In this document: in pieces, positions 1-64,000 of the stretch
Layout of the letters: each line of letters opens with the position of its first letter
Numbering within the stretch: position 1 is the stretch's first letter
Program-made: the position numbers and the translations under genes
The notes under the pieces: model-generated
Told to the model about the DNA's origin: nothing
Databases searched by the model: none
What the model saw: only the letters and a program-made list of their open reading frames with translations
Source: Candidatus Acidiferrum sp.
GTDB lineage: Bacteria > Acidobacteriota > Terriglobia > Acidiferrales > UBA7541
Assembly (NCBI GenBank): GCA_035576885.1
Contig: DATLVZ010000005.1
Coordinates: 13,927 to 77,926, forward strand
Direction: 5' to 3'
Length of the DNA: 64,000 nucleotides

Positions 1-26
1 CGGTAAAGCGCGAAACGAATCCTCTG

Positions 27-2729
27 GTGGGCTCGCAATCCCTCGGCCAGGGTGCAATCGATAACTTGCCGTCCGGCCAGAACTTGCCCTCCATGCCGAT
101 TGATCGCAGGAGCACCACCGATCTAGTGCCTAACAATCGCGGACTCCAACCAACTTCGGGCCCTAGGACTCCGTGGGCAAGAACCAACGAGGAAGATTTG
201 ACGCCGGTGCGAATGGTTCATCGCCCGAATCCTTACTCGGATATCCCGTCGCTTTTCGACATGTACGTCCAAGCCTCGTCACGCCAGCGGCCGGCCGAGC
301 GGTTTGGACTGGATATTTTTCGTAACACTTCCAATGACCCGCAAGCGATACCTATGGACCTCCCTGTCGGACCCGACTATGTACTCGGTCCAGGCGACAG
401 CCTTGAAATTGACCTCTGGGGTGGCGTTTCACAACGTATGTTTCGCGTCGTCGACCGCGCGGGCCGCGTTTCACTGCCCGAAGCGGGACCCCTTCTTGTC
501 AGCGGTCGAAATCTGGGCGATGTGCAGGAGGCCGTGCAACACGCTCTAAGAACCCAGTATCGCGATGTCTCCGCAGACGTTTCTCTCTCCAAGCTGAGAA
601 CGGTTCGTGTGTATGTGGTTGGAGATGTTGCGGAGCCCGGCGCCTACGACATCAGCTCACTCTCGACCCCTCTCAATGCTTTGTTTGTCGCCGGCGGTGT
701 AACGCCTCGCGGTTCGTTGCGCGCTCTAAAGCACTATCGAGGCAAGCAGCTTGTCGAAGAAGTCGACGCGTACGATTTGCTCTTGCACGGCGTTCGCTCC
801 GATATGCGCCGATTGGAGAATGGCGACACGCTGCTCGTCCCCTCGATCGGACCCCAGGTCACGGTAGATGGAATGGTGCGGCGGCCGGCGATCTACGAAC
901 TCCACGGTGAAAGCTCGCTTGCAGACGTCCTCGATCTCGCGGGGGGCATCCTGCCAACGGCGACGCTTCGGCACATTGAGGTCCAACGCGTGGAAGCCCA
1001 CCAAAAGCGCACCATGCTTGCCCTTGACCTTTCACCCACGGAAGACGCGGATTCCGCAAAGAAAAAACTCGATGCATTCAAGGTCAACGACGGAGATGAA
1101 ATTCACATCTTCCCGATTGCTCCCTACAACGAAGATGCAATTTACTTGCAGGGACATGTGCTGCGGCCGGGACGCTATTCCTACAAGCACGGCATGAGCC
1201 TGTCGGACCTGATTGGTTCTTACAAAGACCTATTGCCCGAGCCCGCGCCGCACTACGCGGAAATCGTCAGACTGAATCCACCGGACTTCCACCCCAGCGT
1301 CGAAAGCTTCGATCTGACAGCGGCTCTGGCGAATCCCGCCTCCGCGCCTAAACTTCAGCCGCTTGATACCGTTCGCCTCTTCAGCCGCTACGATTTTGAG
1401 CCGGCTCCGGAAGTTTGGATCGGCGGAGAGGTTCGGGAGCCGGGGAAGTATCGCACTTCCGGACAGGCGCACTTAAGGGACGCTGTCTACCTGGCAGGCG
1501 GGGTCACGCAGGACGCTTCGCTTGACACCGCGCAGTTATTCCGCACACAGCCCGACGGCACGATGAAGATTCTGAGTGTCGATCTTCGCGAAGCGCTTGC
1601 CGGAAATCCGTTGGACAACATCTTGATTCAGCCGCGCGACCGCTTGCTCGTACACCGCAATCCGGCGCGTGTTGATCCGCCGACCGTCTACATCAACGGC
1701 GAGGTCGCCAAGCCGGGTCGTTATCCACTCACCGCCAACATGCATCTCGAAGATTTGGTTCACGTCGCTGGTGGATTGAAGAGGAGCGCTTACACGGAAA
1801 GCGCGGATCTTTCGCGCTTTGACCCGAATGCCTCTCGAACGAATCCGAGCGATCGTCTGGAGGTCAACCTTACGGCGGCCATGGGCGGAGATGAGAAGAA
1901 TGACGTTCCGTTACGTGACGGAGACATACTGACGATTCGCCAGCTTCCGCGCTGGAACGATATCGGTGCATCCATGACTGTTCGAGGAGAGGTTCTGCAT
2001 CCGGGTACGTACGGTCTCGACCCCGGAGAACGGCTGAGTTCTGTATTGGCGCGAAGTGGGGGATTTGGCTCAGAAGCGTATCCCTATGGCGCCGTTCTGG
2101 TTCGCAAGGAAGTTCGTGAGTTCGAGGTGAAATCGCATGTGGAACTCGTCTTGCGAGTGAAAGCGGAACAGGACTATCTGAAGTCCTTGCCAGAGACTGA
2201 CACAGATCAGAAAAATGCAAAGCTAAGGGCCATTGCGCAGACCCAGTCCACCTTAGACCAGCTTGAGGCTGCAGCACCGGTTGGGCGCGTTGTCATTCAT
2301 GTTCGATCGGATTTGCGATCTTGGCGAAACACCCCGGCGGACATTCCAGTACGGGATGGCGACCTACTGATCATTCCCAAGAGCGCAAACTACGTGACGG
2401 TGACCGGCCAAGTGTTCAATCCTACTGCGGTGGCAAATGTTCCTGGACACAGCGCCAAGTGGTACCTCAGCCAAGCTGGTGGGGTCACACAGCTCGCAGA
2501 CAAAAAGGCCATTTTTGTAATTCGCGCCGACGGCTCTGTGATTGCCGCGAAAAACAACAGTGGCGGGTGGTGGGGAGGCGACCCGATGAGCGCAACCTTG
2601 CGAGCGGGTGACACCATCGTTGTTCCCGAAAAAGCGCCAAAAATCGGCGGTCGCAACTGGGCAGCGATCATGCAATCGGCGCAACTGGCTTCGTCTGTAG
2701 CTTTGGCGGTGGCGTATATCCATCCATGA
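27..2729 (+). CDS. Polysaccharide export protein, Wza/OPX family, long multi-SLBB form; 5' end may lie upstream of the window
   Basis: 900-aa ORF. There is no in-frame stop between base 3 and 27. Poly_export-type motif GPDYVLGPGDSLEIDLWG is followed by six repeats of the SLBB-like signature (VYVVGDVAEPGAY, IYLQGHVLRPGRY, VWIGGEVREPGKY, VYINGEVAKPGRY, MTVRGEVLHPGTY, VTVTGQVFNPTAV). Confidence 0.85.
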   Translation: MGSQSLGQGAIDNLPSGQNLPSMPIDRRSTTDLVPNNRGLQPTSGPRTPWARTNEEDLTPVRMVHRPNPYSDIPSLFDMYVQASSRQRPAERFGLDIFRNTSNDPQAIPMDLPVGPDYVLGPGDSLEIDLWGGVSQRMFRVVDRAGRVSLPEAGPLLVSGRNLGDVQEAVQHALRTQYRDVSADVSLSKLRTVRVYVVGDVAEPGAYDISSLSTPLNALFVAGGVTPRGSLRALKHYRGKQLVEEVDAYDLLLHGVRSDMRRLENGDTLLVPSIGPQVTVDGMVRRPAIYELHGESSLADVLDLAGGILPTATLRHIEVQRVEAHQKRTMLALDLSPTEDADSAKKKLDAFKVNDGDEIHIFPIAPYNEDAIYLQGHVLRPGRYSYKHGMSLSDLIGSYKDLLPEPAPHYAEIVRLNPPDFHPSVESFDLTAALANPASAPKLQPLDTVRLFSRYDFEPAPEVWIGGEVREPGKYRTSGQAHLRDAVYLAGGVTQDASLDTAQLFRTQPDGTMKILSVDLREALAGNPLDNILIQPRDRLLVHRNPARVDPPTVYINGEVAKPGRYPLTANMHLEDLVHVAGGLKRSAYTESADLSRFDPNASRTNPSDRLEVNLTAAMGGDEKNDVPLRDGDILTIRQLPRWNDIGASMTVRGEVLHPGTYGLDPGERLSSVLARSGGFGSEAYPYGAVLVRKEVREFEVKSHVELVLRVKAEQDYLKSLPETDTDQKNAKLRAIAQTQSTLDQLEAAAPVGRVVIHVRSDLRSWRNTPADIPVRDGDLLIIPKSANYVTVTGQVFNPTAVANVPGHSAKWYLSQAGGVTQLADKKAIFVIRADGSVIAAKNNSGGWWGGDPMSATLRAGDTIVVPEKAPKIGGRNWAAIMQSAQLASSVALAVAYIHP

Positions 2730-2744
2730 CCAAGGATACTTGCG

Positions 2745-5273
2745 ATGCACATGAGGGTCATCATGGTGGCGTTTAGCTGGGCGGCGTCAAGTCTGACGCT
2801 GACTGCAACCGTTACGAGGCCCGCGACGCCGCAAGCACGGGAGCAAAGTGGAGGGAACGCGAAACAGAGCAGTTCGGACGCAGAGATAAAGGAAAAAGCA
2901 ACGGAAAAGAAAGTCGCCGATGATTCTGATTCGGAATCTTCTGCTCCGCTACCGCGGAGCATCAGTGGGCTAGGGAAGGAATTCTTGCTAGACCAGAAAC
3001 AGATTTGGACCAGTCCTGCCAAAATCCGGTTTTCGGACACGCAATGGCTCGTGCCTTTGAGTGGCATCACGGCCGGTCTTTTCGTGACCGATAGCGATTA
3101 CAGCAAGCACCTCTCTCAGAATCCTGCGACGATCAGTCACTACAAAACCCTTTCAAACGCCGCTGTGGGAGCGCTGATCGGTGGAGCGGGAGGAATGTGG
3201 TTGCTTGGCCATGTCAAGCACAATGAACACTGGAGCGAGACCGGTTTTCTCGCCGGTGAGGCGGCCCTCAATAGTTTGGTGGCGGTCGAATCATTCAAAT
3301 ACTCAATGCGCCGCGAGCGGCCTTACCAGGGCGACGGAACCGGGCCCTTTTTCCAAAGTGGCGGAACTTCTTTTCCTTCGGAACACGCGGCTGCCGCCTG
3401 GTCCGTCGCGGGAGTCATCGCCCACGAGTATCCCAGCCCGTTTGTGAAAATCATGGCCTACGGCCTGGCGTCTCTTGTGGACTACTCTCGAATTCGAGCC
3501 CGTCAGCATTTTCCCTCCGACGTTTTCGTCGGCAGCATCATGGGCAATCTCATCGCCCAGAACATCTACAGCCGCCATCACGATCCCGAACTGGGTGGCG
3601 AGGCCTGGCGATCTCTAAGTCAAATCTTTCGCGGCGATGGAACGTACTCTCCAGCAAATCAGGGTTCGCCATACGTCCCTCTCGATAGCTGGATCTATCC
3701 GGCATTTGACCGCCTTGCGGCGCTGGGTGTGGTTGACAGTGGGTTTGCCGGGATGCGCCCCTGGACTCGCAGTGAGTGCATTCGCCTGCTTGGGGAAGCT
3801 TCCGAGCCGGTAGAAGAACAAGGCCGTGGCGGGCCTGAGGCAGATAAACTTTATCGCTTGCTCGAATCAGAATTCCGCGAAGAACTCGAAGGGGAAAATG
3901 GCGACGGGCGATTTCACGGGCGCATTGAATCTATCTACGCGCGAGCTACAGCAATCTCCGGAGAGCCTCTCACGGACGGCAATCACTTCGGGCAGACTCT
4001 GATCAACGATTTCGGTAGGCCGTACCAGGAAGGATTCAACTCTGTCGACGGCTTTTCAGCTTGGACCACGTCAGGGCATTGGGTGGGCTACGTGCGCGGC
4101 GAATACGAACACTCTCCTTCCGCTCCCTCGCTCTCCGCTAATGCACTTCAGTTTATTAGTTCGATAGACGGAATTCCAATGACGTCCCTAGGAACACAAA
4201 TTTCGGCCGTCAATCGTTTTCGATTGCTTGACGCGTATGTCGGTCTAACTTTCGAGAATTGGCAAGTTTCCTTTGGGAAACAAAGTCTTTGGTGGAGCCC
4301 GATGACTGGCGGTCCGCTTATGTTCAGTGACAACGCGGCGCCGGTAAACATGTTCCGGATTAGTCGCGTTTCCCCATTCAAGCTCCCAAGCATATTGGGT
4401 TGGCTTGGGCCGATCCGAGCGGAGTGGTTCCTCGGACAGTTCGCTGGACACCAGTTTGTCTTTCAGACTGACACAGGTCTCGTCGGGCAACTCGGTCAGT
4501 CTTTGGACCGGCAACCGTTCCTTCAAGGGCAGAAAATTAGTTTGAAACCGACTCCGAATTTTGAATTCAGCGTTTCCGTAACTACGGTTTTTGCGGGAGG
4601 TCCAACTCCGCTGACATTGCATTCTCTGGCCAAGAGCTATTCCATCAGCAATAACGGACTGCATCAGGGTAGCCCGGAAGACCCAGGGGACCGTCGATCT
4701 GGTGCGGACTTCAGTTACCGCGTTCCCGGTTTGCGAAGCTGGCTCACGTTTTACGGTGAGGCATTCAACGAAGACGAATTCTCCCCCGTGGCTTATCCCC
4801 GGAAAGCTGCGATTCTCGGCGGACTGTATCTTTCTCACTTTCCTGGTCTTTCCAAGCTCGACATGCGAGTCGAGGGTGGCTCTACGGTTCCACCTGATTT
4901 CCCGGGCTGTGATGGGTGTTTCTACGTTAACCATCGTTACCCAGACGGCTCTTACACGAACCTGAGCAACTTAATGGGGAGTTGGTTGGGGCGCGCCGGA
5001 CAGGGAGAACAGGTTTGGAGCACTTATTGGCTGACTTCCCGCAACAAGATTCAGCTCAACTACCGGCACCAGAAGGTTGGCGGCCTGTATCTCCCACAGG
5101 GAGGAACTTTGAACGACGGAGGAGTGACGGCCGATTTTTGGTTGGGCGCGACACTTAGTGTGTCGGGGTCACTACAATACGAGAACTGGAATTACCCAGT
5201 ACTTGATCCTCTGCCGAGGTCGAACGTAACGACTTCGGTCGAATTGACATTCTGGCCCCACCCGTGGAAATGA
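2745..5273 (+). CDS. Fusion protein: N-terminal PAP2 (class A acid phosphatase-like) domain plus C-terminal Wzi-like capsule-assembly outer-membrane beta-barrel
   Basis: 842 aa with a signal-like N-terminus. PAP2 motifs present: KYSMRRERPY (KX6RP), FPSEH (PSGH), SRIRARQHFPSD (SRX5HX3D). The C-terminal half carries Wzi-type blocks: WIYPAFDRLAALGVV, WQVSFGKQSLWWSPMTGGPLMFSDNAAP, LGWLGPIRAEWFLGQ, FYGEAFNEDEF. Confidence 0.75.
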   Translation: MHMRVIMVAFSWAASSLTLTATVTRPATPQAREQSGGNAKQSSSDAEIKEKATEKKVADDSDSESSAPLPRSISGLGKEFLLDQKQIWTSPAKIRFSDTQWLVPLSGITAGLFVTDSDYSKHLSQNPATISHYKTLSNAAVGALIGGAGGMWLLGHVKHNEHWSETGFLAGEAALNSLVAVESFKYSMRRERPYQGDGTGPFFQSGGTSFPSEHAAAAWSVAGVIAHEYPSPFVKIMAYGLASLVDYSRIRARQHFPSDVFVGSIMGNLIAQNIYSRHHDPELGGEAWRSLSQIFRGDGTYSPANQGSPYVPLDSWIYPAFDRLAALGVVDSGFAGMRPWTRSECIRLLGEASEPVEEQGRGGPEADKLYRLLESEFREELEGENGDGRFHGRIESIYARATAISGEPLTDGNHFGQTLINDFGRPYQEGFNSVDGFSAWTTSGHWVGYVRGEYEHSPSAPSLSANALQFISSIDGIPMTSLGTQISAVNRFRLLDAYVGLTFENWQVSFGKQSLWWSPMTGGPLMFSDNAAPVNMFRISRVSPFKLPSILGWLGPIRAEWFLGQFAGHQFVFQTDTGLVGQLGQSLDRQPFLQGQKISLKPTPNFEFSVSVTTVFAGGPTPLTLHSLAKSYSISNNGLHQGSPEDPGDRRSGADFSYRVPGLRSWLTFYGEAFNEDEFSPVAYPRKAAILGGLYLSHFPGLSKLDMRVEGGSTVPPDFPGCDGCFYVNHRYPDGSYTNLSNLMGSWLGRAGQGEQVWSTYWLTSRNKIQLNYRHQKVGGLYLPQGGTLNDGGVTADFWLGATLSVSGSLQYENWNYPVLDPLPRSNVTTSVELTFWPHPWK

Positions 5274-5321
5274 GGGGGTTCGAAATCGGTAGGGACACTA
5301 ATCGCAGAGAGAAGGAACGAC

Positions 5322-6752
5322 GTGACGCAGACGGCCACTAAGCAGCAGCCTGAGGCATTACCGCAACCGGTCGCGGGAGAGGTTTCGTCGCCGGAAATGC
5401 CGCTTGAGGATTCGCGGGAATGGCAAGCAGAACGTCTGCGCCTGCTCTGGGCACGTCGCCAGTTCTTTTTCCGAGCTGCGGCAATCGGACTTTTCGTTTC
5501 AACTTTAGTCGCATTCCTGATTCCGAAAACCTATACGTCGACCACGCAGCTCATGCCTCCGGATCAGCAATCCACATCGGGCATGGCGATGATGGCCGCC
5601 ATGGCTGCGAAGGGTGGAGGAGGCCTAGCGGGCGTGGCCGGAGATCTGCTTGGGCTCAAGAGTTCGGGCGCGCTGTTTATTGGCGTCTTGAGGAGCGAAA
5701 CTTCCGAGGATCGCGTCATCCAACAGTTTGACTTGAGGAAAGTTTATGGTAAGCGGCTTGTCGTGGATGCGCGGTCGAAACTCGACGAAAATACCTCGAT
5801 TTCGGAGGACCGCAAAAGCGGCATTATTACTATCAGCGTGACGGACCAAGATCCTCAGCGCGCTGCAACTCTGGCCGCTGCCTACGTTGATCAGTTGAAT
5901 TCGCTCGTTTCTAAGTTGTCGACATCATCCGCGCACCGTGAACGCGTGTTTCTCGAAGAGCGCCTCAAGGTCGCCAAGCAAGATCTTGATGATGCCTCCA
6001 ATCAACTCGCCCAATTCTCCAGCAAGAACAACACGCTCGACATCCAGCTAGAAGGCAAGGCGATGCTGGACGCAGCAGGAACGATTGGCGGCGAGATGAT
6101 CGCGGCGCAAGCACAACTCGAGGGACTTCGCCAGATCTATACGGACAGCAATTCTCGTGTCCGCTCTTTGAATGCTCGCGTTGTGGAACTTCGGAAACAG
6201 CTTGAGAAGCTCGGCGGTACACAAGCAAAGAATCCGGACGGCAGCGCTGCTGCCGCAAGTGAGTCCGCTGATCCGGCAGCCCCTCAAACTAACGGGCTTC
6301 CCTATCCCACCATTAGGAGTCTGCCGCTGTTAGGCGCGAAGTACGCTGATTATTACCGCCGGGCGAAGATACAGGAAACTGTCTTCGAGTTGCTGACCGA
6401 GCAATACGAACTCGCCAAGGTGCAAGAGGCCAAAGAAACACCGAGCGTTAAAGTGCTGGATGCGGCCAGAGTTCCGGAAAAGAAATCGTTTCCGCCCCGC
6501 CTGGTGATCATGTTCCTCGGCACTTTTCTGGTTTGTGCGATGTCCGTGGTGTGGGTATTGGGATCGGCTCGCTGGGAAGAAGTAGATCCGCAAGATCCGC
6601 GCAAGGTTTTCGTTCAGGAAGTGAGCGGTACGCTGAAAGCGCGAATGCCATGGGCTTCGCGGAACGGCGCCGGAGCGGCCTCCGGCGAGAAAGATTCTTC
6701 GAGTCAGGACAACGGGTTTGGAGATCCGTCGAACGGGGCGGAAAAGCCGTAG
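5322..6752 (+). CDS. Polysaccharide co-polymerase / chain-length determinant (Wzz/GumC-like) without a tyrosine-kinase domain
   Basis: 476 aa with two predicted TM segments (FFFRAAAIGLFVSTLVAFLIP; LVIMFLGTFLVCAMSVVWVLG) flanking a long coiled-coil-like region. A proline-rich segment (PEKKSFPPR) precedes TM2. No Walker A motif and no Tyr-rich tail. Confidence 0.7.
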   Translation: MTQTATKQQPEALPQPVAGEVSSPEMPLEDSREWQAERLRLLWARRQFFFRAAAIGLFVSTLVAFLIPKTYTSTTQLMPPDQQSTSGMAMMAAMAAKGGGGLAGVAGDLLGLKSSGALFIGVLRSETSEDRVIQQFDLRKVYGKRLVVDARSKLDENTSISEDRKSGIITISVTDQDPQRAATLAAAYVDQLNSLVSKLSTSSAHRERVFLEERLKVAKQDLDDASNQLAQFSSKNNTLDIQLEGKAMLDAAGTIGGEMIAAQAQLEGLRQIYTDSNSRVRSLNARVVELRKQLEKLGGTQAKNPDGSAAAASESADPAAPQTNGLPYPTIRSLPLLGAKYADYYRRAKIQETVFELLTEQYELAKVQEAKETPSVKVLDAARVPEKKSFPPRLVIMFLGTFLVCAMSVVWVLGSARWEEVDPQDPRKVFVQEVSGTLKARMPWASRNGAGAASGEKDSSSQDNGFGDPSNGAEKP

Positions 6753-6844
6753 GACTGGCTGTAAGTAGAAGAACACAAAAGGGTTAGGTCACATATTGCC
6801 CTGTAAGTGACGGGGCGAAGCTGTCTAAGGGCCTGTGGAGGAGA

Positions 6845-7411
6845 ATGTCCGTGGCGAGCGTCGCGCAAACAACAGGGTGGGCCGCCTACCCGGTGCAGAC
6901 ACAAACGGCGATGGTCGAAGCGCGGTGGTATGCCGCGTATACCTGCGCGAACCACGAAAAGCGCGTGGCGGCTGAACTGGGGGCACGGGAGGTCGAGCAC
7001 TTTCTCCCTGTGTACAGCTCCGTGCGCCGCTGGAAGGACCGGCGCGTGGAATTGGAGCTTCCCCTGTTTCCCGGGTACGTATTCGTGAGGCTCGCGCTGT
7101 GCGACCGACTGCGTGTGGTGGAGATTCCCAGTGTGGTTCGCCTGGTCGGTTTTGGAGCGTTGCCAACCGCGCTGCCGGACACGGAAATGAAAATCATGCG
7201 GGCAGGGCTTTCGCAAAGTTTGCGCGTGGAGCCGCATCCGTTCTTAACGATTGGACGGCGGGTGCGGATCACGGGGGGCCCGTTCGCCGGCCTCGAAGGC
7301 ATCCTAAGGCAGAGGAAGAGCCATCTTCGCGTGGTCGTGTCGCTCGAGCTGATCCAGCGCTCGGTCGCCGTGGATGTGGATGCGGCAGATGTACGGCCGA
7401 CGATTGCGTAG
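6845..7411 (+). CDS. NusG-paralogue transcription antiterminator (RfaH/UpxY-like)
   Basis: NGN-like block WYAAYTCANHEKRVAAELGAREVEHFLPVY...LFPGYVFVRL and KOW block GRRVRITGGPFAGLEGIL. GGAGGAG lies just upstream of ATG 6845. An alternative start is ATG 6911. Confidence 0.75.
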   Translation: MSVASVAQTTGWAAYPVQTQTAMVEARWYAAYTCANHEKRVAAELGAREVEHFLPVYSSVRRWKDRRVELELPLFPGYVFVRLALCDRLRVVEIPSVVRLVGFGALPTALPDTEMKIMRAGLSQSLRVEPHPFLTIGRRVRITGGPFAGLEGILRQRKSHLRVVVSLELIQRSVAVDVDAADVRPTIA

Positions 7412-7412
7412 G

Positions 7413-7440
7413 CGGGGTACCCCCCTCCCCCGGTTTTTTT
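7413..7440 (+). terminator. Candidate intrinsic terminator after the NusG-paralogue gene
   Basis: CGGGG (7413-7417) pairs with CCCCG (7428-7432), followed by G and a T7 run (7434-7440). It starts 2 nt after the stop codon. Confidence 0.5.
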
Positions 7441-7582
7441 GTAAGTGTTCATTCCAAAGGGTTTTAAGTCCAACGTTTTGGAAGTGTTCATTATAAAGGG
7501 GTTGCAGGCGAATTTTCGGAAGTGCGGATTCCAAAGGGGTTACGGATGCAAGGTTGGCAAGCGCTGCATCCAGAGGGGATTC
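7441..7582 (+). repeat. Four in-register degenerate direct repeats (period 38-39 bp) in the wzx leader
   Basis: Cores: AAGTGTTCATTCCAAAGGGTT (7443), AAGTGTTCATTATAAAGGGGTT (7482), AAGTGCGGATTCCAAAGGGGTT (7520), and a partial GCATCCAGAGGGGATT (7566). The CCAAAGGGG-type subcore recurs at 7454, 7493, 7531 and 7570. Confidence 0.7.
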
Positions 7583-7593
7583 GCGGTAGTTGT
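7582..7593 (+). promoter_or_regulatory. ops-like element (candidate recruitment site for the NusG paralogue)
   Basis: CGCGGTAGTTGT compared with the E. coli ops sequence GGCGGTAGCGTG: the GCGGTAG core is identical. It is preceded by CCAGAGGGG, reminiscent of the JUMPStart context, and lies 62 nt upstream of the wzx ATG. Confidence 0.4.
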
Positions 7594-7654
7594 AGCCAAA
7601 AGACACGATTTAGATTAACACATCGGCACGGTACGAGTCAATATAAATTTTAAC

Positions 7655-9262
7655 ATGCCTGAAATCAAGAACATGAAGGACATGCAATCTACCGGTAGCG
7701 CCGCTGCGAAGCCCGAAGGGGCGACGGCGCTGACGCCGGGTACGCTGCTGGCTTGCAATGCGACACTGAATTTGCTTGCCGAAGGATGGATCTTCGTCGT
7801 CCTGCTCGTGGCCATGCCGAAGCTGGTGTCGTTTCTGGGCGAAACCAAATTTGGTTTGTTTTCCTTGGCTTGGGTGGTGATCGGCTATCTGGCTTTTCTG
7901 GATATCGGCGTCAACAGGGCGGCGACGAAGTTTGTTTCCGAACACCTCGCGGAACAAGACCACGAGTCAACACGCCTCATCGTCCGCACGGCCCTTACCG
8001 CAAACTTTGCGCTAGGGCTAGCCGGAGGGCTGGCGGTCATTTTGGCGACGCCGTATCTCGTTCATTCGGTGTTCAAGGTGTCCCCGGACCTGCAAAGCCA
8101 GGCGAGGCTAACCTTTTATGCCGTCGGCCTGGCGGTGCCGGTGTTGCTGGTGCAGGGAGTGTTTCGGGCGGTGCTGAGCTCGTATCAGCGGTTCGGGTGG
8201 ATCAACGCCGTCAACGCCGCAACTACGACAGCGCAGTGGAGCGTGGCGGCTCTCTTAGCATGGAAGGGGTACGGAGTTGCGGCCGTCGTATTCTCAACGG
8301 TTGCCTTTCGCCTTGCGGCCACGGCAGCCTACGGCGCGGTGCTGTTCCGGTTGCTCCCGAATCTTCAGCTCTTTCGAATTCACGACCTGCATGGATTGCC
8401 CAAGCTGCTGAGGTTTGGAGGCTGGGTCAGCGTGTCGCAACTGGTCAGCCCCTTGCTGGTTTACCTTGACCGCGTGCTGATCGCATCATTCGTTTCACTG
8501 GCGGCGGTCACTCTGTATACCGTCCCCTATGAGGTGATGACGAGGCTACGGGTAATCCCTTCCAGCCTTGTCGGAACTCTGTATCCGGCATTCAGTGAGC
8601 GAGGTAGCGAAAGCCAAAGAGTTCAACTGCAGTGGCTTTATGAAAGCTCCGTGCGTTATCTCTTGCTTTTGCTCTTGCCGGGTATTCTGTTCCTGACTGT
8701 GCTCGGGCCAGACCTTCTTCGACTTTGGATGGGGCCTTCGTTTGCGCAACAAGCCTCTTTAGTTCTCCAAATTCTGGCAGTGGGCGTATTGGCGAACGCG
8801 CTCGCGTATGTTCCCTACAATCTTTTGCAGGCGCTTGGACGCCCCGACCTTACGGGAAAGTTCCATCTTTTTGAACTTCCACTTTATGTTGTGCTTTGCG
8901 TCGTGCTGATTCCGCGCTGGGGAATCACCGGCGCGGCGATGGCAAGTACGATTCGTTTCGTGCTTGATTCAGGGTTGTTATTCTGGGCAGCGGGCAGGTG
9001 CTGCGAATGTTCACTCCGCAATTTTTGGGTTAGTGCGTTCCCGCGCATTTTGACGCTGGGCTGCGTGTTAGGTCTGACGCTAGTTGCCATAAAGCTAGTG
9101 GTTACGGCTCCATGGACCAGACTCGGGCTAGGCGCGTTGGCGGTTGGAGTCTGTCTGCTTGCGGCCTGGGTCTTCGTGGTGGACAACCGGGAAAAACCGA
9201 GAATCGGTGGAGCGCTAAAAATGCTCCTCGGTCACCCGGCACTCGACTCGAAGTCCGGATGA
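7655..9262 (+). CDS. wzx: Polysaccharide flippase, MOP/Wzx family
   Basis: 535 aa, polytopic and hydrophobic throughout (about 12-14 TM segments). Position in the locus fits, and it resembles 'polysaccharide biosynthesis protein' flippases. Confidence 0.7.
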   Translation: MPEIKNMKDMQSTGSAAAKPEGATALTPGTLLACNATLNLLAEGWIFVVLLVAMPKLVSFLGETKFGLFSLAWVVIGYLAFLDIGVNRAATKFVSEHLAEQDHESTRLIVRTALTANFALGLAGGLAVILATPYLVHSVFKVSPDLQSQARLTFYAVGLAVPVLLVQGVFRAVLSSYQRFGWINAVNAATTTAQWSVAALLAWKGYGVAAVVFSTVAFRLAATAAYGAVLFRLLPNLQLFRIHDLHGLPKLLRFGGWVSVSQLVSPLLVYLDRVLIASFVSLAAVTLYTVPYEVMTRLRVIPSSLVGTLYPAFSERGSESQRVQLQWLYESSVRYLLLLLLPGILFLTVLGPDLLRLWMGPSFAQQASLVLQILAVGVLANALAYVPYNLLQALGRPDLTGKFHLFELPLYVVLCVVLIPRWGITGAAMASTIRFVLDSGLLFWAAGRCCECSLRNFWVSAFPRILTLGCVLGLTLVAIKLVVTAPWTRLGLGALAVGVCLLAAWVFVVDNREKPRIGGALKMLLGHPALDSKSG

Positions 9263-9268
9263 ATCCGA

Positions 9269-10591
9269 ATGACTAGGACCAACGCTCTATCCGCAGCAGC
9301 TGAACCGAGAATCCGGTTGAGATCGGGAGATCAGCGGCGCTTTGCAGGCCCATGGCTACTATGGGTCCTCTTGTTCTCGATCATGTTAGGCGGCGTTACG
9401 CTGAGGGCCGGCGATCGAACCCCGGTTCTCTCTTATTTCGACATAGTCTTTGGAATAGTAATTCTGGTATTAGTTGTAAGACTGATTGTTACGAGGTTTA
9501 TCTTCACTTTTCCGGACAAGGCCGTCTTTCGTCTATCGTGTTGGTGTATTGGCGCTCAACTCCTATCATTAGTCTTTAACCGATCTGATGTACCAAAGAG
9601 TTTCCTCGCCATTAAGGTGTCGATATTCAGCTTGCTCGTCTATTTCATCACCCTCTCTGTTCTGAAATCGGCAAGAGACATAAAGTGGGTGGCGTACGCG
9701 CTCGTTTCTTTTGCAACGAGTATATCACTAATGCTATACTATTACTATTTTAATATATGGAGAAACCTGTTTACGGGCGATGTTTTGGGCAACAAGGATC
9801 TTATTGCGCTTGCTTTCAGTCCGAACAACGGGCTGGCCGTGATAATTGTTTTCATTTTGCCACTAAGTGTAGGCCTAGCATTCTGCGAAAGAGGGCTGCG
9901 GCGCATTATGATGTTGGGAGCGAGTATTATCATAGTAGCTGGTTTGGTCATCGTGATGTCGCGCGGAGCGTTCTTAAGTTTGCTTCTTGGCGTCCTGATA
10001 GCGTCTCCTTCGTTGATCAAGAGCGGGATTAAGCTGAGAAGCGTCATTATTGTTGTTGTGATTCTAAGCTTTGTTCTCTACCTGGTACCTAGCCAACTCC
10101 TCGAAGCAAACCTTGAGCTGGCTTCGTCTTACAATCGGGCTGAAAATGCAGATCTGCCTACATCATTTGTAGAGCGATATGAAATGATTGCGGGTGGGTG
10201 GCGAGCGTTTTCGGCGCACCCAATAGTTGGAATCGGCGCGAACGCAACTTATGAATATAATTGGGATGCCGTCGGTGATGCCCATCTTACGACCAATTGG
10301 CTGGTCCGGGAGTTCGCCGAGTTGGGACTTTTAGGCGGCGTGCCTTTCACAATTTTGATTGGTGTGCTCGTCGTCCGGAGTTACAGACTCTGCGCTTCTT
10401 CCTTGGCCCACACTCATGAAAAGTATTTAGCACTGTCCTTATATGTCGGACTTCTTATCACTCTGATTAACGGCATGACGGAAGCCACGTTTCCTTCTCA
10501 GCCGTACGCGGTGGTGTTTTGGATTGCCATGGCAGTTGTCTTTGCGAAAGGCCACCGACCGCTGCACCGCATTCCCCTGGCCCAGGTATAG
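9269..10591 (+). CDS. wzy: O-antigen/EPS polymerase, O-antigen-ligase-like (Wzy) family
   Basis: 440 aa, polytopic, with a large loop region (LELASSYNRAENADLPTSFVERYEMIAGGWRAF...GIGAN). It is AT-rich relative to its flanks, as is typical for wzy. Confidence 0.6.
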   Translation: MTRTNALSAAAEPRIRLRSGDQRRFAGPWLLWVLLFSIMLGGVTLRAGDRTPVLSYFDIVFGIVILVLVVRLIVTRFIFTFPDKAVFRLSCWCIGAQLLSLVFNRSDVPKSFLAIKVSIFSLLVYFITLSVLKSARDIKWVAYALVSFATSISLMLYYYYFNIWRNLFTGDVLGNKDLIALAFSPNNGLAVIIVFILPLSVGLAFCERGLRRIMMLGASIIIVAGLVIVMSRGAFLSLLLGVLIASPSLIKSGIKLRSVIIVVVILSFVLYLVPSQLLEANLELASSYNRAENADLPTSFVERYEMIAGGWRAFSAHPIVGIGANATYEYNWDAVGDAHLTTNWLVREFAELGLLGGVPFTILIGVLVVRSYRLCASSLAHTHEKYLALSLYVGLLITLINGMTEATFPSQPYAVVFWIAMAVVFAKGHRPLHRIPLAQV

Positions 10592-10726
10592 GTCTTGAAT
10601 AAAGATTCTTCCAAGCTTTTTGCCGAGGTGCTTTTCCAGTTCCGATTTCGCTAAGTTTGCGAGCTACTGCTCCGAGCCAGAGGGGAATCGGTTATTGCCA
10701 ACTATCAGCAATTGCTATTGTTTCTC

Positions 10727-11755
10727 ATGCCCAATACTTTTTGTCCCCAGGTCAGCATAATAACGGCGACCTACAACCATGAGCAGTTCGTGGAGACGTG
10801 CGTTCATAGCGTGCTTCAGCAAACCTACTCCAACTGGGAACAAATCGTCATCGACGATGGTTCCCCGGACAACACTGCCAATATTGTTTCTGGAATTCGT
10901 GACCCGCGGATTCGTGTGGAGCGTCAAGCGAACCAAAGTGCGTTCGAGCTCGCAAAGACGTATAACCGAGCGCTGTCTCTTGCGAGTGGAGAACTCATCG
11001 CCATACTGGAAGGGGATGATTTCTGGCCTCCCGATAAATTGGCAACGCTCGTTCCTGCATTCCTGGATAACGATACCGTCTTGGCTTACGGGGAAGCAGC
11101 GGACGTGGACGCAAGAGGCTTAGAGCAAAGAATAAAGAGCCACACGACTCGCCTGAGAGAAGGACTTTCTCATTCCATTCTATTCAATGATCCCCCGGGG
11201 TCGGCCACGAACTATATGCTCTTGGCCGAAGGAAGATCTCTAGTAAGTCCGTCTACCGTTGTTATCCGCCGTAGTGCCCTGGAAAAGGTTGGGGGATTTC
11301 AATATGTAGCGGGTCTTCCGCTGACGGACTATCCCACGTTCATGGAGCTCAGCCTTATTGGCAAGTTTTGCTATTCGCCGGAAAAGATGGGTTATCGGAG
11401 GCGGCACGAAAATTCCGTAACTGTTGGGCACGCCCGGACAATTCACGAGAAGGTTTCCGGCTTTACGATGGGTTTCCTTGAGCGGCATCACGAAAAAATC
11501 GAACTTTCACCTTCCACAAGGCAGGAGCTAGAACAAAACTGGCAGCAAGCTCAGGATAAGCTGCACTTTTCCGAAGGCCGTTCGCTGCTTTTGCAACGGA
11601 AATGGTCCGAGGCACGAAACCACTTCCGTATCGCATCCACATCTAAGAAGCTTTCGGTTCGCCTAGCTTCCTTTGCTGGTCTACTTTTTTCTTGGGTGCA
11701 CGCTGATATCGAGCCGTTAATGAGATTGGGTGGTAGAGCCGACTTGCGGACCTGA
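10727..11755 (+). CDS. Glycosyltransferase family 2
   Basis: VSIITATYNHEQFVETCVHSVLQQTYSNWEQIVIDDGSPDNT and EGDDFW (DXD-like). The track ORF starts at 10712 (TTG); ATG 10727 is preferred. Confidence 0.8.
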   Translation: MPNTFCPQVSIITATYNHEQFVETCVHSVLQQTYSNWEQIVIDDGSPDNTANIVSGIRDPRIRVERQANQSAFELAKTYNRALSLASGELIAILEGDDFWPPDKLATLVPAFLDNDTVLAYGEAADVDARGLEQRIKSHTTRLREGLSHSILFNDPPGSATNYMLLAEGRSLVSPSTVVIRRSALEKVGGFQYVAGLPLTDYPTFMELSLIGKFCYSPEKMGYRRRHENSVTVGHARTIHEKVSGFTMGFLERHHEKIELSPSTRQELEQNWQQAQDKLHFSEGRSLLLQRKWSEARNHFRIASTSKKLSVRLASFAGLLFSWVHADIEPLMRLGGRADLRT

Positions 11756-11758
11756 CGA

Positions 11759-12601
11759 ATGGCCAAAGCGATCCTAATCACCGTCAACTACAAGTCTGCG
11801 GTTTCCACGTTGGAGTTCGTGGATAGCCTGCAACGGTTGAAGGCATTTTCGGAGGTCAAAATCATCATCGTTGATAATTCATCCGGGGAAGAAGACTTGT
11901 CGGGGATTCGTCAGGCGATAGCGCAATTGCCAAACGTGGAGTTGCTGGTGTCGGCTGTGAACCGTGGATACTTCGGAGCGGCGAAATTCACACTTGACCA
12001 CTACCTTGCTCAGGGCCGCGCCCTACCGGACTGGGTGATCGTGTGCAACCACGACATCGTGATTGAGGACGAAAGATTTTTTGAAAAACTGTTCGCCTGC
12101 GATCCTGCGATGGTCGGCGTTCTCGCTCCCCGAATCATCATTCCCTCGCAAGCGGTTGAACAGAATCCGTTCATGAAAAAGCGACCCGGTTGGTGGCGGC
12201 GGTTCACTATGCGGCTTTATAGCTTCGCTTATCCTCTTGGGGTTACGTGGGACTGGCTTTCGCGGCAGAAGAAGGCTCTGAGGTCCAGAATGCCTTCGTG
12301 GATATCGCGCCCGGAAAGAAACGGCGGCAGGCAGTCCGTCTACGCCGCGCATGGGGCTTTTATGATTTTCAGCCGAAGTTTTTTTGAGGGAGGAGGCAAG
12401 CTGGACGATCAGCTTTTTCTTTTCGGCGAAGAAATTGCAGTTGCGGAGACCTGCCGATCGTTGGACCTGCCTATCATCTATGAACCATCGCTGTCGGTTC
12501 ATCACAACGAACATCAGAGCGTCGGAAATGGCATGAGCCGCCGTATTTACGGGTACCATCGCGCAGCCGTCCAGCATGTGCTTTCGAAATATTTCACGTA
12601 A
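11759..12601 (+). CDS. Glycosyltransferase family 2 (rhamnosyltransferase-like)
   Basis: AILITVNYKSAVSTLEFVDSL...KIIIVDNSSGEED is the GT2 N-terminal signature. 280 aa. Confidence 0.75.
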   Translation: MAKAILITVNYKSAVSTLEFVDSLQRLKAFSEVKIIIVDNSSGEEDLSGIRQAIAQLPNVELLVSAVNRGYFGAAKFTLDHYLAQGRALPDWVIVCNHDIVIEDERFFEKLFACDPAMVGVLAPRIIIPSQAVEQNPFMKKRPGWWRRFTMRLYSFAYPLGVTWDWLSRQKKALRSRMPSWISRPERNGGRQSVYAAHGAFMIFSRSFFEGGGKLDDQLFLFGEEIAVAETCRSLDLPIIYEPSLSVHHNEHQSVGNGMSRRIYGYHRAAVQHVLSKYFT

Positions 12602-12632
12602 TCAAGGGGAAAGGCGTGGTTGGAGGCAAAAG

Positions 12633-13421
12633 ATGCAAACCGTCGAAGAACGAAAGGTCATCGAGGCCGAGTTTCACGACAAGTTGCGCGACCCTGCGCT
12701 CTTGGACGACCCTGAGCTATATGCAAAGCTGACCTCGAACAAGAAGTGGTACAAAATTGCAAAGCGGAGTCGTGAATACACCGAAAACTATCTTCGCGAG
12801 CATAGTTCCGGTTCTTATGCACTCGATTTCGCCTGTGGTGACGGCTATTACTCTTTGCTTATGGCTGAAGCCGGGGCTGATGTGGTCGGGATAGATATCT
12901 CTGACGTTTCGGTACGGAACGCGGAACGGGAGGCTGCTGAACGAGGTCTGGGGGCGCGCTTCCAAGTGATGGATTGCGAAGCGATGACCTTTCCGGATTG
13001 CACATTTGACCTGATCAACGTCAACGGCGTCCTCCATCATATGGATTTGAATCGTGCCTATCCCGAACTGGCGCGCGTTCTGAAGCCCACCGGATCAGTC
13101 CTGTGTGTCGAGGCGCTTGCGCACAACCCTGTTTTCCAGGCTTACCGGAAGCTGACGCCGCATCTGAGAACGGAGTTTGAGACAGATCATATTCTCCGCC
13201 GCAAGGACATTGTAAGTGCCCGCAAATACTTCAATCGGATTGAATGGCGCTTCTTTCACCTCGCAAGTCTCGCCGCTGTTCCTTTTAGGAACTCGCGAGT
13301 TTTTGATCCTCTTCTGGCTTCATTAGAGAGGGTGGACTCAACCCTGCTAAGTGTTTCCCCGATTCGGTGGTGGGCATGGCAGATTGGGTTTGTACTTTCT
13401 GAGCCGAAGGCGTCCGCATGA
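12633..13421 (+). CDS. Class I SAM-dependent methyltransferase
   Basis: Motif I LDFACGDGYYS and post-I VVGIDIS. ATG 12633 is preferred over the track start at 12576. Confidence 0.8.
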   Translation: MQTVEERKVIEAEFHDKLRDPALLDDPELYAKLTSNKKWYKIAKRSREYTENYLREHSSGSYALDFACGDGYYSLLMAEAGADVVGIDISDVSVRNAEREAAERGLGARFQVMDCEAMTFPDCTFDLINVNGVLHHMDLNRAYPELARVLKPTGSVLCVEALAHNPVFQAYRKLTPHLRTEFETDHILRRKDIVSARKYFNRIEWRFFHLASLAAVPFRNSRVFDPLLASLERVDSTLLSVSPIRWWAWQIGFVLSEPKASA

Positions 13422-14155
13422 CGGAAAAAACTGTGTCGCTTCCTTCCACAAAGGCACCCGAAGTTATTCGAGAGGATTGGTACCGGGCGTACTACGCGGC
13501 AAAAGGCGCGGAGCGGAACAGCCTGGTGCACAACCCGGAGGTGCTGTTCCAGAATCTTGCGCAAGAGGCGGCGCTGGTGAGGGCGCTGCAGTCCGTCCGT
13601 CCGAACCCCGAAGCGGCGCGCGTACTGGACGTGGGATGCGGAGACGGAACGAGGTTGCTGGGGTTTCTAGGGCTCGGATTTGCTCCAGACAACCTATATG
13701 GGATCGATTTTCAAGAGGAGCGGATAGCGAGGGCGAAGGAGAAATGCGCGAGCATCCATTTTGCGCATGGCGATGCGACGAAGCTGGAGTATGCGAGCGA
13801 GACGTTTGAGCTGGTGCATGAAGCGACGATGTTCATTCACAGCGTGGACGACGAGTTGTCGAAGCAGATCGCGGGGGAGATGGTGCGGGTGACGAAGCGC
13901 GGCGGGCACATTCTGCTGTGCGACTGGCGATATTCGAAACCGAGAAGCGCGGCGCACCGGGCGCTGACGCAGAAGAGAATCGCGGAGCTGTTCGAGGTTG
14001 GGCGGCGGACGAGCCGCTGCGGGGTTTTTGCGGGGCCGCTGTTGCCGCCGATTGGACGGTTTTTGTCGCGGCGGCTGCCGTCGGCTTATTTCCTGGTCAG
14101 TGGGTTGCTGCCGTTTTTGGTGGGGCAGGTGACCACGGTGTTGCGAAAGACGTAG
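13418..14155 (+). CDS. Class I SAM-dependent methyltransferase
   Basis: Motif I VLDVGCGDGTRL and LYGIDF. ATGA overlap with the preceding methyltransferase gene. Confidence 0.8.
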   Translation: MTEKTVSLPSTKAPEVIREDWYRAYYAAKGAERNSLVHNPEVLFQNLAQEAALVRALQSVRPNPEAARVLDVGCGDGTRLLGFLGLGFAPDNLYGIDFQEERIARAKEKCASIHFAHGDATKLEYASETFELVHEATMFIHSVDDELSKQIAGEMVRVTKRGGHILLCDWRYSKPRSAAHRALTQKRIAELFEVGRRTSRCGVFAGPLLPPIGRFLSRRLPSAYFLVSGLLPFLVGQVTTVLRKT

Positions 14156-14162
14156 TTTCTTC

Positions 14163-14240
14163 GCGAGAAGCAGGTCCCTCGCTTCGCTCGGGATGACAAC
14201 GAAAGCGAGAAGCAGGTCCCTCGCTGCACTCGGGATGACA
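14163..14240 (+). repeat. Two tandem copies of a 36-nt unit (period 42 bp) in an intergenic gap
   Basis: GCGAGAAGCAGGTCCCTCGCTTCGCTCGGGATGACA (14163-14198) versus GCGAGAAGCAGGTCCCTCGCTGCACTCGGGATGACA (14205-14240); 34/36 identical. Confidence 0.85.
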
Positions 14241-14270
14241 GCTTTAAGATGCCGTTAATTGAGGGAGAAA

Positions 14271-15377
14271 ATGAAAGCGCAAACGGCGAAAGAGCGAAGT
14301 GCTACAGAGGGGGCGACGATTGCGTTGGAGCCGATGACGAAGGCGGAGGCGCTGCCGTTCGTGACGGTGGTGGTGCCATGCCGGAATGAAGAGAAGCACA
14401 TTGCACGGTGCCTGGAGTCGATTTTGGCGAATGATTATCCGAAGGAGCGGATGGAGATACTGGTGCTGGACGGGATGAGCGAAGACCGGACACGGGAGAT
14501 TGTGGCGGGCTACAGCGAGCGTTATGCGCTGGTCCGGCTGGTGGACAACCCGAAGAAGCACATCCCGGTAGCCATGAATATCGGAATCCGCGAGGCTCGA
14601 GGCGAAAGAATCCTGAAGATGGATGCACATTCGACGTATCAGGCGGAGTACATCTCGAGGTGCGTGCAGTATCAGGATTTGTATGGGGCGGAGAATGCAG
14701 GCGGAGTGTGGAAGATGGTGCCGGGAGCGGACACGGCGACGGCACGAGCGATTGTGCTGGGATTGGGGAGCCGGTTCGGGTCGGGGAATGCGAATGTGAA
14801 GGTGGGAGTGGACAAGCCGACGTGGTCGGACACGACGGCGTTCGGATGTTTTAAGAAGGAGCTGTTCGACCGGATCGGGATGTATGACGAGAAGCTGCTG
14901 AGCAGCTCGGACCTGGACCTGAACCAGCGGATTAGCGCGGCGGGCGGCGGGATTCTGGTGGCGCCGGATGTGGTGGTTAACTACGTGGCGGATGCGGATT
15001 TGCGAGAGCTTCGGCGGCACGTATTCGCGGACGGAGTGTGGGTGAGTTACGTGATGAAATTCGGGAAGAGGGCGTGGTCGTGGAGGCACTGGGTTCCTGC
15101 GGCGTTTGTGATGGGCCTGGCGGGGGCGTTTGCGCTGGGCGCGGTGAATCGAGGGTTTCTGTGGCTGGGATTGGGAGTCGCGGCGATGTACGCGGCGGTG
15201 AGTGTTGGAGTGTCCTTGCAGATCGCGGTTCGAGAGCGGGAGGCGCGTTACGCGGTTCTGCTGCCAATTGTGTTTGCGGTGAGGCACTTTGTGCATGGGA
15301 TGGGGACGCTGTTCGGCTTGCTGCTGGTGATCGTGCCGGGAGAGCACTGGAGGGGCAGAAGAGGGTTGAAAGCGTAA
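14271..15377 (+). CDS. Glycosyltransferase family 2 with C-terminal membrane segments
   Basis: FVTVVVPCRNEEKHIARCLESILANDYPKERMEILVLDGMSEDRT. GAGGGAG lies 3 nt upstream of ATG 14271. The C-terminus is hydrophobic. Confidence 0.8.
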   Translation: MKAQTAKERSATEGATIALEPMTKAEALPFVTVVVPCRNEEKHIARCLESILANDYPKERMEILVLDGMSEDRTREIVAGYSERYALVRLVDNPKKHIPVAMNIGIREARGERILKMDAHSTYQAEYISRCVQYQDLYGAENAGGVWKMVPGADTATARAIVLGLGSRFGSGNANVKVGVDKPTWSDTTAFGCFKKELFDRIGMYDEKLLSSSDLDLNQRISAAGGGILVAPDVVVNYVADADLRELRRHVFADGVWVSYVMKFGKRAWSWRHWVPAAFVMGLAGAFALGAVNRGFLWLGLGVAAMYAAVSVGVSLQIAVREREARYAVLLPIVFAVRHFVHGMGTLFGLLLVIVPGEHWRGRRGLKA

Positions 15378-16006
15378 TGTCTGCGGCAATGAAGAGACTG
15401 TTTGACGTGCTGATTTCGACGATTGGATTGATGGTGCTGGCGCCGGTGCTGGGGGCGGTAGCGGTGGCGATCAAGTTGGAGTCGGCGGGGCCGGTGTTTT
15501 ATCGAGGAGTTCGCGCGGGGCGGTATGGGAAGCCGTTCCGGATATTTAAGTTTCGAACGATGGTGATGAACGCGGAAGCTCTGGGAAGCGCATCGACACC
15601 GGAAGACGATCAACGAATCACGAGCGTTGGGCGAATTCTACGGAAGCTGAAAATAGACGAGCTGCCGCAGCTTCTGAATGTACTGAGAGGGGAAATGAGC
15701 CTGGTGGGCCCGAGGCCGCAAGTGCCGTGGGCGGTGGAACAATATACGCCGGAAGAGAAGATGATTCTGGGGGTTCGGCCGGGCATCACGGATCCAGCTT
15801 CGGTGCGATTTCGAAACGAGAGCGAGATCTTGCGTGGAAGTGAAAATCCGGACAAGGATTATTTCGAGAAGATTCATCCGGAAAAGATGCGGCTAAGCCT
15901 GGAGTACGTACGCAAGCAATCGTTTTTGCTGGACTGCAAAATCATAGCGCAGACGCTGCTGGTTGTATTTGTTCCTGGCCACAGCGCCACACCAGTCAAG
16001 AAATAA
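15377..16006 (+). CDS. Small monotopic phosphoglycosyl transferase ('bacterial sugar transferase', PglC/WbaP C-terminal type), priming enzyme
   Basis: MSAAMKRLFDVLISTIGLMVLAPVLGAVAVAIKLES...PVFY...FKFRTM...DELPQLLNVLRGEMSLVGPRP. TAATG overlap with the upstream GT2 gene. The 5' part of track ORF 15038.. is an artefactual extension. Confidence 0.85.
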   Translation: MSAAMKRLFDVLISTIGLMVLAPVLGAVAVAIKLESAGPVFYRGVRAGRYGKPFRIFKFRTMVMNAEALGSASTPEDDQRITSVGRILRKLKIDELPQLLNVLRGEMSLVGPRPQVPWAVEQYTPEEKMILGVRPGITDPASVRFRNESEILRGSENPDKDYFEKIHPEKMRLSLEYVRKQSFLLDCKIIAQTLLVVFVPGHSATPVKK

Positions 16007-16085
16007 ACAGACAAAAATTCAGAAACTCCAGTGGAACGAGCGGGTGACCGGATTGTCCGCTGGAAGAATTGCGGAGTCTAGAGGC

Positions 16086-16820
16086 ATGAAATCCTTCAAA
16101 ACCGCGGCTGAACGAGAGGCGGGGAAGTCGCTCGAGAACATTTTCGTGAATAGCCCCGACACTATTCAGACGAAGCTGGACAATTTTCCGAAATATGTGC
16201 GGCGACAGCATTTGAAGCGATTTTTGGCGATGTACGAGATTTTCAAGATGGTGCTAAGAATCAAAGGATCGGTAGTGGAATGCGGGGTATTCCGGGGATT
16301 CAGCCTGATGAGCTGGGCAAAATTGAGCTCCATCCTTGAGCCGGAGGACCTTACGCGGCGAGTGTATGGATTTGATTCGTTTGATGGATTTCCTTCCGTG
16401 ACGGAGATGGACCGGAGTGTAGCCGGCGACGCGGCGGCTGGAGATTTTCAGGGGTCCAGCTACGACGAACTGCAGGAGCTGATCCGGGTGTACGACCAGG
16501 ACCGCTTCCTGGGGCACATTTCAAAGGTTCAGCTCATCCGGGGCGATGCGACGAGGTCAATACCGGAATTTGTGAAGGAGAATAGTCACCTTCTCGTGAG
16601 CTTGTTGTTTCTGGACATGGATCTGTATGAGCCGACAAAGATCGCGCTGGAATGTTTTCTTCCGAGAATGCCGAAGGGAGCAGTGCTGGCGTTCGATGAG
16701 CTGGACAACCCGATTTGGCCGGGGGAGACGATGGCGCTGCTGGAGAAATTGGACGTCAACCGAGTGAAGATTCAGCGGCTGGAGTGGGACCCGTACATAG
16801 GGTACGTGGTGATCGAGTAA
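16086..16820 (+). CDS. TylF/MycF-family (macrocin-O-methyltransferase-like) SAM methyltransferase
   Basis: GSVVECGVFRGFSLMSWA...LLFLDMDLYEPT...FDELDNPIWPGE, consistent with the TylF family as recalled. Starts at ATG 16086. Confidence 0.65.
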   Translation: MKSFKTAAEREAGKSLENIFVNSPDTIQTKLDNFPKYVRRQHLKRFLAMYEIFKMVLRIKGSVVECGVFRGFSLMSWAKLSSILEPEDLTRRVYGFDSFDGFPSVTEMDRSVAGDAAAGDFQGSSYDELQELIRVYDQDRFLGHISKVQLIRGDATRSIPEFVKENSHLLVSLLFLDMDLYEPTKIALECFLPRMPKGAVLAFDELDNPIWPGETMALLEKLDVNRVKIQRLEWDPYIGYVVIE

Positions 16821-16825
16821 GGAAG

Positions 16826-17665
16826 ATGGCGATGACAGAAACGAGCTTGAGGCTAGGAGAGAGTGCGGCGCTGGCGCGGCACATTCGTGTGCAGACGGCG
16901 CGAATGATTCATCGGGCGAAGAGTTCGCATCTTGGGTCATCGTACTCGATGGCGGATTTGTTGGCGGTGCTGTATGGACGAATATTGCGGATTGACCCGA
17001 AGCAGCCGGAAGCGGCGGAGCGGGACCGGTTCGTGTTGAGCAAGGGGCATGCGTGCGCGGCGTTGTATGCGGTGCTGGCGGAACGGGGTTTTTTTCCGAA
17101 GGAATGGCTGGAGGATTTTTACCAGGATGGGGCGCGGCTTGCGGGACATGCGACGCATTTAGGTGTGCCTGGCGTGGAGGTGTCCACGGGTTCGCTGGGA
17201 CATGGGCTGCCAATCGCGTGCGGGATGGCGCTGGCAGGAAAGAGAGATGGGTGTGGATATCGCGTGTTTGCCATGCTGAGTGACGGAGAGTGCGATGAAG
17301 GTTCGACATGGGAGGCCGCATTGTTTGCGGGGCATCACGGGCTGGATAACCTGATTGCGATCGTGGACTACAACAAGATTCAGAGCCTCGGGACGGTGAA
17401 CGAGGTGCTGAACCTGGAGCCGTTCGCGGAGAAGTGGCGGGCATTCGGGTGGGGAGTGCAAGAAATCGATGGGCATGACTTTGCGCGGATCGAGCAAACG
17501 CTGGCAAGTGTGCCTGTTGTGGCGAACAAACCGACCTGCGTGGTGGCGCATACGGTGAAGGGGAAAGGCGTGAGCTTCATGGAGAACAAAGTGCTTTGGC
17601 ACTACCGATCTCCAGACCGGGAGGAGATGAGCAAGGCGATGGTGGAGTTAGGAGCTGAAGAATGA
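16826..17665 (+). CDS. Transketolase, N-terminal (ThDP/PP-binding) subunit of a split enzyme
   Basis: SSHLGSSYSMADLLAVLY...SKGHACAALYAVLAERG...GSLGHGLPIACGMALA...LSDGECDEGSTWEAA...IVDYNKIQ. Confidence 0.85.
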   Translation: MAMTETSLRLGESAALARHIRVQTARMIHRAKSSHLGSSYSMADLLAVLYGRILRIDPKQPEAAERDRFVLSKGHACAALYAVLAERGFFPKEWLEDFYQDGARLAGHATHLGVPGVEVSTGSLGHGLPIACGMALAGKRDGCGYRVFAMLSDGECDEGSTWEAALFAGHHGLDNLIAIVDYNKIQSLGTVNEVLNLEPFAEKWRAFGWGVQEIDGHDFARIEQTLASVPVVANKPTCVVAHTVKGKGVSFMENKVLWHYRSPDREEMSKAMVELGAEE

Positions 17666-18615
17666 GGGGAGCTTTCTTTAGCGCACTGCTCGAATTGGCC
17701 GAGAAGGATGAACGTGTAAATCTTGTTGTGGGAGATCTAGGATTCGGAGTGGTCGAAGAATTCGCGCTGCGGTTCCCGAAGAGATTTCTGAACGCGGGAG
17801 TGGCCGAGCAGAACATGACCGGAATCGCGGCAGGTATGGCGTTGAGTGGGAAGATTGTATTTACGTATTCGATTGCCAACTTTCCGATTCTGAGGTGCCT
17901 GGAGCAGGTGCGCAATGACGTTTGCTACCACAACGCAAACGTAAAAATCGTAGCGGTCGGGGGCGGGCTGGCATACGGGGCGCTGGGCGCGACGCATCAT
18001 GCGACGGAAGATCTAGCAATCCTGCGGTCGCTGCCCCAAATGGTGGTGGTAGCGCCCGGCGATCCCCTGGAAGCAGAGGCCGCTACGAGAGCGGTGGCGG
18101 CTCATGCGGGTCCATGCTATCTGCGGTTGGGACGGGCGGGAGAGGCAAAAGTTCACCGGACACAGATCGACTTCGTTTTGGGAAAAGCGATTGAGATGCA
18201 CGAGGGCAGGGAGGCGACACTAATCTCTACGGGAGGAATGTTGGGAACCGCGATGCAGGTCGCGGACTTGTTGAGCGATGCGGGTGTGCATACACGTTTA
18301 CTGAGCATGCATACGGTGAGACCCCTTGACACGGAAGCTATCGAAAGTGCGGTGCGCGAAACTGGGGCTGTTTTCACACTTGAAGAGCACAGTGTAGTGG
18401 GCGGTTTGGGCGGGGCGGTTGCGGAGTTTTTGGCAGAGAACTGGGAGGCGCCGGTGGTATTCAAAAGGTTTGGGCTGCCATCGGAATTCTCTTGTTTCTT
18501 GGGATCACAAGAATACATGCGAGCGCGCCATGGCCTATCTGCTGAAGCAATAGCCTTGGGCATCCGCGCAAAGATGGAGAAAGCGCAGTCACTTACGGCG
18601 GTGGCCAAAGTTTGA
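17662..18615 (+). CDS. Transketolase, C-terminal (pyrimidine-binding plus C-terminal domain) subunit
   Basis: FLNAGVAEQNMTGIAAGMALSGK...GATHHATEDLAILRSLPQMVVVAPGDP. ATGA overlap with the N-terminal subunit gene. Confidence 0.85.
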   Translation: MRGAFFSALLELAEKDERVNLVVGDLGFGVVEEFALRFPKRFLNAGVAEQNMTGIAAGMALSGKIVFTYSIANFPILRCLEQVRNDVCYHNANVKIVAVGGGLAYGALGATHHATEDLAILRSLPQMVVVAPGDPLEAEAATRAVAAHAGPCYLRLGRAGEAKVHRTQIDFVLGKAIEMHEGREATLISTGGMLGTAMQVADLLSDAGVHTRLLSMHTVRPLDTEAIESAVRETGAVFTLEEHSVVGGLGGAVAEFLAENWEAPVVFKRFGLPSEFSCFLGSQEYMRARHGLSAEAIALGIRAKMEKAQSLTAVAKV

Positions 18616-18672
18616 TCCTCGGCAGAGTCCGAGTAATTCTTGTTTCAGAACACCGAGTTGGAGGATAAAGAC

Positions 18673-19812
18673 TTGCCATACCGTGTGCCGTTCATCGATC
18701 CCAGAGAACACTACCGCAGAATCAAAACAGAGATTGATTTCGCGATCACCGACACGCTGTTGAAAGGGGACTTGGTTCTCCGACAGCAATTGCGGGAGTT
18801 CGAGCAGCACCTGGCGGACTTCGTGGGTGTCAAGTACGCGGTGGGAGTAAACAGTTGTTATCACGCATTACATTTTTCACTCCTGGCTGCAGGTGTCGGT
18901 CCCGGGGACGAAGTCATTACCGTTGGGCACACCTTCGTGGCCACGGTGTCCGCAATCGTCCACACCGGCGCCAAACCAGTCCTCGTTGATGTCCGGGAAG
19001 ACTACAACCTCGCCCCTGACAGGTTCGAGTCCGCGGTCACGCCGAGGACGAAAGCGGTTATTCCAGTCCATCTGAATGGACGCGTGTGTGAGATGAATCG
19101 AATCGCGGCTATTGCGGACAGCCGGGGAATTGCCATCATCGAGGACGCGGCACAAGCTTTGGGAGCTACCTTCAAAGGGAAGCGGGCTGGCTCGTTTGGA
19201 ATGTCTGGCTGTTTCAGTTTCTATCCATTTAAGTCCTTGGGAGGGCTGGGAGACGGCGGGGCAGTCACCACGAACGATCCCAAAATCGCGCGATTTGCGA
19301 CCCTTGTTCGATTCAACGGTGAAGATCGGCAAACTGGTGAGTTCCATCACCACGGTTACACCGCGCTGCTGGACAACGTTCAGGCTGCCGTTCTGGATGT
19401 GAAATTGCGTTACTTGCCTAAATGGATCGAGCATCGCCGAAAAATCGCGGGTTTGTATCGCGAAGGACTCAAGGGGACCAAAGGTCTTCGCTTGCCACAT
19501 TTCGTCGGTGATGAGTACTTCGATAGCTACCAAAACTACGTGATTCGAACCGAGCAGCGCAATGGGCTGCGCCAGTACCTGAAAGATCAAGGGGTGGAAA
19601 CGCTTGTGCATTGGCCAAAGCCAATGTGGGAGCACTCGGACCTTGGTCTCGCGAATCCGGGACTCCCTGAGACGGAAAGCATCTGCCGCGAAGTCATTTC
19701 TCTGCCCATGAGCGCAGAAACAACTCCCGAGCACGTGGAGATTACCGTCGGTTGCATTCGTGACTTCTTTGCTTCAAATCGCGCGACCTTGAGAACCGTT
19801 TCTGCAGACTAA
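18673..19812 (+). CDS. DegT/DnrJ/EryC1/StrS-family PLP-dependent sugar aminotransferase
   Basis: FEQHLADFVGVKYAVGVNSCYHALH...DAAQALGA...SFYPFKSLG (PLP-Lys region). GGAGGA (18660-18665) lies 7 nt before TTG 18673. The track ORF starts at 18640. Confidence 0.8.
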   Translation: MPYRVPFIDPREHYRRIKTEIDFAITDTLLKGDLVLRQQLREFEQHLADFVGVKYAVGVNSCYHALHFSLLAAGVGPGDEVITVGHTFVATVSAIVHTGAKPVLVDVREDYNLAPDRFESAVTPRTKAVIPVHLNGRVCEMNRIAAIADSRGIAIIEDAAQALGATFKGKRAGSFGMSGCFSFYPFKSLGGLGDGGAVTTNDPKIARFATLVRFNGEDRQTGEFHHHGYTALLDNVQAAVLDVKLRYLPKWIEHRRKIAGLYREGLKGTKGLRLPHFVGDEYFDSYQNYVIRTEQRNGLRQYLKDQGVETLVHWPKPMWEHSDLGLANPGLPETESICREVISLPMSAETTPEHVEITVGCIRDFFASNRATLRTVSAD

Positions 19813-20071
19813 CGAGGAAGATCATGACGCGCTTTCTGAGCAAGTGAAGCGCACGAATCGAGCAGGTAGAGGCTGCGAGCAGTTTTCTGCAAACGGGGGC
19901 AGCCCGGCTAGCACGCCTTTCTCTGAAGCGGGAATTCAGAATTGCGTTTGCACTCCCCAAACAGCATAGAGGGCCAAGTTTAAGAGTTCTTACCAACACT
20001 CTCTCCCCGTGAGAGTGCTGCGTGCGCACATGGATGTTCCGTTCGGTCAGGGTGTGCAAGCCGCAAAACCT

Positions 20072-21973
20072 ATGACTAGCCAAATGCCATCGTTACTTCT
20101 ACGATACAGGTTGTGGTTCATCGCCGTGTTCCAGGGCTGCCTTATCGTTTGCTCCTTGATTGTTGCCTGGTTACTCCGTTTTGATTTTACTTTGCCATAC
20201 CGCGGGGTCCTGCTCACCTCGATCCCTATACTCCTCCTCACCCGGCTCGCGGCTGTGGCTTACTTTGGATTGCTCCGCGGCTGGTGGAAATACACAGGAA
20301 TCAAAGACGGAATCGACATCCTGAAAGCCGTGGCGACGGGCTCACTGCTTTTTCTGATTTTAATGCGCTTCGTGCTCCGGACGACTGCCTTTCCACGCAC
20401 CATCTATCTGCTGGAGGCGATCTGCACGGCCGGTTTGCTGGTGGGTGTGCGGCTGCTTTCTCGTATGTTTGCTGATTCGGTGCGTGAGAACAGTGCTCTT
20501 TGCAAGAAAGTGGTCCTAATTGGGGCGGGCGCGGCCGCGCAGACAATCCTTCGCGAACTTCGGAGACCGAGTAGTGGCTATGTTGCGGTCGGCTGCCTGG
20601 ACGACGACCAATCCAAGCTAGGCATCTGGATGGACAATGTTCGAGTGCTCGGAACAGTGGATCAACTACCCGAAGTTCTCGCTTCTGAACCGGCGGACGA
20701 AGTGCTGATTACTGTACCGTCTGCCACCGGCACCCAGATGCGCAGATTTGTCGATATCTGCAACAGTGCGAAAATGAGTTTCCGGACAGTCCCGGCATTG
20801 AAAGACATCATCGCAGGCCAGCTTGCAGTAAGCCAGCTTCGAGAGGTTAGTCTCGAAGATCTACTCGGACGCGAACCGGTGCAAATCGACCTCGAAGCAG
20901 TGCGCCGAGAGATTACGCGACGGACCGTGGTGGTGACCGGAGCGGCTGGCTCGATCGGGTCTGAGCTCTGTCGCCAGATTCTGGATTACAGCCCTGCACA
21001 CCTGGTCTGCCTCGATCAAAACGAGACGGGCCTCTTTTTTCTTCGCTTGGACCTGATGCAGCACAAGAATGGCAGTCAACTGGCATTTCGCGTAGTGGAT
21101 GTTTGCGACACAGATCGCATACGTTCCCTGCTTTCCGAATTCAAGCCGGAGATCATTTTCCATGCGGCGGCTTACAAGCACGTGCCCATGATGGAGTCCA
21201 ATGTTCAGGAGGCAGTCAAGAACAACGTACTCGCGCTCAAGGGTTTGCTCGATCTGGCGGCCGAGGCGGGCTGCAAGAGTTTCGTGTTGATTTCCTCGGA
21301 CAAGGCTGTGAATCCAACCAATGTGATGGGTGCCACTAAGCGAATCTGCGAGCTGATCATCTCGTCGCGACCAGTGAATGGCATGCGTTGCGTATCGGTA
21401 CGGTTTGGGAATGTATTGGGTTCCAGCGGCAGTGTGATTCCAGTGTTGAAGCAACAGCTTGGGAACCATCAGCCGCTGACCATTACACACCCAGAGATTC
21501 GACGGTTTTTCATGATCACCCCAGAAGCCGTGGCTCTGGTGTTGCAAGCCTTCGCCATTGGCCACCATGGAGACATCCTAGTGTTGGATATGGGTGAGCC
21601 AGTAAGAATTCTCGACTTGGCGCGTACACTGATCCGACTCTCTGGCAAAACAGAACACGATGTGGAAATCCAGTTTACTGGCCTGCGAGAGGGAGAAAAG
21701 CTTAGCGAGGAACTTTTCTATGGGCACGAAAAGGTAATTCCAACGACTTGCGAAAAGATTAAGCGCACTAACGGAGCTTTGAGGAACTGGGCGGAGTTGT
21801 GCCGTCTGCTGGACGAGCTTCGTGCCTCCATGTCGATCGACGGTGCTGCCCCCGTCCGCGCCAAGATTAAGGAAATCGTTCCCGAATATTCCTTTGAGGC
21901 AAGCAACTCTAGACAGAATGGCGATGAATCGCTTCCGGGCAGACGCTTCCGAGCGGTCTCAGGTAACGATTAG
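20072..21973 (+). CDS. Membrane-anchored NDP-sugar 4,6-dehydratase, CapD/PglF/WbpM family
   Basis: N-terminal TM segments, then VVVTGAAGSIGSELCRQIL...FHAAAYKHVPMME...SSDKAVNPTNVMGATKR. Confidence 0.85.
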   Translation: MTSQMPSLLLRYRLWFIAVFQGCLIVCSLIVAWLLRFDFTLPYRGVLLTSIPILLLTRLAAVAYFGLLRGWWKYTGIKDGIDILKAVATGSLLFLILMRFVLRTTAFPRTIYLLEAICTAGLLVGVRLLSRMFADSVRENSALCKKVVLIGAGAAAQTILRELRRPSSGYVAVGCLDDDQSKLGIWMDNVRVLGTVDQLPEVLASEPADEVLITVPSATGTQMRRFVDICNSAKMSFRTVPALKDIIAGQLAVSQLREVSLEDLLGREPVQIDLEAVRREITRRTVVVTGAAGSIGSELCRQILDYSPAHLVCLDQNETGLFFLRLDLMQHKNGSQLAFRVVDVCDTDRIRSLLSEFKPEIIFHAAAYKHVPMMESNVQEAVKNNVLALKGLLDLAAEAGCKSFVLISSDKAVNPTNVMGATKRICELIISSRPVNGMRCVSVRFGNVLGSSGSVIPVLKQQLGNHQPLTITHPEIRRFFMITPEAVALVLQAFAIGHHGDILVLDMGEPVRILDLARTLIRLSGKTEHDVEIQFTGLREGEKLSEELFYGHEKVIPTTCEKIKRTNGALRNWAELCRLLDELRASMSIDGAAPVRAKIKEIVPEYSFEASNSRQNGDESLPGRRFRAVSGND

Positions 21974-22163
21974 CCAGTTGCTTCGTTTCCGTCACCGCAG
22001 GTTCGCGAGGTGTTTCGTCTGATCTACTCCACTCCACACGCCGTATCCAGAGTTCGGCGGTCCATCGCTTCGCGGTATTTTCCGTATGTGAAGTGAATCG
22101 AGATGAGTTGAGTTAACGCATGCAACAGTCTAACTCTGAGAAGTTCGAGTTCAGGAGATCCAA

Positions 22164-22922
22164 ATGAAAGGTATTGTGCTTGCGGGTGGGACAGGGAGCA
22201 GGTTGAGTCCACTCACGCGCGTGACCAATAAACATCTGCTGCCAATCTACGACAAGCCAATGATCTATTACCCGCTACAAACCCTGGTTGAAGCCGGCAT
22301 CCAGGACATCCTGATCGTGACTGGGGGCAACAACGCGGGAGACTTTCTGCGGCTGTTGCGCAACGGGAAAGACTTCGGTCTGAAGCAACTCAGCTTTGCC
22401 TATCAGGAGGGTGAGGGTGGCATTGCGGATGCGTTGCGGATGGCGGAACACTTTGCGGCGGGCGAGAAAATCTGCGTAATCCTGGGCGACAACATCCTAG
22501 AGAGCAGCGTGTGCGAGGCAAGAGAAAAATTTGAACGGCAACAGGACGGTGCATTGATCCTGTTAAAGGTAGTGCCAGACCCGGAGAGGTTCGGTGTGCC
22601 GGTGTTCGAGGGCAAGCGAATTGTGCGGATCGAGGAAAAGCCAAGAATGCCCGGCTCGCCGTACGCAGTGATCGGCGTGTACTTTTACGACGAAACGGTG
22701 TTCGAGCGAGTGCGGATGCTGAAGCCTTCGGGGCGAGGCGAGTTTGAAATTACGGACGTGAATAATTCGTATCTTCACGAAGGAAAGCTCAGCCACGAAG
22801 TCATCGAGGGCGGCTGGACGGACGCTGGAACGTTTGAGTCGCTCTGGCGGGCAGCGAAGATGGTGCGCGAGAAGGTGTTGATCGCCGAGGAGGTGAAACT
22901 GTCTGCGGCGTCGGTGAGGTAG
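22164..22922 (+). CDS. rfbA: Sugar-1-phosphate nucleotidyltransferase, short-form glucose-1-phosphate thymidylyltransferase
   Basis: MKGIVLAGGTGSRLSPLTRVTNKHLLPIYDKPMIYYPL. 252 aa. Followed by rfbBCD. Confidence 0.7.
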   Translation: MKGIVLAGGTGSRLSPLTRVTNKHLLPIYDKPMIYYPLQTLVEAGIQDILIVTGGNNAGDFLRLLRNGKDFGLKQLSFAYQEGEGGIADALRMAEHFAAGEKICVILGDNILESSVCEAREKFERQQDGALILLKVVPDPERFGVPVFEGKRIVRIEEKPRMPGSPYAVIGVYFYDETVFERVRMLKPSGRGEFEITDVNNSYLHEGKLSHEVIEGGWTDAGTFESLWRAAKMVREKVLIAEEVKLSAASVR

Positions 22923-23165
22923 ACGAAGAAGAGTGTTAGACCTACGCTCCAGCCGGGAGTGAATTCCTAATTCATTTGCGGGAGCTAAGCAACGACTTTT
23001 TATACAGTTACTGATCAACGATCCGCGGATGGAAGTCGTGTCTGAGTATCTGAACAAAATACACGCGAGACATCTGGCGGACAAACATGTGCTGGTGGCC
23101 AAGACAACGGCGAACATGATGACAGACACAAAGGAAACGGTCGTGGGTACTACTAAGGAGCCAGC

Positions 23166-24221
23166 ATGATGAAGATTCTTGTCACCGGTGGTGCGGGATT
23201 CATTGGTTCGAACTTTATCCGCTACATTCTTGGAGTGGAGAAGCGCTACAGCGTGGTTAATTATGACAAGCTGACGTATGCAGGAAACCTGGCAAATCTC
23301 GAAGAGGTTGCGAACGACCCCAACTACACGTTCGTGAAAGGCGACATCTGCGATACGCCCCTTCTCGAGTCCGCCATGCGCGGGTGTGATGCGGTTGTTC
23401 ATTTTGCAGCCGAGTCCCATGTCGACCGAAGCATCTATGAGCCGTCGCCTGTAATTCATACAAATATCACCGGTACTTTTATGCTTTTGGAGGTGGCGCG
23501 TAAGCTTTCCATACCTCGCTTCGTGCATATCTCTACGGACGAAGTCTACGGCGACATTCCTCCCGATATGTTCGCCGATGAAAATTCTCATTTGCAGCCT
23601 AGCAGCCCGTATTCAGCGTCCAAAGCGGGCGCCGATCTCTTAGTTCGCTCCTACGTGCGCACTTACAAGTTTCCCGCAGTGATCACTCGGTCTTCGAACA
23701 ACTACGGCCCGTACCAGTTTCCCGAGAAGTTTGTGCCGCTTATGATCACAAACGCCCTCGGCGACAAGGCCCTTCCTGTGTATGGCGATGGCAAGCAGCA
23801 ACGCGATTGGCTGCACGTTGAGGATAACTGCCGAGGAATACTTGGTGTTCTCGAGAGAGGCAAAATTGGAGAGGTCTACAATATTGGGGGACTGGATCTT
23901 GAGGAAAATCTAACGATGGTTAGGCGCATCCTAAAACTCATCGGGAAATCCGAGAGTCTGTTGAGTTATGTTCAGGATCGCCCGGGCCATGACCGTCGTT
24001 ACGCGCTGAACTGTGAGAAAATAAAAGATGAGTTAGGCTGGAAACCGGTCATCTCTCTGGAAGATGGCCTGCGTCGGACAATAGACTGGTACAAGAATGC
24101 TGATGAGTGGCTCGCCGGTGTTCGCTGTGGCGATTATCTCTCCTACTTTGAAAAATATTATGTTAATCGGGAGCGGTCTCTCCATGCCATTGCCAGCGCC
24201 GGGCCTATAGCTTCTGATTGA
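23166..24221 (+). CDS. rfbB: dTDP-glucose 4,6-dehydratase
   Basis: KILVTGGAGFIGSNF...HFAAESHVDRS...YSASKAGADLL...DRPGHDRRYAL. Confidence 0.9.
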   Translation: MMKILVTGGAGFIGSNFIRYILGVEKRYSVVNYDKLTYAGNLANLEEVANDPNYTFVKGDICDTPLLESAMRGCDAVVHFAAESHVDRSIYEPSPVIHTNITGTFMLLEVARKLSIPRFVHISTDEVYGDIPPDMFADENSHLQPSSPYSASKAGADLLVRSYVRTYKFPAVITRSSNNYGPYQFPEKFVPLMITNALGDKALPVYGDGKQQRDWLHVEDNCRGILGVLERGKIGEVYNIGGLDLEENLTMVRRILKLIGKSESLLSYVQDRPGHDRRYALNCEKIKDELGWKPVISLEDGLRRTIDWYKNADEWLAGVRCGDYLSYFEKYYVNRERSLHAIASAGPIASD

Positions 24222-24280
24222 ACATTGCAATGGCTTAGGTTCACCCTTACATGAGGACGTGTGAGCGAGCATCGGAGTTA

Positions 24281-24841
24281 ATGCACAGAATCGAGACATC
24301 CCTTCCAGGCGTGGTTGAGCTGCGGCCGGTTGTTCATCGCGACCCCCGCGGCTTCTTCATCGAAACCTACCACAAGGGGAAGTTGGCCGACCTCGGCATC
24401 ACGGATACCTTCCTCCAAGACAACCACTCCCGCTCTATCAAAGATACGCTACGCGGACTTCACTATCAGCTGCACCAGCCGCAGGCGAAGCTCTGCCGCG
24501 TGGTAGAGGGAGAAGCACTGGATGTCGCTGTGGACATACGCCTCGGGTCACCGCACTTCGGAAGGTGGACAAGCGTACTACTGTCTGCGGAACTACAAAA
24601 TCAGATTTATGTTCCGATTGGCTTCGCACATGGTTTCCTAGCGCTCACTGACACGGTTCAATTCCTATACAAGTGCAGCGAATTCTACAATCCAAGAGAT
24701 GAGCAAGGGCTTGCCTGGAATGATCCCGATCTAAATATAAGATGGGGCGCAAGCGCGCCAATCGTATCTGCGAAAGATGCACACTACCCTCCGCTTTCTC
24801 AAGTTCCTCGCGAATCCCTGCCGAAGTATGGGGCGCAATGA
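24281..24841 (+). CDS. rfbC: dTDP-4-dehydrorhamnose 3,5-epimerase
   Basis: DPRGFFIETY...QDNHSRS...LRGLHYQ...KLCRVVEGEALDVAVDIR. ATG 24281 is preferred over 24251. Confidence 0.9.
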   Translation: MHRIETSLPGVVELRPVVHRDPRGFFIETYHKGKLADLGITDTFLQDNHSRSIKDTLRGLHYQLHQPQAKLCRVVEGEALDVAVDIRLGSPHFGRWTSVLLSAELQNQIYVPIGFAHGFLALTDTVQFLYKCSEFYNPRDEQGLAWNDPDLNIRWGASAPIVSAKDAHYPPLSQVPRESLPKYGAQ

Positions 24842-25809
24842 AGCCCGTCATCTTGTTGACTGGGAAGAACGGCCAAGTTGGCGGGGAACTTTTGCGGATC
24901 TTGCCCCAATTGGGTGAGGTGGCCGCGTTCGGCCGTGACCAGATGGATCTTTCGAAACCTGCCGATATCCGCCGAACAATCCGAGAGGTTCGACCTCAAC
25001 TTATCGTCAATGCGGCCGCGTATACGGGGGTAGACCAAGCAGAAACAGACGAAACGATGGCACACGCCATCAACGCGGAAGCCCCCGAATTGATCGCCGT
25101 GGAGGCCAAGAAAATCGGTGCAACCCTGTTGCATTGTTCAACCGACTACGTATTCGACGGAAACAAGAGAGCACCTTACGATGAAGCCGATTCCGTAAAT
25201 CCGCTCAACGTTTATGGGAAGACAAAATTGGCCGGTGAGCAGGCGATTGGTGGTTCGGGTGTGCCTCACCTGATTTTTCGCACGGCGTGGGTCTATGCCA
25301 CTCGGGGCCGCAATTTCCTACTGACGGTCTTGCGGCTTGCAACGGAACGAGAAGAGTTAAGAATTGTCAGTGATCAAGTTGGAGCGCCAACTTGCGCCGC
25401 GGACTTTGCGACCGCGACGTGCAAGATTCTGGCAGGGATAAATGAGCGTAATCGCGAGCAGTTTGATTTTTCTGAGGTTAGCGGAACGTACCACGTGAGC
25501 GCGGCAGGTCAAACGACGTGGTATGACTTCGCAATGGCTATCCTGGAGGAAGCAAAGGCCTCCTCGGACGATCCAAAATGGCTTTCCGACGCCACTAAGG
25601 GACGGCAAGTGATGGCGCGGCGTGTGATCCCTATCTCCACTGAGGAGTTTCAATCTCCCACGCACCGTCCGTCCTATTCAGTTCTCTCGAACTCCAAGTT
25701 AGCTCAGACGTTTGGTGTGGCACTGCCCGAGTGGCGTTCTCAACTGCGACGCTGCTTCGTTTCCGCAAATCCCGCAGTTAACAGCGCTTCCAGCTGCGGC
25801 GCAGCATAG
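24838..25809 (+). CDS. rfbD: dTDP-4-dehydrorhamnose reductase
   Basis: MKPVILLTGKNGQVGGEL...NAAAYTGVDQAE...STDYVFDG...YGKTKLAGE. ATGA overlap with rfbC. Confidence 0.9.
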   Translation: MKPVILLTGKNGQVGGELLRILPQLGEVAAFGRDQMDLSKPADIRRTIREVRPQLIVNAAAYTGVDQAETDETMAHAINAEAPELIAVEAKKIGATLLHCSTDYVFDGNKRAPYDEADSVNPLNVYGKTKLAGEQAIGGSGVPHLIFRTAWVYATRGRNFLLTVLRLATEREELRIVSDQVGAPTCAADFATATCKILAGINERNREQFDFSEVSGTYHVSAAGQTTWYDFAMAILEEAKASSDDPKWLSDATKGRQVMARRVIPISTEEFQSPTHRPSYSVLSNSKLAQTFGVALPEWRSQLRRCFVSANPAVNSASSCGAA

Positions 25810-26026
25810 AGCGGACTGTGGCTTCCTTCTTCTCGAAGTCCATACCTTCCTTGCCGAACCTCCAGTAGTTCAAGCAGGCTCCGGTGGATGTCCATTACTC
25901 CCCCAGCGATTCTGTGTGCTCGCCTGATCATACCCATCTGCCTTCTTGGTCTCCTCCGAGTTGTGAATTCCCCCGCCGTGCATCCGAAAGGGATGGAAAG
26001 GTTTCACATTTCCTTTCAACGGTGGT

Positions 26027-28579
26027 TCAGGGAAGACGAGCGGCCAGTTTTTCGTATATGTTTTTCGCTTCGAGCAGCCGTTTCAGCACATATTCTTTTT
26101 CGGCGGGCGAATTCCAGTCGGGATAATTCGACGTTATATCGATTGTTCGCTGAATCCAGGCCGCAAAATACTTAGCGTCCCCCGGCGAGCGCGGCGCTTT
26201 CCCGCCGATCTTCACGTAAATCGGGCTCGTTGTCGCGTAGACATATTTGTCCAACACAGGATACTCAGCTTCGTCGCTCGAAGTCCGTAGCAGGCACCAT
26301 CCGCTTTCCTTAAGCGGCAGCGTTCCTTTCACATCGCCCGAATCGCGCGCTCCTCCAACTTTTAGTGTTGCCGCAACTCGTCCGTTGCAAACCACTTCGA
26401 AATGATCCACGGGCACAATCGACCGCAATTTCGCCGTAAACGGCACAGCCGCCTGCGCACCTTCAAACATTAATTCGTCCCCAACTTGAAGTCCGCCTAG
26501 CGAAAACTCAATCAGCGGCCCATTCGTTGCAAACGTTCGCCCTTTCTTCAATGCTTCTTTCCAAGAGTCCACGGTCGGCGGCAAATCAGGCACCCGCGCG
26601 TAAACGCGATCCATACCAACATGCCCGCGTATGGGAGCCGCATAATCCGCGGTCGCGTCCGTTCCCGCGCCTGCGGGAATCCGGTATCCCAGGTTAAGCA
26701 ACCGGTACCAGACTGCCGCCGTCGAGGGGTGATCGCTGAACCCCACAATTTCCATGTAATCCAATTTGCCCAACGCCACATCCACGGGGAGCTCGTCCGT
26801 AATCTTTTGGGGAGGATTCGCGAAGGGGTCAGGCACTTCATCAAAAGGATGCACGGCTCCCACCAGCGCGCCTCGCGCGTACGCCATGTCATACACATCG
26901 GCATTCATCGGATACAAACTCGCCGCAGCCGTGTTCGGGTATCCAGCGTAACCGGGCAAGAGAAGGGAGCCTCGCATATCAATAAGTCCGCGGTGTCCCC
27001 AGTAGCTCGTGTGGAACTCCTGCCCGCTGATGATCACGACGTTCCCGGGAGAGAAGGTCACCTGATTCTCTCCAACACTCGCGATGTCCGGAAATCGCTG
27101 CTCCTTGTTGACGATCAGATTGTTGACGACCTGCAAGCCTTCCGCTTTTGCCTGCTCGGCCAAACGCTCCGAGACGTCCTGATAAGTACCACCGTAGTTC
27201 ATGTGCACGTGCAAATCCGCGCTGATCCAGTGCTTCGCATCGCGCAAACCATTCTCGAGAGGCTCCAGCTTGATTTCGACTCGCTTCAAATCGCCCGGTT
27301 TCACTTCGACCGTCTGTACAATCGGTTTGTACTCAAAGCCTTTTGTTGCATCGATCCTGATCTTGCCGCTTGGAACCGCCAGTTTGGCCAGCCCCTTCAT
27401 ATGGAAGTAATGCGCCTCGAACGGACGTTCTCTTTGGTCAAATCCATCATCGGCATGAATCCAGGCTGAATCGGAAGCCCAGAATCTGCCGCTTTCGTCG
27501 GTCACGGAAACACGCGCCGGCAAGTCGTTGCCTTTGCCATCCACGACGCGCAGCGCAATGGTTGCGCGCGGATTCAAATAATTCCGCTTTTCGATTTTCA
27601 AGTCACCCAGAGGCCCGCCAGGAACACTTTGGAGCTCGATTCTGGTGGTCGCCGCGCCGCCGTAGTTGGTGATGAACGCAAGCTTCTTGCCATCCGGCGA
27701 CCATCGAACATTTGTGCTATCCCAGTTGTTATAGGTGAGCGGAAAGCCGTCGCCGCCATTTGCTGGCATCACCCACAAGTTGTGCCACTGTCCGCCGAGA
27801 TACGAGCTGTAGACCATGCGCGATCCATCCGGAGAGAAATCCGGCCGCGCTTTCCAATTCGTTTCTTCGTAGTGAATCTCCCGCGCTTCCGATCCTGGCT
27901 CCGCTTTCATTCTCCAGAATCCGCCGCTTCCATGGATGTGTCCGCGGTTCGAAACAAAAAGAAGTTCCTTGCCGTCGCGCGTCCACACCGGATTGATCTC
28001 CGTATCGAATGCGCTGTAGTAGTACCGAGGCAGATCGTTCTTTGTCTCACCCGTCAGCCGCACCACATTTTCCAGCTTCCCGCTGTTCACCTCCGCACGA
28101 AAAATATGGAATCGCTTGTTGTACGAAGTCGAAACAAAAACGATCCGCTTTCCATCTGGCGACCAGCGCGGCTCCACGTTCACCGCGCCGGCGTTCGTCA
28201 ACTGCCATGATTTTCCCACCGCCAAATCCAGCAGCCACAATTCCATGGCATCGTTTTGATGGGAAACGTAAACGACGTACTTTCCATCCGGCGACCAATC
28301 CGGCTGGTAGTCATATCCCGGCCCATCGGTGAGTTGCTGCGCCGTTTTCGAATCGATCTGCTGGCGCCACAGCGATCCCGCCATCGAGTACACAAATTCT
28401 CGTGAATCCGGCGACCACGCCGCGCTGCTCGGGCCGCTTGTTAACTGCGGCAAATACATTTCGCGAAAGTAATAGGGATGTGGCAGATCAATTTTCGGAA
28501 GCACGGCTTTGCGTTGCGCGAAGAGGGGCGATACTGCCGTTCCCAGCGCAGCAAGAAAAAGCAAACTTCTGTTTAGCAC
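26027..28579 (-). CDS. Secreted TolB-like beta-propeller protein fused to a PHP/CehA-type metallohydrolase domain
   Basis: Repeated PD40-like units (WSPDSREFVY, WSPDGKYVVY, WSPDGKRIVF, FSPDGSRMVY, WSPDGKKLAF), then SADLHVHMNYGG...GQEFHTSYWGH...GAVHPFD. GTG 28579 with signal peptide VLNRSLLFLAALGTAVSPLFAQ is preferred; the track ORF extends to 28747, into the upstream gene. Confidence 0.7.
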   Translation of the reverse strand: MLNRSLLFLAALGTAVSPLFAQRKAVLPKIDLPHPYYFREMYLPQLTSGPSSAAWSPDSREFVYSMAGSLWRQQIDSKTAQQLTDGPGYDYQPDWSPDGKYVVYVSHQNDAMELWLLDLAVGKSWQLTNAGAVNVEPRWSPDGKRIVFVSTSYNKRFHIFRAEVNSGKLENVVRLTGETKNDLPRYYYSAFDTEINPVWTRDGKELLFVSNRGHIHGSGGFWRMKAEPGSEAREIHYEETNWKARPDFSPDGSRMVYSSYLGGQWHNLWVMPANGGDGFPLTYNNWDSTNVRWSPDGKKLAFITNYGGAATTRIELQSVPGGPLGDLKIEKRNYLNPRATIALRVVDGKGNDLPARVSVTDESGRFWASDSAWIHADDGFDQRERPFEAHYFHMKGLAKLAVPSGKIRIDATKGFEYKPIVQTVEVKPGDLKRVEIKLEPLENGLRDAKHWISADLHVHMNYGGTYQDVSERLAEQAKAEGLQVVNNLIVNKEQRFPDIASVGENQVTFSPGNVVIISGQEFHTSYWGHRGLIDMRGSLLLPGYAGYPNTAAASLYPMNADVYDMAYARGALVGAVHPFDEVPDPFANPPQKITDELPVDVALGKLDYMEIVGFSDHPSTAAVWYRLLNLGYRIPAGAGTDATADYAAPIRGHVGMDRVYARVPDLPPTVDSWKEALKKGRTFATNGPLIEFSLGGLQVGDELMFEGAQAAVPFTAKLRSIVPVDHFEVVCNGRVAATLKVGGARDSGDVKGTLPLKESGWCLLRTSSDEAEYPVLDKYVYATTSPIYVKIGGKAPRSPGDAKYFAAWIQRTIDITSNYPDWNSPAEKEYVLKRLLEAKNIYEKLAARLP

Positions 28580-28580
28580 G

Positions 28581-30905
28581 TTAGGCCAGGCCCGCTTTGG
28601 AAAGGGGCAGTTCGCGGATGCGTTTGCCCGTTGCGGCGAAAATCGCGTTGCACAGCGCGGGCGCAAACGCGGGCAACCCCGGCTCTCCCACGCCACCCGG
28701 GGGAGCGTCGCTCGGCACAATATGCACGCGCACTTCGCGCGGTGCATTATTCATGCGCGCCATCGGATAATCATTAAAGTTGGATTGGTCGATTGCACCG
28801 TTCGTCGCCGTAATCGCTCCGTAAAACGCGATGCTGCTCCCCATCACAGCCGCGCCTTCGAATTGATTCCTGACCATCTCGGGATTCACAACCGTCCCGG
28901 CATCGAGCGCCGTGTCCACCTGGTCGACATGCACGCGCCCAGCATTATCCAGATGGATTTGCACGACGGATGCGACGTACGTCAGGAAGCTGCGATGCAT
29001 CGCAATACCCATCCCTGCACCGTTGCCAAGTTTCTTCTTTCCCCAACCCGCTTTTTCTGCGGCCAGCTCGACGACGCGCTTGAATCTTGCCGTGTCGATC
29101 GGATATTGCGCGTAATCCTGGCCGTAATTCGTGTAGTCCTTCGGCAACTCGCTCTTCGGGATAATGCGATCCGGCCCCAAAAGTTGTAGCGTGTATTCAA
29201 CCGGATCTTTTCCGGCCGCTTGCGCCAATTCGTCGGCGAAGCACTGCAAACCGAACGCATGATAAATGTTCGCGACGGAGCGAAACCAGCCGATGCGCAC
29301 GTGCGCGGTGGCTGGCCCGTTTTCGGAGCGATGATTGGGAATCGCGTACGGCAAATCGCTGAATCCCAGCCCAAGTTCACCCGCGTCGGAATAGACCGCC
29401 TTGGCATCGAACGTCGAACCGATTGGCGGAAATACGGTCCGCTGCAACCACGCGGTGGGTTTCCCATCCCCGGCCAGCGCCGCTTTCATATACATCGCGG
29501 ACACCGAGTGGTATGAATCAAATTGGATGTCGTCCTCGCGGCTCCACACTACTTTGACTGGCTTCCCCGTTTTTTTCGAGAGCACCGCCGCTTCCACGGC
29601 AAAATCCGGAAATGATTTTCGGCCAAACGCGCCGCCCAGAAGTGTCACGTGCACCGTCACGTCTTCTTTCTTTGAACCGACGGCTGCCGCGATTGCGTCT
29701 CGCGCTCCCACCGGGCTCTGCGTCGGCGCCCAAGCTTCCACTTTGCCGTCTCGATAAACGGCGAGAGCTGCGGGAGGTTCCATTGCAGCGTGCGCCAGAA
29801 GCGGAGCGTAGTACTCCGCCTCGACAATCTTTCCGCCTTTCCCAAATGCGGCGTCAACGTCGCCAACTTCACGCACTACTTTTCCCGGTTTGCGTGCCGT
29901 CTCCTGCAATTCCTTTTTATAGAGATCCGAATTAAAAACGCTGTGAGAACTGGTCTCCCATTCGACCTTCAATTTCTTTTTGCCTTGAAAAGCTGCCCAG
30001 GTGTTGTCGGCCAGCACCGCCACGCCGCCAAGTGCCTGGAAAAGTACAGGCGGTTTGAAGGTGTCGATGGTTGTCGTTTGCTTCACGCCAGTTACTTTAA
30101 GCGCCGCTGAATCGTCCAGCGATTTCACGGTGCTACCCAATACCGGCGGATGGGCGACGCTTGCATAGAGCATTCCGTCCATCCGCGCGTCTAGTCCGTA
30201 TTTTGCTTTTCCAGTGCACAAATCTCTTAAGTCATAACTTGCTGCGGGCTTCCCGATGTAGCGCCATTTGCTGCGCGGCTTCAGTTTCAGCTCTTCTTTC
30301 TTTGGCACATCCAACTTCGAGGCGGCCGTTGCAAGTTCCCCGTACGCTAGCTTCTTTCCCGACGCGGTGTGAACGACATTGTGCAGTTCCGTCGAGCATT
30401 CTGTCGCCGGCACACCCCATCGCTGCGCCGCCGCGCGTACCAGCATCAGCCGCGCCGTTGCCCCCGCCTCACGCAGCGGGACAAAAAAACTGACTACGGA
30501 ATGTGAGCCATCCGTGTCCTGGTCCCCATACTTTTCAGCGCCGATGGCCTGCACAACCTTCACTCTCGTCCAATCCGCATCCAATTCATCCGCAACAATT
30601 CGCGGCAAGGACGTTCGCACTCCATTCCCCATCTCCGAGCGGTGCGCGATGATGTATGCCGTTCCGTCCGTATCGATCGCCAAATAGACGCTGGGACGCA
30701 GCGGCGCTTCTCCCATTGGCGGGAACGCATCACCCGCCGGGCCGCTGCCCGCTGCCGCAAGAAGCCGCTCCGGCACCACGGACACGCTGAGCACAAACGC
30801 GCCTGCTCTCAGCATTCCTTTCAAAAAATCGCGCCGGTTACTGCCCGTTTCGCTTTCGCTCTTGGAGATGTTTTTGATTCGAATCATGACATCCACGCTC
30901 CGCAT
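28581..30905 (-). CDS. Molybdopterin-binding subunit of a xanthine-dehydrogenase-family oxidoreductase (IorB / aldehyde oxidoreductase beta-like), Tat-exported
   Basis: 774 aa. Twin-arginine motif [17 protein letters not shown]. The size and sequence blocks resemble the isoquinoline 1-oxidoreductase beta subunit family as recalled. Confidence 0.65.
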
Positions 30906-30997
30906 TCGAACTCACCGCCAACAACTCTAGAGCAACATCCTACCGCCATTCCTGTTACTTGCAAGCACGCGCCGGCGTTCCATCGATGCGCCAGTCG

Positions 30998-31537
30998 CTA
31001 ACCCTCCGGCCAGGCGCCGAGAGCGCGGCGTAGGTCCACGAGCTGACCCAGGTGATAGGCGTTGTGGTCCGCGAGAAGGAGCGCTTCCCGTAGAATAGTT
31101 TGCCCCTGGCCGTGGGGGATTTTGGCGAAAAGATCCGTGTGCGAATCTTGCACCAGATGTACCATCTCCTGCAGGTCGCGCTGGAAACCCGCGACGCTTT
31201 CGTTCCACGCTTTAACATTGGCAGGCGCCGGGGTTTTTGGCCAGTATCCTCCCGGAAAATCCGGCGAAACATGTTCTGGATTTTTGCTGAAATCCACGAT
31301 GTCCCACTGGGCGAGACGCGCATGCTCGAGCAGTTGCCAGCCGGTATGAGGCAGGCCATTCGCGTACGTTCCGTGTTTCCCGGCCGGGAATCCTTCTAGG
31401 GCATCCATGAAATGAACGTGCGCGCCCCCGCCTTTTAGAAGGTAGACGAGCTGCTCGCGCAAATCTCTATCTGCATTGCGAGGCGGCTTTGAGCTAGTTT
31501 TTCTTGTAACTTTCTTGGATGTTTTTTTCTTTTTCAT
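30998..31537 (-). CDS. DinB-family protein with a lysine-rich N-terminal tail
   Basis: No Cys residues. C-terminal ADHNAYHLGQLVDLRR resembles a DinB_2 metal-binding histidine motif. The N-terminus MKKKKTSKKVTRKTSSK is encoded by an A5GA7 tract. ATGA overlap with the upstream O-methyltransferase gene. Confidence 0.6.
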   Translation of the reverse strand: MKKKKTSKKVTRKTSSKPPRNADRDLREQLVYLLKGGGAHVHFMDALEGFPAGKHGTYANGLPHTGWQLLEHARLAQWDIVDFSKNPEHVSPDFPGGYWPKTPAPANVKAWNESVAGFQRDLQEMVHLVQDSHTDLFAKIPHGQGQTILREALLLADHNAYHLGQLVDLRRALGAWPEG

Positions 31538-32562
31538 TCTGGTTTTCCGGAGAGCAAGACCTGCTGGGGCATTCCCAGCACTGGGTGCAAGGTAGTTTTC
31601 GCAAATCCCGCATTTGCAAACATTTTTTCATATTCCGAAAGTGTATAGGCGTCCCCGGCATCAGTCCCCACGAGCATGTTGAGGCTGAAGGCCGCAGCGG
31701 CCGGCGGAGTCACACGGTCTTCATTAGGAACAAACTCGAGAGTGACGGCTTTTCCACCAGGTTTGAGCGCCGCATGGACGCGCCGCATCAATTTCTCGCA
31801 GGTTGGCTGATCGAAATGATGAAAGATATTCGTGAGCAGTACAAAATCGTAGCCCGTGCCCAGATCCGTCTCGAAGGCGCTCCCAGGACGTGCGATGTAA
31901 CGATCGGACACACCGGCGGTTTTTGCATTCTCGACCGCCACGGCTAGCACGGAAGGCCAATCCACGGCGACAATTTGCGCGTTTGGATTTTTCTTGGCGA
32001 TGGTGATGCCGTAGTTTCCGTGCCCTGCGGCAATATCCAGAACCCTGCAAGGTTTTCCTTCCGCAGCACCGATGAGGCCGGCGATGAAATTGGCGGCCGG
32101 TATCGTCAAAGGCGCCATCGACCTCGCGAACGCCACCCAGACGTCATCCTGCGGCTTGGTGTTGTCTCCCTGCACTCCAGCCGTCCCGCCTTTGCGCACC
32201 GCTCCGGTCAGAGCTTCGACATTTTTCTTGTGCCAGGGGCTGGCGAGAAAGCCAGTTACACTCGCAAGACAAGCTGGTGAGCGCCGGTCGAGAAAAAGTG
32301 CGGACTCTTCGGTCAACGAGTAGCGTCCTTCTTGTTTCGCCAGCAATCCCATGATCGTCAAGAAATCGCATAGGATGCGGACTCCGCGCTCGGAAGAGCT
32401 GATCTTCGCGGCAAGAAGAGCCGAGGTATTAGCCCCCGCACCGATAGCCGTGAAGACGTCCAGTTCAATTCCTGTTTTCAAAGCTTCGGTCTGCTGGAAA
32501 GCATTCATGAAAGTAAAAATGCGTTCCGGGGTCGGCCGATTTGTAGTGGATGGTGTCGCCAT
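31534..32562 (-). CDS. Class I O-methyltransferase (dimerisation domain plus Methyltransf_2 type)
   Basis: VLDIAAGHGNYGITIA (motif I) and VAVDWPSV...LLTNIFHHFD. 342 aa, the size typical of small-molecule O-methyltransferases. Confidence 0.7.
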   Translation of the reverse strand: MATPSTTNRPTPERIFTFMNAFQQTEALKTGIELDVFTAIGAGANTSALLAAKISSSERGVRILCDFLTIMGLLAKQEGRYSLTEESALFLDRRSPACLASVTGFLASPWHKKNVEALTGAVRKGGTAGVQGDNTKPQDDVWVAFARSMAPLTIPAANFIAGLIGAAEGKPCRVLDIAAGHGNYGITIAKKNPNAQIVAVDWPSVLAVAVENAKTAGVSDRYIARPGSAFETDLGTGYDFVLLTNIFHHFDQPTCEKLMRRVHAALKPGGKAVTLEFVPNEDRVTPPAAAAFSLNMLVGTDAGDAYTLSEYEKMFANAGFAKTTLHPVLGMPQQVLLSGKPE

Positions 32563-32703
32563 GAAGTTTTCCTCCGCAAGACAAGTTTTGTTGGTTTAAA
32601 TATACACCGGCCTAAGCCTCTGTTTCTCAGCTCAATTCCATTGCCCCCATCCCGGGTGGGCTGGCATACTTTCTCTCCCCGCGCGGCGTGCGGGGGACAA
32701 ACT

Positions 32704-33435
32704 ATGAAACGCGAATACCATCGTTGGCACTCCCCGCGGCTGGGGCTCGACCTCGGTGTCCTCGTCTACGGTCATTGGGGCCAGCCGATTCTCGGATTTC
32801 CGACCAGCGCCGGCGACGAATCTGAACTCGAAGGCATGAACATGATTGGCGCGCTTGCCGATTTCATCGACGGCGGCAAAATAAAAGTCTTCAGCATCAA
32901 TTCCATCAACGGGCTCAGTTTCTACAATAAAGGCGCGCATCCCTTTCACCGCAGTTACGTGCAATCCGTTTTTGATTCCTACCTTCGAGAAGAGGTGGTG
33001 CCTTTCATCTGGGACAATTGCCAAAGCCCTGGGATCGCCATTTCCACGATGGGCGCATCGTTCGGCGCCTATCACGCCGCCAACTCGCTCTTCAAGCATC
33101 CCGACGTAATCAAGCGGTGCTTCGCGATGTCCGGAGTCTACGACGTCCGTAATTTCATGGATGGAATGTACGACGACAATTTTTATTTCAACAATCCGGT
33201 CGATTACCTATCGAACATGAATGATCCCTGGTTTTACGAGCAGATCCCGACATGTGACATTCACCTGTCGACCGGCACCGGCCAGTGGGAGAACAGCGGC
33301 CCCACATATCGCTTGTCCGAGATTCTTTCGAGCAAGGGCATCCGTCATTCGCTGGACAATTGGGGTCCGGAAGGCGGGCACGACTGGCCGTATTGGAAGC
33401 ACCAAATGCGTGAATATGTAGCCCGCCTGTTCTAA
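32704..33435 (+). CDS. Esterase-family (esterase D-like) protein
   Basis: MKREYHRWHSPRLGLDLGVLVYGHWGQPILGFPTS...GASFGAYHAAN (GxSxG-like nucleophile elbow). ATG 32704 is preferred. Confidence 0.55.
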   Translation: MKREYHRWHSPRLGLDLGVLVYGHWGQPILGFPTSAGDESELEGMNMIGALADFIDGGKIKVFSINSINGLSFYNKGAHPFHRSYVQSVFDSYLREEVVPFIWDNCQSPGIAISTMGASFGAYHAANSLFKHPDVIKRCFAMSGVYDVRNFMDGMYDDNFYFNNPVDYLSNMNDPWFYEQIPTCDIHLSTGTGQWENSGPTYRLSEILSSKGIRHSLDNWGPEGGHDWPYWKHQMREYVARLF

Positions 33436-33471
33436 ATCAATCTCGAATGTCGCAGTGGCGTAAAATGCCGG

Positions 33472-34335
33472 TTACGACCACAGGTGCAGCCGAAGAGGCC
33501 TGTCGAGTTGAAAGCGAATCACCGATTCCGCGGGCACATGGACTTCTTTGCCACGCGTGATGATTTGCGCCGCCGCGCCGGCCCCGGCGCCGGAGGCCGC
33601 GCCAATGGCTGCGCCCCTGCCGCCGCCTGCAATGGCCCCAATGACCGCTCCGAGGACCGCTCCGCCGCCTACATATTCACCCGTCCGTCTGTTGCCTCCC
33701 ACCCCATCGCGACGATTCTGCAGTTCTTGATCCGCAGTGCTCACGCGATAGCGGCGTCCGGCCACCGAGATGGATTCTACGTCCAGCGTAATATCTCCAT
33801 TTGCCTCGAGTCGCCGCGTAATCAGCCTTACATCCGAGCCCCTGGGGATTACGACCGAGCCATTTTGGTCGCGAATCTCTTCACTTAACTGCGCCGAAAA
33901 CGTCTGTCCTTCAACCACGTCTCGCGAATCGATGCGCTCGTTGACCCTCACGTCCACTTCGGTGCCTGCGGGGATTACCACCCTTTCCAACGCCGCCTGA
34001 TCGTAGCCGCGGTTATCCTGCCTGCCATTCTGTTGGTCGTTGCCGTTGCCCGGATTATCCTGATGTCCGTAACCTTGGTCGTTTCGATGCTCTTGGCCAT
34101 CGTAGGGGTCGGGGGTGTCGCCGAAGCGCACAGCCACAACGTCAGTTACGAAATAACGACGTTGACCGCCCCTTCGGTCTCTAAACGTTATTGTTCTGGA
34201 GTTTGCCCCGATCAGCGTCCCCGAATAGCGTGTCCCGTCGCGCAGTATCAGCGTATCGCCCAATGCAGGTACGGCCACCGCAGCCGCCATAAGCGACGCG
34301 ATTAGTGCTGCTCTCGTTCCCAGTTTCAATGACAT
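33472..34335 (-). CDS. Secreted hypothetical protein with a low-complexity Q/N/G-rich linker and a C-terminal glycine-zipper
   Basis: Signal peptide [26 protein letters not shown]. Glycine-zipper [34 protein letters not shown]. Confidence 0.5.
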
Positions 34336-34743
34336 TTTCGTAGACCTCTCCGTTTTGAGTGTTGGCCCTATCGTCAGCCTGACCAAAGTAGAAAAATTCA
34401 GTGGTCCCGATTTTCAAGATCCGATGCGCGTGCGCATTTTCAGTGAGTTCGACCACCTCGCTGCTCGGGCCTGCGGCACTGCATTCAAGCAAGCATGTCC
34501 TTTTTCGAAGCGTCGCGCTGTCCCATTACGCACACATCAACCGGCGAAGTCTTCGACCTTCCTCAGTCCACGCAAGCGCCGCCTCGTCCTGTTTCGTGTG
34601 ATTCGAGCGAGTAACGGAGACGTTTCTTTGGCGTGAGAATCTGGTGGTCCGAGCCAGGCGCTCACCGAGAGTTGACAGGCGGCTACGCGGCTCGGATGCT
34701 CGTAGCCTAGCGATCGATGGAAGAGAACTTGCGGAGGGGCGGC

Positions 34744-36165
34744 ATGAAGTCGCGCGGGATCATCTGTTTTGGGATTTGTGTTTTGACGGTTACTGCTGCG
34801 CCGCTACGCGCTCAAAAACGAAGGGATGTTCAGTTCTGGCTTACCAATGCCGACAAATCCGCCCTCTTTGAGCCACAGACTCCCTCGCTGTATTTTTCCG
34901 GGGCCCCGAGCCGGGATTCCGCAGAAAAGCCCGCGATCATCATCAATGATCACAAGAAATTTCAGACCATCGACGGGTTCGGGTTTGCGCTGACCGGCGG
35001 CAGCGCCCAGCACCTCGCGCACATGGACCCCGCAAAACGTTCGGCTCTGCTTCAGGAACTCTTTGGCGTGGATCGCAAAAACATTGGGATCAGCTATTTG
35101 AGGATCAGCATCGGCTCCTCGGACCTGAACGATCATGTCTATTCCTACGACGACATGCCTTCTGGCCAGATGGATCCTGCACTGGCCAAATTCAGTCTCG
35201 ATCCGGATCGAGCGGAAGTAATCCCTGTTTTGAAAGAAGTTCTGGCGATCAATCCAAAGATTCAAATACTCGGCTCGCCGTGGTCGGCGCCCGCCTGGAT
35301 GAAAACGAATGAGAACTCCAAAGGAGGAACATTAAGACCCGAATATTACGAAACGTATGCAAAATATTTTGTGAAATATGTTCAAGGCATGAAAGCCGAG
35401 GGCATCAAGATCGACGCAATCACGATTCAGAACGAACCACTGAACGGCAAGAATACGCCAAGCATGCTGATGCCCGCGGAAGAGGAAGCACTCTTCATCA
35501 AAGACTACTTGGGACCTGAGTTCAAGACCGCGAAATTACATACCAAGATCATTCTCTACGACCACAACTGCAACGTCCCGGGCTATCCGATCTCGATTCT
35601 CAAGGACGCTCGCGCGCATCGCTACGTCGATGGATCTGGCTTTCATTTATATGAAGGCAAAATAGAGGCCATGTCCGAGGTGCACGACGCTTTTCCTCGC
35701 AAGAATTTGTACTTCACGGAATACATGGCCGCTGAGCCCACGGAAGGCTCAAGGATTTCGATCGCGAAGCCTGTCGTAAAGACATTTATCGGAGCGCTTC
35801 AGAACTGGAGCCGCAACGTTCTGCTTTGGAACCTCGCCGCCAATTCCAAATTTGAGCCGCATACCGGCAATGGAGGCTGCCCGATCTGCCAGGGGGCGGT
35901 GACCATCGATGGGAATGAAGTTACGAGGAACTTGGCGTACTATGCGATGGCACACTTTTCGAAATTTGTCCGGCCGGGTTCGGTGCGCATCGGTTCCAGT
36001 TCCCCGGCCACTCTTCCGAACGTCGCATTCAGGGCGCCCGGCGGAAGGCTTGTGTTGATCGTCGCGAATGACGGGAAGGCCGCGCAAGATTTTGTGGTGC
36101 GATCCCACGGCAAGTCTTTCAAAACCACCTTGAAAGAAGGAGCGGTGGGAACGTATGTATGGTAG
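34744..36165 (+). CDS. Secreted glycoside hydrolase family 30 (glucosylceramidase / beta-1,6-glucanase-like)
   Basis: Signal peptide MKSRGIICFGICVLTVTAAPLRAQ. GFGFALTGGSA...GSPWSAPAWMK...AITIQNEP (acid/base Glu context)...YFTEY. Confidence 0.7.
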   Translation: MKSRGIICFGICVLTVTAAPLRAQKRRDVQFWLTNADKSALFEPQTPSLYFSGAPSRDSAEKPAIIINDHKKFQTIDGFGFALTGGSAQHLAHMDPAKRSALLQELFGVDRKNIGISYLRISIGSSDLNDHVYSYDDMPSGQMDPALAKFSLDPDRAEVIPVLKEVLAINPKIQILGSPWSAPAWMKTNENSKGGTLRPEYYETYAKYFVKYVQGMKAEGIKIDAITIQNEPLNGKNTPSMLMPAEEEALFIKDYLGPEFKTAKLHTKIILYDHNCNVPGYPISILKDARAHRYVDGSGFHLYEGKIEAMSEVHDAFPRKNLYFTEYMAAEPTEGSRISIAKPVVKTFIGALQNWSRNVLLWNLAANSKFEPHTGNGGCPICQGAVTIDGNEVTRNLAYYAMAHFSKFVRPGSVRIGSSSPATLPNVAFRAPGGRLVLIVANDGKAAQDFVVRSHGKSFKTTLKEGAVGTYVW

Positions 36166-36218
36166 CAGGAAATCATGTCGAGATCAGGCAGTCGAGGAGG
36201 CGGCAAGTGAACTTAAGA

Positions 36219-38996
36219 ATGGTGAGCAGCCGATCTGCGATGGCTGTAGTTCTGGCGTGGGCTGCGGCCATGGCCTCCCCGCTGTTGCTCAACGCGCAAA
36301 CAGAAGCGCCGCTGGCGGCAACCCATCTGCGCTGCGAATACATGGTCGATCCGCTGGGGATAGATGTGAGGAAGCCCCGGCTGAGCTGGGAGTTAACTAG
36401 CGCGGAAAAGGGAGTGATGCAGACGAGCTACGAAGTGCGTGTAGCGGCCTCGGAAGAGGAGTTGGCGAAAGGAAAACTGATTTGGGATAGCGGGAGGCAG
36501 GCGTCGGACTCGTCGATTCAGGTGGAATACGGCGGTCCCGCGCTCGCGAGCGAACGGATTTATTTCTGGCAGGTGCGCGTGGCGGACAATCACGGACATT
36601 TGTCGGAGTGGAGCAGGGCAGCGCGCTGGGAAATGGGTTTGCTCGAGGCCGCGGATTGGAAAGCCAATTGGATTACGCCAAATGTTCCCGAGGATGAGAC
36701 CAAGTCGAACCCTTCGCCGATGTTGCGAAGTGAATTTTCCGTGAAGAAAAGAGTCGAACGTGCGCGGCTCTATGCGACGGCGATGGGTCTTTACGAACTG
36801 TCTCTAAACGGCAAGCGCGTGGGCGACCAGTACTTTACTCCGGGTTGGACGGCCTACGATTTTCGCTACCAATATCAGACCTACGATGTGACCAGCCTAG
36901 TGAAGAGCGGAGAGAACTGCCTCGGGGCCGTGCTGGGAGATGGATGGTTTCGCGGCAGGCTGGCGTGGAACAACAGGCGCAACAGTTACGGCAAGAAGCT
37001 GGCGCTGCTCGCGCAACTTGTGATTACGTACACGGACGGGAAGCAAGAGATTGTCGGCAGCGACGACAAGTGGAAAGCAGCAACAGGCGCCATTCTCGAA
37101 TCCGACATTTATAACGGCGAGACCTACGACGCGCGCCTCGAGCGCACCGGTTGGAACGAACCGGGTTACAAAGACGGCGATTGGAAGGGAGTCACGGTCA
37201 TTGAGGCTCCGAAAGCCAAGCTGGTCGCGCCGGCCGGGCCCTCGGTGAAAGAAATCGAAGAAATCAAGCCGGTGAAGGTGTGGCACACACCGGCGGGGGA
37301 TACCGTCCTCGACATGGGCCAGAACATGGTCGGCTGGATGAAGTTCCGCTTAGCCGCGCCTGCAGGTACGACCGTTACTCTGCGCCACGCGGAGGTGCTG
37401 GACAAAGAGGGGAATTTTTATACCGAGAATCTGCGGTCGGCGAAGGAAACGATTCGCTACACCAGCAAAGGTGGCGGAACGGAAACGTTCAAGCCGCATT
37501 TTAGTTTTCAGGGATTTCGATACGTGGCCGTGAGCGGCTGGCCGGGCGAAGTGAAGCCCGAAGATTTTACGGGGATCATTGTACATTCGGCGATGGAGCG
37601 GACCGGGACATTTGAAACCTCCAATCCCATGCTCAACCAGCTCGAGCACAACATCATTTGGGGACAGAAAGGCAATTTTGTGGATGTGCCGACGGATTGT
37701 CCGCAGCGCGATGAGCGACTGGGATGGACCGGAGACGCAGAAGTCTTTGCCCCGACTGCATCCTTCAATTTCGACACGGCCGGTTTTTACACCAAGTGGC
37801 TAAAAGATGTAGCCCTCGATCAGGAAGACGATGGCGCCGTGCCGTTCGTGATTCCGAATGTCCTGTCGCACACCACACGAAAGGGAGAAGCGGCATCGGC
37901 GGGATGGGCGGATGTGGCCACCGTGGTCCCGTGGACGGTCTATCAATCCTTCGGCGACAAGCGAATTTTGGAGGAGCAGTACCCGAGCATGAAGGCCTGG
38001 GTCAAATACATGCGGCGTGCCTCTGGGGAAAGCTATCTCTGGAAGAGTGGATTCAGTTTCGGCGATTGGCTTGCGTTCGCCACGACGCAGTCGGATTATC
38101 CCGGAGCGACGACGGACAAAGACTTGATCCAGACGGCCTACTTTGCACGGTCGACCGAGTTGCTCGCAAAAACTGCTGAAGTGTTAGTCAAAAAGGAAGA
38201 CGCGCAGAACTACACTGCACTCGAGGAAAAAATCAAAAGCGCGTTTCAGAAAGAGTTCGTGACGCCGAATGGCAGGCTTGCTTCCAACACGCAGACAGCC
38301 TACGCCTTAGCTCTGGCGTTTGGCCTCTTGCCTGAATCGCAGCGAGCCGAGGCGGCAGCGCGCCTCGCGGCCGACGTCAGGAAATTTGGCCATTTGACCA
38401 CGGGATTTCTGGGCACGCCCGTCCTTTGCCAGACCCTGAGCGATTACGGCTATCTGGATGAAGCGTACATGCTTCTCAACCGAAAGGAATATCCCTCGTG
38501 GCTCTATCCGGTGACAAAAGGTGCGACCACGATCTGGGAGAGATGGGACGGGATCAAGCCGGACGGAAGCTTTCAAAGTCCCTCGATGAATTCGTTCAAT
38601 CACTACGCTTACGGCGCCATCGGCGACTGGATGTACCGCGTGGTCGCGGGGATTCAGATTGATGAGGCCGCGCCGGGCTATAAACACATTTTGATACAGC
38701 CAAACCCCGGAGGTGGATTGACGCGCGCGAGCGCGTCGGTCGATAGCATGTACGGGCGCGTGGCTTCGGCGTGGGAGATTGCCGGCGGAAAGTTGACGTT
38801 GCGGATTGAAGTTCCGGCGAATGCGACCGCGACCGTACGTTTGCCACACGCCAAGCTGCAGGAAGTGAGCGAGGGCAGGAAGCCTTTGGCGGACCGCTCG
38901 GATATTTCTCAACTGCGGCAAGTCGAAGGTGCCGTTTTGTTGGATGTTGGCTCTGGAAAATATGTTTTTGAGTGCGCCGATTCAAAGACGAAATAG
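36219..38996 (+). CDS. Secreted alpha-L-rhamnosidase, GH78
   Basis: Signal peptide, then YFWQVRV...LYATAMGLYELSLNGKRVGDQYFTPGWT...VDVPTDCPQRDERLGWTGDA...TIWERWDG, the characteristic Bac_rhamnosid blocks. Confidence 0.85.
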   Translation: MVSSRSAMAVVLAWAAAMASPLLLNAQTEAPLAATHLRCEYMVDPLGIDVRKPRLSWELTSAEKGVMQTSYEVRVAASEEELAKGKLIWDSGRQASDSSIQVEYGGPALASERIYFWQVRVADNHGHLSEWSRAARWEMGLLEAADWKANWITPNVPEDETKSNPSPMLRSEFSVKKRVERARLYATAMGLYELSLNGKRVGDQYFTPGWTAYDFRYQYQTYDVTSLVKSGENCLGAVLGDGWFRGRLAWNNRRNSYGKKLALLAQLVITYTDGKQEIVGSDDKWKAATGAILESDIYNGETYDARLERTGWNEPGYKDGDWKGVTVIEAPKAKLVAPAGPSVKEIEEIKPVKVWHTPAGDTVLDMGQNMVGWMKFRLAAPAGTTVTLRHAEVLDKEGNFYTENLRSAKETIRYTSKGGGTETFKPHFSFQGFRYVAVSGWPGEVKPEDFTGIIVHSAMERTGTFETSNPMLNQLEHNIIWGQKGNFVDVPTDCPQRDERLGWTGDAEVFAPTASFNFDTAGFYTKWLKDVALDQEDDGAVPFVIPNVLSHTTRKGEAASAGWADVATVVPWTVYQSFGDKRILEEQYPSMKAWVKYMRRASGESYLWKSGFSFGDWLAFATTQSDYPGATTDKDLIQTAYFARSTELLAKTAEVLVKKEDAQNYTALEEKIKSAFQKEFVTPNGRLASNTQTAYALALAFGLLPESQRAEAAARLAADVRKFGHLTTGFLGTPVLCQTLSDYGYLDEAYMLLNRKEYPSWLYPVTKGATTIWERWDGIKPDGSFQSPSMNSFNHYAYGAIGDWMYRVVAGIQIDEAAPGYKHILIQPNPGGGLTRASASVDSMYGRVASAWEIAGGKLTLRIEVPANATATVRLPHAKLQEVSEGRKPLADRSDISQLRQVEGAVLLDVGSGKYVFECADSKTK

Positions 38997-39077
38997 GAAT
39001 GACTGGCGCACGTGACGCGATATTTGAAACCGCGGAACAGCCCCGATCGGTCGGCGAAGGATTCTTGATCGAGGCGC

Positions 39078-40103
39078 TCAGCCCAGGCCGAGGTGGGTGA
39101 GCTGATATTGGCCTTTGGAAATCACCTGATCGTCGTCGATCCACACGTCGCAGTTGCGGGTAAGGACATCGACGTGCGTCTTCGATTTCCAGTCGGCGTG
39201 CGTCTGGCTACCGTAAGGATCCCCGAAAGCGATATGTACTCCGGGAAATTTTTCGTCCTGCAGAAGAACGCCAATCATTTCGGATAGGCCGAGGTTGGTC
39301 CCGAAGGCCAGTTCGCCTACGCGATCGCTGTTTTCGTCGGTGTGGCAATACTGCCAGAATTCCTCTTCTAAATCCTTGCGCGCGCAATCGACGGCCGTAA
39401 GGCGTGCGCCTTCGATCGTCAGCACGAGCGGAGTGGTTTGCAAATCTCCGTACTTGCCATTGAAATGATCGCCGGCTGTGGCGTCACAGACAAAGGTGCC
39501 GTCAACTGTTGCCGGAGTTGTGAAAACTTCGCCGGCTGGTAAGTTGGACCAGTAGCGCGGGCTGATAAGGCCGCTTGTTTTTACCCAGTCCAGGCCGCGA
39601 TCGAAGTGGGCGGCGAAGGATGTGCCTGCTTCTGTCTTCACGGTGAGTGTTTCCGCGCGAAGCATACGTTCCCGGAGCTTGTCGCTGAGGCGGTCCACCA
39701 TGCGGTAATCGGCGCGCATTCCTTGCTTCATGATTTCGGGCGTTACCCCGACCATGTGCGCGTAGCGAATTTGACGCCGCTCGACGACTCGAACGATGGC
39801 CATGCGCGCACCGAGTTCACCAGGTTGCGGGCTCATGCACATCACGCCCGCGTCAGCCGCCTCAAGTGCTTGCAGTACGGCCGGTGGCGCCACGGTCATA
39901 GGGCGAGGGCCAAAGTCTTCGAGGAGCAGACCGGTGTATTGTGCGTGACGGTCTTCGATGGCGGCGGCGATGCTTGCGGCGACGGCTCTGCTGGCTTCAT
40001 CAGCGATGAGGGCGACGTGCTCGCCCGGGTGGACGTTGAGGCAAGTTTCCACGGCGTTTCTAGCGCCCGGCATCAACTGAGGCTCTGGGAGGCCAAAGTA
40101 CAT
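39078..40103 (-). CDS. Aminopeptidase, M29 (AmpS/PepS-like) family
   Basis: 341 aa. Blocks VALIADEASRAVAASIA...GEVFTTP...ELAFGTN...HVDV recall thermophilic metalloaminopeptidases. The start is uncertain (40103 or 40073). Confidence 0.55.
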   Translation of the reverse strand: MYFGLPEPQLMPGARNAVETCLNVHPGEHVALIADEASRAVAASIAAAIEDRHAQYTGLLLEDFGPRPMTVAPPAVLQALEAADAGVMCMSPQPGELGARMAIVRVVERRQIRYAHMVGVTPEIMKQGMRADYRMVDRLSDKLRERMLRAETLTVKTEAGTSFAAHFDRGLDWVKTSGLISPRYWSNLPAGEVFTTPATVDGTFVCDATAGDHFNGKYGDLQTTPLVLTIEGARLTAVDCARKDLEEEFWQYCHTDENSDRVGELAFGTNLGLSEMIGVLLQDEKFPGVHIAFGDPYGSQTHADWKSKTHVDVLTRNCDVWIDDDQVISKGQYQLTHLGLG

Positions 40104-40142
40104 CTTTTTATCTTACCAATTCTCAGGCAACTTGCCAGGTGC

Positions 40143-40347
40143 CTATCCTGCACGAAACTCCTCGAGAGTAAACCCGGCGTCTTTAAGGATCCGGAGGAAT
40201 AGTCCCTTTGGCAGGTCATTTCCGCGATGCTGGTACTGTGAGCGTCTTGCGATCGGGATGCTTCAGTATCAGATGGGACCCTGCCTGGCGGGCTTCGACA
40301 TAGCCGTTAGCACACAAAAAGCGAACTAATTCGCGAGCGTTAGGCAT
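40143..40347 (-). pseudogene. hicA: hicA-type toxin gene disrupted by a frameshift
   Basis: ATG 40347 gives MPNARELVRFLCANGYVEARQAGSHLILKHPDRKTLTVP, then ASRK and a stop. Shifting one base at about 40229-40233 restores HRGNDLPKGLFLRILKDAGFTLEEFRAG and a stop. The span is 205 nt, which is not a multiple of 3. Confidence 0.7.
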
Positions 40348-40360
40348 ACCTCATCGTTTC

Positions 40361-40588
40361 TTATTCGATGGCGACAGAAACGGTCTCAGAATAGATCGTG
40401 CGGGCAGCAGGAATCGGTTTGCCATCCTTTTTGCACTCCAGGATGTAAAGCCGAATTCCCTCCAACATGCTGGTCTTTGCTTCTTCGATTGAGTCGCCGA
40501 GGCCATATACGCCCGGCAAGTCTTCACTGTAGGCGTAATACTGCCCATCTTCTCTTTCGATGGAAATCGGATAAGTATAGTGGGTCAC
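40361..40588 (-). CDS. hicB: HicB-like antitoxin (UPF0150, no DNA-binding extension)
   Basis: 75 aa: YPISIEREDGQYYAYSEDLPGVYGLGDSIEEAKTSMLEGIRLYI is a typical HicB N-domain pattern. It lies 13 nt upstream of hicA. Confidence 0.7.
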   Translation of the reverse strand: MTHYTYPISIEREDGQYYAYSEDLPGVYGLGDSIEEAKTSMLEGIRLYILECKKDGKPIPAARTIYSETVSVAIE

Positions 40589-40645
40589 TATAGTAAATCG
40601 TAGCTGGCAAAACGTGGCGAATCAAGGTGTTCCTATTCGCCGTGT

Positions 40646-42040
40646 TTATGCATTAGCCGTTCGCGGGCTGACGCGGAAGGCTGGAACCTGGCCGCCGCCG
40701 CTGGTCACATTGGCTAGGCCTGTGGCGCTGAGGCGGGTCAAAAAGCCGCAGACTTTTCCACGGAAGAGATAGGGCGCGAAATCGACAAGCATGTCGCGGT
40801 AATCGACTCTGCCAACGTCGGCGATGTAGGGGAATATTTCGCGGCGAATGGGAATGCGCTCTTGGACAATCCACGCGCCATTTTTTGCGGAGAGAGCGCG
40901 GCCGATGGCGGCGTCCCATTCGGCTTCGTCGGTCTCCCAGCCGAGAGTTACGCCGGTGCCGCCGTATTCGTCGCTCGGCTTGAGCACAAGATTTTCTCGC
41001 TCCTTGTCGATAAAGGCGAGAAGCTCGATCGTCTGGCCATAGCGAGCTGTCTTCACGTCGGCCACCACGCGCGTCCACGGGATATGGCGGCGAATGAGTT
41101 CGCGCTCGTCGTGCGAAAAAAGCGCGCCGTTTTGCTCGTCGGTGAGAACCGCGAAGAACGCTTTTACATGCGGGATTTTGCAGCGAAACGTGTTGGCCAC
41201 GCAGACCGCGTTGGCCGTATACGCTCTTACGAGGGCTGCACACTCCGTGGGTTTTGCCACGATGTCATTGATGAGGATGCGGCGGTAAACAAAATCGATT
41301 TTTTTGCCGTGCGCGAAAAGCCGCTGGCCATCGAAGCGGAGTTCGCGCGGATCTGCGAGGACGATGGGGACGCCCAGCTTTTCAAAACGGGCTTTCAGAA
41401 TCTCAAATTCACTCCATGTTGGAACTTCCTTCCAATCCACAATCGCAATTTGCGGAGGATTGGCCGAGCCGCCCCAGTCCTTATAGCTCATCACCAGAGC
41501 ATCGAGGAGTTTGGCGCTGAGCGGATAACTATGAACTGAATAATGCTGCGCGAATTTCCCCATCACCGGAAGCTCGCGAAATATTTCCGCAAGTGTTTCC
41601 GCGTAACCTGCGCCTGCCGGGGATTCTCCGTTGTACTCGGCGAATTTGAGCGAATCCGGCAAGAGGAATGCATCGAGGCGAGACGCGGTGCTGGCGCGGC
41701 CGTAGGCGACAGGGAGGCGGGCCAAGCGCTCTTCCTCGGGACGCAAATGAAATTGGGCAAAGAGATGTTTGTCTTCAAGCGCGGCGGTCACGAGGCGCTC
41801 GCCGAGATCGGCGATGGTTTCCGCAACCGTGCGCACTCGCTCTTCCTCTTCCGGCGAGAGAAAAAACGGACGCAGGAAAGGGCAGTGGACACGGTCGCCG
41901 AAAGTGAGGTTTGCGCGGCGCAGCCTTTTAACCAAGTCTTCCGGGAGAGCGGGAAGGCGCAGGAGCGTGGCCTTCAGGATGTCGGTCCAATCCCCGGCAG
42001 GATTCGGAGGAGTCATCGAAGTTGTCGGCGCGCTAGTCAT
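40646..42040 (-). CDS. ATP-grasp-superfamily amidoligase, glutathionylspermidine-synthase-like / circularly permuted type
   Basis: 464 aa. RLDAFLLPDSLKFAEYNGESPAGAGY (pre-ATP-grasp R.D...E.N...P.G pattern)...NLVLKPSDEYGGTGVTLG...WIVQERIP...SGGGQVPAF. ATGA overlap with the upstream gene. Confidence 0.55.
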   Translation of the reverse strand: MTSAPTTSMTPPNPAGDWTDILKATLLRLPALPEDLVKRLRRANLTFGDRVHCPFLRPFFLSPEEEERVRTVAETIADLGERLVTAALEDKHLFAQFHLRPEEERLARLPVAYGRASTASRLDAFLLPDSLKFAEYNGESPAGAGYAETLAEIFRELPVMGKFAQHYSVHSYPLSAKLLDALVMSYKDWGGSANPPQIAIVDWKEVPTWSEFEILKARFEKLGVPIVLADPRELRFDGQRLFAHGKKIDFVYRRILINDIVAKPTECAALVRAYTANAVCVANTFRCKIPHVKAFFAVLTDEQNGALFSHDERELIRRHIPWTRVVADVKTARYGQTIELLAFIDKERENLVLKPSDEYGGTGVTLGWETDEAEWDAAIGRALSAKNGAWIVQERIPIRREIFPYIADVGRVDYRDMLVDFAPYLFRGKVCGFLTRLSATGLANVTSGGGQVPAFRVSPRTANA

Positions 42041-43080
42041 TTTGCTTTGGGTTCTGGCGATGGCGAAGAGAAGCTCGCAGCCGGACGGGGCGCCGATGAT
42101 TGGCCAGCTGCTATGCTCTTGGGCGTGCCGGTAAATCCACTGGCCGCGCCAACTCCGAGCATTTCTTCCCATCGGGGCCAGGGATTCGAAGCATCGCCTT
42201 GGAGCGCGCGGTCGATGACCAGCCGGGCCATCTTATCGACAACGTGCTCGAAATAAAATTCAGAGATGCGGTCGCGTTCAAAATCCGGAGCAGGGTTCAA
42301 GAAATCGATGGCATAGGGGATGCCATCCTGGACGGCGAATTCGATGGTATTCATCTCGTAGCCCAGGGCTAGATTGATAGTCTGCGCATCCTTCACAACG
42401 CGGGCTCCAAGTTCGGAAGACAAATACTTATGATCGACGAGATACTTCCGCTCCTTGGGATCGTAGTGAACTGGCAGAATATCGGATTTTCCAAACGTGA
42501 AGCAGCGGACGTATTGCGTAAAGTCGACGTACTCCTGAAGGGTCATGCAATAAGGCGAGGTCTTGTCGTAGGCGGCGAGGAGTTCTTCCTTATTATGGAC
42601 TTTGTAGACGTGTTTCCAGCCTCCTCCAGAAAAAGGTTTGAGAATGGCGGGGCGTCCGACGTAATCAAGCAGTCGTTCCCAGTCGACCGGATACTCGAGG
42701 TTGTGCAGCGATTCAGAAGTGATGTCCACATCGCTGGGATATCCTTTTTGCGGCAACAAAACCGTTTTCGGAATAGCGATGCCAAGTTTCGCAGCGACAG
42801 CGTAATTGAAAAATTTGTCGTCAGCGGTCCACCAAAACGGGTTATTGATGACGTAAGTTCCCTGGAGTACCGCATGCTTAAGGTAGCCGCGGTAATATTC
42901 GACCTCGTGCGAGATGCGGTCCACAATGACGCGATAGCCGGAGAGTTCGCCCATACGCGTCCCGCCAAGCTTTACAAATTCCGCCGCAACGCCATCTTTC
43001 TTTCCCAGCTCATTGACTCGCACGATAAAGGCCGGAGGAAAGCTGTACTCACGCCCGCAGAGAAGGCCAATCTTTTTCAT
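42037..43080 (-). CDS. ATP-grasp domain protein (RimK / glutathione-synthetase-like ligase)
   Basis: 347 aa. NPFWWTADDKFFNYAVAAKLGIAIPKTVLLP...GRPAILKPFSGGGWKHVYKV...EYVDF...YEMNTIEFAV...YAIDFLNPAPD. Confidence 0.6.
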   Translation of the reverse strand: MKKIGLLCGREYSFPPAFIVRVNELGKKDGVAAEFVKLGGTRMGELSGYRVIVDRISHEVEYYRGYLKHAVLQGTYVINNPFWWTADDKFFNYAVAAKLGIAIPKTVLLPQKGYPSDVDITSESLHNLEYPVDWERLLDYVGRPAILKPFSGGGWKHVYKVHNKEELLAAYDKTSPYCMTLQEYVDFTQYVRCFTFGKSDILPVHYDPKERKYLVDHKYLSSELGARVVKDAQTINLALGYEMNTIEFAVQDGIPYAIDFLNPAPDFERDRISEFYFEHVVDKMARLVIDRALQGDASNPWPRWEEMLGVGAASGFTGTPKSIAAGQSSAPRPAASFSSPSPEPKAK

Positions 43081-43129
43081 GCTGTCGCTCCTACAGGTGA
43101 TGCAGAGACCTGACGCCGTGCAGATGCCT

Positions 43130-44263
43130 CTAATTGATGGCGTGAGCCGATGAAGTCCGTGATTCAGCGACGCCGCGCGTTTCAGCGACCAGGTGCTTAA
43201 CAACCGCTTTGAGATCGCCTGTTTGCTGATAGACGCGCAATTGGCGTTCCGCGCTCGTGCCGTCCTTTAGAATCGTGTGGACGTATTCAACGGCGCTGCG
43301 GCTGCCAAGATCGTCCACGACGTCGTCTACAAAATCGAGCAACTCAAGCGCCAGTTCTCGCATGGGGACCTCGGCCTCCTTGCCGAAATCGATCAGCTTG
43401 CCTTCAATGCCATAGCGGGCGGCGCGCCATTTATTTTCTTCGATCAAGGCGCGCCGGTACAGGCGATAACTCTGGTTGCGCTCGTAGAGGCGGTGCAGCT
43501 TCACGATGATGGCTTGGGTGAGAGCCGCGATGGAAACCGCTTCTTCGACCTTCGTCGTTACGTCGAACATGCGAAACTCGAGAGTACCGAACATCGGGTG
43601 CGGCCGCACATCCCACCAGATTTTTTTCCCGTTGTCGATGCAGTTGAGTCTCACGAGGAGATTCACGAAGTCTTCATAGGCGCTCCAGGACTCGAATTGC
43701 TCCGGGATGCCGGTTCGCGGGAAACGGCGGAACACAGTGGTCCGGAAAGATTTCAATCCGGTGTTACGCCCCATCCAGAAAGGGGAACTCGTCGAGAGCG
43801 CGAGCAGGTGCGGCAAGAAGTAGCGGACCATGTTCATCATGTCGATGGTGGTCTGTTTGTCGGGCATCGCGACGTGAACGTGCATGCCGAAAATCAAGAG
43901 GGAGCGGGCGAGTTGTTGGAGCTCTTCGACGATGTGTTCGTAGCGTTCGCCGGGCGAAATGACCTGGTCAATCCAGCTGGAAAATGGGTGTGTGCCAGCG
44001 GCGGCAACCTGCAAACCAACGCGTTCGGCGGCAGCAACAAGCTCCCCGCGCGTACGGTGCATTTCGATGCGCAACTCGCCGACGTTCTCGCAGATTTTTG
44101 TGCCAGTCTCGACGATGGATTGATGCATTTCGTGTTTAACTTGGTCAACTATGTCGGGCGAAGCGGCGGAGACAAGTTGCATGACATGGGAGCGCAGGGC
44201 GCAGGTAGCGGGGTCAATGATCTGGAATTCTTCTTCAACGCCGATAGTGAAGCGGTGAGCCAT
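43130..44263 (-). CDS. Carboxylate-amine ligase, glutamate-cysteine ligase family 2 (YbdK-like)
   Basis: MAHRFTIGVEEEFQIIDPAT...AAGTHPFS...LLIFGMHVHVAMPD...LLALSTSSPFWMG...WWDVRPHPMFGTLEFRMFD. GGAGGG lies upstream of ATG 44263. Confidence 0.8.
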   Translation of the reverse strand: MAHRFTIGVEEEFQIIDPATCALRSHVMQLVSAASPDIVDQVKHEMHQSIVETGTKICENVGELRIEMHRTRGELVAAAERVGLQVAAAGTHPFSSWIDQVISPGERYEHIVEELQQLARSLLIFGMHVHVAMPDKQTTIDMMNMVRYFLPHLLALSTSSPFWMGRNTGLKSFRTTVFRRFPRTGIPEQFESWSAYEDFVNLLVRLNCIDNGKKIWWDVRPHPMFGTLEFRMFDVTTKVEEAVSIAALTQAIIVKLHRLYERNQSYRLYRRALIEENKWRAARYGIEGKLIDFGKEAEVPMRELALELLDFVDDVVDDLGSRSAVEYVHTILKDGTSAERQLRVYQQTGDLKAVVKHLVAETRGVAESRTSSAHAIN

Positions 44264-44532
44264 GAGGCGGCCCTCCGGGTGGACTTGGTGTTCGTGGGGC
44301 TTCGCAGGCGGTATCATACCCCGCAGGCAGGAAAAATACATCCTTACGCGATCGGATGGAAGTTAAGCAAGTTAAGATCGAGCAGCCGCTGAGAGTGGAC
44401 CTTTCCCGAACATTTGTGCAATCCCCATCAGCCTAGGTTTGTGGATTTTTTACAGCTCTCTGGCCTGGGCAGTTTGTCCGCGGGAACTTCTCTCTATAGC
44501 CGCAATTTGCTTTCATTAGCATTCGGCAGTCC

Positions 44533-44565
44533 ATAAAAAGTGGGACAGACACTCGTGTCTGTCCC
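44533..44565 (-). terminator. Intrinsic terminator downstream of the zinc-ribbon gene
   Basis: On the minus strand, GGGACAGACAC/GTGTCTGTCCC (inverted repeat of up to 11 bp, 44542-44565) is followed by ACTTTTTAT. Confidence 0.65.
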
Positions 44566-44643
44566 ATCGGATGTCCTGCTCGAATGGCCCGTTGGAGCTG
44601 ACTTCTAGTCCGCGGCTTCGAGCCGCGACGTAACGCCGCGACG

Positions 44644-44949
44644 TTACGCCGCGCCTAGCGCGCGCCGCTGCTGGAAGCACTCGCGGCAAAAGACGGGACG
44701 TCCCTGCGTGGGCCGAAACGGGACGGTCGTTTCTTTGCCGCACTGCGAGCAGGTCGTTTTCGTTTCCGAGCGCATCTGCGAAGCGCCGCCTCCTCCTCCG
44801 CCACCTTCGGCGCGCTTGGCCTTGCAACCCTTGCACCTTTTCGGCTCGTTCTTAAAGCCCTTGTCGGCGAAAAACATCTGTTCGCCGGCAGTAAAAACAA
44901 ACTCAGCGCCGCATTCCGAACACTTCAGGACTCTGTCGTGGTATTCCAT
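44644..44949 (-). CDS. Small double zinc-ribbon protein (zf-trcl-like)
   Basis: 101 aa. CSECGAEFVF...FFADKGF...PKRCKGC, a Gly7 linker, then CSQCGKETTVPF...RPVFCRECF. Confidence 0.65.
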   Translation of the reverse strand: MEYHDRVLKCSECGAEFVFTAGEQMFFADKGFKNEPKRCKGCKAKRAEGGGGGGGASQMRSETKTTCSQCGKETTVPFRPTQGRPVFCRECFQQRRALGAA

Positions 44950-45157
44950 GAGCCGCTCCCCCGTTGACCCAAGTCAGGAAGGGAGAAGGGCTCGTTTCGC
45001 AAAGGGGGCCAAGTTTTGTAGTCAAACCTGTAGTCCGGGGGTACCGGGCTGGGGTCCCTTGGGCCTAAGAATGCGAAGCTGCAACAGAAACCCAACTTCT
45101 CTGCCTAACCGGGGCCTAAATCACGGAAGTGCGGCGCTGAGCTGCCGCGGGAAGGCG

Positions 45158-45355
45158 TTAGTCCGCTTCCCGCCGCTGCTTCTTGCGCAATCGCTTCCGC
45201 GAAAGCGCTTCCTTGGCCCGGCGCTTCTCGCCGGGCTTCATGTAGAAGCTGTGCTTCTTGATTTCCTTGATGATATCTTCCTGTTGCACCTTGCGCTTGA
45301 AACGGCGCAGGGCATTTTCCAGAGACTCACTTTCCTGGATAATGACTTCGGCCAC
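45158..45355 (-). CDS. rpsU: 30S ribosomal protein S21
   Basis: VAEVIIQESESLENALRRFKRKVQQEDIIKEIKKHSFYMKPGEKRRAKE. GTG 45355 is preceded by GGGGGTGA. The track start TTG 45373 lies inside a hairpin. Confidence 0.85.
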   Translation of the reverse strand: MAEVIIQESESLENALRRFKRKVQQEDIIKEIKKHSFYMKPGEKRRAKEALSRKRLRKKQRREAD

Positions 45356-45813
45356 TTTTACATTCACCCCCAATCCGGTTCGGATTGGTTACATGCGGCG
45401 CCACTGCTTCGTTCGAACACCGCCCCAGGTTATTATCGCACGCCGAAGGCTACGCGGTCACGCGCAGCGCACGGCGTCTCACTTCAAGTTCCCACCGAAC
45501 GCGTACGGATATGCGCTCGCATGGATCACATTTGGTCTTGCGCACCATTAGCCGTTCTGGAGTCACCCTGATGAGGTAGATGGCATCTTCTAATCAATTG
45601 CGGGCATGGAAGTCAAGGACTCTTTGCAGTGGGCCGGAGACAAGGTCTTTGTCATATCCCTGTAGTTACTGAGCTAATTTTAAAGTACACAGCAGAGTAG
45701 CTCGCCGCTGGACATTTCCCTTCGCTTTTCTTGCCCATATCCCAGTCGGTTCCGGAGATACAACTTGTCAGAAGTAAACTGACTCCGCCAGCCGTTTCAT
45801 GCAATTCGGATGG

Positions 45814-48678
45814 CTATTCCAACTTTGCATACTCAGATTTGGCCGCAATGAGAATGGGAATTTCCGGGTCGGCGTCTTTCCAGAGGCTGAAGAAATCCTG
45901 GTATGCGGCTTTGGACTTGAAAGTGTCTCCCTCGAGGGCGTGTGCGCGGCCCAAGCCCAGGTGCGCCAGGGCGGCGATGGGTTCGTTGAGGGCCACGCCC
46001 GGCCAATCGAGGATTCTCTGAAATTCGGCCGCGGCTTGAGCGCCTTGATGAGATGCGAGGTAAGCCTCGCCGCGAACATAGATGGGATACAGGTTGGCCC
46101 AAAAGGTGGTGCTCCCGGAGATGCCGCGTTCGTAGGGCGTGGCCACGGAGAGCAGGTCGAGCGCTTTTGGCGCTCCATTAGTGCCGCCGAGAGCAAGCTG
46201 GGCGCGAAGCGTGGGGACGTAGTTGAGTCGGACGATGGTGTCCTCCGGAAAGCGCTTGGCCAAATCCTCGGAAAGTGCGCGCGCTCGCGCGGAATCCCCG
46301 GTGAAATCCACGGCAAGAGCGGCGGCAAACTGCACGTCGCGACCGTTGGACATCACGAGCGCAGCCGAGGAGTGTTGACGAGCGGCTGCAGTGTTTCCGT
46401 AAAGAGCTTCCCAGAGCGCGGCCGCCGCTTCGCATCCTGCGGCCAAATCTTTGGCGCCGGCCTGGCTTGCGGCCGCTGTGGCCTGGCGGGAGAGATCGTG
46501 AGCGGCGGAGAGCCTGCCAAAATAGGCGGCTGTGCTGGCCTCCATCGAAAGGAGAGTGTTTCCTTTTCCGGGTCTCTCCTGTGCCCAAGCAACCTGCTGT
46601 GCCATGGCCGCGGCGTCCTTCTTCACGAAGGCGAGTTGATAGAGAGAGAGGTGCAAGTCGGAGGAATCGAGGTGTTCTGAGAGGGCTTGGTCCGCCGTCG
46701 AGCGAGCTTCGGCTAGACGGTTCAGATGAAGGTAACCGAGAACGAGATTATCGAAATTGAGGCTTTCCGTTGGAGCGAGGCGCTGGGCTTCGCGGAACTC
46801 CGCAAGAGATCTTTCATACAGTCCGAGCGTTTGATAGACGACACCCAGATTGATGGCTGGGACCGCCTCGCGGGGATAAAGTTGCGACCACAGTTCGTAG
46901 TCTTCGCGCGCTTTTTCGAGATCGCCGGTGACGAAGTGATGGTAGTGCGAGTCGATGTACAGGCGCTCCCATTCGCTGACGCGAGAGCGGAGCTCGTATG
47001 CTTTTCTGGCGGCTTCGGCGGAGAGAGTTTTTTCGCCTAGGTTGTGATAATCGGTGCCGAGCATGGCGTAAGCCATCGCGAACTTTTGATCCTGCTGGAT
47101 GGCGCGCTCGAAGAGGGGCACGGCGGAGGTGTAATCGGATTTGCCTTGCAAGGTTTTGCGCCCAAGGCTATAAGCTTGGAGCGCTTCGAGTGAGGGCGTG
47201 GTGGCTTCCTCGATAGGAGTATCCAGTTTCTGGATGGTCTTTAGGGACTCCCCCAGTTTTTCGCGCAGCTTCGTGGAAGCTTGACCGAGCATCTTCAATA
47301 CGTCTTCCTTGCTATCGGCAGTCACCTGTTCCTGAGCGAGGTTGTCGCCGGTCCGGCAATTCACTGCGTTGACGCTAATGACATACTGGCTGCCCAGAGT
47401 GGAGATGGTTCCACTTAGGTACGCCTTGCACCCGGCACGCTGGCAGAGATCGCCTGCAATCGCGGGGGACAGCTTGCCGTCGGCCGGCTGGCCCATGAGC
47501 TGCAACGTTTGCTGGACCCGCTGCTCGGAGAGCAGGCTCAAGAAGGGAGATTGTTGAAGCTGCGCTGAGAGACCCTGGCGAAGCGTGTCGTCAAAGATGG
47601 GGTCGCCCGTCTTGTTGGTGAAGTCTGCCAGGACGATGGTGTCCATCTGTGTCAATGCTTGAGCGCGGCGCGTGTTGTAGAACCATCCAGCAGAAGCAAG
47701 GAGGGCGAGAAGGGTTGCGGCTCCGGCAACTATCTCCCAACCGAAGCGTCGAACGAAAGAGGGTGCGGCCACGGCGGCTGGGACTGACACAGTGGATGCA
47801 GTAATTTGGCTTGACTCGGAAACGCGCTTCAGCTGCTCCAAATCCGTGCGGACAGCGCCGGCAGACGGGTAGCGAAGTTCTCTGTCTTTATCGAGGCACT
47901 TGTTGATGATTTCCTCGAGCCGCGGGGGAATCTCAGGATTCACAGTTCGAACGGAAGTAGGGACGCGCGTGAGAATGGATTCGATGATCGCGCCGCCGGT
48001 CCTGCCGCTGAACGCCTGGCGGCCGGTTGCCATCTCATAGAGCAGCAGACCCAAAGCGAAAATATCGGTGCGGCTGTCGAGGTCATCGCCGCGGACCTGC
48101 TCCGGGGACATATAGGCGGGAGTCCCGCTGATAATGCCCACGATGGACAAGGAATCTTGAGATGAATTTGCGGAAGAATCCCCGGCTGCGAGAGGTAGCA
48201 CATCTTTGACGGCCAGCTTCGCTAAACCGAAATCGAGGATCTTGGCCTGCCCTCGTTTGGTGACGAAAACGTTGGAGGGTTTGATATCTCTATGAATGAT
48301 GCGTTCGGTGTGTGCCACATCGAGAGCATCGGAAATTTGAATTCCGAGTTCCAAGATCTCTTCCAAAGGAACAGGCTGGCCGTGGATGTGCTGGCGAAGC
48401 GTTTCGCCGTCGATAAACTCCATGGCGATGAACGGCCGATGATCCTGTTCGCCGATGTCGTAGATGGTGCAGATACCGGGATGATTCAAGGCAGAAGCGG
48501 CATGGGCTTCGCGGCGAAATCGTTCGAGGGCCTGCGAATCCTGCACCATATTCTCGGGCAGAAATTTCAGAGCAACAGGGCGCTCTAGACGGGTGTCGAG
48601 CGCTTTGTAGACCACACCCATTCCGCCGGCACCGAGTTTCTCTACAATGCGGAAATGAGAGATGCTCTGGCCAATCAT
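45814..48678 (-). CDS. Ser/Thr protein kinase with one TM segment and an extracytoplasmic TPR-repeat region
   Basis: GAGGMGVVYKA, HRDIKPSN, DFGLAK, SGTPAYMSPE. TM segment WEIVAGAATLLALLASAGWF. The C-terminal half has TPR-like repeats. Confidence 0.9.
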   Translation of the reverse strand: MIGQSISHFRIVEKLGAGGMGVVYKALDTRLERPVALKFLPENMVQDSQALERFRREAHAASALNHPGICTIYDIGEQDHRPFIAMEFIDGETLRQHIHGQPVPLEEILELGIQISDALDVAHTERIIHRDIKPSNVFVTKRGQAKILDFGLAKLAVKDVLPLAAGDSSANSSQDSLSIVGIISGTPAYMSPEQVRGDDLDSRTDIFALGLLLYEMATGRQAFSGRTGGAIIESILTRVPTSVRTVNPEIPPRLEEIINKCLDKDRELRYPSAGAVRTDLEQLKRVSESSQITASTVSVPAAVAAPSFVRRFGWEIVAGAATLLALLASAGWFYNTRRAQALTQMDTIVLADFTNKTGDPIFDDTLRQGLSAQLQQSPFLSLLSEQRVQQTLQLMGQPADGKLSPAIAGDLCQRAGCKAYLSGTISTLGSQYVISVNAVNCRTGDNLAQEQVTADSKEDVLKMLGQASTKLREKLGESLKTIQKLDTPIEEATTPSLEALQAYSLGRKTLQGKSDYTSAVPLFERAIQQDQKFAMAYAMLGTDYHNLGEKTLSAEAARKAYELRSRVSEWERLYIDSHYHHFVTGDLEKAREDYELWSQLYPREAVPAINLGVVYQTLGLYERSLAEFREAQRLAPTESLNFDNLVLGYLHLNRLAEARSTADQALSEHLDSSDLHLSLYQLAFVKKDAAAMAQQVAWAQERPGKGNTLLSMEASTAAYFGRLSAAHDLSRQATAAASQAGAKDLAAGCEAAAALWEALYGNTAAARQHSSAALVMSNGRDVQFAAALAVDFTGDSARARALSEDLAKRFPEDTIVRLNYVPTLRAQLALGGTNGAPKALDLLSVATPYERGISGSTTFWANLYPIYVRGEAYLASHQGAQAAAEFQRILDWPGVALNEPIAALAHLGLGRAHALEGDTFKSKAAYQDFFSLWKDADPEIPILIAAKSEYAKLE

Positions 48679-48713
48679 GGATGAGTCCGCGCTTCAAGAA
48701 TCGACGATCAGGA

Positions 48714-48935
48714 TCAAATGGTTTGATCACTCAAGTCGGAATCCCCCGCCGGCTTTTGGCGCGGCACATTCGGAGGCTTCGGAGCACCGAGCATGTTGAG
48801 GACGCGGGACCCTTCCCCGTAAGTGGACAAGTCGGCTTGCTGTTCGAGCTCGAATGTGACGTTTTTGTTGCAGACCGAGCAGACCAGCGCACCGTAGGCG
48901 GCGCCGCCCTGTTGGATAAACATGTTGTAGCGCAT
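48714..48935 (-). CDS. Small hypothetical protein upstream of the kinase gene (start uncertain)
   Basis: The ORF extends up to 49028. It contains VCCE...CSVC cysteine pairs if the long form is used. It ends 36 nt before the kinase start. No recognisable family. Confidence 0.3.
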   Translation of the reverse strand: MRYNMFIQQGGAAYGALVCSVCNKNVTFELEQQADLSTYGEGSRVLNMLGAPKPPNVPRQKPAGDSDLSDQTI

Positions 48936-49273
48936 AACCCGCTCGCAACAGACGGGAACCCAAAGATTTGGAGTTTGCGCAGGATTCAAGCGCCACCTGT
49001 CCAAGAGCGAATGCCGGAGATTATACACTCAAACAGTGCTTGCCAAGGCCCAAACAACCCTTTCGAGGACCTGCGGCCTGTATCGTGGTTATCACCCTTG
49101 CGGGAGAGCCCCCTTCCAACTCCGTTGAGAACGAAAAACAGCTCGCGAGCTACCTCCTGATCGACGCACCAACCGGAAGCTAATCCACTATCCATTGTCC
49201 GCTTCTCTTGCCATCCGCCTTACCTGTGCTGTTAGAATGGGCCGCTTCACAGAAGCGTGTCCGGAGGCCAGCA

Positions 49274-50512
49274 ATGTCTGCGATGAGCGATGCCATCGGA
49301 GTACTCCTCGCTGGGGGACAGGGCGAACGGTTGTGGCCCTTGACGCGCGACCGCGCCAAACCGGCCGTCCCGTTCGGCGCGTTATACCGCATTATCGATA
49401 TCACGCTATCTAACTGCATCAACTCCGATTTGCGGCGTGTCTTCGTTCTCACGCAATACAAAGCGCTGAGCCTCAACCGGCATATCCGGGCGGGTTGGTC
49501 ACCGCTGGCGGGGCTCGGAGACTACATCGAATTGCTTACGCCGCAGATGCGCGTTTCAAAGGAGTGGTACCAGGGCACAGCGGACGCCGTCTACCAGAAC
49601 ATCTACTCGATTGGCAGCGAACGCTCCAAATACGTCTTCATTCTTTCCGGCGACCACATTTACAAAATGAATTACGCCAAGATGCTTCAGCAACACGTGG
49701 ATTCGGCCGCGGATGTAACAGTTGCGACTATCCAAATTCCCGTGATGCAGGCGGTGCGACAATTCGGTGTGATTGAAGTGGATAAAGACTGGCGCATCAT
49801 GGGCTTTGAAGAAAAGCCGGCGGAGCCCAAGCAGTCTCCCCATCATCCGGGCAATTGCAACGCATCCATGGGGATATATATTTTCAATACACAACTGTTG
49901 ATCCCGGTCCTTCTTGCCGATTCCGAAGACCCGAAATCGAGCCATGATTTCGGCAAGGACATACTCCCGCGCATTATTTCGAAGCATCGCGTCTTTGCCT
50001 ACAACTTCGTGGATGAGAATCAGAAAGACGCACTGTATTGGCGAGACGTCGGCACGCTCGACGCCTATTACGAAGCCAACATGGATCTGGTCAGCGTCTC
50101 GCCCGTTTTCAATTTGTATGATAATCATTGGCCTCTGCGCACCTGGCAGCACCAGTACCCACCGGCTAAATTCGTATTTGCTGATCCTGAGCGGATGGGG
50201 GTGGCGCTCGATTCGATCGTCGCGGGCGGTTCGGTCATATCCGGTGGGCGCGTCCAGCGGTGCGTCATCGGAAACAATGTGCGCGTTAACAGCTACTGCG
50301 AGATTACGGATTCCATTATGTATAATCATGTGAACGTTGGCCGCCATTCGCGCATCCGTCGCGCGATCATCGACCGGCATGTCAGCCTCCCGGAACGCAC
50401 GGAGATCGGCTTTGATAGGGAAGCCGACCGGCGCCGATTCCATGTCACAGATTCGGGAATCGTGGTCGTCGTTCGACAGGAGTCGCTCATCGAAGAACCG
50501 GAAACCGCCTAG
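49274..50512 (+). CDS. glgC: Glucose-1-phosphate adenylyltransferase
   Basis: IGVLLAGGQGERLWPLTRDRAKPAVPFGALYRIIDITLSNCINS...QGTADAVYQN...ASMGIYIF. Confidence 0.9.
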   Translation: MSAMSDAIGVLLAGGQGERLWPLTRDRAKPAVPFGALYRIIDITLSNCINSDLRRVFVLTQYKALSLNRHIRAGWSPLAGLGDYIELLTPQMRVSKEWYQGTADAVYQNIYSIGSERSKYVFILSGDHIYKMNYAKMLQQHVDSAADVTVATIQIPVMQAVRQFGVIEVDKDWRIMGFEEKPAEPKQSPHHPGNCNASMGIYIFNTQLLIPVLLADSEDPKSSHDFGKDILPRIISKHRVFAYNFVDENQKDALYWRDVGTLDAYYEANMDLVSVSPVFNLYDNHWPLRTWQHQYPPAKFVFADPERMGVALDSIVAGGSVISGGRVQRCVIGNNVRVNSYCEITDSIMYNHVNVGRHSRIRRAIIDRHVSLPERTEIGFDREADRRRFHVTDSGIVVVVRQESLIEEPETA

Positions 50513-51943
<1,431 letters not shown>

Positions 51944-51962
51944 GCGAAGATCAGGCTCTCGC

Positions 51963-51987
51963 CGCGGCGTAGCACCGCCGCGCTTTT
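51963..51987 (+). terminator. Candidate intrinsic terminator after eno
   Basis: CGCGGCG (51963-51969) pairs with CGCCGCG (51976-51982) around a 6-nt loop, followed by CTTTT. Confidence 0.45.
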
Positions 51988-52007
51988 CGCGCTCCGGAGG
52001 TTTTCCT

Positions 52008-52943
52008 ATGAAATGCACACGGCCCTTTCTGGGAATGATTCTTCTCCTGATGGTGCACGTTGCGATCATCTCGGCACAGCCCCAAAAACAATCGAGTACG
52101 GCCACCGCGCCTCCTAGACTTCTTCTCCTCGTTCACCAGCAATTCAAATTCGGAGGTGAGAGCGAGCGCCAAAAACTTGAAGCCGCAATGGTGCGCGCAT
52201 GTGACCGCCTGGACGTCCCCAACTCCTGGATCGATCTCCAATCCATTACCGGACCGCCGGAAGCACTATCTTTCGATCCCCTGGATTCCTTTGAGCAGTT
52301 GGAGACGGCCTCCGTTGCATGGGAGCAACTCTATGCGTCCCATCCAAAGCTTTCGCTATTGCAGGACCAAATCAGGGCGCTGGTGACGAGTGAAAGTTCG
52401 ATCATCGCGGTTCGGCGCGATGATCTCGGCTATCGCGTAAACCGCATCGATCTATCCAAGGCACGATTCATGCGCGTCCTAGAAGTGCGTGTTCGGCCCG
52501 GTCATGATACCGATTTCGTCGAGTCCTTCAAGCTCCTTGGCGCGGCCTATGAAAAAATCGACGCGGACATGCCTTGGGTGGTCTATCAAGTGAACGCGGG
52601 AATGCCTTCGCCAACCTTTCTCGTTTTTGTTCCAATGCGTGCGCTAAAGGAAAACGACAGCTATCTCGCCCGCGCCCCTAAGCTTCATGAAGCCGAAGGC
52701 GAGCTGAACGCCGATCGCATGCACCAAATCGCGCTCGATGCCTACGAGAGTACCGAGAGAAATCTCTACGCTATTAGCCCCGTGACGTCCCACGTACCCA
52801 AGGAGTTTATCGACAGCGATCCCGATTTCTGGTCGCAAAAGCCATCCGCTGAAGCGAGACCTCAGGCCACGGGCGAGACCGGAGAGGCCTCAATGGGAAA
52901 AGGTGGCGAAGCACACCAGAAGCAATCGCTCCCGAATTTTTAG
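52008..52943 (+). CDS. Secreted hypothetical protein
   Basis: GGAGG lies before the ATG. Signal peptide MKCTRPFLGMILLLMVHVAIISAQ. No recognisable motif. Confidence 0.5.
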   Translation: MKCTRPFLGMILLLMVHVAIISAQPQKQSSTATAPPRLLLLVHQQFKFGGESERQKLEAAMVRACDRLDVPNSWIDLQSITGPPEALSFDPLDSFEQLETASVAWEQLYASHPKLSLLQDQIRALVTSESSIIAVRRDDLGYRVNRIDLSKARFMRVLEVRVRPGHDTDFVESFKLLGAAYEKIDADMPWVVYQVNAGMPSPTFLVFVPMRALKENDSYLARAPKLHEAEGELNADRMHQIALDAYESTERNLYAISPVTSHVPKEFIDSDPDFWSQKPSAEARPQATGETGEASMGKGGEAHQKQSLPNF

Positions 52944-52955
52944 CCGGATCTTTTC

Positions 52956-53459
52956 ATGACGCGGGCTCCAATATCTTCCCGGCATGGCGATGGCATTTCG
53001 ATCCGCACAGCGCTGAGCGGCGACGCTCCTGGGCTCGTACGGCTAATCAACGCGGCATTCATCGTGGAACAATTTGTCTTTGATGGCGATCGTATCAATT
53101 CCCAAGAGATGCAAACATTCATGGAAACCGGGCAGTTCTTGCTGGCTGAAGACTCAGCCGGACTTGCCGGGTGCGTCTACGTGGAAGTTCGCAAGGACCG
53201 GGGATATCTAGGCTTGCTCGCGGTGAGCCCGCCGCGTCAGGGGGAGGGTTTGGGGCGCACGCTGGTTGCTGCCGCTGAGAATTATTTCCGCGCTAAGGAT
53301 TGTCGCGCGGTCGAGCTGCGAATCATCAGCTTACGGACGCCTCTTCCTCCATTTTACCACCACCTAGGCTATGCCGAAATTGGCACCGCCCCTTTCTCCC
53401 CGTCTCTGCAATCAAAAGTGCCGGGTCACTACATCATCATGTCGAAAGTGCTCCCCTGA
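52956..53459 (+). CDS. GNAT-family N-acetyltransferase
   Basis: LLAVSPPRQGEGLGRTLVAAAENY (Q/RxxGxG/A acetyl-CoA loop). 167 aa. Confidence 0.8.
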   Translation: MTRAPISSRHGDGISIRTALSGDAPGLVRLINAAFIVEQFVFDGDRINSQEMQTFMETGQFLLAEDSAGLAGCVYVEVRKDRGYLGLLAVSPPRQGEGLGRTLVAAAENYFRAKDCRAVELRIISLRTPLPPFYHHLGYAEIGTAPFSPSLQSKVPGHYIIMSKVLP

Positions 53460-53490
53460 TGTGACGCTTAGGTTCCTGCGTGTTACGGAG

Positions 53491-54147
53491 TCAGCGTGCG
53501 ACCCGCGGAAGTGGGCCGAAATACCGGTAGTGCCCAGTAATCTTCCAGTCGAACAACACATCTTCCATCTTTGGCCCTTGCCCGATGTTGTGAACTATCA
53601 GGAATCGCCCGCTCTCTGCAGATTTCCCGTTTACAACAATCCCGATGTGTGGCACACCTCCGCCCAAGTCCCAGGTCACAAGGTCGCCGGGCGAATAGCC
53701 CTTCGCACGCGATGAAATCGGCAGGCTCTCTCCCATACGGCTGAAAAACACCATCAGATTCGGCACGCGACGGTGATCGATGTTCTGGTCCGGATGCGCC
53801 TGGTGCCACTTCGATTTCGCCGGATAATCCGTCCAGTTGAGCACCATGTCCTCGTGAACTTCCTTTTGCAAATCCACACCAACAGCTCGGTAGGCGCGAA
53901 TAATTTCATCGGAACAGACGCCAGTGCCGGCGGGCACGTCTCCGCCGGGATAATCCAGATGGACATACGAGGAAACGTAGTTCACGGAATGATTTGTGCG
54001 CTCGATCGCCGCCGCCACGAGTTTATCGAGAAACTGCTGGCGCTCATTCGGGGTTGTGGGATTCGTTTGCGCAAGCGCGGCTAAGACTGCCGCACACAAT
54101 GAAAACGCAAGCGCGAGGAGCCTCTTGCTGTGAGAATGGAAAGCCAT
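53491..54147 (-). CDS. DUF1287-like secreted protein
   Basis: Signal peptide MAFHSHSKRLLALAFSLCAAVLAALAQ. DYPGGDVPAGTGVCSDEIIRAYRAVGVDLQ...PGDLVTWDLGGGVPHIGIV, assigned from family recollection. Confidence 0.5.
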   Translation of the reverse strand: MAFHSHSKRLLALAFSLCAAVLAALAQTNPTTPNERQQFLDKLVAAAIERTNHSVNYVSSYVHLDYPGGDVPAGTGVCSDEIIRAYRAVGVDLQKEVHEDMVLNWTDYPAKSKWHQAHPDQNIDHRRVPNLMVFFSRMGESLPISSRAKGYSPGDLVTWDLGGGVPHIGIVVNGKSAESGRFLIVHNIGQGPKMEDVLFDWKITGHYRYFGPLPRVAR

Positions 54148-54232
54148 CGTTCGAATCTTATCGCATTCGTTCCGTGTGTGAGCGGTGCTTCGTCCCGAAT
54201 GACCAAAACTTGAACGGCCGGCGAAGAGGCAA

Positions 54233-54766
54233 TCAGGGGAGTGCGGCGAGGAGAGCAGCGGTGCTGGCGTTGTCACCGAACGTTGCGCTGGTATGAGAAA
54301 AAAGGTCCACGTTGTCTGGCCCGAAAACAAAACTTCCGCCAAGCTGGAATGGATTTTTTCCGAGTTTGTGTTGATGATGGCCGGCTTCATGCGCTCGCTT
54401 GCGTGCTTCCGCGTTGTCGCCGCGCAGGAGATGAAAAAGATTGGCGGACTTCAGGTCCGCAGCGCGATAGGCCTGACGCTGTTCGTCAATTAAGAGGGGA
54501 AAAGTGATCCCGGTCTCCTTCCGAAACTCCCTGGCGTAAACAGGATCGCCGAGGCCAATTGCGGCGAGAACTGCTCCTTTGCCGCGAAAGGCTTGTTCAT
54601 GTTCGCGCAACTGCGCGACGTGCTCGCGGCAAAAGATTCAGCCGTAGTGACGCAGGAAAACCACGACGGCGGGTTGCTTATCCCACAAGGAGCCGAGCCG
54701 CGTCTCGCGGCCGTCGCAATCGGGAAGGGTGATAAAGGCGAGCTTATTGCTGAAAGAAGTTTCCAT
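54233..54766 (-). CDS. Peroxiredoxin-like (AhpC/TSA_2, PRXL2-type) protein with an in-frame TGA at the redox-motif position; candidate selenoprotein (UxxC), or alternatively a nonsense pseudogene
   Basis: ATG 54766 ...PAVVVFLRHYG-TGA(54640-54638)-IFCREHVAQLREHEQAF... continues in frame into track ORF 54233..54610. The total is 178 codons including the stop. A stem-loop follows the TGA. Confidence 0.6.
54576..54635 (-). promoter_or_regulatory. SECIS-like stem-loop immediately 3' of the in-frame UGA
   Basis: In mRNA sense, CUUUUGCCGCGA (54635-54624) pairs over 12 bp (one G-U) with UCGCGGCAAAGG (54587-54576). This encloses the hairpin UCGCGC-AGUU-GCGCGA (54618-54603). Confidence 0.45.
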
Positions 54767-54881
54767 GCCATGCCCATCTTGTGCAGCGCGCATGGCACTG
54801 TCAAGCGCTCCGTTAGCAAGCTCAGAGTTTCAGCACCAGATCCCTTGATTTCCTTTCTGCCGCGGCCGTTCTGCCGGCGTG

Positions 54882-54887
54882 TATAAT
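54882..54887 (+). promoter_or_regulatory. Candidate -10 box (TATAAT) implying a near-leaderless transcript
   Basis: A perfect TATAAT, preceded directly by TG, ends 11 nt before ATG 54899. There is no Shine-Dalgarno sequence in between and no convincing -35. Confidence 0.3.
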
Positions 54888-54898
54888 CCTGCTCCGCC

Positions 54899-56098
54899 AT
54901 GAAAGACCCAACTCCGGTTTCGCCGATTCCCTCCGGCATGCAACGCCAGCAACAGATTTACACGGCTGGTTTGCAAGGCGCATCGCTCTCCATTCCGATT
55001 TCTCTTGCTCTTCTGGAACAAAAAGCAAAGGAAATCCTTTCGCCGGCTGCTAACGATTACGTCGCCGGAGGTGCGAGCGGAGAAGATACGGTGCGCGCCA
55101 ATCGCGAGGCCTTTTACCGCTGGAGGATCGTGCCTCGCATGCTGCGCGACGTTTCGCAACGAGATTTGAGCGTTGAGCTGTTTGGTTCGCGGCTGCCAGC
55201 GCCGATGATCCTCGGCCCCGTGGGAGTTCAGGGCATTCTTCATGCGGAAGGGGAAATCGCATCTGCTCGCGCAGCGGCTTCGCTCAGCTTGCCATTTGCG
55301 CTCAGCACTGCCTCAAGCCGGACGATCGAGGAAGTGGCCCAAGCAACCGACAGCGCGGGGGGCAGCCTCCGTTGGTTTCAACTTTATTGGGGAAGGAATC
55401 CTGATTTGACGGCGAGCATGTTGCAACGGGCGGAGCGCGCCGGATACCAGGCGCTGATCGTCACCCTTGACACAAGTATGCTCGCTTGGCGTGAGCGCGA
55501 CCTTCAGCACGCCTATTTGCCTTTTATCCTCGGCCAGGGCCTCGCCAATTACTTCAGCGATCCCGTTTTTCGCGCGCTGCTTCCGCAGCCGCCGGAGCAG
55601 AATCCGGGTGCGGCGATTCAAGTCTGGAGCAGCCTCTTTTCCAACACTGCCCTCACCTGGAAGGACCTTCCATTTCTCCGCAAGCACACCCGGGTTCCGA
55701 TTATATTGAAGGGCATTCTGCATCCGGAAGATGCGGCGCTCGCAGTCGACGCCGGAGTTGACGGTCTGGTTGTCTCGAATCATGGCGGCCGTCAGGTGGA
55801 CGGCGCTATCGCCACGCTTGATGCTCTCCCCGTGATCGTCCGACAAGTAAACGGACGGATTCCCGTACTGTTCGACGGAGGCATTCGACGCGGTGCCGAC
55901 GTGTTCAAGGCACTCGCGCTGGGTGCTCGCGCCGTCCTGCTCGGCCGTCTCTACACCTGGGGCCTGACAGTGGCCGGCGAACAGGGCGTCCGCGATGTTG
56001 TTCTGAATCTGCTTGCCGATTTTGACCTCACGCTGGCGCTCAGCGGTCACACATCATGCCGAGCTTTGGATCCTACGGCCTTGAGCAATGCAGAGTAG
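54899..56098 (+). CDS. FMN-dependent alpha-hydroxy-acid oxidase/dehydrogenase (lactate oxidase / 2-monooxygenase-like)
   Basis: RWRIVPRMLRDVS...APMILGPVG...LVVSNHGGRQVDGAIATLDAL...DGGIRRGADVFKALALGA. Confidence 0.85.
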   Translation: MKDPTPVSPIPSGMQRQQQIYTAGLQGASLSIPISLALLEQKAKEILSPAANDYVAGGASGEDTVRANREAFYRWRIVPRMLRDVSQRDLSVELFGSRLPAPMILGPVGVQGILHAEGEIASARAAASLSLPFALSTASSRTIEEVAQATDSAGGSLRWFQLYWGRNPDLTASMLQRAERAGYQALIVTLDTSMLAWRERDLQHAYLPFILGQGLANYFSDPVFRALLPQPPEQNPGAAIQVWSSLFSNTALTWKDLPFLRKHTRVPIILKGILHPEDAALAVDAGVDGLVVSNHGGRQVDGAIATLDALPVIVRQVNGRIPVLFDGGIRRGADVFKALALGARAVLLGRLYTWGLTVAGEQGVRDVVLNLLADFDLTLALSGHTSCRALDPTALSNAE

Positions 56099-56109
56099 CT
56101 TTTCATTTC

Positions 56110-56928
56110 TCATGGTTTTTTGGCGATCATAAGGCCGTAGATGAAATTGCCAGAAGCAAAACCTTCTCTCATGGTCTTGAACGCTTTGAGGTGGTGAACA
56201 AAGGTGACGCCATTTTGTACGGCAATCGTCCAGAACGCCTTGTTCTTGATGATATCCAGACAGAGATCCCATGTTTTGGCGCAATGCTTGTTGAGGATTT
56301 CGGTTTTTACGATTTGCAGGCCATTTGTTTTCATCAACGTTTCGTACTCTTCCATCGTGTGCAGTTCGACGAGCATGCCTTTTTCGATGGGTTGCAAGAA
56401 TTTCTTGTGTTCGCTGGGCGCCAACCCGTCTTTCTTGAACCAGTCCGTGATGGCCATCGTTCCGTTGGAACGTAGGAGTTTGGCCGCGGATGCAAAGAAC
56501 TTTTCCAGGTTCGAATAGTGCGAAATCGATTCCACCGACCAAATCACGTCGAAGGGTTTCTCAAAGCCTATGGCTTCTGCGTCCATAAGCAGGAATTTTG
56601 CGCTGGCCTTGGCACTTTCCGTCGCTTCATTGGCCATTTCCACCTGCACAGGAGAAATCGTGATTCCCGTCGCCTGCGCCTTGTACTGCTTGGCCAGATA
56701 GATACTGCTTGCTCCAAAGCCACAGCCGACGTCAAGAACTGTGCATCCCGAAGTGAGATGGGCTGCGCGCGCCAAGTGTTCAATTAGCTGCAGCTGCGCT
56801 TCTTCTTTTGTCTCGTCGCCGCCTATCCAATAGCCGTGGTGCAAGTGCTCTCCCCACAGCTTGCGATAGTAAGGGCTGACACGGTCATAGTGGTCGCGTA
56901 TTGTTTCCTTGTCGTTGTATCGAGTCAT
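56110..56928 (-). CDS. Class I SAM-dependent methyltransferase (tocopherol / sarcosine-type O/N-methyltransferase-like)
   Basis: YDRVSPYYRKLWGEHLHHGYW...VLDVGCGFGASSIYLA...ATGITISPVQ. Confidence 0.75.
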   Translation of the reverse strand: MTRYNDKETIRDHYDRVSPYYRKLWGEHLHHGYWIGGDETKEEAQLQLIEHLARAAHLTSGCTVLDVGCGFGASSIYLAKQYKAQATGITISPVQVEMANEATESAKASAKFLLMDAEAIGFEKPFDVIWSVESISHYSNLEKFFASAAKLLRSNGTMAITDWFKKDGLAPSEHKKFLQPIEKGMLVELHTMEEYETLMKTNGLQIVKTEILNKHCAKTWDLCLDIIKNKAFWTIAVQNGVTFVHHLKAFKTMREGFASGNFIYGLMIAKKP

Positions 56929-57135
56929 CGCCCCATCATGCTTTAAACGGAACTAGATTTATAGCTCGGAATCTCGCACGCGCGTTTCCTTGTGTTTGAA
57001 GCAGCGTTGGCGGACGTATTGCAGGCTGTTAAGTTGCGGCACCCCTTACCCGGTGCCATAATTCAAACTTGCAGCGCAGACTTAAAGGGACCAGAGAAGC
57101 GTCTAGTGTCCCGAGTTGCTCTGTGTGGTTTCTGA

Positions 57136-58560
<1,425 letters not shown>

Positions 58561-58605
58561 GATGCTGGCCACTCTGATCGCGAACTTCCGCATCGGAATC
58601 GTCTG

Positions 58606-59415
58606 ATGACATTTCTGAAAAGCGGAGTGGCCGTTATTACGGGTGCTGCAAGCGGGATTGGGCGCGCGCTGGCGCAGCAACTAGCGGCGGTTGGCTCAGC
58701 GCTGGCGATTGCGGACATCGACGAGAAAGGACTGACCGAGACTGCGGCCTCGCTGACGGGCAGGAAAGCCGCGGTTTCGACACATGTGCTCGATGTTTCC
58801 AAGGAAGAGGGCGTGCAAAGCTTTGCCGAGGACGTCACTGCACGCCACGGTCGCGTCACGCTGCTCGTCAACAACGCAGGCGTCGCATTGATCGGCACCT
58901 TCGAAGAAATTTCTCTCGACGATCTGCGCTGGCTGATGGGCATCAATTTCTGGGGCGTCGTTTATGGAGTGAAGTATTTCCTGCCGATCCTCAGGCAGCA
59001 GGCGCGCGCCCACATCGTAAATTTATCGAGCGTTTTCGGCATTATCGCTCCAGTAGGACAGAGCGCCTATTCTGCCAGCAAATTCGCCGTGCGTGGTTTT
59101 ACCGAGGTCTTGAGACACGAACTCGAAGGCACTTCGGTCTCAGTCTCCTGTGTTCACCCGGGTGGAATTCACACCCCGATCGCGAAACGCGCGCGCCTGG
59201 GTGCAAATGCTCCGCCAATCAAACACGAAGAGGCTGTTGCGCGGTTTGAGCAACTGACACCTACCTCGCCGGAAGCCGCTGCGGCCCGCATATTAAAAGG
59301 CGTTGAACGACGCGAACCGCGCATCCTCATCGGGCGCGATGCCCGCCAAATCGACATCTTGCAACGCCTTCGTCCCGCCACCTACTGGAAAATCATGGCC
59401 AAGCGAGCGCAATGA
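58606..59415 (+). CDS. Short-chain dehydrogenase/reductase
   Basis: AVITGAASGIGRA (TGxxxGxG), NNAG, YSASKFAV (YxxxK). Confidence 0.85.
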   Translation: MTFLKSGVAVITGAASGIGRALAQQLAAVGSALAIADIDEKGLTETAASLTGRKAAVSTHVLDVSKEEGVQSFAEDVTARHGRVTLLVNNAGVALIGTFEEISLDDLRWLMGINFWGVVYGVKYFLPILRQQARAHIVNLSSVFGIIAPVGQSAYSASKFAVRGFTEVLRHELEGTSVSVSCVHPGGIHTPIAKRARLGANAPPIKHEEAVARFEQLTPTSPEAAAARILKGVERREPRILIGRDARQIDILQRLRPATYWKIMAKRAQ

Positions 59416-59533
59416 CCCATCTCCGCAAGTTGAGCTCAGCAGTCGCACGCTTTGACGCCGTTACAATGCCAGACTATACTGCGCTCCGGAATTCGAGAAG
59501 ATAATCTGCCATTTCCTTCCCCGAGGAGTGACC

Positions 59534-59839
59534 ATGCCGTTTGTACGCGCCGCCAAGACTGCCGAAGTGCCCGCCGGTACAATCCATGAATTTCAAGTCG
59601 CCGGCAAAGCGGTGGCGCTAGCCAATGTCGCCGGTAAGTTCTACGCAATCAGCGATGTGTGCATTCACCGCGGCGGGCCGCTAGGCCAAGGAGAACTCCA
59701 CGAGAATGTGGTGACTTGCCCATGGCATGGTTGGCAGTATGATGTCACCACGGGCAAGGTTACGCAGAATCCTACTATGGGGGTCGCCTGCTATGCCGCG
59801 GAAGTACGCGGTGACGAAGTATTCGTGGACATCACTTGA
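59534..59839 (+). CDS. Small Rieske [2Fe-2S] domain protein (NirD / ferredoxin-subunit-like)
   Basis: CIHRGGPL...CPWHGWQY (CxH...CxxH). GAGGAG lies 5 nt before ATG 59534. Confidence 0.8.
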   Translation: MPFVRAAKTAEVPAGTIHEFQVAGKAVALANVAGKFYAISDVCIHRGGPLGQGELHENVVTCPWHGWQYDVTTGKVTQNPTMGVACYAAEVRGDEVFVDIT

Positions 59840-60001
59840 GATCCACCTAAACGAATAAAAACAAACAAGATACGCTTGGAATCTGCTCCCTTTGCCCTTC
59901 GTCTGCATTTCCATCACCTACCGGCCAAGAGCAGCTAACCCCTATATTTTGTTTCGCTTTTTGCTCTTCCCCGTGTATATTGCTGCCGACTCGACGCCTC
60001 G

Positions 60002-60460
60002 ATGGCAACTCCGACTTCGCAACGACATTACTGGATATTCAGCGCCGACCCCCACCACTACCACTGGGATACCCTCTTCGTGAAGGGCAAAGAAATGTGG
60101 CATGGGGCCGAGTCCAAACCGGACGCCGTTCGTGCGCTCAAACAGGTTCGCAAGGGTGATCGCGTGCTCTGCTACCACTCCGCGCCGGAGAGGACGCTCT
60201 ACTCGATCGCTGAAGTAACGCGCGACCCGTACCCCGACCCTCATGACCATGAGGGGAAAAATCTCGTTGCGGACCTGAGAGCCTTTGACCGCTTGCCGAG
60301 GCAAGTCTCGCTGTCGGAACTGCGCTCCAATCCTGCCTTGAAAAAAATGAAGCTGTTAAAGAACGTGCGAGTGTTGGTTTCGCAGATTACCGAAGCCGAA
60401 TACCAGGAAATCCTGCGCATGGCCGGCATTGTAGCTTCTCCGGGGATCCCGCTCCCCTGA
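60002..60460 (+). CDS. EVE (PUA-like) domain protein
   Basis: 152 aa. HYWIFSADPHHY...VRKGDRVLCYHSAPERTLYSIAEVTRDPYPDP matches the recalled EVE-domain pattern. Confidence 0.5.
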   Translation: MATPTSQRHYWIFSADPHHYHWDTLFVKGKEMWHGAESKPDAVRALKQVRKGDRVLCYHSAPERTLYSIAEVTRDPYPDPHDHEGKNLVADLRAFDRLPRQVSLSELRSNPALKKMKLLKNVRVLVSQITEAEYQEILRMAGIVASPGIPLP

Positions 60461-60464
60461 CGTC

Positions 60465-61178
60465 ATGTTCGAGGGGATCCTATCCGGAAAGACGCGAGTC
60501 CTGGACCTCGCCTACGCCATCAGCGACAAACTGGTGCCCTGGCCCGGCGATGAACGGTGGTTCGAGGCCAAACTCAATGCCAGTGTCGAAAAAGACGGTT
60601 TCTACACACGAAGCTTCTGGATGCTGGAGCACTACGGGACCCATCTGGATGCGCCGATTCATTTTCCTCCGGGAAAGACGCCCGTTGATCAGATCCCGGT
60701 TAGTCAGCTCTTTGGAATGGTGGCCGTACTCGATGTTCGAGCGGAAGGGGCGGCAGATGCGGACTACCAGCTTCCGGTCACGCGAATTAATGAGTGGGAA
60801 AATCGGCTCGGGCTAATTCCACCGGGAACCATCGTGCTACTCCGGACCGGTTGGGCATCGCGCTGGCCGGATGCGCTCAGCTACCGAAATGAGGACGCAT
60901 CTGGACGCATGCATTTTCCAGGATTTTCCGTGGAGGCCGTAAAACGATTGATTGAGCGCCGGGTCAGCGGCATCGGATGTGACACAATGAGCGTCGATTT
61001 TGGCGCATCAGCGGATTTCGCGGTGCATCGTTTGGCGCTGGGAGCTGGTCTCTATCACCTGGAGAATCTCTCGGATTTAAGCGAATTGCCCGAAAAAGGC
61101 GCGTTCCTCCTTGTGGCGCCCATCAAGCTCGAAGGCGGTTCCGGTGGGCCTGTGCGCGTATTTGCGCTGCTGCCATGA
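60465..61178 (+). CDS. Cyclase-family protein (kynurenine formamidase-like)
   Basis: EHYGTHLDAPIHF (HxGTHxDxPxH) and LLRTGW...DTMSVD. Confidence 0.75.
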   Translation: MFEGILSGKTRVLDLAYAISDKLVPWPGDERWFEAKLNASVEKDGFYTRSFWMLEHYGTHLDAPIHFPPGKTPVDQIPVSQLFGMVAVLDVRAEGAADADYQLPVTRINEWENRLGLIPPGTIVLLRTGWASRWPDALSYRNEDASGRMHFPGFSVEAVKRLIERRVSGIGCDTMSVDFGASADFAVHRLALGAGLYHLENLSDLSELPEKGAFLLVAPIKLEGGSGGPVRVFALLP

Positions 61179-61255
61179 GGCCGCGCAGAAATACGCAAAC
61201 ATTTATGTGGCTCCTTACGTCTTAAGAATGCAGGGTTGCGGCTGAGGGTGGATTC

Positions 61256-62605
61256 ATGAAAGCAATTTGGTACCGTTTCACCACATTGTTGATCTTGTGC
61301 GCCTTATGCATTGCTGCGCCGCAGGCTTGGGCGCAGTCGCAAGAGTTTCCCGTCAGCACACGTACGCTGAAAAATGGCATGAAGGTGTTGGTGCAGACGG
61401 ACCACAGCATTCCGAACGTGGCGCTCTACATCTTCTACCGGATCGGGTCTCGCAACGAACGACCCGGCACGACCGGCCTCTCCCACTTCTTCGAGCACAT
61501 GATGTTCAACGGCGCAAAGAAATATGGGCCGGGCGAACTCGATAAAGTGATGGAAGCAAACGGCGGTTCGAACAACGCCTACACCACGCAAAATGTGACC
61601 GTCTACCAGGACTGGTTTCCGCGCTCTGCGCTTTCCCTGATTTACGATATCGAATCCGACCGCATCCGCGATTTGACCTTCGACCCTAAGAAAATCGCCT
61701 CCGAACGCGAAGTAGTGGCTTCCGAGCGCCGGCTGAGCGTCGACAATGATAATTTCGGCTTGCTCGACGAGCAGCTTTGGGCCTCCGCGTTTATCGCGCA
61801 CCCCTATCAATGGCCTGTTGTCGGCTGGATGAGCGACATCGAACATTGGACCATGGACGACCTCAAACATCATTTTGAGATGGGCTACTCGCCCAGCAAC
61901 GCGACGATGGTTGTAGTCGGGGATGTTTCACCCGAGGATATCTTTCAGCTCTGCGAAAAATTTATCGAACCGATCCCTTCGCACTCGCCACCACCGCCGG
62001 TTACCACTGTCGAGCCGGAGCAACTCGGCGAGCGGCGGCTCGTCGTTCACAAGCCGGCGGAGCTGCCCCTGCTTTTGATCGGGTACCATATTCCGCAAAC
62101 AAACAATCCGGATTTCTACGCTTTCAATATTCTCCGTAGCGTGCTTTTCCAGGGAGAAAGTTCGCGGATGTACCAGCGGCTGGTCGACAAGGATCAGATT
62201 GCGCTGGACGTTTCCTCTTACGTACAGCCGGCGTTCGATCCCACACTGGCCATCGTCACGGCTCAACCGCGGCAAGCGGTGGATCCGCAAACCTGCGAAA
62301 AGGCAATCTACGAGGAACTCGAGAAAGTGAAAGCCGCACAAATCAGTGACCAGGAGCTTGAGAAAGCGAAAAACGCCAGGCTGGTCGAATTCTACAGAGA
62401 AATGCGTACAATCAGCGGCCGCGCCAACACGATTGGAACGTATGAAGTGTTCATGGGCGACTACAACAAATTGTTTGGCGCCGCGAAGAATTACTCGGCG
62501 GTGACAAAAGACGATGTCCAGCGTGTTGCAAAAAAATACTTTGGAGCCAACAATCGTACCGTCGCGACGCTCCTTCCAGAGAACGAAGGGAAGGCCAAAC
62601 AATGA
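61256..62605 (+). CDS. M16 (pitrilysin) family zinc peptidase, catalytic subunit
   Basis: Signal peptide. GLSHFFEHMMFNG (HxxEH) followed by the downstream Glu region ASEREVVASER. Confidence 0.85.
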   Translation: MKAIWYRFTTLLILCALCIAAPQAWAQSQEFPVSTRTLKNGMKVLVQTDHSIPNVALYIFYRIGSRNERPGTTGLSHFFEHMMFNGAKKYGPGELDKVMEANGGSNNAYTTQNVTVYQDWFPRSALSLIYDIESDRIRDLTFDPKKIASEREVVASERRLSVDNDNFGLLDEQLWASAFIAHPYQWPVVGWMSDIEHWTMDDLKHHFEMGYSPSNATMVVVGDVSPEDIFQLCEKFIEPIPSHSPPPPVTTVEPEQLGERRLVVHKPAELPLLLIGYHIPQTNNPDFYAFNILRSVLFQGESSRMYQRLVDKDQIALDVSSYVQPAFDPTLAIVTAQPRQAVDPQTCEKAIYEELEKVKAAQISDQELEKAKNARLVEFYREMRTISGRANTIGTYEVFMGDYNKLFGAAKNYSAVTKDDVQRVAKKYFGANNRTVATLLPENEGKAKQ

Positions 62606-64000
62606 CGCGCGATAGAAATGGCATGCGCCTTCTCGCATTCACAGCGTTTCTGCTCCTGGCATGTCCCGCCGCCCCGTCGCAGTCGCTTCACCTTCCCCCG
62701 CACGAGAAAGTAGTGCTCAAGAACGGATTGACCGTGCTGCTGATGGAGAAGCGGGGCGTACCTCTCATCGACATGTTCGCGATTGTCAAGACCGGCGCAG
62801 CGGCTGACCCCGCCGGCGAAGCAGGGCTCGCCTCGGCTACAGCTGGTCTCCTCCGCAAGGGAACGAAGACGCGCACGGCACAACAGTTCGCCGCCGACTT
62901 CGATTACATCGGCGGCTCCTTTGATGCAAGCGCTGGCGCCGACTTCTCGAACATCAGCGCCGAATTCCTGACCAAGGATCTCGACCGCGGATTAGAGCTT
63001 TTTTCCGATGCCATTCTGCATCCCACGTTCCCTCAAAGCGAGACCGATAAGTTCCTGGCGCAAAGCCTTGACGGCGTGAAATCCGCGAAAGACGATCCGC
63101 AATCCGTGCTGGGCTTGTACTACGCAGGATATCTTTACGGCCCGCATTCCTACGGGCGGCCGTCTGATGGCGATGAGCTTTCGCTCAAGCGCATCCAGCG
63201 GGATGCCATTGTGAAATTTTATGAAACGAACTATGCGCCTGGCAACACCATCCTGGGAATCGCCGGCGAGTTTGATGCCTCGGAAATGCGTAAAAAACTC
63301 GAAGCGACACTGGGCGGATGGCCCCCACGGACGGTGGCAAGCACACCGATCCTGGCTGTCCCGCCGGTAAAAGGGAAAAAGCTTTTGCTGATCGACAAGC
63401 CCGATGCGACGCAGACCTATTTCGCCATCGGAAACATCGGGACCGCTGTCAACGATCCGGATCGCGTCGCGATTCGTGTGGTTAACACGATCTTTGGCGG
63501 CCGTTTCACCTCCGAACTAAATGAAGCGCTTCGGGTCGAGTCGGGCTACAGTTACGGCGCGGGCTCTTTTTTTGATTCCCACAAAGCTCCCGGTCCGTTC
63601 GAGATTTACAGCTTCACGAAAAATGAAACCACCACTCCCGCAATTGATCTTGCCTTGCAGGTGTTGGAAAAACTTCACAAGAACGGTGTGACTGAGGAGC
63701 AACTAAAGTCCGCGAAGAGTTACATTAAAGGACAATATCCGCCGACAATCGAAACTTCGAGCCAGCTTGTACGGCGGATTGTATCCAACGAATTTTACGG
63801 GCTTGGCGACGATGAGGTGAACCTGCTCGAAGCACGCGTTGACGCGGTCACCCCTGCAATCGCCAAGCAGATTATCGAAAAACATTTTCCGCTCGATAGC
63901 CTGGTTTTCGTGCTGATTGGGAAAGCCTCGGCCGTCGGCCCTGCTGTGAAGAAATACGCCGACAAGATAGATGAGCGCCCCATCAGCGATCCCGGCTTCT
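62602..64000 (+). CDS. M16-family peptidase, non-catalytic partner (3' end outside the window)
   Basis: Not in the ORF track because no stop occurs before the window end; translated by hand with no stop. ATGA overlap with the upstream M16 gene. Signal peptide present. LASATAGLLRKG replaces HxxEH. Confidence 0.75.
   Translation, partial: MTRDRNGMRLLAFTAFLLLACPAAPSQSLHLPPHEKVVLKNGLTVLLMEKRGVPLIDMFAIVKTGAAADPAGEAGLASATAGLLRKGTKTRTAQQFAADFDYIGGSFDASAGADFSNISAEFLTKDLDRGLELFSDAILHPTFPQSETDKFLAQSLDGVKSAKDDPQSVLGLYYAGYLYGPHSYGRPSDGDELSLKRIQRDAIVKFYETNYAPGNTILGIAGEFDASEMRKKLEATLGGWPPRTVASTPILAVPPVKGKKLLLIDKPDATQTYFAIGNIGTAVNDPDRVAIRVVNTIFGGRFTSELNEALRVESGYSYGAGSFFDSHKAPGPFEIYSFTKNETTTPAIDLALQVLEKLHKNGVTEEQLKSAKSYIKGQYPPTIETSSQLVRRIVSNEFYGLGDDEVNLLEARVDAVTPAIAKQIIEKHFPLDSLVFVLIGKASAVGPAVKKYADKIDERPISDPGF

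Follow-up and report, generated by a model that had tools for sequence, protein, structure and literature searches.

A five-gene amidoligase set of Acidobacteriota: three ligases and two hydrolases as a candidate pathway for a small peptide or peptide-amine conjugate

Eukaryotic glutathione synthetase is a circularly permuted ATP-grasp enzyme, and the GspS/trypanothione synthetases and YgiC/YjfC couple the C-terminal carboxylate of a peptide to an amine. For YgiC/YjfC, we know of no reported GCS2, ATP-grasp or hydrolase partners. In the Pfam entry for PF14403 (CP_ATPgrasp_2), the prototype is RoseRS_2616 of Roseiflexus; alongside a GCS2-like ligase and an alpha/beta-hydrolase peptidase, its partners include a GAT-II amidohydrolase and an M20 peptidase, with small-peptide synthesis as the predicted role. 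Neighbourhoods of this type were reportedly predicted by comparative genomics by Iyer, Abhiman, Burroughs and Aravind in 2009 (Mol Biosyst 5:1636), and our literature search found no report of their experimental characterisation. YgiC and YjfC are peptide-spermidine ligases, and Cp1B forms the bond between a carboxylic acid and an amino acid (PMC12568646). The CP_ATPgrasp_1/Alpha-E/transglutaminase system, with or without Anbu, is known from genomic prediction only (PMC5666114; PMC3597751). Lastly, E-64 (the ATP-grasp Cp1B, then an amide-bond synthetase) and dapdiamide (DdaF/DdaG) are made by successive free-standing ATP-dependent ligases, which link an acid, an amino acid and an amine into a pseudo-tripeptide.

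The window studied here, that is, the whole stretch of 64,000 nucleotides that was analysed, comes from a soil acidobacterium. It holds one copy of what appears to be a widespread five-gene amidoligase set, composed of three ligases, an M29-type metallohydrolase and an alpha/beta serine hydrolase (Table 1). The set probably makes, and trims or recycles, a small peptide or peptide-amine conjugate independently of ribosomes and NRPS; we favour this reading with some reserve. By their published description, the locus belongs to the kind of neighbourhood already predicted in 2009 and is not a new kind: a PF14403 protein (CPg) is central, it is accompanied by a GCS2 ligase and an alpha/beta hydrolase, and the predicted role is the same. 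Unlike those neighbourhoods as described, the set adds a classical ATP-grasp ligase of an unmodelled family (ATPg) directly upstream of CPg, and its peptidase is M29-type or GATase1-like, not M20 or GAT-II.

Table 1. Features of the locus, with positions in the window.
Feature	Position	Strand	Remark
GCS2/YbdK-type carboxylate-amine ligase, 377 aa	43130..44263	-	first gene of the operon
ATPg, classical ATP-grasp ligase, 347 aa	42037..43080	-	without Pfam or NCBIfam model
CPg, circularly permuted ATP-grasp ligase type 2, 464 aa	40646..42040	-	PF14403
hicB antitoxin gene	40361..40588	-	PF15919, E 6e-8
hicA toxin pseudogene	40143..40347	-	same insertion as hicB
M29-fold metallohydrolase, 341 aa	39078..40103	-	PF02073; last co-directional gene
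Est, PF00756 alpha/beta serine hydrolase, ~243 aa	32704..33435	+	PF00756 and family HMM
Terminator-like hairpin	44541..44566	-	end of upstream zf_Tbcl gene; 5' boundary of the operon

The ligase genes are transcribed in the order GCS2, ATPg, CPg. A GGAGG ribosome-binding site lies 5' of the GCS2 gene, and after a gap of 49 nt the ATG of ATPg, at 43080, is preceded by AGGAG. ATPg and CPg share an ATGA stop/start overlap, with the CPg ATG at 42040. The gap and the overlap had both been described in an earlier note, made from the letters of the DNA, and both are present. In the 11-bp stem of the upstream hairpin, 6 pairs are G-C; CTTTTTAT comes next.

The first protein (N-terminus MAHRFTIGVEEEFQIID) had been read as a YbdK-type carboxylate-amine ligase, and profile searches confirm this family membership: 209.6 bits against PF04107 (cut-off 21, E 8e-62), 522 bits against NCBIfam NF010039 'carboxylate-amine ligase' (cut-off 371), 307 against TIGR02050 (cut-off 176), and E 9e-53 against the structure of E. 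coli YbdK, 1r8g. The GhExE signature, defined for the GCS2 family in PMC2588565, takes the form GVEEE (residues 8-12), which for the most part is kept in 82 sequences. YbdK has gamma-Glu:Cys ligase activity, as stated where PMC2588565 cites Lehmann 2004. The protein of the window falls under the cut-off of 6/6 NCBIfam 'glutamate--cysteine ligase' models (e.g., 389 vs 409); the NCBIfam models that it exceeds are generic carboxylate-amine ligase models only.

ATPg is the least familiar of the three. It matches no Pfam family at E <= 0.01, and its match to the RimK family TIGR00768 (E 7e-9, 35.4 bits) is under the 143.4 cut-off; with no match above any curated cut-off, it therefore lies outside all modelled subfamilies. 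At least 8000 homologue candidates were scored, all of them reaching E <= 1e-5; Pfam domains are absent from all 120 candidates listed. The assignment as an ATP-grasp protein, proposed in the earlier note, draws on three lines of evidence: the weak RimK-family match, a profile match to Ddl in the PDB (E 7e-6) and a fold search. An LKP...GGGWK motif is invariant, and so are E247, D259 and N262, which in the alignment take the positions of the acidic/acidic/Asn Mg ligands in Ddl 3r23. The C-terminal ~38 residues form a disordered tail rich in Ala/Pro/Ser. Foldseek places the AF2 model near Ddl, LysX/ArgX, RimK and MdnB/C (E 1e-10 to 1e-11, probability 1.0, >310 columns), with the graspetide cyclase PsnB also among the neighbours; the medium confidence of the model (pLDDT 68.7) keeps the TM-scores down to 0.31-0.41. 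Taken together, sequence and model confirm the predicted ATP-grasp fold, with nucleotide- and Mg-binding residues conserved.

Some of these structural neighbours (LysX/ArgX, RimK, MdnC) act on proteins or peptides, which we counted against the preferred reading. Could the ligases then modify a protein or a ribosomal peptide, by RimK-type C-terminal glutamylation, LysW/LysX-type carrier chemistry or Pup-like tagging, with the two hydrolases reversing the modification? The fold neighbours of ATPg, including the graspetide cyclases, would fit, as would the place of the Pup ligase PafA in the GCS2 superfamily (PMC2588565) and the weak LysW-like matches that the upstream zf_Tbcl zinc-ribbon protein gives in profile searches. 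However, this protein ends in RRALGAA, with no acidic tail, a terminator separates its gene from the operon, and the gene is confined to closer relatives, at a variable distance. Clustering of the neighbours in >150 loci revealed no conserved precursor peptide, small ORF or carrier gene beside the set, and the closest structures to CPg all act on small molecules. We consider protein modification unlikely.

CPg, which carries RLDAFL...KFAEYNGESPAG, had been proposed to be a GspS-like or circularly permuted ATP-grasp enzyme. Its match to PF14403 is marginal (32.6 bits, cut-off 32.0), and most of its homologues have precomputed PF14403 matches. The AF2 model is confident (pLDDT 92.7) and aligns from end to end with small-molecule peptide ligases: the (homo)glutathione synthetases of human, yeast and plant come first (TM 0.65-0.69), then GspS, 3n6x, YgiC/YjfC and Cp1B, with TM 0.63-0.69 and E 1e-15 to 1e-17 for 2hgs, 8fbz, 3kal, 2io8 and 3n6x. 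The likeness to glutathione synthetase and GspS is one of fold, at 14-16% sequence identity only. In the alignment of 48 sequences, R121, D123, E135 and N137 are invariant, and the spacing of this R-x-D...E-x-N motif equals that of the Mg/acyl-phosphate site of GspS, on what we take to be the GspS residue numbering. Sequence and model agree in confirming CPg as a putative circularly permuted, GspS/glutathione-synthetase-like ATP-grasp ligase. Of the profiles suggested in the earlier note, PF04107 and PF14403 matched over cut-off, and PF03738 (GSP_synth) gave no match at E <= 0.01. A literature search found no report of any ATPg or CPg family member having been assayed.

How does the locus compare with the described systems? 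Like glutathione biosynthesis (GshA/GCS and GS), it pairs a GCS-superfamily ligase with one that models best on GS; it differs in the low CPg-GS identity, in the sub-threshold glutamate--cysteine ligase scores, and in having a third ligase and two hydrolases without counterpart. With GspS/trypanothione synthetases and YgiC/YjfC it shares the CPg fold and motif spacing; unlike GspS, CPg lacks the PF03738 match and has no CHAP amidase or other extra domain. As for the CP_ATPgrasp_1 system, it includes 3n6x, which among solved proteins is nearest to CPg in sequence (profile search, E 1e-9), but CPg scores 23.0 against PF04174, just under the 23.1 cut-off, and Alpha-E, transglutaminase and Anbu genes are absent from every annotated locus examined and from the neighbour clustering. 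The earlier note had seen no substrate peptide, alpha-E or transglutaminase gene nearby, which agrees.

The trio is a conserved unit across Acidobacteriota classes. About 64/65 informative genome loci have the order GCS2>ATPg>CPg, with M29 directly after CPg in 54 of the 65, and GCS2 is present in 75/80 genome loci. From loci labelled Acidoferrales to those labelled Vicinamibacteria, GCS2, ATPg and M29 are ~70-80% identical. Other clades show Est>ATPg>CPg>GCS2 or, in locus L092, ATPg>CPg>M29>Est, and the trio recurs with shuffled order in other phyla. ATPg is almost always directly upstream of CPg; among metagenome loci, CPg directly follows ATPg in 48/55, Est or GCS2 directly precedes ATPg in 48/54, and, where there is room on both sides, ATPg, CPg and GCS2 occur together in 28/35. 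Recurrence in well over 100 independent loci puts the arrangement far beyond chance, and the shuffled order in other clades argues for functional linkage.

That common descent alone has kept these genes side by side, and that they serve unrelated processes, is hardly credible. The fixed order within Acidobacteriota could reflect shared ancestry, and among distant CPg homologues some occur singly (L085, L090, L093) or have no adjacent GCS2 (L086, L088, L092), so that the trio is not obligatory everywhere, a point against the preferred reading as well. Against descent alone, distant clades combine the same families in three or more gene orders, and ATPg and CPg overlap.

Another point concerns the hydrolases. 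The M29-type protein is shorter than typical M29 enzymes and matches PF02073 (40.9 bits, cut-off 27, E 1.5e-10) over profile positions 202-353 of 406 only. E192, E264, H290, H310 and D312 (in GEVF, GELAFGTN, GVHIAFG and THVD) are conserved in 69 sequences. The nearest solved sequence is NicX (E 1.7e-5); in this alignment H-x-D lies opposite the NicX H-L-D and Glu264 opposite a NicX His, the Glu/Glu/His/His/Asp set presumably mapping onto the metal-ligand numbering of M29 enzymes and NicX. The second hydrolase, Est, scores 39.2 bits against PF00756 (cut-off 22) and E 6e-148 against its family HMM. It has a GxSxG elbow and a Ser-Asp-His triad, with the Ser (GASFGA), the Asp and the His (HDWP) kept in 110 sequences, and its translation displays no N-terminal signal-like hydrophobic stretch.

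Est is present in 58/80 genome loci, mostly adjoining M29 in convergent orientation. Since this orientation prevails in the Acidobacteriota loci, Est is not part of the same transcript in them, which we counted against the preferred reading; it is co-directional with ATPg in L088, L091, L092 and 30/54 metagenome loci. The gene normally abuts that of M29, and in the window it lies 5.6 kb away, behind inserted glycoside-hydrolase genes. It is a conserved fifth member of the set, displaced in the window by insertion. A ~380-aa GATase1-like protein occupies the M29 slot of four Vicinamibacteria-like loci, and in L087 and L089 it adjoins GCS2. Two motifs, CHTFG and NHHPE, are invariant in this protein and are reminiscent of the Cys-His-Glu triad in class I glutamine amidotransferases and C26 gamma-glutamyl hydrolases such as PuuD, and it is from these motifs that the GATase1 reading comes, with no Pfam match and a best PDB match of E 1.4. 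The earlier note was right to see the M29 gene as next to the trio, apart from the insertion, but it missed Est; with the GATase1-like protein in some M29 slots, the set is one of three ligases and two hydrolases, not three ligases and one peptidase.

The hydrolases also bear on what the set is for. A catabolic or detoxifying gamma-glutamylation like Puu or Ipu, in which an amine is ligated to glutamate, processed and released by hydrolases, would account for both of them and for the PuuD-like motifs of the protein in the M29 slot or beside GCS2. Yet this protein is identified from motifs, three separate ligases exceed what Puu/Ipu-like pathways use, and neighbour clustering found no oxidase, dehydrogenase, aminotransferase or transporter conserved with the set; we find such a role unlikely. 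The hydrolases might likewise be depolymerases that mobilise a poly-amino-acid storage or protective polymer, made along the lines of RimK-like poly-glutamate or cyanophycin. Here the weak RimK-family match of ATPg and the great abundance of the five-gene set in soil metagenomes would agree. However, the enzymes of CPg fold that have been characterised make small molecules, each through a defined amide bond, and no polymer, and nothing polymer-specific is conserved nearby in the neighbour clustering, so that we hold a polymer to be very unlikely.

For a small peptide or peptide-amine conjugate, the preferred product, the chemistry could be as follows. In every ligase, ATP would phosphorylate a carboxylate and an amine would attack the acyl-phosphate. 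The GCS2 enzyme would activate a carboxylate in a side chain, with the gamma-carboxylate of glutamate as the likeliest choice, and couple an amino acid or amine. CPg, like glutathione synthetase, GspS and YgiC/YjfC, would extend the growing peptide by activating its C-terminal carboxylate and adding an amino acid or polyamine, and ATPg (Ddl/RimK-like), translationally coupled to CPg, may make the acceptor unit or contribute one more residue in a neighbouring step. Both hydrolases, predicted to be cytoplasmic, would either take off a residue that is N-terminal or protecting, or break the product down. We infer from the conserved grouping that the five proteins share one pathway; the order of reactions, a start from a gamma-glutamyl unit and what the hydrolases do are likewise proposals. 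The earlier note had gone further, to an order gamma-Glu-X, tripeptide, amine conjugate and a glutathione- or trypanothione-like thiol, by analogy with the families; these details are not supported here and stay conjectural. Overall, what it observed is confirmed and its interpretation is partly supported.

The likeness to E-64 and dapdiamide biosynthesis lies in the successive free-standing ligases, Cp1B being a structural neighbour of CPg. Unlike those clusters, which are narrowly distributed and carry tailoring enzymes, the set is highly conserved and very abundant and, in the neighbour clustering, has no tailoring genes; it thus looks more like core metabolism.

A last observation concerns the hicBA cassette between CPg and M29, which the earlier note had taken for an insertion. 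Only about 7/83 related loci, all close relatives, carry it at that site; it is a lineage-specific insertion, outside the pathway. Compared with the intact 68-aa gene of locus L001, hicA has a 2-nt deletion near 40231/40230, and the frameshift leads to a stop at 40218-40216, after 43 codons, so that this HicAB toxin-antitoxin pair is not intact. The hicB gene is intact.

The three ligase genes of the window lie on the minus strand at 40646-44263, exactly as the earlier note had described them in coordinates, 49-nt gap and ATGA junction. Their source is an acidobacterium of the Candidatus Acidiferrum/Acidoferrum group, and the nearest homologues of CPg, the circularly permuted ATP-grasp ligase, are 90-93% identical and bear the same label. 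The spacing of 49 nt between GCS2, the YbdK-type carboxylate-amine ligase, and ATPg, the classical ATP-grasp ligase, comes with an AGGAG ribosome-binding site before ATPg, while the ATPg stop and the CPg start share the ATGA. Upstream, a strong terminator-like hairpin (44566-44541) ends a zinc-ribbon gene; therefore, the unit begins with GCS2. A simple scan for sigma-70-like promoters found none, and an Rfam search of the window gave zero matches to a riboswitch or other known RNA.

Table. Genes of the set and their neighbors in the window; the last line gives positions in six related loci.
Feature	Position	Strand	Remarks
DinB_2 protein	30998-31537	minus	24.4 bits against a cut-off of 24.8
O-methyltransferase	31534-32562	minus	beside Est
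Est, PF00756 alpha/beta hydrolase, ~243 aa	32704-33435	plus	family HMM E 6e-148
304-aa protein	33472-34386	minus	sub-threshold YMGG Gly-zipper match
Secreted protein, 482 aa	34717-36165	plus	
Rhamnosidase-family protein, 945 aa	36159-38996	plus	name transferred, by Pfam annotation, from its counterpart in L001, a related locus
M29-fold protein, 341 aa	39078-40103	minus	PF02073 E 1.5e-10, C-terminal half of profile only
hicA toxin pseudogene	40143-40347	minus	2-nt deletion relative to L001
hicB antitoxin gene, intact	40361-40588	minus	
CPg, 464 aa	40646-42040	minus	PF14403, circularly permuted ATP-grasp
ATPg, 347 aa	42037-43080	minus	classical ATP-grasp ligase
GCS2, 377 aa	43130-44263	minus	GCS2/YbdK-type carboxylate-amine ligase; PF04107, NF010039, YbdK match
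Double zinc-ribbon protein, 101 aa	44644-44949	minus	zf_Tbcl + CxxC-x17-CxxC domain, internal seven-glycine run
CHTFG/NHHPE family	L070:9361-10503, L072:9326-10453, L077:9379-10521, L087:9717-10892, L089:13607-14728, L091:12092-13189		

All three ligases appear catalytically competent. GCS2 scores 209.6 bits with PF04107 and 522 bits with NCBIfam NF010039, for which the cut-off is 371, and it matches E. coli YbdK at E 9e-53. ATPg is a less familiar protein: no Pfam model matches it, and none of the 120 homologues listed has a precomputed Pfam domain. It has a sub-threshold match to the RimK family (E 7e-9), and its family profile finds D-Ala-D-Ala ligase (Ddl) at E 7e-6, in an alignment that pairs the acidic/acidic/Asn positions of the Mg ligands (E247, D259, N262). 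A model of medium confidence (pLDDT 68.7) matches Ddl, LysX/ArgX, RimK and MdnB/C at E ~1e-11. Together, these profile and model matches place ATPg among the classical ATP-grasp ligases, in a family for which there is no model. The final ~38 residues of ATPg (window 42037-42150, minus strand) form a disordered, variable tail rich in Ala, Pro and Ser. The length of the tail varies greatly: distant orthologues lack it, and some homologues extend it by as many as ~60 residues. Its coding sequence continues into the ATGA that ATPg shares with CPg.

CPg passes the gathering cut-off of PF14403 narrowly (32.6 bits against 32) and falls just under that of PF04174. Its structure model is of high confidence (pLDDT 92.7, pTM 0.91), and over the full length the best matches are human, yeast and plant (homo)glutathione synthetases, with TM 0.65-0.69, followed by E. 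coli glutathionylspermidine synthetase (GspS), Mfla_0391 (3n6x), YgiC/YjfC and the E-64 ligase Cp1B. Of these, YgiC/YjfC ligate peptides to spermidine, and Cp1B couples an amino acid with epoxysuccinate (PMC12568646). In the sequence-profile search, 3n6x is the closest protein of solved structure (E 1e-9). Residues R121, D123, E135 and N137 do not vary among 48 diverse homologues, and their spacing is what we take to be that of the Mg/acyl-phosphate site of GspS. CPg does not belong to the GspS family, the defining features of which were looked for and not found. The same is true of the set and the Alpha-E/transglutaminase system, which was rejected since neither neighbor gene occurs in any locus examined; the earlier note had likewise seen no such partner.

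Downstream of the ligases, the earlier note saw an inserted hicBA pair and then M29 as the next same-strand gene. Both observations stand. Only some seven close relatives have the pair at this site; it is, therefore, an insertion. Compared with the intact 68-aa gene of L001, hicA lacks 2 nt near 40231/40230, and the resulting frameshift leads to a stop at 40218-40216, after 43 codons. Among proteins of solved structure, the dioxygenase NicX is closest to the M29 protein in sequence (E 1.7e-5). A NicX-type dioxygenase was nevertheless rejected because the protein has a Glu at the alignment position of the NicX His ligand, and because E192, E264, H290, H310 and D312, retained in all but a few of 69 sequences, are what we read as the complete metal site of a peptidase. 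A peptidase or amidase is the preferred prediction.

The gene that had been overlooked is Est. In most Acidobacteriota loci this hydrolase gene adjoins M29 in convergent orientation, it accompanies M29 where M29 is displaced, and in other clades it is co-directional with the ligases. The serine of its GxSxG motif, an Asp and the histidine of HDWP are conserved in 110 sequences, and no signal-like stretch was seen at its N-terminus. In the window, M29 and Est are parted by a block (33472-38996) of rhamnosidase-family, secreted and Gly-zipper genes, which looks like an insertion into the conserved set.

How well does the set hold together elsewhere? When species-representative genomes were scanned with a profile of 8 CPg sequences, 80 loci came up, mostly labelled Acidobacteriota (Acidoferrales, Vicinamibacteria), with CPg identity as low as 54%. 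The order GCS2>ATPg>CPg is that of the window in 64 of the 65 loci with sequence on both sides, and M29 lies within 1.2 kb in 54 of these loci. Complete genomes with the set include OY969563.1 and OY969555.1. In the most distant genome loci, GCS2, ATPg and M29 are ~70-80% identical and CPg 54-60%. Around ten more distant CPg homologues (37-44% identical), these families are arranged differently: a Chloroflexota contig has ATPg>CPg>GCS2, an Armatimonadetes MAG has CPg>GCS2, and other loci have Est>ATPg>CPg>GCS2, ATPg>CPg>M29>Est or CPg>M29>CPg; some of the distant CPg genes stand by themselves. Scanning metagenomes with ATPg as the seed added 80 further loci, with two main layouts: that of the window, and one in which all genes point the same way in the order Est>ATPg>CPg>GCS2. 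There, CPg immediately follows ATPg in 48 of the 55 loci with room, and the gene immediately before ATPg is Est (30) or GCS2 (18) in 48 of 54. With room on both sides (35 loci), ATPg, CPg and GCS2 are all present in 28 and Est in 27.

Families that stay together while their order changes are a standard signature of functional coupling, and the persistence of these ligases and hydrolases in shuffled order therefore argues for such coupling; chance adjacency of the genes is hardly credible. The trio proposed in the earlier note is thus conserved across genomes and metagenomes, even if its order varies. The proteins of the set are strongly conserved across Acidobacteriota and occur also in contigs attributed to Chloroflexota, Armatimonadota and Eremiobacterota; the CPg family comprises 3749 clusters at 50% identity, and the ATPg search gave at least 8000 candidates.

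A related question is whether the ligases act on a dedicated carrier or precursor, and modification of a protein or peptide is indeed one reading of them, albeit an unlikely one. The zinc-ribbon protein has weak LysW matches; a LysW-like carrier was rejected because the protein lacks an acidic C-terminus, its gene occurs only in the closer relatives of the window, at varying distances, and a terminator stands behind it. A precursor peptide was rejected as well: within 330 nt ahead of GCS2, the window and 24 related loci have small ORFs, but these share no sequence. Neighbor clustering of the related loci gave no small conserved gene, nor any conserved carrier gene, transporter, regulator or tailoring enzyme with the set, in line with the earlier remark that no substrate peptide gene was evident. 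Anti-phage defence was also rejected, PADLOC having no match for any of the five proteins.

The reading that we favor, with somewhat better than even confidence, is a pathway independent of ribosome and NRPS, in which three ligases build a small peptide or peptide-amine conjugate and two hydrolases trim, proofread or recycle it. The ATP-dependent ligases would join the units via acyl-phosphate intermediates; a poly-amino-acid polymer as their product seems very improbable. By analogy, GCS2 would start from the gamma-carboxylate of glutamate, and a Puu-like gamma-glutamylation route, as another reading, is unlikely. CPg, again by analogy, would extend the C-terminus of the peptide with an amino acid or polyamine, and ATPg may act in the adjacent step, possibly in complex with CPg, to which its ATGA junction and constant adjacency point. 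Both hydrolases would work on the product in the cytoplasm. These step assignments, and any thiol content, are our inference.

Such a pathway has been foreseen. The PF14403 entry of Pfam, after Iyer et al. 2009, is said to place a permuted ATP-grasp beside a GCS2-like ligase and an alpha/beta-hydrolase peptidase, with small-peptide synthesis predicted. The set is a real, well-conserved member of this kind; compared with that neighborhood, the version in the window adds the unmodelled ATP-grasp, as a constant partner of CPg, and the M29-type hydrolase. A full-text literature search found no experimental work on the PF14403 family, and no report was found of the product or of any assayed member of these ligase families. 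A specialist in amidoligase genomics would find the set unsurprising, yet it is abundant in major soil phyla and ready for reconstitution. A bolder view, and a long shot, is that the product is a new peptide cofactor of low molecular weight, in wide use among Acidobacteriota, Chloroflexota and further soil phyla that are poorly cultured, with the hydrolases as its turnover cycle. In one possible form, this would be a new gamma-glutamyl thiol or peptide-polyamine redox buffer, of the standing of glutathione, mycothiol or bacillithiol.

These families are very abundant in soil metagenomes. The product, once identified, would be a metabolite probably common in dominant soil bacteria. Its identity would give substrates to two unassigned ligase families, and biocatalysis would gain three enzymes that form amide bonds on their own; if it is a thiol or polyamine conjugate, it would bear on the way in which these phyla cope with redox or metal stress.

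The neighbors of the set offer further observations. The pair of O-methyltransferase and DinB_2 genes recurs beside Est in about 20 related loci, and in two others (L085, L093) a DinB gene comes immediately after a CPg homologue that stands alone. Since some thiol transferases have the DinB fold, these neighbors weakly hint at thiol chemistry, or equally at lineage synteny. In L086 (744-4532), an 8-kb contig labelled Candidatus Xenobia with neither ATPg nor GCS2, two paralogous CPg genes flank M29.

In four loci lacking M29, its slot holds a ~380-aa protein with no Pfam match but with invariant CHTFG and NHHPE motifs. The CHTFG/NHHPE family (~365-390 aa), in which both motifs are invariant and an N-terminal Cys pair is present, has no Pfam or NCBIfam match; it takes the place of M29 after CPg or adjoins GCS2, sometimes with a PGM1-like ATP-grasp after it. 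Its motifs alone suggest a Cys-His-Glu hydrolase like those of GATase1 (class I amidotransferase) or C26. Finally, related locus L055 (9239-11337) has another PF00756 esterase, the second (122 bits), and immediately after it a fourth ATP-grasp ligase, which matches PF02222 and has an ATPgrasp_N domain. This is the same type of pairing again, absent from the window; the esterase occurs without its PF02222 partner in L096 and L102, and the pair adjoins the set in 12-16 loci (e.g., L048, L050, L053, L054, L057 and L060).

What the first reader, a model, noticed from the sequence alone, without database searches (positions are those of the whole stretch)
54233..54766. In-frame TGA at the first Cys position of the CxxC motif of a peroxiredoxin-like gene: candidate selenoprotein missed by ORF calling
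Seen: track ORF 54233..54610 starts (TTG) in the middle of a thioredoxin-fold domain. The same frame is open upstream to ATG 54766 except for one TGA at 54640-54638. The joined 177-residue product reads METSFSNKLAFITLPDCDGRETRLGSLWDKQPAVVVFLRHYG-[TGA]-IFCREHVAQLREHEQAFRGKGAVLAAIG… The overlapping 149-aa track ORF 54490..54939 is in another frame and has no recognisable features. TGA is used as an ordinary stop elsewhere in the window, for example in the ATGA overlaps at 13418, 17662 and 24838. Established: in the peroxiredoxin-like/PRXL2 (AhpC-TSA_2) family the motif is (R)H(F/Y)GCxxC(R). Bacterial selenocysteine almost always replaces a redox Cys, and UxxC Prx-like/thioredoxin-fold selenoproteins have been described from computational selenoproteome surveys. 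Inference: the codon encodes Sec (U43). The alternative is a recent TGC/TGT-to-TGA nonsense mutation or a read error.
Basis: partly seen in the sequence, partly recalled or inferred. Interest (0 to 1): 0.8.

Follow-up and report, generated by a model that had tools for sequence, protein, structure and literature searches.

The report
Missed selenoprotein gene in soil Acidobacteria
The "stop" codon inside this small antioxidant-type gene almost certainly codes for selenocysteine: it is kept in all 80 related soil-bacterial species checked, next to an RNA hairpin of the known bacterial type, so this is a real but fairly ordinary selenoprotein that gene callers routinely cut short.

Summary
On the minus strand one frame runs from ATG 54766 to the stop at 54233, interrupted only by TGA 54640-54638.

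- All 80 species-level genome relatives (67-93% protein identity, mostly Acidobacteriota/Terriglobia) carry TGA at this codon, with an intact frame on both sides.
- dN/dS is 0.17 upstream and 0.10 downstream, so both halves are translated.
- The codon aligns with the first Cys of CxxC in Cys homologues and sits at the N-cap of helix 1 of a thioredoxin fold. The best structural match is human PGFS/PRXL2B.
- A 6-bp hairpin with an AGUU loop lies 25 nt after the UGA and meets all four published bacterial SECIS criteria.
- Its codons (GCG CAG TTG CGC) are frozen in 79 of 83 TGA forms and drift in 4 of 5 true Cys forms.
- TGA is otherwise a normal stop here, including for this gene.

The selA/B/C/D genes could not be checked. 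The fold family (AhpC-TSA_2/Prx-like2; NCBIfam "SelL-related redox protein") already has selenoprotein members, so I call this a new member of a known kind. It is widespread, consistently mis-annotated, and only moderately surprising.

The parts
54233..54766 (-). Complete selenoprotein gene: 177 codons plus the terminal stop. It is an AhpC-TSA_2 / Prx-like2 thioredoxin-fold protein with a U43-I-F-C46 motif.
   Evidence: Frame shown. Pfam PF13911 58.9 bits and PF00578 50.3 bits. NCBIfam NF040769 128 bits against a cutoff of 120. Orthologues are intact in 80/80 genomes. dN/dS is 0.17 upstream and 0.10 downstream of the TGA.
54764..54766 (-). Most likely start codon (ATG; M-E-T-S-F-S…).
   Evidence: In several orthologues a stop lies only 1-2 codons upstream of the homologous M/V-E-x-S start (L001, L007, L010, L011). 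The upstream ATG at 54793 is therefore not conserved as coding.
54638..54640 (-). In-frame TGA = selenocysteine codon (U43), the N-terminal redox residue of the UxxC motif.
   Evidence: TGA at this codon in 80/80 genome loci and 6 metagenome loci. It aligns with Cys in Cys homologues and with the first Cys of the ResA CxxC.
54629..54631 (-). TGC codon for C46, the presumed resolving Cys of the UxxC motif.
   Evidence: Cys in all 83 distinct TGA-form sequences, always TGC. Invariant in the Cys homologues.
54603..54618 (-). Bacterial SECIS hairpin: 6-bp stem UCGCGC/GCGCGA (nt 23-28 and 33-38, counting the U of UGA as 1) with apical loop A-G-U-U (nt 29-32 = 54612-54609).
   Evidence: MFE is -9.4 kcal/mol (-10.2 with flanking bases) and the spacing from UGA to loop is 25 nt. 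Pairs 24-37 to 28-33 are paired in 82-83 of 83 sequences and the loop is AGUU in 82/83. Codons 51-54 show zero synonymous variation while other conserved codons show 1-2.3 bits. These codons are relaxed in 4 of 5 distinct Cys forms (Fisher p = 1.4e-4).
54608..54610 (-). The TTG that gene callers take as the start of the truncated 125-aa ORF. It is really Leu53, the invariant UUG spanning the loop and 3' arm of the SECIS.
   Evidence: ORF 54233..54610 starts at this TTG. The codon is TTG in 82/82 sequences with Leu at this position. 88 of the 120 best database clusters are 125-136-aa truncated calls.
54233..54235 (-). Terminal TGA stop of the same gene, with no SECIS after it.

Best explanation
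The gene at 54766-54233 (minus strand) encodes a 177-residue cytoplasmic thioredoxin-fold oxidoreductase of the AhpC-TSA_2 / Prx-like2 family. Codon 43 (UGA) is decoded as selenocysteine.

Inferred decoding mechanism: while the ribosome is on the UGA, a GC-rich hairpin 20-35 nt downstream in the coding sequence (stem UCGCGC/GCGCGA, loop AGUU) recruits SelB·GTP·Sec-tRNASec, as in other bacterial selenoprotein mRNAs. The UGA that ends the gene has no such hairpin and terminates translation.

Inferred chemistry, by analogy with the PRXL2/thioredoxin CxxC mechanism: the selenolate of U43, at the N-cap of helix 1, attacks an oxidised substrate (a hydroperoxide, endoperoxide or disulfide). C46 resolves the adduct to an intramolecular selenenylsulfide. 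A thioredoxin-type reductant then recycles the enzyme.

Shown here: conservation of the UGA, coding constraint on both sides, the position of the residue in the fold, and the RNA-level constraint on the hairpin. Inferred: SelB dependence, actual selenium incorporation, the substrate and the reductant.
For: - TGA is at the homologous codon in 80/80 species-level genomes at 67-93% amino-acid identity, with exactly one intact frame of about 42 + 134 codons.
- dN/dS is 0.17 for the 40 codons upstream and 0.10 downstream.
- Column 43 is Cys in Cys homologues. P0001 is a true TGT at the same syntenic locus.
- The residue aligns with the first Cys of the ResA CxxC.
- In the AlphaFold model of the Cys orthologue (pLDDT 92.6), residue 43 lies at the start of helix 44-55.
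- The best PDB fold match is human PGFS/PRXL2B (TM 0.82/0.88), whose entry title names the C44/C47 pair.
- The hairpin meets all four bSECIS criteria quoted in PMC13188914: 4-nt loop on a 6-bp stem, G at loop position 2 followed by U, 25-nt spacing, and -9.4 to -10.2 kcal/mol. 82/83 sequences reach -7.5 kcal/mol or lower.
- Codons GCG CAG TTG CGC have zero synonymous entropy against 1-2.3 bits elsewhere. Their joint probability under the family's own codon usage is 0.018 per lineage, and only 2.5% of synonymous recodings fold as well.
- The constraint is lost in Cys-codon forms.
- TGA is an ordinary stop in 15 of 36 long ORFs.
- Acidobacteria are a documented Sec-decoding phylum (PMC1794560; PMC13582414).
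Against: - No selA, selB, selD or tRNA-Sec was found in the window or in 1.46 Mb of relatives' flanking DNA. This is uninformative rather than negative, but the machinery has not been demonstrated for this genome.
- No Rfam family matches the hairpin.
- The stem is nearly invariant, so there is almost no true compensatory covariation. Support comes from frozen synonymous sites, not from covarying pairs.
- The whole 66-nt stretch does not fold better than shuffles (z = -0.77). Only the local hairpin is special.
- There is no experimental evidence of selenium incorporation.
Confidence: 0.93

Rival explanations
1. The UGA is read through, but not as selenocysteine. An opal-suppressor or non-canonical tRNA inserts Cys, Ser, Trp or Gly at this codon. 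Candidates are the acidobacterial allo-tRNAs, or a SelC*-type tRNA-Cys that uses SelB and the same hairpin.
For: PMC5389517 reports that Acidobacteria carry allo-tRNAs with 8/4 and 9/3 structures that may act as missense or nonsense suppressors. It also reports that a selC* tRNA-Cys may act as an opal suppressor in delta-proteobacteria. The Sec machinery was not demonstrated for this genome.
Against: The UGA sits exactly on a redox Cys position, with the site-specific hairpin expected for SelB-dependent recoding. A general suppressor would not need a local hairpin. It would also conflict with TGA ending 15 of 36 long ORFs, including this gene. According to PMC5389517, selC* genes were found in Firmicutes, Thermodesulfobacteria, Nitrospirae and Proteobacteria, not in Acidobacteria. 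If Cys were the inserted residue, there would be no reason to hold TGA rather than TGC/TGT in 80 of 80 species.
Confidence: 0.04
2. The annotation is right. Translation stops at the UGA, or starts after it, and the functional product is the 125/134-aa C-terminal fragment, possibly with a separate 42-51-aa N-terminal peptide. The hairpin would then serve some other purpose, such as re-initiation or mRNA stability.
For: Public gene calls list 88 of the 120 best clusters as 125-136-aa proteins. Some pipelines also call a separate 51-aa ORF upstream.
Against: A fragment starting at residue 44 or 53 would lack strand β1 and the redox residue, and would cut helix 1 of a fold that is modelled as one compact domain. 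The upstream 42 codons are under purifying selection in the same frame as the downstream part in all species. There are never indels that break the shared frame. The apparent TTG start is simply the frozen Leu53 codon of the hairpin. Cys homologues are single 177-aa proteins.
Confidence: 0.02
3. The TGA is a sequencing or assembly error, or a recent TGC/TGT-to-TGA nonsense mutation, and the gene is a pseudogene.
For: None beyond the bare presence of a stop codon. One-base variants at this codon do exist in relatives: TGT in L087 and GGA in L089.
Against: The same TGA appears in 80 independent species-level assemblies and 6 metagenome contigs from different projects and sequencing technologies, with dS around 1.7 between them. 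The frame is intact and under strong purifying selection on both sides.
Confidence: 0.005

Closest known systems
Eukaryotic selenoprotein U / PRXL2A-C family (Prx-like2 domain; includes prostamide/prostaglandin F synthase PRXL2B)
   Same: Same Pfam domain (AhpC-TSA_2) and same fold. Human PGFS is the best PDB match (TM 0.82/0.88, rmsd 2.0 Å), with its C44/C47 pair matching U43/C46 here. SelU members carry Sec or Cys and have a Prx-like2 domain (PMC3473315).
   Different: Only about 20% sequence identity. SelU uses a eukaryotic 3'-UTR SECIS, whereas this gene has an in-coding bacterial hairpin. This protein is bacterial and stands alone. Its substrate is unknown, and prostaglandin chemistry is not expected.
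Selenoprotein L (SelL) and NCBIfam NF040769 'SelL-related redox protein'
   Same: The protein scores above the curated cutoff of NF040769 (128 against 120 bits). SelL is described as a Prx-like selenoprotein occurring in both prokaryotes and eukaryotes (PMC2398784).
   Different: From my own knowledge (Shchedrina et al. 2007, which I could not retrieve), SelL proper has a UxxU diselenide motif. This protein has UxxC. The NCBIfam score is only just above the cutoff, so it is a peripheral member. I could not see whether the NCBIfam entry mentions Sec-containing members.
Bacterial 'AhpC/TSA family protein' selenoprotein (pfam13911 / cd02970, UxxS motif) from the Olavius algarvensis symbiont metagenome
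   Same: This is the only bacterial selenoprotein listed for this domain in the 2022 and 2026 inventories (PMC9312934; PMC13188914). Sec is at the first position of the redox motif.
   Different: The listed motif is UxxS; here it is UxxC with an invariant resolving Cys. The lineage (soil Acidobacteriota) and habitat also differ. By those reviews' own rule, a different Sec motif defines a different subfamily.
Prx-like thiol:disulfide oxidoreductase selenoproteins (PF00578, UxxC/UxxU; for example Geobacter WP_010940744.1)
   Same: Thioredoxin-fold, Prx-like, with a UxxC motif and Sec at the N-terminal position. They are predicted by the same Cys/Sec-pair plus bSECIS logic (PMC1794560; PMC13188914). 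This protein also passes PF00578 (50.3 bits).
   Different: I could not retrieve that sequence for a direct comparison. This protein's best family assignments are PF13911 and NF040769, not PF00578. The known members come mainly from anaerobic Deltaproteobacteria.
E. coli fdhF-type bacterial SECIS
   Same: A hairpin inside the coding region just 3' of the UGA, with a G-U in a small apical loop, which is the SelB-binding logic. It meets the general bSECIS model.
   Different: The loop G-U is at nt 30-31, whereas from my own knowledge it is at nt 23-24 in fdhF. This hairpin has a perfect 6-bp stem with no bulged U. There is no sequence similarity and no Rfam match.

Membership tests
Bacterial selenoprotein gene (Sec-UGA recoding) | The in-frame UGA aligns with a Cys, usually a redox Cys, in homologues (a Cys/Sec pair). 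| tested here: met
   Column 43 is Cys in 11 of 15 full-length homologues and is the first Cys of CxxC. True TGT/TGC codons were verified in L087, L090 and L097-L101.
Bacterial selenoprotein gene (Sec-UGA recoding) | TGA-containing orthologues exist in other organisms, with coding conservation on both sides of the TGA. | tested here: met
   80/80 species-level genomes. dN/dS is 0.17 upstream and 0.10 downstream.
Bacterial selenoprotein gene (Sec-UGA recoding) | A bSECIS lies downstream of the UGA: 3-9-nt loop on a 4-16-bp stem, G in the first two loop positions, 16-37 nt spacing, MFE ≤ -7.5 kcal/mol (model quoted in PMC13188914). | tested here: met
   Loop AGUU, 6-bp stem, 25-nt spacing, -9.4/-10.2 kcal/mol. 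82/83 orthologues reach -7.5 or lower. The synonymous sites are frozen only in TGA forms.
Bacterial selenoprotein gene (Sec-UGA recoding) | selA, selB, selD and tRNA-Sec (selC) are present in the same genome. | not testable with these tools
   None was found in the 64-kb window or in 1.46 Mb of relatives' flanks. The phylum is known to include Sec users (PMC1794560; PMC13582414).
Bacterial selenoprotein gene (Sec-UGA recoding) | Selenium is physically incorporated at the UGA position. | not testable with these tools
   This needs 75Se labelling or LC-MS/MS.
AhpC-TSA_2 / Prx-like2 (PRXL2, SelU) family | Pfam PF13911 match above the gathering score. | tested here: met
   58.9 bits against a cutoff of 27, covering residues 53-159.
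AhpC-TSA_2 / Prx-like2 (PRXL2, SelU) family | Thioredoxin fold with the CxxC-type motif at the N-terminus of helix 1, and structural similarity to a solved PRXL2 protein. | tested here: met
   Model pLDDT 92.6, strand 33-37 followed by helix 44-55. Human PGFS 9usa has TM 0.82/0.88 and rmsd 2.0 Å. The model is of the 76%-identical Cys orthologue P0001, not of the window protein itself.
NCBIfam NF040769 SelL-related redox protein | Score at or above the curated cutoff. | tested here: met
   128 bits against a cutoff of 120, E = 2.8e-37, nearly full length.
Selenoprotein L proper | UxxU motif (two Sec residues forming a diselenide). | tested here: not met
   The motif is U-I-F-C. Position 46 is TGC (Cys) in 83/83 sequences.
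Canonical peroxiredoxin (Prx, including Sec-Prx) | PxxxT/SxxC(U) peroxidatic motif (quoted as PxxxTxxU in PMC13188914). | tested here: not met
   The sequence around the motif is R39-H-Y-G-U43-I-F-C46. There is no Pro at -7 and no Thr/Ser at -3 relative to C46, and Sec occupies the first position of the motif, not the second.
Listed bacterial cd02970/PF13911 selenoprotein (UxxS form) | UxxS Sec motif. | tested here: not met
   The motif here is UxxC. The domain is the same, but by the reviews' rule it is a different subfamily (PMC9312934).

The most novel reading that the evidence does not exclude
This could be an uncatalogued UxxC subfamily of the AhpC-TSA_2/Prx-like2 fold, a bacterial counterpart of eukaryotic SelU/SelL. 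It would be almost universally a selenoprotein across soil Acidobacteriota (Terriglobia), with a related clade in MAGs labelled Binatus or delta-proteobacteria. It carries an unusually invariant 12-nt SECIS core (GCGCAGUUGCGC). That would make selenocysteine use a routine trait of one of the most abundant, largely aerobic soil phyla. This runs against the statement in a recent review that aerobic bacteria rarely retain selenoproteins (PMC13188914). It would also provide a simple sequence probe for Sec use in soil metagenomes.
Probability: 0.4. Interest if true: 0.5.

Novelty: new member of a known kind. Interest (0 to 1): 0.4.

Why it matters
The practical issue is annotation. At least 88 of the 120 closest database clusters represent this gene as a 125-136-aa fragment lacking its active site. 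At least one more was rescued only by translating TGA as Trp with the wrong genetic code. NCBI records name the fragment "AhpC/TSA family protein".

Correct annotation restores a redox enzyme with a Sec/Cys active site in dozens of soil Acidobacteriota species.

On the biology, a selenoprotein held in 80 of 80 sampled species implies a maintained selenocysteine machinery and a selenium requirement in a dominant soil phylum. The invariant SECIS core also offers a clean model for SelB-SECIS recognition outside the Proteobacteria and Firmicutes.

It does not reveal a new mechanism. UxxC thioredoxin-fold selenoproteins with in-coding SECIS hairpins are the commonest kind of predicted bacterial selenoprotein.

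Tried and rejected
- Whole-region fold of UGA+60 nt: no better than shuffles (z = -0.77), so I dropped the long outer helix seen in the window's MFE structure. It is not conserved in orthologues. Only the local hairpin is supported.
- Rfam at gathering threshold and at permissive E-value: only chance-level miRNA/snoRNA hits and no SECIS family.
- Sec machinery: tblastn with E. coli SelA/SelB/SelD against the window and all loci and ARAGORN on the window and 88 loci found nothing. This is uninformative, because only ±10 kb around each orthologue is held.
- Functional link through gene neighbourhood: the divergent FMN-dependent dehydrogenase/oxidase and the downstream DUF1287 gene looked like a conserved cluster in the first loci. 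They co-occur in only 15-17 of 80 genomes, so I rejected this as a functional clue.
- Other selenoprotein genes in the window: a scan for ORF pairs joined by a TGA gave 95 candidates. Apart from this gene, those with a redox-like context were adjacent same-frame genes or junk frames.
- Homologues with W, G or R at column 43, considered as possible natural substitutions: the 'W' of P0008 is a TGA translated with another code, the 'G' of P0016 is a real GGA, and the 'R' of P0004 was not checked.
- The SelL paper could not be retrieved. The text of the BSepDB paper does not name this family or Acidobacteriota, and no supplements are held, so prior listing there remains unknown.
Full report
**Observation**

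The product is METSFSNKLAFITLPDCDGRETRLGSLWDKQPAVVVFLRHYG-[TGA]-IFCREHVAQLREHEQAFRGK… through to …AALLAALP-[TGA].

- The internal TGA is at 54640-54638.
- The mechanical ORF list shows the 125-aa TTG ORF 54233..54610, a 51-aa ORF 54638..54793, and an out-of-frame 149-aa ORF 54490..54939. The 149-aa ORF has no Pfam match.
- With Cys in place of the stop, the joined protein matches AhpC-TSA_2 (7.8e-16), AhpC-TSA (2.9e-13) and Redoxin.
- TGA is an ordinary stop in this genome: 15 of 36 long ORFs end in TGA, as does this gene.

**Is the TGA real and conserved?**

A protein search returned 2,479 homologues. Of the 120 best clusters, 88 are 125-136-aa proteins that cover only the part after the TGA. 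That is the footprint of the same "truncation" in many diverged sequences.

I fetched the DNA for some of these. The TGA, and a conserved in-frame N-terminal region upstream of it, are present in orthologues only about 80% identical, at a syntenic locus.

A scan of one genome per species returned 385 relatives, and the 80 best were kept (67-93% identity). By record title they are almost all Acidobacteriota/Terriglobia MAGs: Ca. Acidoferrum/Acidiferrales, Bryobacteraceae, Terriglobales, Ca. Angelobacter and Ca. Sulfotelmatobacter. Four are labelled Binatus or delta-proteobacterium, two Verrucomicrobiia and one Methylomirabilota.

All 80 have TGA at the homologous codon, flanked by a single intact frame of about 42 and 134 codons (L059 resolved). 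Pairwise Nei-Gojobori estimates give dN/dS = 0.17 for the upstream 40 codons and 0.10 downstream, with dS near saturation at about 1.7. The upstream part is therefore translated, in the same frame as the downstream part. A read error, a recent nonsense mutation and a pseudogene are all excluded.

**Which residue is it?**

In full-length homologues column 43 is the first Cys of an invariant G-C-[IL]-F-C-R motif. Checking the DNA of the exceptions gave:

- The 'W' in P0008 is a TGA translated with another genetic code.
- P0001 is a genuine TGT at the same syntenic locus.
- P0016 is a genuine GGA.

The sequence aligns with the CxxC of ResA so that U43 matches the N-terminal Cys.

An AlphaFold model of the 76%-identical Cys orthologue P0001 is confident (pLDDT 92.6, pTM 0.89). 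It places residue 43 between strand 33-37 and helix 44-55, the classical thioredoxin-fold active-site position. The best solved-structure match is human prostamide/prostaglandin F synthase (PRXL2B; TM 0.82/0.88, rmsd 2.0 Å), whose entry title names the C44/C47 pair. ResA and the BCP/AhpE peroxiredoxins follow. NCBIfam places the protein in NF040769, "SelL-related redox protein" (128 bits against a cutoff of 120).

**Is there a SECIS?**

Counting the U of UGA as nt 1, nt 23-38 form UCGCGC-AGUU-GCGCGA (window 54618-54603). The hairpin alone folds at -9.4 kcal/mol, or -10.2 with one flanking base on each side.

The published bacterial SECIS model is quoted in PMC13188914. All four requirements are met, and 82 of 83 distinct orthologous sequences reach the energy threshold.

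| Requirement | Here |
|---|---|
| 3-9-nt loop on a 4-16-bp stem | 4-nt loop, 6-bp stem |
| G in the first two loop positions, usually followed by G or U | A-G-U-U |
| 16-37 nt between the UGA and the loop | 25 nt |
| MFE ≤ -7.5 kcal/mol | -9.4 / -10.2 kcal/mol |

The hairpin lies in a conserved peptide (V-A-Q-L-R-E), so the informative test is at synonymous sites.

- Across 83 distinct TGA-form sequences, codons 51-54 are GCG CAG TTG CGC with essentially zero codon entropy. Every other conserved 4- or 6-fold-degenerate codon in the gene shows 1.0-2.3 bits.
- Under the family's own codon usage, the joint probability of that codon set is 0.018 per lineage. Only 2.5% of synonymous recodings of the peptide fold as stably.
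- Five of the six stem pairs are paired in 82-83 of 83 sequences, and the rare changes are C-G to U·G. The loop is AGUU in 82 of 83. Sliding the 3' arm by ±1-3 nt drops pairing from 96% to 14-67%.

The decisive control is the Cys-codon forms. A metagenome scan for HYG-C-IFCREH encoded with TGY found five contigs, four of them distinct.

- The hairpin codons drift in these four sequences: GCT/CTA/CGT in L100, CTG/CGG in L098, CGG in L101, and Gln to Glu in L097/L099. Only the closely related TGT form L087 keeps the hairpin.
- The contrast is 79/83 intact against 1/5, Fisher p = 1.4e-4.
- A distant Cys paralogue (P0062) has no hairpin at all.

The RNA constraint therefore exists only where the codon is UGA, as expected for a SECIS.

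One side effect is worth noting. The TTG that gene callers take as the start of the 125-aa ORF (54610) is the frozen Leu53 codon spanning the SECIS loop and 3' arm. That explains why the same mis-call recurs in so many species.

**What could not be shown**

No tRNA gene and no Rfam family is found in the window. tblastn with E. coli SelA, SelB and SelD (loci) finds nothing in the window or in 1.46 Mb of orthologue flanks. No tRNA-Sec is found in 88 loci. These searches cover only a sliver of each genome, so the machinery is untested rather than absent.

The literature shows the phylum includes Sec users. Zhang et al. 2006 list 4 selenoproteins in 3 families for Acidobacteria (PMC1794560). A 2026 study finds Sec-containing hydrogenases in Acidobacteriota MAGs (PMC13582414).

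An alternative decoder cannot be formally excluded: acidobacterial allo-tRNAs proposed as suppressors, or a SelC*-type tRNA-Cys (PMC5389517). It fits poorly, though, with a site-specific hairpin, with TGA serving as a normal stop elsewhere, and with strict retention of TGA rather than TGC/TGT.

**Surroundings**

- The gene is flanked by a divergently transcribed FMN-dependent α-hydroxy-acid dehydrogenase/oxidase gene (54899-56098, +).
- Downstream on the same strand is a DUF1287 gene. Its true extent is 53491-54147; the longer 299-aa ORF in the list overlaps the 3' end of the selenoprotein gene and is an artefact.
- Further out are a GNAT acetyltransferase, a CMAS-like methyltransferase and ThiC.
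- This order is shared with the closest relatives, but FMN_dh and DUF1287 accompany the gene in only 15 and 17 of 80 genomes. The gene is stand-alone, and the neighbourhood says little about its function.
- No promoter-like site was found. The one terminator-like site lies inside the gene and is at chance level.
- No second in-frame-TGA gene stands out in the window.

**Mechanism**

Shown: a conserved UGA at the N-terminal redox position of a thioredoxin-fold UxxC motif, followed by a hairpin under UGA-specific RNA constraint.

Inferred:
- SelB·GTP·Sec-tRNASec binds the AGUU hairpin and delivers Sec at codon 43. The terminal UGA lacks such a hairpin and terminates.
- The U43 selenolate attacks an oxidised substrate (peroxide or disulfide).
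- C46, invariant and always TGC, resolves the intermediate to a selenenylsulfide.
- A thioredoxin-type system recycles the enzyme.

The protein is not a canonical peroxiredoxin. It lacks the PxxxTxxC/U peroxidatic motif, and Sec occupies the first position of the motif, not the second.

**Comparison with what is known, and novelty**

- Thioredoxin-fold UxxC selenoproteins, including "Prx-like" ones, are the most common class of predicted bacterial selenoproteins (PMC1794560, PMC2398784, PMC13188914).
- The Prx-like2/AhpC-TSA_2 fold has eukaryotic Sec members: SelU (PMC3473315) and SelL (PMC2398784).
- The two recent inventories list one bacterial selenoprotein with this domain, but with a UxxS motif, from the Olavius symbiont (PMC9312934; PMC13188914). 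Neither lists a UxxC form, NF040769 or Acidobacteria for this domain.
- I could not query BSepDB (57,630 entries, 111 families).

I therefore classify the finding as a new member of a known kind. It is possibly an unlisted subfamily. It stands out for being fixed as Sec in every one of 80 sampled species of a dominant soil phylum, and for being mis-annotated nearly everywhere. It is not mechanistically new.

**Verdict**

- Observation: confirmed.
- Interpretation: supported (confidence 0.93 that the codon is decoded as Sec through a bacterial SECIS).
- Interest: moderate (0.4).

Noticed in passing
L088 77-610 (protein P0008); probably also P0037: A public gene call gives a full-length 177-aa protein with Trp at position 43. 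The DNA has TGA there, so the contig was translated with a TGA=Trp code, and the tool reported 'translates_to_query: no'. Some 'full-length Trp' homologues in protein databases are therefore hidden Sec forms.
   Followed up: partly
L087 2618-3151 (TGT); L089 6001-6525 (GGA); P0004 (Arg at column 43): There are occasional one-base departures from TGA. One is a Cys (TGT) form at the same syntenic locus and one is a Gly (GGA) form, and both still carry the intact hairpin. They look like recent Sec-to-Cys and Sec-to-Gly conversions, or errors. P0004 has Arg and a degraded HYG motif (FMQHDGR); its DNA was not checked.
   Followed up: partly
L020, L022, L023, L025 (MAGs labelled Ca. Binatus or delta proteobacterium), nt 22-39 after the UGA: This clade has GUU…GAC in place of GUC…GAA around the hairpin. 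C24-G37 becomes U·G, while G22·A39 becomes a G-C pair, which extends the stem to 7 bp. This is the only hint of compensatory change in the element.
   Followed up: partly
window 54620-54631 (nt 10-21 after the UGA; codons C46 R47 E48 H49): Synonymous variation is also strongly reduced just 5' of the hairpin: TGC 83/83, CGC 70/83, GAG 76/81. In the window this stretch pairs with nt 51-60 in the MFE fold, but that partner region is not conserved in orthologues. The reason for the extra constraint is unexplained; it could be spacer identity, a lower stem or the ribosome footprint.
   Followed up: no
window 53491-54390 (-): The 299-aa ORF in the mechanical list overlaps the 3' end of the selenoprotein gene by 158 nt in another frame. 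The real DUF1287 gene is 218 aa (53491-54147) and begins MAFHSHSKRLLALAFSLCAAVLAALAQ, which looks like a signal peptide. That matches the 194-218-aa orthologues in L001-L003.
   Followed up: yes
L001 9169-9651, L002 9195-9677, L087 1990-2472, compared with window 54767-54898: In several relatives a 160-aa MamF_MmsF-family membrane protein gene lies between the FMN_dh gene and the selenoprotein gene. It is absent from the window and from L003-L006, where the two genes are directly divergent.
   Followed up: no
window 52008-52943 (+): A 311-aa ORF with a signal-peptide-like N-terminus has no Pfam match. Homologues were found in only 9 of the 80 related loci.
   Followed up: no
L008 and L044 (labelled Verrucomicrobiia); L065 (labelled Methylomirabilota): The orthologue in L008 is 93% identical to the window protein and those in L044 and L065 are 72-73% identical, yet the MAGs are labelled as other phyla. 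Mis-binning or mislabelling of the MAGs, or horizontal transfer, could explain this. I did not examine it.
   Followed up: no
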